Source: Craspedostauros australis
Taxonomy: Eukaryota
Direction of reading: 5' to 3'
NCBI GenBank assembly: GCA_030167865.1
Contig: JALAGF010005889.1
Span: forward strand, 1 to 33,507
DNA: 33,507 nt
Within the stretch, counting starts at the first letter, position 1, and each line of letters opens with the position of its first letter. A program made the translations under genes and the position numbers. The notes under the pieces are model-generated. The model saw only the letters and a program-made list of their open reading frames with translations, was not told the origin of the DNA and did no database searches. Positions 1 through 33,507 of this stretch are shown here, in pieces.

Positions 1-2135
1 GCATGGTGGAGCAGCAGCGCGCAGCAGCAACCAACATTGACAACACCACCTTCTCAATCTCGGACATGCCACAAGCCCCCACTGCTGGGTTTGTCCATCG
101 TCGCGAGAATGACAATGTGCTGAGCCGAAACGATTCTGTACACCAACGAATGGATGGTGTTCCAAGATCTGTCACAACAGGAGTTCATTCAGCTGCTGTC
201 TCTGAGGATGGACTTGCATCAACAGTGCATGCATGAGCCCCAACCAAGTTCATGTTGCAAGAGGATGCTCGCTCAACAACACACCAGGCAGTGAAAAGCG
301 CACAATGGGCAACAAATGAGCACCAACCAAGACACACACACACATCAACAACAACACCCACAAACAAACAGAACCAAGTCAGTGCGCTGCTAGAATAAGC
401 CAACACCGATAGTAGCAACAGTAACGAACACAACAAACCTGACTTGCCACAGTCGCGATCCGACCACCAAATGGATTGCCGTTGTCGATTTACTCGACTG
501 TGACGAAACGTTGATAATTCGTGACCTAAATACAAACTATTTTATTTTGTAACTTTTACGATGACTCCCAGGGAGAGAGAGAGGACTTGAATGGAGTTGA
601 AGTGAATTGGAAAGAGAACGAAGGAAGGCGACGCAACAGAGGCTCCGCAAGGTGGAACAAACACAAGGCATGGAACGGCATGGGCAGATGCGGAATGAGT
701 AACACGAACGCACCTGTCCAACAGCTGCGCATTTGGTGACCGACTCCGATCCTCCGCATGGATGCCTTGTGCCCTTTCCGCTGTCTTTGTTGGACGGTTG
801 ATGTAATCCCCAATGATACTATTCAGCCCACAACCAACCATGCAGGTGAGAGAACAACGGAGTGGAACTGAACCTTTCGTGGGATTTGGGTGGTTGAAGA
901 TGTCCGGCGAGATCCTCGACGGTGGAAGGATTGACCGAGATTCGCCTCGAGGATGTTCTTCGGCAGTTCTCTTTTTGTTGCGCGCGAGCGTGCGCGTGAT
1001 CGCTGCCCGTATTCTCGTTTTGTTCCTGGATGCAAACTGTGGTACCAAGAGTGCACGTCCACAAATCGGGTTCTCATCGGCATCACTAACAGCAGATGCC
1101 GACGGCTGGTGGTCGGACTGTCACGACAACCACGCATCCTTCCATCATGTCAGCTGGTTGTTTCGAGTGGAAGTGCGCATGTTGTGAGTTTCGTGCGGTC
1201 TTGGAGAACTTCGCGGAATGCTCGTTGACATCACCTGTAAGCCAATCATATATCCCCGAAGCAGAATGACGAAGTTCGGCGTCAAGCTTGCACAAACGTG
1301 AGGAAAGGGGAGCAGACAACTGCCGAAACTGCAACTAAAGCCGCTGCTGGTTCGAAATCAAGAAGCGCGCGATGGGAATTGCCAATGCCGCGCAAGAGTT
1401 GAGTGGTTGTTGGCGTCCTGCGTCATGACATTTGTGATGCCTCCTTCTGTGTCGATCCACAGCATTCATCCATCATGCCCACACATGTGGGCACGATCGA
1501 TGCAAAGTCAACGCCGACAGCACCAACAGCGGCGCGGAAAGCGACCGGCTGCGGAGGAGGAAGATTGATGGCGGCAGAAGAAACTCACAAAACGCAACGA
1601 CCGCCTCAACGACAACGAGAGCGCCGATTTGCGTGAGAGAGAGACACAAGAGAAGAACAAAGAACAACATCACCAACACAACAGAGAGAAAACCATCGCC
1701 ACCTTCCACAACACACCCAGCGCCACGAGCAGCCGGAGAGCAGAAGAAACATAAAAGCGGCACACGATCGATTCAACCAAGAGGGAAGGTAAGCAACGCA
1801 TCGCACAGAAGCAATGGCGGTGATGGCAACAATGGCAGAGACGAGGAAGGAATAGATGAATAATGTCGGTGTGATGGCATCATTGTCGCCAACAAGCAAT
1901 CGCCAGCACCGTGAAAGCACAAGAAGCCGCTGCCTCTGTTTGTGTACGACCTACCATTCCATTCTCTTTGATACCATACTCACCTTATCACGCTCGTATC
2001 ACATATAATAAAAGTGCAGGGTGACGAACTCTTGAAACACAAGACGACAAGCACACAAGTGAAGCGCACAGAACACATCACAAAAACACATCACGACAAG
2101 ACAACACAAGACAACACAAGACACAACACGGATTC

Positions 2136-5100
2136 ATGTGGAATTCCGCTGGAACAAGCGGGGACACGGGCCGAACGGGAACCGGAAACGTCCAGTTCAA
2201 CGAGATCACGCCGCTCGTGGGTGCCAGCAACTCCCCAGGCTCATCGGGAAAGCCGTTGGCAAAGGCAGGTGCGACTGGCTCCACCAACTCGTTGGCATCG
2301 TCCTTCACGGACATGCACGAAGAGATCAACGAGATGCTGCAAACGGACGGCATCGTCAAGGATGTCCCCAAGCCCGCATCCCGCCGGTTCGCAAAGTGCG
2401 CCATTCTTCTCTTGAGCTTGGCGACCATCTCCATCTTCCTCACTTTCCTCGTGACGTCTTCGATACGTGGCGAGGGTGGCGGATCAGACGAAACCGACAC
2501 CGGCAACAAGCACCGCCATCAGCGCAATCCTCAGCTCGATGCATTCCCTCCTTTCAGCACCAAGGATCCCATCATCGATCTGGCCATCCGTCCGTACAAC
2601 AGATCCACCGACTCCTCACCGGCCGACTCCATCCATCAGCTGCAATACCTCGACGATGGAACCTTCTCGCAGGCGGTGCCGACCAACGCGTGGTACCAAA
2701 ACATGCTGATGGCGTACGGTGAGCCAAGCGCGGCGCACCGTGCCTACACCTGCCCCTACATCATCGACACCGTCGGACAGGTGCCTGGACTTCGCGTGCA
2801 CAACGCCTACATCGATGCATTCGACAGCGTCATCCAAGCATCCTTCAACGAGCTTCATGCTGTCACCTTGGGAGCCGCACATCAGGAATGGGATAATGAC
2901 GACCCGCCCAGCGACATGTCCCACGCCTACAACGTGACTCATGCCACCGACCTTGGATTTTCGCTTGAATGGGTACGTACAGTTGCGCTCTTCACGCATG
3001 CGTGTGTTCCAATTTTCTGCCTTCGTCGTGCCATATTGTTGGCATCCTTGATGAAAGCACAACCAGCCACTTGCATGTCACACTCACACTCATTTTACTT
3101 CGTCGTCATCGTCGTGGTTATGTTCATCACCCCCGCCCTCTCCCAAAACACAAAAAAATGAATTGAATTCTGCAGAAGGAATACGGCATGACAGCACCGG
3201 TGGTGCGTGGTATGCCATACACCACAGTGATTTACGATCACGACCATCTCGCTTCCAAGACATTCCCAACACTCGTCACTGGCGTTGCCATGCTGTCGGC
3301 ACCGGTCATCGACCAGGCCACCGAGATGCAATGCTCCGGCAACAACCCCGAGGCCTTCCAAGTCGACAAAGAAATCGAGCTCAAGTTCGTGCAGAGCGAC
3401 ATGACCTGGCTCATGTTCTTCTCTGAACCCGTCCTCGTCAAGTGCCACGCAACCCTCAAGGAAGGCAACAGCGTCCTCCAAGTCGTCGGCAAGGCATCCT
3501 CAGCACCTCTCGTCGTTCGATTCGCACTTTCCACACCATGCACGGACCATCGCAATCCAAACACGTGCAGGACCGGCACTTACGAAGACCTCGCAGAAGT
3601 TTTGAGAGCGCACGCCGACATTTATCCAGGAAGCCAGACCTCCGTGCGTTATTCTTTCGACAACGACAGCGACGACGACAATGCCGCCAACATCTACCTC
3701 GATTGGGATGCGCAGTCCATGTCCAACAAGGGCTTCGCAGACGACAGCGCCATCCAAGTGAAGCAGCAGGATACTTCCAGAAGCGATGAGATGCTCATGT
3801 TTGCGCTTCCGCATCACCATGACAACCTCGTCGAACCAGCCTTCGAAGCTGACGAGAACCACCTTTGCCGACCAAGCATGCTGGGACCCACGTGCCTCGT
3901 GTCTGGCAACGTCTGGAACATCCGCGAGGAATTGCCCAAGCTGAGCTTCCGCGCTCCTCGGGCACCAACCCCCGCGTCCATCCGCCTCATCGGCAAGGCC
4001 CTGCTGACCGATATCGACTTTGAACTTCCGGAATTCTTCATGAGAGGAGCAGGCGACACCTACTTCTCTGGCAAGATGCTCGCCAAGCTCGCCCGCATCC
4101 TCTTGGTCCACGAGGAGGTCGACGAAATCTGCAAGCACCACCACAAGCTCCGCTCCGACAACCTCTTCGCCGTGCCATGTCACAACACCACCCTCCCATC
4201 GCGCAAAAAGGTCCGCGCGGCCTTCGACAGACTCAAGCATGGAACGCAGGCCTGGATCAATGGAACTGCCGAGACCCCATTCGTGTACGACGTCCAATGG
4301 GGTGGCTTCTCAAGCTGCGGGTGCATGTTCCGCGATGGCAAGTGCCAAGACACGGGCGATGCCTGCCCCGGATTTACGGACCATGGTCTCAACTTCGGCA
4401 ACGCATTCTACAATGACCAGCACTTCCATTACGGATACCACATCTACGCGGCATCCGTCGTCGCCCACTTTGACCCTGCGTGGGGACGTGCCCATTGGGA
4501 GCAGGTGCTCTTGATGATCCGAAGTATCGCCAACCCATCGACGGATGATCCCATGTTCCCTCTCCACCGTCACAAGGATTGGTACCAAGGCAGTTCGTGG
4601 GCGAGCGGCATTCCACGACCACCGTACCCCAACGGCAAGAACCAAGAATCGTCCAGCGAGGCCATCGCAGGGTACGAAGCCGTTGGTCTGTTCGGGCAGG
4701 TCATGAGAAAGGCTTGGCACAAGAAGGACAACGAGAAGGAGGCAATCTCCACGAACATCATGAATGTCGGAAGGTTGCTCACCGCCACGGAGGTCCGATC
4801 CGCCCAACGCTACTGGCACGTCGTCCAGAACGACGAAGCACTTCGCATCTACCCGAAGCAATACACCCACAAGGTCGTTGGCATTGTTTGGAGCACCATG
4901 GCACAGTTTGGTACCTGGTTTGGAAATGCCGGATACCTTCCATACGGAATCCAACTCCTCCCGCTCACCTCGATCTCAGAACAACGCGACAACCTCCAAT
5001 GGGTGAACGAAATGTACGATCCGCTCTCCCGCGCATGCGGCAAGGACTTCAAGTGCACCCTGGATGGCTGGTCCTTCCTGTCCCTCGCCATGCTGGCGAC

Positions 5101-5965
5101 AGTCGGCCACAGAGACACCGCCATGGTCAGCCTCAACGAATTGCCCGCTGAGGCGTATGAGAGCGCAGGAGGCAACGGCCATTCGAAGACGAACACTCTC
5201 TGGTACATCGCGACGCGTCCCAAGGTCGGCAAGCCGGTGAAGATGACGGAGTACGACATCCGCGGCCAAGGCGAGAAACGCCCCGCACCCTCCTTCGTGC
5301 TGACGGACTGCTACAGACCGGGGACGTGCACAGACGAAGTTCTCGACAAGAGCGCAGGCAAGTACACATGCCGGGAGCGCATGCAATTCCTCATCGACGA
5401 CCTCCACAATTCGCAATGGGGTGCTTGTGCCACCGTGGCTGGCATCGAATTCCCGAACGAATGTGGCCATTGCGATCCCAGCCTGGAGGATGGCAAGACT
5501 CAGCATGCCAACAAGACCGACACAGGACCAGATGGCGAGCCTGACTTTGATAACGACAGCAAGATGTGCCCACCGTGCTCGAAGGAGCAATGCAGCAGCG
5601 ACTTGAATCGCTGTCCGGCATCCGAACACGTCTTCGTCTGCACGGAGGGATCCAACACGGGCGGCTGCTCCGGGCATCCGTGGCCAACGGACCAAGGCAA
5701 CTGCAACGCGTGCTGCGAGATGACGGAGTGCTACAAGTGGAAGGACGAGGAGGCCGGCAAGGTGGGCCTCGACTTCGATCTGTCGCACTGCCCTCCCTGC
5801 GAAAAGTCCATCTGCTACGGAAACCTCAACCAATGTCCCATCCACGACGCTCCATTCTTGTGCATGGAGGGTACCAGCATCGGAGGTTGCTCTTCGGTAC
5901 CGTGGGACGTGACTTCAGTCGGCGCGGACTGCGCCTCCTGCTGCCAGGTCACGATCGATTGCTAA
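2136..5965 (+). CDS. Type II membrane-anchored endo-1,3-beta-glucanase, glycoside hydrolase family 81, with C-terminal Cys-rich modules; exons 2136-2972 and 3176-5965 (~1208 aa)
   Basis: GH81 motifs VPTNAWYQN, GDTYFSGKMLAKLARI, NFGNAFYNDQHFHYGYHIYAA, RHKDWYQGSSWASG, NQESSSEAI and YGIQLLP. N-terminal hydrophobic anchor (CAILLLSLATISIFLTFLV) is preceded by basic residues. Splicing joins ...FSLEW|KEYGMTAPVVRGMPY in frame. Confidence 0.93.
2973..3175 (+). other. Spliceosomal intron (phase 0) of the GH81 gene
   Basis: GTACGT donor at 2973, TGCAG acceptor ending 3175; removal fuses ORFs 2136.. and 3188.. in frame; CTCAC branch candidate at 3083-3087. Confidence 0.9.
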
Positions 5966-6483
5966 GCGTCACGCGATGGTAGCACAGCCGCGCATCAGCA
6001 ACGCGACACAACGCCAGCAGCACCACAACCATGATCTCTCTAGAGATATCGCCAAGAATGCTGCTGACTCTTCAGCACAAGAGGCGATTCTCAGGAGGAA
6101 TACATACGATCACAACAGGAGCACCAGTATGGTATCATACCGTACAAACGAGTATGATACCATCTAATCCTACGAACATGCACACAATGGCACAAAGACA
6201 ACACAGAAGCGAAAGGCATCCGCAGAGATGCCGTGTACGCATACCATGCATACATACGACCAATACATGAAAAGAAAAAGCCAAGAGAGTGCGGATGGCA
6301 AAAGCCCGAAGCACTGGATTCAAACAAAAATAAAAATGAAATAGAGACTTACGAAACACCCACGAAAGGTATTGATTGGTGTGGATGCTTGTGGCCACAC
6401 AGATGAGATGAAGTGCAATCGAGGGCGCGGCCACCATGAGGAATGGCGGAACTAGCAGCGACGCCTCCGCATACAGGTCCGCT

Positions 6484-7119
6484 TCACTTGGAGGCAATGG
6501 AAAACCAGAGTAGATCGCTGATGGGGAAACCACCCTCTTCGACGGCGACGCCCTGCCTTGGACCATCCACAAGGACGGAGATGACGCCACCGCCCGACTT
6601 GCCACCCACAGCGACCCCTAACGCCGAGGCTGTGTCGGCGATCAGCTTTCCATCTGCCGCGACGCCCTTGGACTTGACGGGTCCCACCAAGAGCACGTCA
6701 CTCGCCGACATGGCCTTGGCCTGGGACGCGACACCATCGATGCCGTCAAAGGCATCCATCACGACCACATTGCCGGGCGTCACGCCGGGCCCCTGCCCCG
6801 CCTTGCGTTGCTGCGTCAGCTCGATCACATCGGCCGTCGTATCGCCCAGCAGGTACACGACCTTGGCATTCGTGAAGTACCGCGTCGCATCGTTCTCGCG
6901 GATGGGCTTGATGGCACTGGACGATGTGATGAAGGTGTGTGCCAACGGTGTGACCTTGATGTCGGCGGCAGCAGCAACGGCGTGCGGCATCAGCACGAGC
7001 GATGCCGCGGTGCGGGCCAAGAAGGTGCGGCGCGACGGCGGATGCTTGGCATTGGGCTGGTATGCAGCTGCCGGATTGCAGGCGCAGAGAATGAGGTAGA
7101 GTGGTGAGATCAAGCGCAT
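6484..7119 (-). CDS. Putative thylakoid-lumen protein of unknown function with tripartite presequence (signal peptide, short transit peptide, twin-arginine signal); alternative ATG at 7125
   Basis: MRLISPLYLILCACNPAAA|YQP signal with aromatic +1 residue, then SRRTFL Tat motif, hydrophobic stretch and AAA cleavage site; gene-like GC3-rich codon usage; (AAC)n leader upstream. Confidence 0.8.
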   Translation of the reverse strand: MRLISPLYLILCACNPAAAYQPNAKHPPSRRTFLARTAASLVLMPHAVAAAADIKVTPLAHTFITSSSAIKPIRENDATRYFTNAKVVYLLGDTTADVIELTQQRKAGQGPGVTPGNVVVMDAFDGIDGVASQAKAMSASDVLLVGPVKSKGVAADGKLIADTASALGVAVGGKSGGGVISVLVDGPRQGVAVEEGGFPISDLLWFSIASK

Positions 7120-7149
7120 GTTCATGATGGTGGTGGTGATAATAATGAG

Positions 7150-7150
<1 letters not shown>

Positions 7151-7180
<30 letters not shown>
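7151..7180. repeat. (GTT)10 microsatellite in the 5' leader of the lumen-protein gene
   Basis: Directly visible. Confidence 0.95.
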
Positions 7181-7261
7181 GATTGCAGCAACTGTGGCAG
7201 TTGTGATGTGATGCGACGTGATGTGATGTGATGGAGGAAAGATCTCTGGGAGGACAGTCAC

Positions 7262-7364
7262 AAGATCGCAACAGTGACGATGATTGGCATCAGAATTTTC
7301 GTATCTTTTGGTTGATGTTGCTGACGTCACACATCAACAGAAGAATCTGACAAGAGGCGATCTT
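7262..7364. promoter_or_regulatory. Candidate cis-elements in the divergent promoter: AAGATCGC (7262, inverted copy at 7357), CCAAT box on the minus strand (7281-7287), TGACGTCA (7322-7329)
   Basis: Motifs are visible and the same set recurs at 10489-10629; function is inferred only. Confidence 0.4.
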
Positions 7365-7598
7365 GAGCCAACTCGTCCCACACAAACATGAACAGGACCA
7401 TGCAACCAGCCGCAAACATGGAGGCTCATCGACACCTTCATTCATTCTTTGTTCCGCACAAGTGGCATTGCTAGGAATCTCTCTCTCTAGAGCAATAGAA
7501 TAGCGATCGCAATCATTCCTCTAGTACAGCGGAACCAGCACATTCGTACGAGGAGGAGCGCGACTCAGCCTCAAGCTCACGATGACCGGAGAGCCAAC

Positions 7599-9233
7599 AT
7601 GAGAGCCTCCAACCAACACGTCAATACAGCAACGGCGATGCAGTTCGATGAAGGCTTGTCAAGGACGGGTCTCGCTTGGGCATTGAGCGCGCCGTTGATC
7701 GGCGGGCTGCTGTTCGGCTATGATATCGGTGTCATTTCGTACATCCTGGCGCAATGGACGTCAACGTCAACGAACGATGACATTCGATGGATCCGTTGGA
7801 TATCCGATTCGCCCTTCCTGCAGGGTGCCATGGTGTCCTCGTCCTCCTTCGGGGCGTTGCTGGGCAGCATGGTACTGTTCGTCATTGCGGACACCATCGG
7901 CCGTCGCAAGGAATTGCAGTGGTCGGCGTTGTGCTACGGTTGCGGAGCCATGCTGCAGCTCGTTCCACTTGGCATGGCCCATTGGAAGGTGCCGGGCATC
8001 CTGCTCTTCCTCATCGGTCGGATCGTCTTGGGCGTCGGCATCGGATTCGCGTTGCACGGCGGTCCTGCCTATTTGGGAGAGATGTCGCCGCCATCCATGC
8101 GCGGTGCGTTGGTGACCATCATGGAAGCCTGCATCGTGCTGGGTCTGCTGTTCGGGTACATTGTGGGCGATGCCATGTCGACGACGCGCACCAACGAATT
8201 GCTGATCGCCATGCCGTGCGTCATTGCCCCGGCGCTGCTCATGGGATACGTCGCGACGCGCATCGTCCCTGAAAGTGCGCGATGGCAATTGTTGCAAACA
8301 CCAGCCGATCGTGACGCCATCGTGCAATCGATCCGGTTCCTGTATCCGCATCATGCGGAGAGGGTATTCGCAACGTTGCAGCAATCGGTGCGCAATAACG
8401 ATCGGCGTTTGTCCGAATCGCCGCTGTCACTGTCGGCTATCGTGCACAAACTGGAAATGCTTGTGAAGCCCGCGCATCGCCGTCCTCTCGTCGCCGGGGC
8501 TGGTCTGGCAATGTTGCAACAGCTGACGGGGCAACCTTCGATTCTCAGTTTCGTGGCGCCGATCCTTTCCACCGTTGGATTATCCGATCATTTCAGCGTC
8601 GCCATCGGGATCTTCAAGTTGGTCGTCACGTTGATCATGGCCCGGTTGGTGGAAACTACAGGACGTCGACCACTACTGGTGGTTGGACTTGGCCTCATGC
8701 TGATCTCGTTGCTCGGCATGATGGTGTTGGCAGCCGAGACGCAAGAACCCATGTATACCCTGATCTTCCTACTGATCTATATGCTGGGATACCAGATGGG
8801 CATAGGCCCCATCACAATGATCGTGAACAGCGAGATCTTCCCATCGGCCATGCGTGCCACGGGCATCGCCACGAGCTCGCAGCTCAGCTTTCTGTCGCAT
8901 GCCATGGTGCAGTTTCTGTATCCACCCATCGTGGATTGGTTCGGATTGTCGACGGCATTTGGAGGCTTCGCTTGCTTTGCGGCGATCGGCATCTGGTTCG
9001 TGTATCGCTGCATCCCGGAAACGCAAGGGCGGTCGTTGGAAGCGATCGAACGGGAGATGCGGGGAAGTGACGAAGCAGCGACGGACGGAAACGACGATGG
9101 ACAGCGAACGAGACGAGGGCAAACAGGTGATGTGGAAACACCAAACGAGGACGTGGAACAGTGCGCGGATGAGATGGGAACGTCCCACATCGAAGATGAA
9201 TATCGCTCCTTGATCTCAGGAGGCAGTTCATGA
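7599..9233 (+). CDS. MFS sugar porter, vacuolar glucose transporter (VGT)/D-xylose-proton symporter-like
   Basis: Sugar-porter signatures GGLLFGYDIG, DTIGRR, YLGEMSPPSMRG, PESARW, QQLTGQPSIL (VGT-type GQPS), GRRPLL, SEIFP and PETQGRSLEAIE; about 12 hydrophobic segments; intronless. Confidence 0.93.
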   Translation: MRASNQHVNTATAMQFDEGLSRTGLAWALSAPLIGGLLFGYDIGVISYILAQWTSTSTNDDIRWIRWISDSPFLQGAMVSSSSFGALLGSMVLFVIADTIGRRKELQWSALCYGCGAMLQLVPLGMAHWKVPGILLFLIGRIVLGVGIGFALHGGPAYLGEMSPPSMRGALVTIMEACIVLGLLFGYIVGDAMSTTRTNELLIAMPCVIAPALLMGYVATRIVPESARWQLLQTPADRDAIVQSIRFLYPHHAERVFATLQQSVRNNDRRLSESPLSLSAIVHKLEMLVKPAHRRPLVAGAGLAMLQQLTGQPSILSFVAPILSTVGLSDHFSVAIGIFKLVVTLIMARLVETTGRRPLLVVGLGLMLISLLGMMVLAAETQEPMYTLIFLLIYMLGYQMGIGPITMIVNSEIFPSAMRATGIATSSQLSFLSHAMVQFLYPPIVDWFGLSTAFGGFACFAAIGIWFVYRCIPETQGRSLEAIEREMRGSDEAATDGNDDGQRTRRGQTGDVETPNEDVEQCADEMGTSHIEDEYRSLISGGSS

Positions 9234-9981
9234 ATGTGATATTGGCATGTGCATGGCGATGCTCTGGAGAGAGAGAGAAATGCTGTGTCTGATGAGAAGC
9301 ATCAGAACTGCAGGTATTCGGTACCTCCGTCTTGCCAACTTAAGAAATACAAATATACTCTCTAGACTTTGTCTTTGATGTTAACGTTCCATGCGATGCA
9401 GTCTATTGGGTGTATCCGGCGGTCGCATTTCGATAGCGTTGTGCTCGATTTTGCTGAATCAGTATTGTGCCATCGGTCGTACCGAACATTTTCCAGAGCG
9501 CAGAACGATGTGGTCCAATCGATACCATGCTTTTTTTTTCGAGAACCGTCGACGTTTCCCGATTGTGATAATCTCTGTGCTCACACGAGAGCTCATGAAG
9601 AGCTTGAGATCGGACATGCACTTCCATTCATACGTATTGGATGTCATGGCATTTGCTTTTGCGTCTTTGCGTATCTCCGCTTTCCCTTTCGCTTCGTTCA
9701 ATGGTCACAAGTGGTCTTTCCATCACCGCCCGTATCATCTTGCGAATGGTTATTACATCGTCGTCGTCGTCATCATCTCTCGTTCATTCATCTTGATCGA
9801 CGTCTTCTGTACTGGTAGGATGAATCCATGTCGAAATCGAAATACTTCCATACTTGGCATCAACTAGCTGTTCATCTCCCGCAATAGGCAAATGTGGAGA
9901 GAATAGAATTCTCACCACCCACCCACCCACTCACATCAACTCAATTCAGCTCAACGCCACGCGGCCCAACGTCTTCACTCT

Positions 9982-10326
9982 CTATTCATCATCCTCAACC
10001 TGCGGGCTGGCGTAGGAGATGATGAGGTAGGCGACGAGCCCGGCAATGCTCAAGGCGGCGACGATGGGGACGAGAAGGATGATCGGCGTGCCGATGAGTC
10101 CACCCAGGATGTCCGACAATATCGTCGATGGATCGAGCGTGGAGACGGCAACGTCGATGGACGAGCTGGGCACGAAGGCCGGTCGCGACAGCAGTGATGG
10201 TTCGCTCGTGACGTAGTTGGCGGTGGCGAAGGTCTGCATTGGCACGAACGCGTTGGCGGCGCTGATGAGGCAGAGACCGACGACGGTGGCGACGATCATG
10301 GCTCTTGTGCTGATTGTGGTGGTCAT
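9982..10326 (-). CDS. Small plastid-targeted membrane protein of unknown function (alternative ATG at 10299)
   Basis: Signal peptide ending ANA|FVP (ASA-FAP consensus), Ser/Thr-rich transit peptide, one long hydrophobic helix and an acidic C-terminus (PQVEDDE). Confidence 0.82.
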   Translation of the reverse strand: MTTTISTRAMIVATVVGLCLISAANAFVPMQTFATANYVTSEPSLLSRPAFVPSSSIDVAVSTLDPSTILSDILGGLIGTPIILLVPIVAALSIAGLVAYLIISYASPQVEDDE

Positions 10327-10488
10327 CTTTGCAAGGTTGTGTTTGTTTTAGTGTTGTACGAGTATTGTGTGAAAGTCGAAGTCGGATGTGATGCTGATTG
10401 CAATTGTGATTGTGTTCGATTGGACAATGTGACAGAGCAGAGTGTTGCAGTTCAGCGCTGCGCTGTCTCCGCAGATACCCGGATTGCG

Positions 10489-10629
10489 GAGATCGCTGGG
10501 CTGCCAACGCAACATCGCGATCTTCATGCTCGTTGCGAAGAGAAGACGTGTCAACTACGCCATTTCCCGTTTCGATCTCGTTTTCGCGATCTTTCGTTTG
10601 CGTTCTCGAAATGACGTCAGATTGATTGG
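10489..10629. promoter_or_regulatory. Candidate cis-elements upstream of the small plastid protein gene: GAGATCGC/GCGATCTT x3, TGACGTCA (10612-10619), CCAAT box on the minus strand (10623-10629)
   Basis: Motifs are visible; same set as 7262-7364. Confidence 0.4.
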
Positions 10630-10998
10630 GATCGTGCTGGTCGACGATTGGAATCTTGTAGACATGACACTGAATCTAGAAAGATGCAGTCGGAGAGAGC
10701 CCGAAAACATCATGACAAATGTTGGGGAGGACGTTGGGTTACGTCAAGGACTTTCTGTTCGCAATACGCTTTCGTTGGCTTCTCTGTCGCGGAGGAGGAA
10801 GGGTTGCTCTGTTGACCATGATGGTGGTCGGGAGGGGTCGAGCGCAGAAAGGGCAACAAGGAGACGCGCTGCCATACTACTATACACGTACTCGCACTGT
10901 TGCTGGAAAAGGCAGAATGGAGAAGAGTGGCAGACTGTGTGAATCGTGGAGTGCATTGGAGGACTTTATTGGTCTGTGCTTTCTGCGCAATGATCTTG

Positions 10999-11024
10999 CT
11001 CTCTCTCTCTCTCTCTCTCTCTCT
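10999..11024. repeat. (CT)13 microsatellite
   Basis: Directly visible. Confidence 0.95.
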
Positions 11025-11319
11025 TGTGGTGGCGAATGAGCGGGGCAAAGTTTGATGTACGTATCGGCGATGGGACGCTTCGCAACCATCATCGCATCTG
11101 ATGGACGAGCGAGCGACTTGGATGGAGGTGATGGCCATGTGATGCCGATAGCATCAAGAGGTTTGTTGACGTGATGACAACAGCGAACAATTGCATCAAC
11201 AAAGCGATGGTGGAGCTGGAAGCACTGAACAGAATTCTTTCGACATGTCATGGAAGCGCAACTACGAATACAAGGAGGAAGAGCAAATCTGTTGGTTGAG
11301 TGGTGGAATTCCACTTCTC

Positions 11320-11387
11320 TTGACAACCAAGCATTGACAACCAAGCATTGACAACCAAGTATTGACAACCAAGCATTGACAACCAAG
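11320..11387. repeat. 14-bp minisatellite TTGACAACCAAGCA, about 5 copies
   Basis: Head-to-tail units at 11320, 11334, 11348 (one mismatch), 11362 and 11376 (partial); no spacers. Confidence 0.95.
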
Positions 11388-13478
11388 AGTGGACAAACGA
11401 GTGGATGAGAAAGAAGGATGGCTTCAACAGACACCGACGCCGACACGGTCGCAAATGAACGAAGTGGACATGAAAGAGTTGGTTTCGGTTTTTGTTGTTG
11501 GACAGAATGGAGCGGGGGCACGACAGCCATTCAAAGAGGGGAGGGAGCAACAAGACACAGTACACAAGAGATGGACTGAAACGGCGGCATCTGTGCGAAA
11601 AGTTCAACAATGTTGTGAAGGATTGTGGATGATTGGTGGATCGGTTGGCAACATCAGCGAGCAGCAACACCAAGGGAACACAAATGACAACAAGGATAAT
11701 CCAATGTTTGCTGCTGCTGCGGCTCCCGATGATGATGATCAATGTCTGCCTTCACTGGGTCACCACCACCAAACAGCCCTGTCTTGCCAAGTGTGCCGAA
11801 CATACTTACGATTAACCCCATGTTCTTGTTGGTTGTTCTGCCTTTGCTTCACTCCTGGGCGGTACAGCCACAAGAGAGCAGAATACTTGTTCGAAAAGCC
11901 CCTTTTTGTTCTGTCTTGCATCGCTGTTTCGCAGCCACACATGAGCCTCTGTTGCTGTTTGATGTTTGGGCAGCAACGAGAGGGTGTGGTTGGACCTCGG
12001 ACGATGGCCAAACTTCCGGCTTTGCGACAGAATTCGCTACCTTCGTTTCCACACGAGTTGGAGTATGTCAGCCAACGAAACACCCCAGTTCCGTACAAAG
12101 CCTATCCTGCACGCGCGCCCCAAATCGTTGATGTGGTTGCTTCGCCACGTCCGAATGACATCGCGGACGATTCCACATCACGCCGCTTCGTGCCCGTCCA
12201 CACCTTACCGAAACCCTTCGAGACTCTTCTTGGATCATGGCAGTGGATGTCGCTTGTACTTTCGATAGGAACTGGAAGCTCTGACGGCGTACAACGTCAA
12301 CTTAGGTCGATGCGAGGTCGATAAGTACAAGCAGCTGGCGATGTCGAACAAAGAACATGAGGTGGACTGCAATTTCACGTTTTGGATAAGCAACAGTTGC
12401 ACCCCAAGGCCAATCACGGCGCGCAACGGGGGACGTCCAAATGGCACTCCTGTGAGGCTGTGGTGAAGACACGTAGACTCCACAGGTTGAAGATCCCCAG
12501 CGGCGCGCAGGACGGCGCGCGCGCATTTTTCTCGGAACGCATTCCTTCCATTCAATTCGAGGACACGTAAGTCAACTGGTGTCAAGGAGCTTGTCGTATA
12601 CGACACGGAATCAATGCTATTTTACTTATGGCCTCCTCTGATGTCACCCAGGCAACACTGAAAAGTTAACAAAAGTGATGGATGCATTAAGTGGCCGAAG
12701 AACATGTCTCCCACACGTGGGGAAGTGACTGATGCAATCGCATCGCGCGAATTTCCAATACAAAGTGCCGAAGAAAAGGTTCCCTCGTAGAATTCCACGC
12801 ATCCTCCTATGGTACGTGTTTTGGACATTGCGGTCTTTGATGGGTTCCGCGAACGCCGGCGCACATCAAAAAAATAGTGGACGAGTGCCACCCGTTGCGG
12901 CAGAGGAGGAAAGGCAGTGTACAAACAGTAGCGGCGCTTGCACGAGAACGCGTACGTTTACGGTGCAAGAGTACGAGTACGTGTACCAACTTGGGAGAGT
13001 ACTCGTGAGAGCTCGGTACAGTTCGTTGGTAGTGGTTCCACACGGGCAAAATCAAACAACGACCAAAGAACAAGAGAAATCAAAGCGCAACAACGCCGAG
13101 GAAAGCAAAGAGGAGAGGAACCAAAAAACAGCCGTCCAACCGCAAACCGTCGTTGCGCATCAACCACAGCAACAACTCGTAACCACAGCCACAGGCACAG
13201 CCCAACAGGATTCGTGCCGCTTCACATCAGCACCATCAATCACAGCCGCGCCCACAAACTTGCAAACAAGAACAATAGCAACAGAAACAACATCATCTTT
13301 CTTGATTGAAACCCGAAGTACAAGAAGACATCAACTCACATCACATTAGAGTGCCCTGTCTTGTCCTGTCCCACTCCGCTCTACTCTACTTCACATCAGC
13401 TCACATCAAGTGTCGGTTACCTTCATCCCCATCACAGGATTCCAATCGACCACAGCTCCAACAGCCTTGCATCCGTCT

Positions 13479-13510
13479 ATCCATCCATCCATCCATCCAT
13501 CCATCCATCC
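13479..13510. repeat. (ATCC)8 microsatellite
   Basis: Directly visible. Confidence 0.95.
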
Positions 13511-13589
13511 TTTGATTGGCTTTAGTCCCACCCATCATCCTCTCATCGTCACGAACCCAGACACAACCACAACGCAAACACTTGTCAGA

Positions 13590-14517
13590 GTAAGTAAGCC
13601 GATTGGCCATTCCTGCATCCTGCATCCATCGAGACATCCATGTACGCACGTCCGCATCCTGGCTGTAATTGATGCCATCAGACCAGCGATGGACCGCCGG
13701 TTTGCTCAGTTCGCGTGGACACGATGCAAAGTCGGCATTAAACTTGATGGATATAGGTACCCGCCGATGCAGTCTCAACGATCGTGGGCAATCAAAGGAT
13801 CGACCATGAAGATCATCAAAAGCGGCATCGGCAGTAGCAACGGCGACAAGCGAACGGTTGCGCCAGTGCCTCGTACATCACATCACCCCGCATCCAGACG
13901 AAAACGGCCTACGACGCGGTCGTGCGTGTGCGCGTATCTTTTTTGCGAGATCAACCGCATGAATGCCAGTTCCCGGACTACGACAAGTCGAAGTCGAAGC
14001 GCACATCCTGATTCCCCTCGAATCTGCAGTAGATTCCATTTACATCACTGTAACGGCTGCGAACCCGTGGCCAGGCCTTCTCAGTCGTATCGCTTGGCAT
14101 CGCCTCGTTTCGTAGATCTCACACACATCTTTCCCATCACTTCTCTTCTTCTCTCTTTCTTTCTCTGCTTTGATACGTTGTGCGGAATCTGTTTTGGAAC
14201 TTTTTGCCACCATTGTCTTTACTGCCTCTGCCACATCACGCTGCCTCATGTTGCTTCACTGCGATACACTGTTTTGAATCCTTCCATTCCCTCATTCCTT
14301 CGCGACAATCACACATAAATTCGATCTATGTTTTTATCCATCAACGAACCACATGCTTCCAACATCTTCCAATCTTTGATCCTATCATTCACTCATCCAT
14401 TCGTCGAACATCAATTCCATCAAACGCTGTTGCGCACGGATACCGTACGCACTTGATCCATTCCTCCCATCACACTCGTGTGCGCCCATCATGCTTTCTG
14501 CGATGTCCCTGCTCCAG
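13590..14517 (+). other. Putative 5'-UTR intron of the bZIP gene
   Basis: GTAAGT donor at 13590; CTCCAG acceptor ending 14517 preceded by 400 nt without AG; flanking exonic sequence lacks ATG. The acceptor is better supported than the donor. Confidence 0.65.
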
Positions 14518-14703
14518 GATCACAAACGATCTTCGCAATCACAAGACATCACTGCAACAACCACAACAACAACAACTTCTTCGGCGTTCACCTTCACGTC
14601 GACACTCAAGTTCGCACCAATCCCAGCACCCCCACCCTTCGTCCTTCATCATCGATCAATCCATCCAGGCACAACAGCATTAGCAGCAACGACAACAGCA
14701 ACA

Positions 14704-17002
14704 ATGACTTCTGCAGCAGACTGGCCACAAGACGATTCCATGCCAAACATCGTCTCCTCCAACGACCTCTTCGATGGCGACATCCTCGGTGAGGAACTCA
14801 TCGACATCTACGGCGCCGCCTCCGCCATTGCCGAGGATGGTGCTGCTGGTGTGACCGACGAGAACAACGACAAGTCCATGACCGACGTCACCAGCCTCCT
14901 CTGCGGCACCACGACCATCAAGATGGAGGACACCATCCCTCAGGTGGACAACGACTTCGATGCCGACGACGTCATCAACGATGGTCTCGGTGCTTTCCGC
15001 CCATCGACCTCCTTCAATGATCTCTCCAAGCTCCTCTCGCCTTCGCCGGATGATACCCCCAGCTCGGATACCATGATGTCCATTCCAACCGCGACCACGG
15101 CTGCTGCCTCGGCATCGCCTTCCCCGCTCCCACCCATCGACGTGACGACCAATGCCACGGCACCAGTTGCCGTCGCCGCCGCAACGACGATGACTGCTAC
15201 TGCCCTTCCGACTGCCGCACCGGCAACAACGACGGGCACGAAGCGAGGGGCCCCGTCCACGGCCCACACAGCGACGCAACCATCACCGACGAAACGCCAC
15301 GCGGGTCTCTCGAGGAAGGTTTCCGTCGGTGCCACCCTCTCCTCCCAGGGTGTCGCCACCGTCTCACCCACAGGCGCCAGCCCGATTGGATCTTCGGTTC
15401 CGAATGCCGTGGCGACAACGCATGTCGTCAACATCGCTCAAGCATCCAACCTGCCGACGCTGCCCACAATATCTAGCAGCACCATCCGCAAGGCCTCTCT
15501 GCCACCGACGTTGCAGCAAAAGGCCGCGGCCCCAGTCGCTGCAGTGGCATCGGCAGTTCCGGCAACTGCCCTCCCTGTCGCTGCCGCCGTCGCACCCAGA
15601 GTCGCGGCCTCGGGCATCCGGATGATGGCCGTGCCACGCACAGCACCAGCCGGTATCGTCGTCCAACCCAAGCCAGCAGTTGCGGCCCAACCAAGACCAC
15701 AGCAAGCCGTTCCAGCGCCACAGCAGACCGCTCCCGGCGTCGCATCTCTGCAGACCGCAGCCACCGAGGCTGACTTCAAGTCCGTGGCACAGGCCGCCGT
15801 CTCCAGCCTCATCGTCAACGCCACTGCCGCCAAGGCAGAGCAGACGGTCGCACCAGCGCCAATCCCGGCAGCGCCCAAGGCAGGCGTCCCCAAGATCAAT
15901 GTCAGCACGGAGCACGTCAAGGCCCTGACCGGCAGCAACTGGGTCTCCGTCTGCGGAGGCGGCTCCGATGTCAACCAACCATCGTCCGCCGCCGACAAGG
16001 CCAACAACCGCGCCAGACGCCAGAACCTCACACCCGACGAACGGGCCCGGCAGAACCGCGACCGCAACCGCGAGCATGCCCGCAACACACGCCTGCGCAA
16101 GAAGGCCTACGTCGAGGAGCTCAAGCGCACCCTCGTTGAACTCGTCACGCAACGCGATGCCACCGACCTCGAAACGCGTCAGTCCGCCCAACGCGAGCTG
16201 GAGCAGAGGGAGGTGCGATTCCGCGTCATTGAGGAATTCCTCAAGCTGCGTGGCCACAACCAACCCAACGCCGCGCGATGGGCCGCCATTCTCGATGACG
16301 GCTTCACGTTGACGTTGCCCGTCACGGACTTTCGCAAGATGGTGCAGCCGCAGTGCGCCCATGCGCCACGAGCCTTTGAGCAGGTTCTGACGGGCGTGGC
16401 CGAGGTCATGGCGGATTCGACGCACTGCGCCAACTTTCTGCAGACTTTGGGCAAGGGACACGCCGCCAGCAATGTCAGCCTCGTGTACCATTGCGATCGC
16501 AAGGACTTCTTCATGGACAATTGCAACGCCGTCCTGGAATGGGTGGCGACGACGTCGGGGGCTGTCGAGAAGGTACGTGATGCTTTGTGTATTTGTTCTA
16601 TTGGCGTTGATTGGTGCGTTCGCATTCTCGCTCAACCGCTGACACAAGCTTCGTCTCATTTTTCTCGTAATTCAGGGAGCCGCATCGGAACTGTCCTTCA
16701 AGGGAACCGTGAAGGCATCCTTCAGCCCGGCTTCCAACAAGCTGCTGTCTGCCGCGGTCTCATTCGACACCGGCATCGTGCTTTCTCAGCTCAATCATCT
16801 GATCGACAGCGTCAAGCCACATGAGGCATGCGACGAGCAAGTTGCCGCACAGTATGCGGCCAACGAGGCCGATGCCATCTTGGATTCGTTGCAGATGCCA
16901 CGCATCGAATCCGCACCGGTGCCCACCAACGTCAACGTGGTGCCGGAATCCTCCTGCTCCGAGGCATCCTCCATCAAGGGAGAATGCTCGGATGTCGAGT
17001 AA
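14704..17002 (+). CDS. bZIP transcription factor (stramenopile RNREHA type) with low-complexity N-terminus and folded C-terminal domain; exons 14704-16572 and 16676-17002 (~731 aa)
   Basis: Basic region ERARQNRDRNREHARNTRLRKKAYVEELKRTLVEL; splice joins ...GAVEK|GAASELSFKG in frame; ATG 14704 follows an A/C-rich leader. Confidence 0.9.
16573..16675 (+). other. Spliceosomal intron (phase 0) of the bZIP gene
   Basis: GTACGT donor, CTGAC branch site at 16639, TTCAG acceptor; restores the frame with ORF 16709-17002. Confidence 0.88.
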
Positions 17003-17436
17003 ATAACGCAAACACGAAGATATGAGGCACATCCCCCAAATAGAGCGAGAGTACCAGGGAAAGGGGAAGATGGCCGCATTCATAGACATCGTGAGACCAA
17101 TACCCAAAGGGGCGTACGGTGGGATTGGTCCACTGCATTCACACAAACACACACACACACACTTTCATGTACAGTTACACACATCATGTTCATTACCATC
17201 CGCATTTGCGGAAACAAAGCTATTCACATAACCAAACAAACAACAACAACGATAATACGTATAAACACTCTCGAAGATTTATTGCCCCAAAACAAACACA
17301 AGCTGGTATAATATGATGATACACGTGGATGCGATCTCGGTGGTGTCTAGAGTATTATTACTTCCAGTATATGTCGTAGAATAGTATCATGAGCACAGAT
17401 GATGCAGCTGTTCCGAATGGAGTACAGCAGCAGCAC

Positions 17437-17814
17437 TCAGGCATGAAACCTCTGGTAATCGGGAACCTTCGCTGCTGGCTTCGCATGATGATGATGTGGG
17501 TGCTTCTTTCTTCTGGCAATAGGCTTGCGACCCGACTCCTTGCCTTCGTCTTCGCTCTCATCGCTGGAGTCCGTCGACGACTCCCCAAACTCTCGCTTCT
17601 TGTGGAAGATGCAGCATCGCTTCGACGACTTGCGTCCCATGCCCTCATTGTCCACGACACCGTCTTCCCACCGCACCGTCGGTCTGGCACGCAGCGTCAA
17701 CGGCAGCACGGGGTCGTTCTCTGGCAACGCCGCCTGCGTGACGGTCACCGTGGCGCTGGGCTGATCCGGTCCCGTCGGCGGCGCCGGCGTCGTGTTCTCT
17801 GCGTTCGGTTCCAT
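17437..17814 (-). CDS. YPI1: Protein phosphatase 1 inhibitor-3 (Ypi1/PPP1R11 family)
   Basis: RVxW-like motif (RPTVRW) followed by the family signature [20 protein letters not shown] and [11 protein letters not shown]. Confidence 0.92.
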
Positions 17815-17834
17815 GGTCGTCGTCTTGTGCTCTT

Positions 17835-17916
17835 CTTGGGCAGTGTGCTGTTGTTGTGCAGTGTGGTCTTGGGCAGTGTGCTCTTGCGTAGTGTGGTCTT
17901 GCGTAGTGTGGTCTTG
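17835..17916. repeat. Imperfect ~15-bp tandem repeat (AGTGTGGTCTTGCGT-like, about 5 copies) in the 5' leader of the PP1-inhibitor gene
   Basis: AGTGTG core recurs at roughly 15-bp spacing. Confidence 0.8.
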
Positions 17917-18802
17917 TTGTGCTTCTTTGGTCAGGCAATGCTCCCAGTGTGCAGGAGGCCGTTTCTTCGATGAATTGTTCGCCTTGTCGCGGAAGGCTCA
18001 TCATCGCCAAGCCAAAACGGCTCAACGCGAACGGCGGCAAACGACAAGAAGTCCTCATCATGGTCGGTCATGGTCACGTCGTCCGATTTCATCATTTCGT
18101 TTCCTTGGAATGGTCTGGCCATCATCGGTCGATCGTGTTCTTGTTGTAGTTGATTGTTTGTCTGTCAAATTCACTTCAAAGTGTGCGGTACTCGAACGAA
18201 TCCATAGTTCCGGAAGATGGCGCATCATCCCACAAGCCCACGATAGACAGAAGCCGTTAAGTATGTCAAGATGACGTGGTCCCAAACCTGGAGACGTCAG
18301 AACATGTCGTTCCTGTGACCGTTATTATGACCGTTACAGAGAGGATTCAAGTGATGGCGACTTCGCAGTGAGAAAAGACGTTTGATGTTTGTTCTGCTTC
18401 CGTCCTTTTTGTCGGCTGCTGCCGTGCCAGTCCACTGATGACCCCAATGCAGTCCACCGGAATGTGATGTGATGCCGGCTGAGGTTCCGATCATCTGCGC
18501 GAGGACTGGTGTGGAGACATGAGGGAAAGAATCAAAGACATGAAAGTCATGATGTGATGGATGGATGGGTGGATGATGAATGGATGTGAGAAGTCTTTCC
18601 GATTCGCAACAATGACGACTTGCCGATGCTGCGGTCACCAGGTTCACAAAAAGGGTGCATGCACAACAATCGAAGCGACGATCAATTGAGGAAAAGACGG
18701 CTACGCTCAAGAGGTCAATTGGAACACGCATCAGTCAGTCAAGCAAGCAAGGCAGCAGTCAAGCAAGTAGTCATACGCAAAAAGAACAAACCTCGATCGA
18801 CC

Positions 18803-20146
18803 ATGTTGCACGAAATGATGTGCCGTCCAGGACAGGGGCGACTTGCGCTGACGGCGCGTTCGTCGTCATGCGAGGAGTTGCAGGACACTGCCGGATCCTG
18901 CGACTGCTGTCTGCATGGACACGCGTGTTACAATCTCCATGCCATCGCTCATGTGCACAGTGAGATGTCCTTGCATCGTCTTTGCAAAGATGCGCAGTGC
19001 ACAGTGGAAGAGATTCGGGAAGCATTGGCATTGTCGCCCAGCGAGGTTCGCAAGATGGACGCCTTCGGCCGCACGGTACGTTCGGATGATGTTGGAATGG
19101 AGTCGAGTTCGTGTTGAGGGCAACTTGTGCACGTTATTATGTTGACATGTTGACATGTTGACATGTTGTTGATGTGGTTCGGATACTCTGGAACAGGAAC
19201 GCAGCATCAATGCGCTCTGTGATTCTCGCTCTGTTCGGGAAACTGCCGCTGCTGCCGCTCACCAAATGTCCCTCCATCTGCCGCCCGCCATCCTTTTCCT
19301 TGTTCAATTCCATCACTCTAATTTCACATGATTGCCATTCCAATTTTCATTCACAACACACAGCCGTTGTTCTATGCCATCCAACAATGTTGCACCACCG
19401 ACGTCATCGATGTTGTATTCAGCGCCCACGAGGACGCGCTGCTGGAACCCGACTGCTGCGGTGACACTCCGCTGCACTTGCTGTATTCACCATCTCGCAA
19501 AGCGGCATTGCTGCAGACCGTGCTGCGCCGACAACCCTCATTGGCGTACAGCAAAACCAAAAGCTTCACGTCCCAAACGCTGCTGCGCAAGATCTGCAGG
19601 CCGTGGACGCGCGTCTTCGATGACGTGCGATCCGTCGTGCAGCGTTGTTCCAAACTGCAGGACGGTTGGGACAAGATGATGCTCACGGTGCAAGCGGCGT
19701 ACCGCAGTCGGCACATGTCCGACGATGCTCCGCAATTGCATGCCGCGATGGAAGTTATTTCCGATCCCATCTTGCTGTCGCATATTGTGGAGATGTATCC
19801 GGAACAGGCCGCGATGGTGATGGGCACCGGATATCCTCTGCACCACTTCCTGCAGATACCGCATGCCGGCGCGCACCGCGTTGTGCAAAAGCTGATCCGT
19901 GCCTATCCGGCGGCCTGCCACGTGCTGCATCGCGGACGTCTGCCGATCAATATTGCATTATCATCGGGATACGAATGGACGACGGGCATTGAGGATATCA
20001 TGCACGCCAATCCGGATGCGCTGCGAACGATCGAGGCGCAATCCGGGTTGCATCCCTTCGCGGTGGCCTTGGTGACGCGGAGGTGTCCGATAGAGACGGC
20101 ATTTGCTCTGTTACGTGAGAATCCATGCATCCGGAATGCGATCTAG
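18803..20146 (+). CDS. Ankyrin-like repeat protein; exons 18803-19075 and 19364-20146 (~351 aa)
   Basis: Splice creates the ankyrin consensus DAFGRT|PLFYAI; further repeats GDTPLHLL, GYPLHHFL, GRLPINIAL and SGLHPFAVA are typical of diatom ankyrin-like proteins. Confidence 0.82.
19076..19363 (+). other. Spliceosomal intron (phase 0) of the ankyrin-like gene; contains (ATGTTGAC)3 at 19139-19162
   Basis: GTACGT donor, ACACAG acceptor, in-frame join. Confidence 0.85.
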
Positions 20147-20690
20147 AGAGACAGACAGATACAGAGAGAGTATCAAGAAATATGATAGATTGTGATCAGT
20201 ACTGAGCGAATGCATATGTGTGCCCGCACTCTGATTCAAAGCCGGGAGGCAGAGTCCGTGTCGTCGCGCAGTACTCGCGCTTGTCAAGGACTGTATGAAA
20301 CATAGAGTAGATGGAGTATGCGTAGTCGTAGATACATGGACTTTACTATCACGACAAGTGTGGCGGCTTCAGGTAGTCTTGTTGTGCGTTACGACTACCA
20401 AACGAATAGAGCGAAGCGCCGCGGGAGGCTTCGTGTTGAGCAGCGCGAAGATCCAGAGAACAAGAACTGCGAAGAGCTCACTCGAACACCAAACACGCAA
20501 ACACAACAACGACAACAACAACAACAAGCAAAGTTGCCACCATCGACCATACCAACACAACATAGCACAAAATCAACTGACAATATTCATAATAGAATAC
20601 TAAACAATACAATAGGTAACATAATCCACAGCAAAGCACAAGTCAGAACACAGCACAAGTGAGTGCCACAGAGATGCAAAAGAGACCAAC

Positions 20691-22560
20691 ATGGTGCAAG
20701 GCGTGGAGACGAAGGATGGATACTTGATCAACACCAACCCGTCGACGGGAGAGAAGACGGCGAAGGTCAAATGCACCACCGAAGACGAAGCCGATGCTGC
20801 TCTCGCCAACGCCAAGGCCGCGCTTGCCGATTGGCGGTTGCAAACACTGCAGGAACGCATCGCATGTCTGAAGCAAGGCCTCGGCGCCGTGCACCAGCTG
20901 TCCGAGACGTTCGCCAAGCTCATCGTGCAGGAGATGGGCAAGACGATCGGCGAAGCGGAGGAGGAGATGAAAGGCACCGTGGAGAAGGACGAGTTCCTGG
21001 CGATTCTGGAGGATGCGCTGAAGCCGCAGACGTTTGGCAAGAGCAAGATCGTCAGGCACGCCATTGGTGTTGTCGTCATCTTGAGTCCGTGGAACTTTCC
21101 CGTCGATGAAATCCTGCTGTTGGCGTTGCCTGCTTTGGCATCGGGCAATACTGGTAAGTGGATCATGCAGTATGGATCGTGCAGTGTAGATTATGGATCA
21201 TGTATTGTGGTGTGACGCTTCGAACCATGCCGAGATCGCAGCAATCAGAACGATGATCGTGATGGTGTCGATGAGGTGACACAACGTTCGGGTGTATGGA
21301 ATTCTACCATACAAACCACGACTACCGCACGCGGTCAACCTCCTTAGTCGCACCGCTTTCGCGTCGAGGACACTTTCAGACAAGGAGGTGATGTTGAGGA
21401 GCTTTCTGGTCGCTGCCCATACACGCAAAGAACTTCTCTATGTATTACGATCTACCACAATCCTGTGCGCGGTGCGACCAACTCCACTTCCACGCACTCT
21501 ACTCTATTCGTATTATGACTGACTGACACAAGCTTTCACCTTCCATCGTGCATCAAATCGCATCTCATTGTACTCCACCGCACACCTCACTTGCTTGTCG
21601 CGGAAATTCTGCACGCAACGATGTGAAGTCATCGTCAAACCATCGGAGGTGGTGCCGCAGACAGGCGCGTTGCTCGTGAAGCAGATGCAGACGGCGCTGC
21701 CACCAAATGTGATGCAGGTCGTCCAGGGCGATGGCGTCATCGGGCGCTACCTCGTGCAGCACGACAACGTCGACATGATCGCCATGACGGGCAGCTCCGC
21801 CACGGGACGCAAGATCCTGGCCGACGCGGCACCCAAGATGAAGCGTGTCGTCTTGGAGATGGGCGGCAAGGACGCCATGATCGTCTTTGATGATGCCGAT
21901 CTCAAAAAGGCGGCCAAGGATGCCGTGGCCAACTCGCTGTGCAACGCGGGTCAGGTGTGCTGCGCCATCGAACGCGTTTACGTGGCGGAGCAGGTCTACG
22001 ACGCCTTCCAAGAGCTGGCGTGCGAGTACGCGGAAGCCTACACGGTCGGCGACGGCATGGATCGCAGCAACAAGGTCGGACCGCTCGTGTCGGCGATGCA
22101 GTACCAGCATTGCAAGAAGCACGTCGACAACGCCATGGACGAAGGTGGGATGATCCAATTCATGAGCCCGATGCCGGGACCCAGCGACGGCAACTTCTTC
22201 CCCGTCATGGTCCTCACGCACCTCACGCACGACATGCTCGTCATGACGCAGGAAACGTTCGGACCCATCGTGGCCATCGCCAAGTTCGACAACACCGAGG
22301 ATCAGGCCGTCGAATTCGCCAACAACACGGAGTACGGGCTGGGCAGCAGCGTGTACACGGCCGACCTGGACAAGGCCAAACGCGTCGCAAGCCGCATCGA
22401 TGCCGGACAGGTGGGAATCAACTGTTACGCGCTGGACAACATGGACGTCAACTGCCCGTGGGTGGGGCACAAGCATTCCGGATTTGGATACCACAGCGGC
22501 ATCGACGGGTTCCGCCAATTTTCATTGCCCAAGACGATGGTGTTTGATGAGGAAGAGTGA
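20691..22560 (+). CDS. NAD(P)-dependent aldehyde dehydrogenase; exons 20691-21153 and 21629-22560 (~464 aa)
   Basis: NPSTGE, PWNFP, spliced GNTVIVKPSE, TGSSATG, catalytic Glu LEMGGKD, catalytic Cys NAGQVCCA, ETFGP and ANNTEYGL. Substrate cannot be assigned. Confidence 0.95.
21154..21628 (+). other. Spliceosomal intron (phase 1, 475 nt, AAG acceptor) of the ALDH gene
   Basis: GTAAGT donor; joining G|TC restores the conserved GNTVIVKPSE motif; CTGAC branch candidate at 21523. Confidence 0.9.
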
Positions 22561-23695
22561 AATACATTAGTCAACCGAAGTAAGAAATTGAGTAGCCGAG
22601 TCCATTCCAGTCTATCACTGTCCCATTCGCACGTTTCAAGGGTTTGGATGTTTTCGTAATGGTGATTGCAAGTGTTGGCAGGACTTTGAGTACTTTGCTT
22701 TGGATGGATGCTGATTTCTTGGGTTGCTTGGATCTGCAGAGTTCCTTGGCGGGCGTCAATGATGTTGTTTGGTCTAGCTTCAATTCAGCATGTATCATGT
22801 TTTCCCCAATCGTGTGCCCAAGTTTTGGTGTAAGCGGTAAATACAATATATACATACTGTTTTTGTATCACTCCGTTGTCGCGGACCTCGCACGATTCCA
22901 ATCCTGCAAACGAGGTCTGATTCATGAGCTACATTCATAGCTCGACTCACCTGCCCATATTCAAACGGTGCCGGAATTACAACGGCCGTTATCGATTGAT
23001 CATTTGACCACACAAACACGCACGTTTGCCGTTTGCGGTTGCCAGACACATCGCAAAAAGTGTGACAGGACCACCGACGCTTCTCCCTGCCAGCAATCAT
23101 CGCGAAACCTCTGTGTTGTTGGTTCTGCTCAACGAAGGCTGAGCGATCCAACTCAAATACACACTCACTGGCCGACTGGCTGACTGGCTGATTGATGGAT
23201 TCGCCGGGCTTCGGAGTTTGTTTGAACAGGACTGCGCGTACACACCTCTCTTCCGCACTCTCAGTTGTTGTGCTTCATTGGCATACTCAAGGCGATCGAT
23301 CGACCAGGAACAAATCAGCCGGAGCACAACAGACACAAACACAACACGCAACAAACAACACGATCGACTGGAGTATCATACGTACTCTGCTTGTACTTCA
23401 CTTCAACACAATAACAACACCAACAAAAGACAGTTGCGAGAATCCTCATCGATCTTCACTGTGCATCTGCATCTGCATCTGCAAGAACGGGATTTATCAC
23501 ATCGTTCTGGGATCGCTTTGTATTGGCATAACCCAGCAAGTCCACATCGCAGTTCAGCTTGTGTATCATCGGTTGTGACTTTGGAGGTTTCAGCGTTGAG
23601 CGACAGTCGCAGGAGGATCAGACAACAGACAACAGACATCAGACATCAGACCGGGCCTGTGGACAGACGAGAGCATTCGTTTGAGCACGGCAATT

Positions 23696-26600
23696 ATGGC
23701 TTTCGGTGGCGTCAGTGCGGAAGCTGGTGCTGCGGCCACTTCGGATGGTGGCGAATCATGGGAGAGCATGCTGAAGTCCCTGGATCTCAACGACAACGTC
23801 AGCGCGGCTCAGTTCGATGGCCTGGCCAACATGCTTCGGGAGAAGCTGGGCGTTGACATGGACCAAAGCGGGTACAGGGAGATGGCGAAAGCCTTCGTCA
23901 AGTGCAAAGTTAGTTCGGCGTCGTCGTCCTCGAAATCTGCAGCGGCAGGACCCTCGGCAACAGACGGAGGATTGGCCGCAGACGCAGCTGCAGCCACATC
24001 CGCAGTGGAGAACATGGCAAACCTGGGGCGTGCGGATCCGCCCATGACGGCCAAATCGGAGAGCGGCTCCGAAAGCACCTTCGATGAGCAACCCACTTGG
24101 TCACTCTCCACCGACAGCTCGAGTCCGGAGAGCGTTGAGAAGACGGTGCCACCACGGGCAGGACTGTCGGCATCGCCAATGAGAATGCGCAGACCCAGCA
24201 ACAACAAACCGATCGACGCCTCGCCGCGATTCGTCCGAGGCCGATCACCAGCACGCGAAAGACAGATGGGCAAGCGCGCGTCGCAGCGCTCCACCAGGAG
24301 CCAAACGCCTCCCTTGAGTCCGTTCACCAGCTTGCGTGGCTCGCAGCACAAGAGAGCTTCGGCAACTGACCAATCGCCCAGACGATCTCGATCGCGTTCC
24401 CGATCGGCCTCGCCGTTCCGTGTCTTCGGACGCGTCAGCTCCAAGCAGCAAATGGCCAACGATGACCGCATGCCAGCTCCAAAGCAGGACCCGCCGTCGC
24501 AGTATGCTGGACAGGCATCGTCGCCATCCGTGTACCTCGACTCGACCATGGATCTCGGGTCACCGGCCCCGCTGCCAACACCCAACACGTCCAGCAGACC
24601 AAGACCCAGCATCGACACGACATCCGGAATCTCGCCCTTGGTCAACCTTCACAAGTCGGCTCCGTCACCGGCTGCGTTTTCGAAGCCCCCGACGCCAGCC
24701 TCCAAGCGCAAGGATAGGACTGATCACCAGCCCTCGATGGACGATATCGACGAACAAGCCACGCGCGGATCATTCCACGCACCAGCAGCTGACGGCTCTT
24801 CTCCTCAAGAGCACCAGCATTCAAGCCCGATCTCCCCTGACTTCACCTTTGGCATGATGAAGGACATCAAGTTCAGCCCGGGCTCATCGCCCTCCAAGCG
24901 AACCTCACCGGGCAAGAGATCGTCGCCACGCGGACGCAAGAGCCCACGATCCAGACCCCCGCGTCCGTTGGAACCGCAGCCAACGCCAGGGCCTGCTGCC
25001 CACGCGACGCCCATGACCGAGGCGCGCGCCAATCCCAACGATCCCGCTTTCATCTTCTCGCCTTCCCCCACCAACCACAGCGGCAACAACCTCACCATGG
25101 ATTTCTCCATCTCCAAAACACCGGGCATGGCACACGTCAACAACAACAACAGCAACAATAATGATGATCACACTTCGCCTCTGTGCAACAATTTCCAGAA
25201 TATGGGCATGGATGCGGACGGCAATGCTACACCGCAGCAGCAGCAACATCAGCAGCAGCAAGCGTTCAACGGGAACACAAACACGATGCCGTCTCCCATC
25301 CCTGTCTTCCAGGCGCCCGAGCAAATCTTTGCTGGTGCCGACACTCCGAGATTCGGAGGCATGAGCAATGCCATGGGACACAATGCGCCCTCTTTACCAA
25401 CACCGAAGGCGATCAACGTGGACCTCAGCATGGACATGGCCGCAGCTCACGTTCAACCCAACTTCGGGATGGACAACACGACACCCAAGAATGCCACAAC
25501 GTCCGTTTCAATGGACACCCCAGCAGGCGACAAGCAGCAACTGCCAAAGTTCGATACGGGCATCAAGTTCGCCACGGGCGTCAAGTTCGACGTGGACAGA
25601 GCAACCCCGAGCACCCTCAAGAGCAGAAAGAATCGACCCAAGGGCAGCGCGTTGAAGTTCCGACACATTCGCGTTTCGCAGTCCGCCACCAAACCCGCGG
25701 CAGCGCCAGCAACCAACGCACAGGCAGCAGCAGCAGCAGCGCCAAGCGCGAGCGCGAAACCACCGACTGATGCGCAGGCATCGGTCTTTGGCAGAGGTGT
25801 GCACATCGATACCTCTGCCCCGACCCCTCCATCGCCAGGAGGTATCAACTTGAGCCCCATGAGCGTGGATGGAAACGGTATGGGAACTCCGGGTCCTTCG
25901 TTCGGAGGCGAGACGCCAGGCGCAGCGAAGTTCGCCACGGAAACGCCAACGATGGATCAGGGATGCTTGTTTAGCATCGGGGTCGGTGACAAGACCAAGC
26001 CGCAATCTGCCAGGCACAGACCCATGTCCGCAACGCGAGGCGTCACCATCAATCCAAACGGTAGAACCGCAAGACCACGAAGCGCACGCCGCGGAGGATC
26101 CAGCACGGGCGTCACGTTCGCAAACAAAACGGCACCGGCTGTTTCACGCACTTCAATTCCAACCAAGCCATTTGCGCAATCGGAGCCGCAGGCCGCATCG
26201 CAAGTGCCGGCACGAAGCTCCTTGCGTCAGGCGTCGCGCTACACGACCACCCAAAACGAGGAGCAGGAGGCAGAGGAGAAGGGCGTCGACTACTCCGGCC
26301 TTCAAAGCTACGTGCAAGCCCAAAGGGATGAGGCTCGTGAGCTGTACATGACAGGCGACTACCGTGCGTCCATTATTCGCAACACCAACACCATCAACAT
26401 ATGCAAGCCCTCGCTGCCCAAAAGTGAACGTCATATCCTCGCCGTCATCCTCTCCAACCGTGCCGCTGGTCTGTTGATGGTCGGGGCCTTCCGGGCTGCG
26501 GCGGATGATTGCAAGGAGGCGCTCGCGTGCATCGCTTCGATCCCGCGCAATGCCGCTTCAGCGGACACCAGTCCGGTGTCGGCCGCGAAGGTATGGCACC

Positions 26601-28351
26601 GACTCGCCAAGTCACTGCTGAAGCTGGGAGAAACCGAGCCAGCCACAGAGGCGTTCAGCAGCGCCATGAAAGCGGCGGAGAAGTCGCTGGCGGAATCCCT
26701 CGATATGGGAGACTCCTCTGCCGTGAATGTCGCACGCAAGGCGTTCGAACAGCTATCAACAGAGGTACACCTTGGCAGGTCCGAAGCCAAGCGCCTTCGC
26801 GAGACCATGCAACGCATCGGCGATTCCAACAACAGAAGATCGACCGGAACCCCTGCCACCGAACGGCGGAAGACTTTGCAAATACTGAGCGATGTATCCA
26901 TCGCTTTGACCACAGCCCCGCAATGCCCATGGCTGCAAGAGAGAAAGATTTCGCTCTTGGCCGAGCTGCGGCGCTGGCGTGAGATTGCAAGCTTCTGCGA
27001 ACGTCTGGCCACGTCTAATGCCGAAAGCGACGGTGTCTTCACCCAGGACCTCGAGTCGAAGAATCCTTTCCCTGGTGTTCCACAGCTGCGGTCGTTGGCG
27101 CCCAACTTCTTCGGCGACGCAAAGGAAGATGAACTGCCCGGCGCCGAGTTGAAGCTCAATTCGAAGGCGGTTGCTGAGGCCGTGCTGCGCATGCCACGTC
27201 AGCTCATCCTGACCTACGCCAGGGCTCTGCGCTTGGAAGAACGGTATCCCGCCGCGGAGGCGCTCATCGCAACCTTGCAGAGCTACGTGCGTGAGCGATC
27301 GAAGATCGCCGGTAACGGTGGCATCCGCTCAGGATTCGCATGGCTCAACCGTGAGCACGACAAGCTGATTCGCACCAGGATGGCCCGCGAACGCGGTGAT
27401 GAGCTGTTCCGTGCCGGACGATTCGACGATGCTGCGGCCATGTATGCGCAGTGCCTGACGATCGATGTCGAAGGCAGCGATGCGCGCAATGGATCAACAT
27501 CCGGGGGTCGTCTGCATGCAGTCCTTTACTGCAACCGTGCTGCCTGTCTCATGGCGCAGGGACGATACCACGAGGCCATTACCGAATGCACGGCAGCGCT
27601 TCGCATCCATTCGAGATACATGAAGGCGATGGTGCGCCGTGCCAGATGCTACACGAAGCTGGATCGGCTGGAGGAATCCATCGCGGAGTTCAAGAAATGG
27701 ATCGAACTTGCCAACGAGGGGCAGCAACCAAGCTCCAGCATGACAGCCGTGCTCACCCCGTGCCTCTTCGACGGCCCGCACGAGGTGTCCGAATCTGAAA
27801 TGAAGAAGGTCAAGACAGAGCTGGAGAACGTGATGAAGATGAAGACGAAGCGCGAGGCTGAGATGCGAGCGCAGGAATCGTCCAGACGCCAATACGACTT
27901 CCACCAGCGACAGCAACGCAGCAACAGCGCCAACCATGGCGAGGCGCACCGCCGTCGTGAACAATTCTTCAACCAAAAGAACGGTGGGACGCGACGATGG
28001 GACTCGTTTGCGGACAGAGGTCCGAAGGGAAGCAACAGCGGCAGCAGCAGCAGACGCCCACGCTCGGAGCACAAGAAGTCGAGCCCCAAACCACCGCCGA
28101 AATCGTCGGTGTCCACAACGCCCAAGAATGGCGACGATCATTACGCCGTGTTGAAGGTGCCATCATCCGCCAGCGAAAGCGAAATCAAAAAGGCATACCG
28201 CAGATTGGCGCTGAAGTACCACCCTGACAAGAACAGCGATCCCAAGGCCGTGGATATCTTCCGTCGGGTCTCGCAGGCATACGAAACGCTGAGCGATCGA
28301 TCGGCCCGGCGTCAGTACGATCGAGAGCGCCCCTTCCGACGACAGTTCTAA
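23696..28351 (+). CDS. TPR- and J-domain co-chaperone (DNAJC7/TPR2-like) with very long disordered N-terminus (~1551 aa)
   Basis: TPR motifs ([75 protein letters not shown]) and C-terminal J domain DHYAVL...[17 protein letters not shown]; first ATG at 23696 after ~500 ATG-free nt. Confidence 0.92.
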
Positions 28352-28366
28352 ACGATATGGCATGCA

Positions 28367-28414
28367 CATACACATGTACATACACATGTACATACACATG
28401 TACATACACATGTA
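28367..28414. repeat. 12-bp tandem repeat (CATACACATGTA)4
   Basis: Four exact copies just after the J-protein stop codon. Confidence 0.95.
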
Positions 28415-28685
28415 CATGGCAGGTGATGGTATTGACGAAGGTTTCGTTGATCGGTCGATTTCGCAGTGGGCGTCTCTTTGTATCATTGCTACTCGTCGAG
28501 CAGCACCACATAAAATAGCACAATACATCGTAGCACCAAAATCGAACATTCAAACAACGACATGAAAGTAAAGTTAAAGTCCAGAGCATGTGTCGTGGTC
28601 GGTGTCATGCATTCGTCTATTTGCACGGATGGGTTAAATTGGATTGAATTGAGATTGAGCCAACTTTCTTGGGAAGTGGGAACTG

Positions 28686-29876
28686 TCAAATGTCACCCCA
28701 ATGGTCCAAGACTTGGCTTGATGCGCATTGGAAGGTGTTGGTTTCGCCGCTTGCGCCGCCATCATTGTTGGTGCTGCTGCTGTTGTTGCTGAGTTCGAAT
28801 TCATGATCATGCAAGCCGAACCTCAAGTTGAGACTTTCACGTTCAGAACATGGCTCATCGGCGAGGATGCCATGGGCACAAAGGTTCCTGACGTTGCCGC
28901 TGAGCATGTACGCCGAAGCTTGCTTGCAGATCAGCACACCGCCTTGTTCGGCAGCATCGGCCTCATCGCTTGTGCCGTCCTCAGTATTGTTTGCTCCCTC
29001 TTTCGCTTTGCCTTCGTCTTTAAGTTTGTCACTTCGTGCCGGCCTGTATGTCAAGAACACTTGTGCATCGCCGCGCATTGCGATGGTCACAATGATGATA
29101 CCAAATCCATCCTTCAGCGGATGGTCCACATGCGATGGAAGCAAATGCCGCCCGGAATGCAAGTTGGGCTGAGCGGCAATCAAATGCTGCGGTTGCAGGA
29201 TGTCCGCCATTTCGGGACTCGTGAGGAAAGGCCGCAGGGTATCGCACAAGAACTGCAAGGCATCCATCATCTCGGAAGTGACATCGGTGGGAGACAATAG
29301 GACCATGGCACGCTGGTTCTTGGGACGTTCCTCGTCGCACAGTGTTTCGTCTTGCCATGGCATGGAGATGTCCAATCGATCGTGCAGAGTGGCACCCAAC
29401 GTGGTGGGCAAGAACCCGAAGGCGCGTCTTCGAGGGTCGTCCTGCGATCCGCTCCATGAAGTCCAGGCAGATGCCTTCGATTTGATCATGTCGTGCAAGG
29501 ACAGGAATGCCTGATAATGTGTGTCTGGCAGTTTCGGCACCTTTCCGAGTCCTTGGAAAGGAATCGGCAGCGACGGCGATGGTTGCTTGCGCTTATTGGA
29601 TGCATTGTCGCCTTCGCCGTGCGTGTCAGGACCTGCCTCATTCTCCCCACCACCATCTTCCTTTGCTTCTTCCAGAAACCGTGGCCAATCCGCAATCTTG
29701 CTTCTCGTCGCAGATGCAGCGGCCGCTTCGACGAGCTCGGGCGGTGCCGCCAGCAGCTCCTTGATCGCAGCCGCCGTGGTGGCCTCGGATGCTGATGCTG
29801 CTATCAACGCAGCGACCTTGCTGTCGCCTTCTTCATCCACGCGGCGCCGTTTCGGCTTTGGTTTGGATCTTCCCAT
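28686..29876 (-). CDS. AlkB-like 2-oxoglutarate/Fe(II) dioxygenase, probably nuclear
   Basis: QPNLH...PSHVD (HxD), IIIVTIAM, SAYMLSGNVRNLCAHGI (distal His) and ERESLNLRF (RxxxxxR); N-terminal NLS-like KPKPKRRR. Confidence 0.78.
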   Translation of the reverse strand: MGRSKPKPKRRRVDEEGDSKVAALIAASASEATTAAAIKELLAAPPELVEAAAASATRSKIADWPRFLEEAKEDGGGENEAGPDTHGEGDNASNKRKQPSPSLPIPFQGLGKVPKLPDTHYQAFLSLHDMIKSKASAWTSWSGSQDDPRRRAFGFLPTTLGATLHDRLDISMPWQDETLCDEERPKNQRAMVLLSPTDVTSEMMDALQFLCDTLRPFLTSPEMADILQPQHLIAAQPNLHSGRHLLPSHVDHPLKDGFGIIIVTIAMRGDAQVFLTYRPARSDKLKDEGKAKEGANNTEDGTSDEADAAEQGGVLICKQASAYMLSGNVRNLCAHGILADEPCSERESLNLRFGLHDHEFELSNNSSSTNNDGGASGETNTFQCASSQVLDHWGDI

Positions 29877-30545
29877 TGTTCTATTCTACGAGTACGAGTA
29901 TGATCTATGCACACTCCACGCTGTCTGACCCTGATGCCGACTTGGGTTGGACTCTGGATCCTTGTGTGTAGGAATAACGACACAAGAGATCTTTGACAAC
30001 CGCCTTGCGGTTTCGTGACATGCTCGTGCTCCAGAGTGCGCGTACTCGCGTGATGTGTCGACCAAGGATGCCCACGCGTTTCATGCAGCTCCGTGGATTC
30101 GGTTCTTTGGTTCTCGTTTTTTGTTCGTGATGGATCCACTCACGAGATACTCGTGATTCGTTTGAGAAGGTATCTACGATTCCACGGACTCGAAAACGAC
30201 AAGGTGACGATGACACGAAACCAGTGAACAAACGTGGAGCCAACACGTTCGCAACTTCACCGCATCATCGTGGCCATCACCGCTGCTGCCAGTGTTATCG
30301 GAGCTTCCGTCTTCGAGCCACTACATCCACACCCATGAGCGTCGTCCGTCCCAACACAATCCATGTGGATGTCACAAAGCTGTCGGAAGAGGCGGCAAGG
30401 GAGACTCAAGGGGTCGCACCACGGTAGCGATCTACACAATCGGACCCTTTAGACCACCGCACTTATCGGCAACAACCGCATCTGCGGCATCTCCGCATCG
30501 CCATTCAGTGAATCGCAAAATCGAATACGTGCACAAGGATTCACA

Positions 30546-31643
30546 ATGAAGAAACGGTCGAGGAAAGGGTTGCTGCTCGTCGCAGGAATCGTGATAGTCG
30601 CGCTCCAGGTGTGTTCAACAATGCGATTCAACCAGCATCCCATGATCGTTCAGTTCAAGGATCAATCATCCTCGCTGTGGGCGTCGACGGCGTCGTCTTT
30701 TACATCCCTGTCGCCTTCGCTGGGGCAGCAGCAGCAGAAAGCCAACACGACGCTCGTCATTGTCTTGGGAAACCTTCGATGCGGCGAGGACGCCTGGGAG
30801 TCGCTGTACAGGAATGTGCTGGACAACAACAGCGCCGACCTGGCCTTGATGATCGGCGATACTTACAGGCAGTATCAGAATGCCTCCATGTTTGGCCGCG
30901 CCAAGTATATCTGGAGATTCAAGGAATACGACGACTGGGCGGATGCCATTGATCTCATCGACGGCCCGGAATGGAGAACCACGCTGCTACCGCACGTCGG
31001 CAACGACGGGCTGCTGGGTGGCGTCAAAGGCAAGCAGAGCACTGGCGGATTGCTGATGATGGTGCGCTGGTTCCTCATTCAGCACCTGGAGGAGGACAAG
31101 ATCTTGGACAAGTACGACAAATTCGTCATCACTCGTTCTGATCACTACTATCAGTGTCCCCACGATTTGGCCCCTCTCGACACGGAGCAGTACCTCTGGC
31201 TTCCAGAAGGCGAATCGTACGGTGGCTACAATGATCGTCATCTGGTGGTTGGCAGGAATCACATCATCCCGGCGATTGATTTGCTCGCGCCGATGGTGAA
31301 GAATCCAACATCCTTCACGCGCAGCAAGCTGACGATGGACGATAACATCGAGCGGTTCCAAACGAGGATGTGGAACCGAAAGGGGTTGCTGCCAAAGGTG
31401 CGGCAATTCAAGCGCATGATGTTCGTCTGTGCCACACGCTTCGACAAAACACGCTTCATGAAACGAACGAGGCAGAAGGTACCGAAGACAAGGCATGGTT
31501 CGATATATCTCAAGTACCCGGATGAATACCATGCCTCCCGCGCTTTCTGTCGTAACACGTCGACGGAGATTCTGTTGCAACATGCCACCGAGCAGCCTGA
31601 GTTCAGGATCCCGAAGGGGGTGTTCAAGAACAAGCAGAAGTAG
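30546..31643 (+). CDS. Type II membrane protein, putative glycosyltransferase-like (secretory pathway)
   Basis: Basic N-terminus + single TM + Ser/Gln-rich stem; globular domain with LVIVLGNLR, YDKFVITRSDHYY and WLPEGESYGGYNDRH. Enzyme class inferred from topology and the RxD motif only. Confidence 0.6.
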   Translation: MKKRSRKGLLLVAGIVIVALQVCSTMRFNQHPMIVQFKDQSSSLWASTASSFTSLSPSLGQQQQKANTTLVIVLGNLRCGEDAWESLYRNVLDNNSADLALMIGDTYRQYQNASMFGRAKYIWRFKEYDDWADAIDLIDGPEWRTTLLPHVGNDGLLGGVKGKQSTGGLLMMVRWFLIQHLEEDKILDKYDKFVITRSDHYYQCPHDLAPLDTEQYLWLPEGESYGGYNDRHLVVGRNHIIPAIDLLAPMVKNPTSFTRSKLTMDDNIERFQTRMWNRKGLLPKVRQFKRMMFVCATRFDKTRFMKRTRQKVPKTRHGSIYLKYPDEYHASRAFCRNTSTEILLQHATEQPEFRIPKGVFKNKQK

Positions 31644-32254
31644 AAGCACAGCGCTCCTCGTAGCTTTCATCATCGAAGTCCACGGGCAAATCATGGGGGC
31701 AAGATGGTGGCGCAGTTGGCGGAAACAGCAGAGGCATCTGCGGAGCATCCAGCCGCGGCACCATCGACGTGCACAGCGTCGCCAACACTGACGCCACCGA
31801 CCACAAATCTGGAACACTGAAACTGACGTCAATACGTAATTCGCCGTGGAATCCCACAATCAGAATCCAAACCCAACCCAACAGGGAAGGTGAAGGTGAA
31901 GGGAAAGAGATGCCAAAGTGGCCGGCCGCGCCAATTTACGTTCGCGCCGCCAACACCTTGAGCCGACTTTCGCAACCTTGACCAGCGATTGCTCGAAGCA
32001 ACATGGATTGCCCTCAGACTTGCACAAGTCGCAAAGTAGTATGCGTACGAGCAGTATCATACGACGACTAGAGTCTTTGTATCGGCGTGTCTGGTCGACT
32101 GAACCTGCCCCCGAGTCCAATGTACGTATTCATGGTATTCGTGAAGAAGACAACGCCTTTCTCCGGGTTCCAAAAAATTCCAAGGAGTGAAACACGCAAA
32201 TCCCAAATGGTCATATCCATGGTGAGTTTTGTTTCACGGTGTTCTTAGCGCGCC

Positions 32255-32328
32255 TGCTTTTAAAGGCAGATCGGGGGGTTCGCAGAGGGCCAAAAATGCC
32301 TTTAAAGGCAGGCCTGCCTTTAAAGGCA
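32255..32328. repeat. Cluster of three 14-bp palindromes TGCCTTTAAAGGCA; two form a 32-bp perfect palindrome
   Basis: Copies at 32255 (one mismatch), 32297 and 32315, the last two separated by GGCC. Confidence 0.92.
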
Positions 32329-32700
32329 GAATTCCGGCCCCTCAGAGGGGGTCAAAATCCCAAAAAATCAGACCCCAACGCAAACATGACACCCCACTGC
32401 GTCAAAACAACACGGTTTTTGCTCTACGCGATACATACGGACGTTGCAACCGCAAATTTACTTCTGGTTNCTGTGCTTTACAGACTAGTGCCAAAATTGA
32501 AGCGCACGCATGCAGCACTTGATGTGACCATGTATTTTACACTATTGCATACAATGCTTCAATGCCAATGGCAATTGATCCACCGCATTCGTCGTATGCA
32601 ACTATATCAGAATTGCTGGTAGATACACTTTGATTGTCATCGGCTCGCCTTTAGTTTGACGTTTACATTGCAGCGGTTTGCGTCTAGAGAGCGTCTACCT

Positions 32701-32750
32701 NNNNNNNNNNNNNNNNNNNNNNNNNNNNNNNNNNNNNNNNNNNNNNNNNN
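32701..32750. other. Assembly gap (50 N) flanked by identical 15-mers AGAGAGCGTCTACCT
   Basis: 32686-32700 is identical to 32751-32765. Confidence 0.95.
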
Positions 32751-33507
32751 AGAGAGCGTCTACCTGAATCATTTCTCTTCGCGGTTCTTCGTGTTGTTGT
32801 GTGGCATGCTTGTGCTGATCGTCGGTGTTGGTGTGGCATCATGCCTTTTGGTGGTTGGTTGTTGCGACATTGGTCGTGTATCACTAATCGACGGACAGAC
32901 CTCGGCCGTCGAAGATGAGGCTCGGATCCTGTGTGTGGAACATGTGGATGTCCGAGGACTTGACAAAGTTTTGTAAAACATGATCTCCGATACATGTGCC
33001 ACACATGGTCTTCTTTCGTGCGTGTCTCAAACAAACCTCGTACAATTACCGTTGTTCTGTCATCGCTTTGCTCAGTGTTCGACCCCTTGTGTCCGTTGTT
33101 TTCACCGGCGGTTAACGGAAATGATTTGACGTTACCATGCCAACTCTGCTGTATTCGCGGTCCATTCTGTCACCGGTACACGTTCGACACGGATGACAAA
33201 CAGCATCAGCCAATCAAACGAATTATGGGTCGCGCATCCACTTTTCNTCGTTCTCCGGAGCTGCCTCCGTCTTGTGCAAAAATCCAACACATCCGCCTTT
33301 CGGCATTCACCACAACAAGCCAAGTCAATGCGTGAGGACGAACAGGCACAACTGCACCGTACTCAGTCTGCAATCGACAATGGCAAAATCAATCCAGACT
33401 CTGCAAGGACAGTCAAATGCCATGTACGTATTGCACCAACGATCAGTCCAATGCAACATCCAACTGTGCAGATGTAACCACCATGAAAATCTTGGTGGAT
33501 GGATGAG

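Follow-up and report, generated by a model that had tools for sequence, protein, structure and literature searches.

The window that we analyzed, a stretch of 33,507 nt from the genome of Craspedostauros australis, carries on its + strand a gene for a bZIP protein with a long non-coding region in front of it. The features of this locus are as follows.

12808 to 12823, + strand: probable promoter element, a 16-mer with an ACGT core (putative function)
13040 to 13589, + strand: leader exon 1, ATG-free, its start placed by composition
13590 to 14517, + strand: predicted 5'-UTR intron of 928 nt, with 14 ATGs
13590 to 13595, + strand: 5' splice site GTAAGT, read from the sequence
13590 to 14115, + strand: 5' half of the intron, which would form the lariat loop, with normal AG content
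14116 to 14515, + strand: AG-exclusion zone of 400 nt, non-coding and unstructured
14118 to 14122, + strand: predicted distant branch point CTCAC, with branch A at 14121 (-397)
14123 to 14172, + strand: polypyrimidine tract directly after the branch motif, 86% pyrimidine
14353 to 14379, + strand: 8-codon ORF in the zone, which would be a uORF only with a partly exonic or a retained zone
14445 to 14517, + strand: rival intron of 73 nt with a GTACGC donor and no branch consensus inside
14512 to 14517, + strand: 3' splice site CTCCAG, the first AG after the branch motif, at -187 from the ATG
14518 to 14703, + strand: leader part of exon 2, ATG-free
14704 to 16572, + strand: coding exon of 623 codons, with an N-terminal motif, a low-complexity linker, a bZIP basic region, and a conserved C-terminal domain
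16573 to 16675, + strand: coding intron of 103 nt, with a proximal branch motif CTGAC at -34 and an AG gap of 25 nt
16676 to 17002, + strand: last coding exon to the stop codon, read from the sequence and matching ortholog C-termini

Judging from sequence comparison, the gene product is a pan-diatom transcription factor with a bZIP basic region, its family name being taken from homolog labels. Residues 395-623 have 656 homologs. The 120 that were listed are 62-72% identical, and the named ones among them are diatoms, several labelled bZIP. Pfam did not recognize the bZIP exon, and the atlas lead for the family is bZIP_2 (0.88) and BZP1_C (0.84). The N terminus aligns with ortholog proteins, including transcriptome-derived ones, and the ATG at 14704 is therefore the conserved start; orthologs do not share the in-frame ATGs at 14491 and 14503. 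Splicing out 16573-16675 keeps the ortholog alignment going.

The leader exons and the predicted leader intron

Leader exon 1 has no ATG, against 4.8 expected, and its composition (A 0.34, C 0.34, T 0.17) is like that of exon 2. Both 13040-13589 and 14518-14703 are of the A/C-rich leader type, whereas the AG-free zone between them is T/C-rich. The ATG-free, leader-like block of about 550 nt stops exactly at GTAAGT, the most frequent donor among the predicted introns of this genome (10 of 38), and a tandem donor-like GTAAGC lies beside it at 13594. The sequence-only reading had described ATG-free flanks at 12843-13639 and 14518-14703 around a putative intron rich in ATGs, and the counts are 0, 0, and 14. 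Its coordinates for GTAAGT (13590), CTCAC (14118-14122), and the end of CTCCAG (14517) are all right. Three ORFs over the leader (13689-14318, 12732-13349, and 11455-12324) were considered as genes and rejected, for Pfam matches none of them and the coding scores of the first two are negative.

Upstream of the leader, the element at 12808 is one of seven ACGT cores in 12400-13050. It is the only 16-mer common to 12000-14700 and the 3 kb upstream of one ortholog locus, L027, where the identical 16-mer is found ahead of the leader exon, some 640 nt upstream of the ATG. Comparing the upstream region of the window with the 80 ortholog loci by blastn gave no match before the coding region. Within 12000-17500, a sequencing run (share 0.11, not recorded as RNA) covers 16674-17292 and 17338-17500 only. 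The splicing of the leader intron is deduced from the sequence and from orthologs.

The start could be located in 73 of the 80 ortholog loci, which form 56 clusters; 44 of these include an RNA-like contig. Nine loci, picked by reading, have a 5'-UTR intron at this place: six are complete (GTAAGT...YAG) and three have its 3' end only. The complete ones are 159-437 nt long and all six begin with GTAAGT; the acceptors lie at -24 to -175 from the ATG. All nine carry CTCAC or CTAAC at -28 to -60 from the acceptor, which identifies the branch motif. Ortholog coding introns are about 70-120 nt long, with branch motifs at -19 to -57. In a further comparison, locus L086 has about 170 nt with a GTGAGC donor that are absent from its RNA-like relative L091. 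The UTR intron is absent at three genomic loci (L066, L069, and L080), each colinear with RNA-like relatives. A search of orthologous diatom bZIP loci, which the sequence-only reading had proposed, thus finds the intron at nine of them, shorter than 928 nt and with a proximal branch motif. Since the orthologous introns use proximal motifs, the distant branch point predicted here is not a trait that orthologs of the bZIP gene share.

The interval 13590-14517 has GT-AG ends, a non-coding interior, and a position common to orthologs, as a U2-type 5'-UTR intron should. The predicted 928-nt leader intron is well supported by this comparison, and with it the spliced, ATG-free leader that the sequence-only reading had put forward. 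The tract could instead be promoter DNA, with no intron and a transcription start downstream of about 14500. We find this very improbable: the UTR intron is conserved in orthologs, the promoter-like 16-mer common with L027 is at 12808, and the leader-like block ends exactly at GTAAGT.

The AG-free zone and its predicted branch point

The AG dinucleotides that bound the zone begin at 14114 and 14516 on the + strand, leaving the 400 nt of 14116-14515 without any AG, where 9.7 would be expected from base content. GA occurs 13 times in the same tract, so that the earlier description (no AG, about a dozen GA) was exact. Only 3 of 100,000 base shuffles of the zone were AG-free. Given these shuffles and the 13 GA, base composition does not account for the zone. 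On neither strand does the window have a longer AG gap, the runner-up having 225 nt, and the zone ranks third (645, 405, and 400 nt) among the 79,530 AG gaps in 715 kb of the C. australis genome. The 526 nt upstream of it hold 27 AG, and the next AG gap upstream is 29 nt. No repeat was seen in the zone on reading the sequence. Its composition (A.20, C.33, G.12, T.35) matches that of 35 other zones of the genome (A.21, C.33, G.16, T.30). Two other readings of the zone were rejected: that of a coding exon with dual use, as the coding score is -33 to -42 in all three frames, and that of a fold bringing branch point and acceptor together, as the folding (z = +0.95) is no better than in shuffles.

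Within the intron, CTCAC at 14118 is the sole occurrence of CTCAC, CTGAC, or CTAAC, and it lies at +3 of the zone. The best 30-nt pyrimidine window of the intron falls in 14123-14172, right behind this motif, with 29 pyrimidines of 30, against 22 of 30 just before the acceptor. Alternative branch candidates are three CTCAT at -270, -224, and -123. The last is the CT[ACG]A[CT] word nearest to the acceptor, none lying within 120 nt of it. Hence, 14116-14515 has what is expected of a distant branch point: at least 100 nt to the acceptor, normal AG content upstream, and a branch motif with pyrimidines at its 5' edge. The zone is probably the tail of a 928-nt leader intron that branches about 400 nt before its end. 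A distant branch point near 14121, as suggested in the sequence-only reading, also draws support by inference from where CTCAC lies in AG-free zones across the genome, namely at their 5' edge (see below).

The events at this intron could be as follows. The bZIP pre-mRNA would begin at about 13040 and bear an ancestral 5'-UTR intron, by now enlarged to 928 nt. In the longer introns of this genome, growth would have taken place on both sides of the branch point, towards the acceptor and upstream. U2 would engage CTCAC at 14118-14122, aided by the strong pyrimidine tract right behind it. After branching at A14121, the first downstream AG, 397 nt away, would be used, presumably by scanning. A new AG arising in the zone would turn into a cryptic acceptor and would therefore be selected against. 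The product would be an ATG-free leader of about 740 nt ahead of the conserved start at 14704, and splicing of the leader intron from A14121 would be constitutive. What fits this model less well is that the spliced leader would be without the short uORF present in 27 of 36 ortholog leaders.

AG-free introns across the genome

Our sample of 715 kb is about 1% of the assembly, and all frequencies given here are therefore estimates. It contains 36 AG-free gaps of at least 200 nt, three of them of at least 400 nt (645, 405, and 400 nt). The 110 kb from 13 loci of other diatoms hold no gap of at least 200 nt, where about 5.5 would be expected at the same rate. Many of the long AG-free gaps of the sampled genome end at coding-intron acceptors. 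The longest, 645 nt where about 30 AG would be expected, belongs to a 705-nt intron of the TCTP gene, located between the parts that match Pfam TCTP positions 1-30 and 39-140. This intron lies on the minus strand of G000:C5881, at about 10802-11506. A 574-nt intron with 405 AG-free nt has CTCAC at +3 followed by pyrimidines, the exact layout of the bZIP leader intron; we take its gene to encode a membrane protein. Other AG-free stretches in introns have 228, 272, 255, and 219 nt. The respective genes are presumably those of calmodulin (an EF-hand gene), a proteasome ATPase, a PARP-like protein, and a pyruvate-dehydrogenase E2-like protein. Among the long-zone genes, Pfam confirms TCTP and the EF-hand protein.

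To describe introns independently of their AG spacing, acceptors were placed by coding score, which gave 38 calls, 2 of them intergenic and dropped. In the remaining 36 predicted coding introns, which are 110-683 nt long, the median first AG gap is 86.5 nt, with at least 100 nt in 15 introns and at least 150 nt in 10, whereas the median second gap is only 9 nt. Gaps of at least 100 nt are found for GA in only 3 of the 36 introns and for GG in 9, and the long GG gaps mean that composition contributes. These counts carry the limits of the intron finder, which misses short introns (it dropped the 103-nt intron of the bZIP gene itself) and misplaces some acceptors. In three short-gap calls the profile has gaps, which points to a misplaced acceptor, and Pfam assigns one family to both sides in only 9 of the 36 exon pairs. 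Long AG-free introns appear, from the sequence, to be a routine design of the longer introns in this genome, including those of housekeeping genes.

For the position of branch motifs, we collected 35 zones from the first 612 kb, selected as AG-free over at least 120 nt and ending at YAG followed by coding sequence; the bZIP leader zone and two minus-strand zones of the window were left out. Of these zones, 18 have CTCAC within their first 60 nt, against 7.2 expected (0 of 500 local shuffles), and the motif is under-represented in the last 60 nt (3 of 35, against 5.9). Control gaps show no such excess (9 of 111, against 9.6). At the 5' edge, the overlapping word CACTC is likewise enriched (13 against 7.1) and CTCAT is not (3 against 7.7). 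In the 31 zones that have a CTCAC, CTGAC, or CTAAC, the first one lies at a median of 127 nt from the acceptor. The other 4 zones have none, and in several the first motif is well inside the zone (at +116 in TCTP), so that weaker branch sites probably also work.

These data also bear on the possibility that the leader intron is real but branches near its acceptor, at a degenerate site, with weak motifs or G-poor composition making the tail intolerant of AG. The last 65 nt do contain weak TCAC, TCAT, and TGAT words, G makes up only 12% of the zone, and zones in this genome often reach upstream of their first CTCAC. Furthermore, according to Gooding et al. (2006; PMC1431707), only one-fifth to one-half of human zones of at least 100 nt mark a distant branch point. 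We still hold such a proximal site to be distinctly unlikely: no CT[ACG]A[CT] lies within 120 nt of the acceptor, branch motifs are depleted rather than enriched at the 3' ends of the genome's zones, and the same bases yield GA 13 times. For the genome as a whole, we lean, if only slightly, towards a branch point moved far upstream, with a large share of the longer introns branching 100-500 nt before the acceptor, including constitutive introns of the TCTP, presumed calmodulin, and presumed proteasome ATPase genes. The first AG would be taken over unstructured RNA, growth between branch point and acceptor would be tolerated, and AG would be purged. The bZIP leader intron would then, on a reading that we favor by a little, be an extreme member of the long AG-free introns.

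The sequence-only reading took very long AG-exclusion zones as signals of distant branch points, often on regulated introns. Special regulation of the intron with this zone is not supported: the same layout is found in coding introns of TCTP, presumed calmodulin, and other housekeeping genes, and the orthologs have proximal motifs. Given the genome-wide zones and the placement of CTCAC, the zone is best seen as the ordinary intron design of the species, not as a sign of special regulation. An altered U2 or the loss of U2AF35 was considered as the cause of the shift and found unsupported. Of 10 U2 copies, the 2 that were read have a canonical branch-pairing sequence, and the genome has a U2AF35-like frame, which we take to be U2AF35. 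A simple loss therefore does not account for the shift.

In vertebrates, distant branch points are rare and are known from regulated exons. Cases given by Gooding et al. (2006; PMC1431707) are PTB exon 11, nPTB, GABBR1 exon 23, and alpha-tropomyosin exon 3. Like these, the bZIP leader intron has an AG-free zone up to the acceptor, a branch consensus with a pyrimidine tract at its 5' edge, and normal AG content upstream, and its 400 nt are comparable to the 381 nt of PTB and the 438 nt of nPTB given there. It differs from them in its motif (CTCAC), in its position in the 5' UTR, and in a layout that is not conserved in orthologs. In the human data of the same source, AG-free zones of at least 100 nt precede 838 of 67,334 exons (1.2%), those of at least 150 nt precede 165 of 67,334, and exons with zones of at least 100 nt tend to alternative splicing. 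This is unlike the 15 of 36 predicted coding introns found here, with housekeeping genes included. By itself, the predicted bZIP intron would count as an ordinary member of the distant-branch-point class.

As regards diatoms, introns of Phaeodactylum tricornutum have a mean of 142 nt and are frequently retained, according to Rastogi et al. (2018; PMC5859163). The predicted introns of C. australis resemble ordinary diatom introns in their GT-AG ends, their GTAAGT, GTACGT, and GTGAGT donors, and the canonical U2 branch-pairing sequence, and the long-zone set differs from these in its branch motif, at a median of 127 nt from the acceptor. Branch-to-AG distances can shift genome-wide in one lineage, and the cases described by Irimia and Roy (2008; PMC2483917) are very short and fixed (2-11 nt) or, in Saccharomyces cerevisiae, variable, with typical means of about 28-32 nt. 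The shift proposed here would be opposite to these, to 100-500 nt and without folding. Among the titles listed in searches of mostly non-subscription journals, none concerned distant branch points or AG-exclusion zones in diatoms. The kind of intron is known; none of these titles showed it as the routine layout of a diatom genome whose relatives keep normal spacing in the orthologous introns. If this use is routine, the genome could be a natural test bed for the choice of far 3' splice sites, opposing first-AG scanning to AG-dependent recognition, and, with relatives at normal spacing, for the evolution of intron architecture. There are also consequences for annotation, as gene finders expect the branch point to be close to the acceptor and overlook introns in UTRs.

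Upstream ORFs of the ortholog leaders and intron retention

The 36 spliced ortholog leaders, of at least 200 nt each, have 37 ATGs where 112 would be expected. None lies within 100 nt of the start and 19 lie between -300 and -201. The frames that they open are short, with a median of 7 codons against 19. At least one short uORF is found in 27 of the 36 leaders and just one in 19, and these counts are not independent because the loci are related. The predicted spliced leader of the C. australis gene, with no ATG in 12843-13589 or 14518-14703, has no uORF, like 9 of the 36 orthologs.

A partly exonic zone would give back the uORF of the ortholog family. In one version there would be two introns, from 13590 to an acceptor at 14029 or 14115 and then 14445-14517. 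In another, a second transcription start near 14118 would make the zone a leader with short uORFs (14248 and 14353) or with an in-frame extension of 71 residues from 14491. Either could coexist with the long leader intron as an alternative isoform. In keeping with this, the ORF at 14353 sits 92 nt before the GTACGC at 14445, and the uORF-to-donor distance is about 87-175 nt in orthologs. The acceptor at 14029 has CTGAT at -19, a donor-like site lies 55-120 nt from the acceptor in only 2 of the 35 other zones, and 14491-14703 has a coding score of +13. On the other hand, 329 exonic nt without AG would be left unexplained, the 73-nt intron and the acceptor at 14115 lack a branch consensus, the composition of the zone is that of intron tails and not of leaders, and orthologs do not conserve the 71-residue extension. 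A profile built from the uORF modules of 34 orthologs failed to single out 14353 (E = 54), and it is uninformative because the tracts are of low complexity. We consider a partly exonic zone unlikely.

The proposal that regulated retention of the intron acts as a translational switch, its 14 upstream ATGs turning bZIP translation off, is compatible with the distant branch point. Among the 44 RNA-like ortholog clusters, 3 (L024, L056, and L060) keep the UTR intron with unbroken coding regions, genomic relatives of L024 and L056 have introns at that place, and the ortholog spliced leaders are purged of ATG, as described above. In P. tricornutum, about 24% of the genes show retention, which responds to nitrogen (PMC5859163). 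This commonness of retention in diatoms also lessens what the 3 contigs can say for a switch, and they may be slow-splicing intermediates. Furthermore, the ATG count of the intron is near chance (14 against 10.3 expected), and L066, L069, and L080 have no UTR intron. The long zone is neither specific to this gene nor conserved in its orthologs and therefore gives no sign of regulation here. Retained transcripts of orthologs thus lend this part of the sequence-only reading slight encouragement, and the switch itself appears doubtful to us; we favor a constitutively spliced leader intron.

The uORFs of the orthologs recall another kind of control. GCN4, ATF4, and cpc-1 are bZIP mRNAs controlled by uORFs. 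The ortholog leaders resemble the uORF1 arrangement of GCN4 and ATF4 in that they retain a very short uORF, located 200-490 nt upstream of the start, and are otherwise purged of ATG. They differ from GCN4, ATF4, and cpc-1 in that they usually have one uORF, with no conserved second inhibitory uORF, and the protein here is of a different bZIP family. The predicted leader of the C. australis gene itself has no short reinitiation uORF of the GCN4/ATF4 type. None of the titles listed in the searches of mostly non-subscription journals concerned a uORF in this bZIP. In one clade, nine ortholog loci have a uORF of 2-3 codons; each of the three stop codons is found among them, and one insertion has the size of a codon.

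Long AG-free intron tails

Intron tails lacking the AG dinucleotide up to the acceptor, which we read as a sign of a distant branch point, occur elsewhere in the C. australis genome and in other introns of the window. The longest such zone in the 715 kb sampled belongs to an intron of the TCTP gene, whose final 645 nt contain no AG vs about 30 expected, and among the zones found this intron is the best test case. Among the zones at loci L129, L149, L168 and L136, two take up nearly the entire predicted intron.

AG-free zones and intron tails in C. australis
Contig C5881, about 10802-11506 (locus L126, 802-1506), minus strand: TCTP gene intron, 705 nt, final 645 nt AG-free
Contig C6492, 7268-7672 (locus L129), minus strand: AG-free zone, 405 nt, tail of a predicted coding intron
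Locus L149, 7693-8004: AG-free zone, 312 nt, tail of a predicted coding intron
Locus L168, about 8276-8602: AG-free zone, 327 nt, tail of a predicted coding intron
Locus L136, 1338-1692: AG-free zone, 355 nt
Window 2973-3175: intron, AG-free tail 107 nt
Window 19205-19361: intron, AG-free tail 157 nt
Window 21154 to about 21630: intron, AG-free tail probably about 94 nt

The genome has 10 U2 snRNA matches above the Rfam cut-off, and the branch-pairing sequence is canonical in both of the copies inspected (2 of 10).

Upstream region and possible retained forms of the bZIP gene

Seven ACGT cores lie 5' of the bZIP gene (window 12400-13050), one of them inside a 16-mer shared with the diatom ortholog L027, and autoregulation by a bZIP is possible. 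The intronic ATGs at 14491 and 14503 share the bZIP reading frame, with no stop between (window 14491-14703). Retained or late-starting RNA could yield a protein extended by 71 or 67 residues; these starts are not conserved among orthologs. The 5'-UTR intron is still present in the transcript-like ortholog contigs L024, L056 and L060, despite their intact coding regions. The one contig aligned to the bZIP gene starts precisely at window 16674, the point from which spliced and unspliced versions of the coding intron share the same sequence; this suggests only weakly, if at all, that the run contained both.

Leaders of the diatom orthologs

A very short uORF is conserved 389-488 nt upstream of the ATG in L065, L066, L068, L069, L071, L073, L074, L079 and L080, and a short uORF also occurs in most of the remaining ortholog leaders of this diatom bZIP family, which are otherwise purged of ATGs. 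This uORF is a candidate for translational control of the GCN4/ATF4 type.

Closer to the ATG (about 30-70 nt upstream), the leaders of L065-L069, L071, L073, L074 and L079-L081 carry a strongly conserved motif, TCACTCACCTT ... AGGTACCAAT, resembling a 3' splice site or a small hairpin. The motif is still present in transcript-like contigs and is not spliced.
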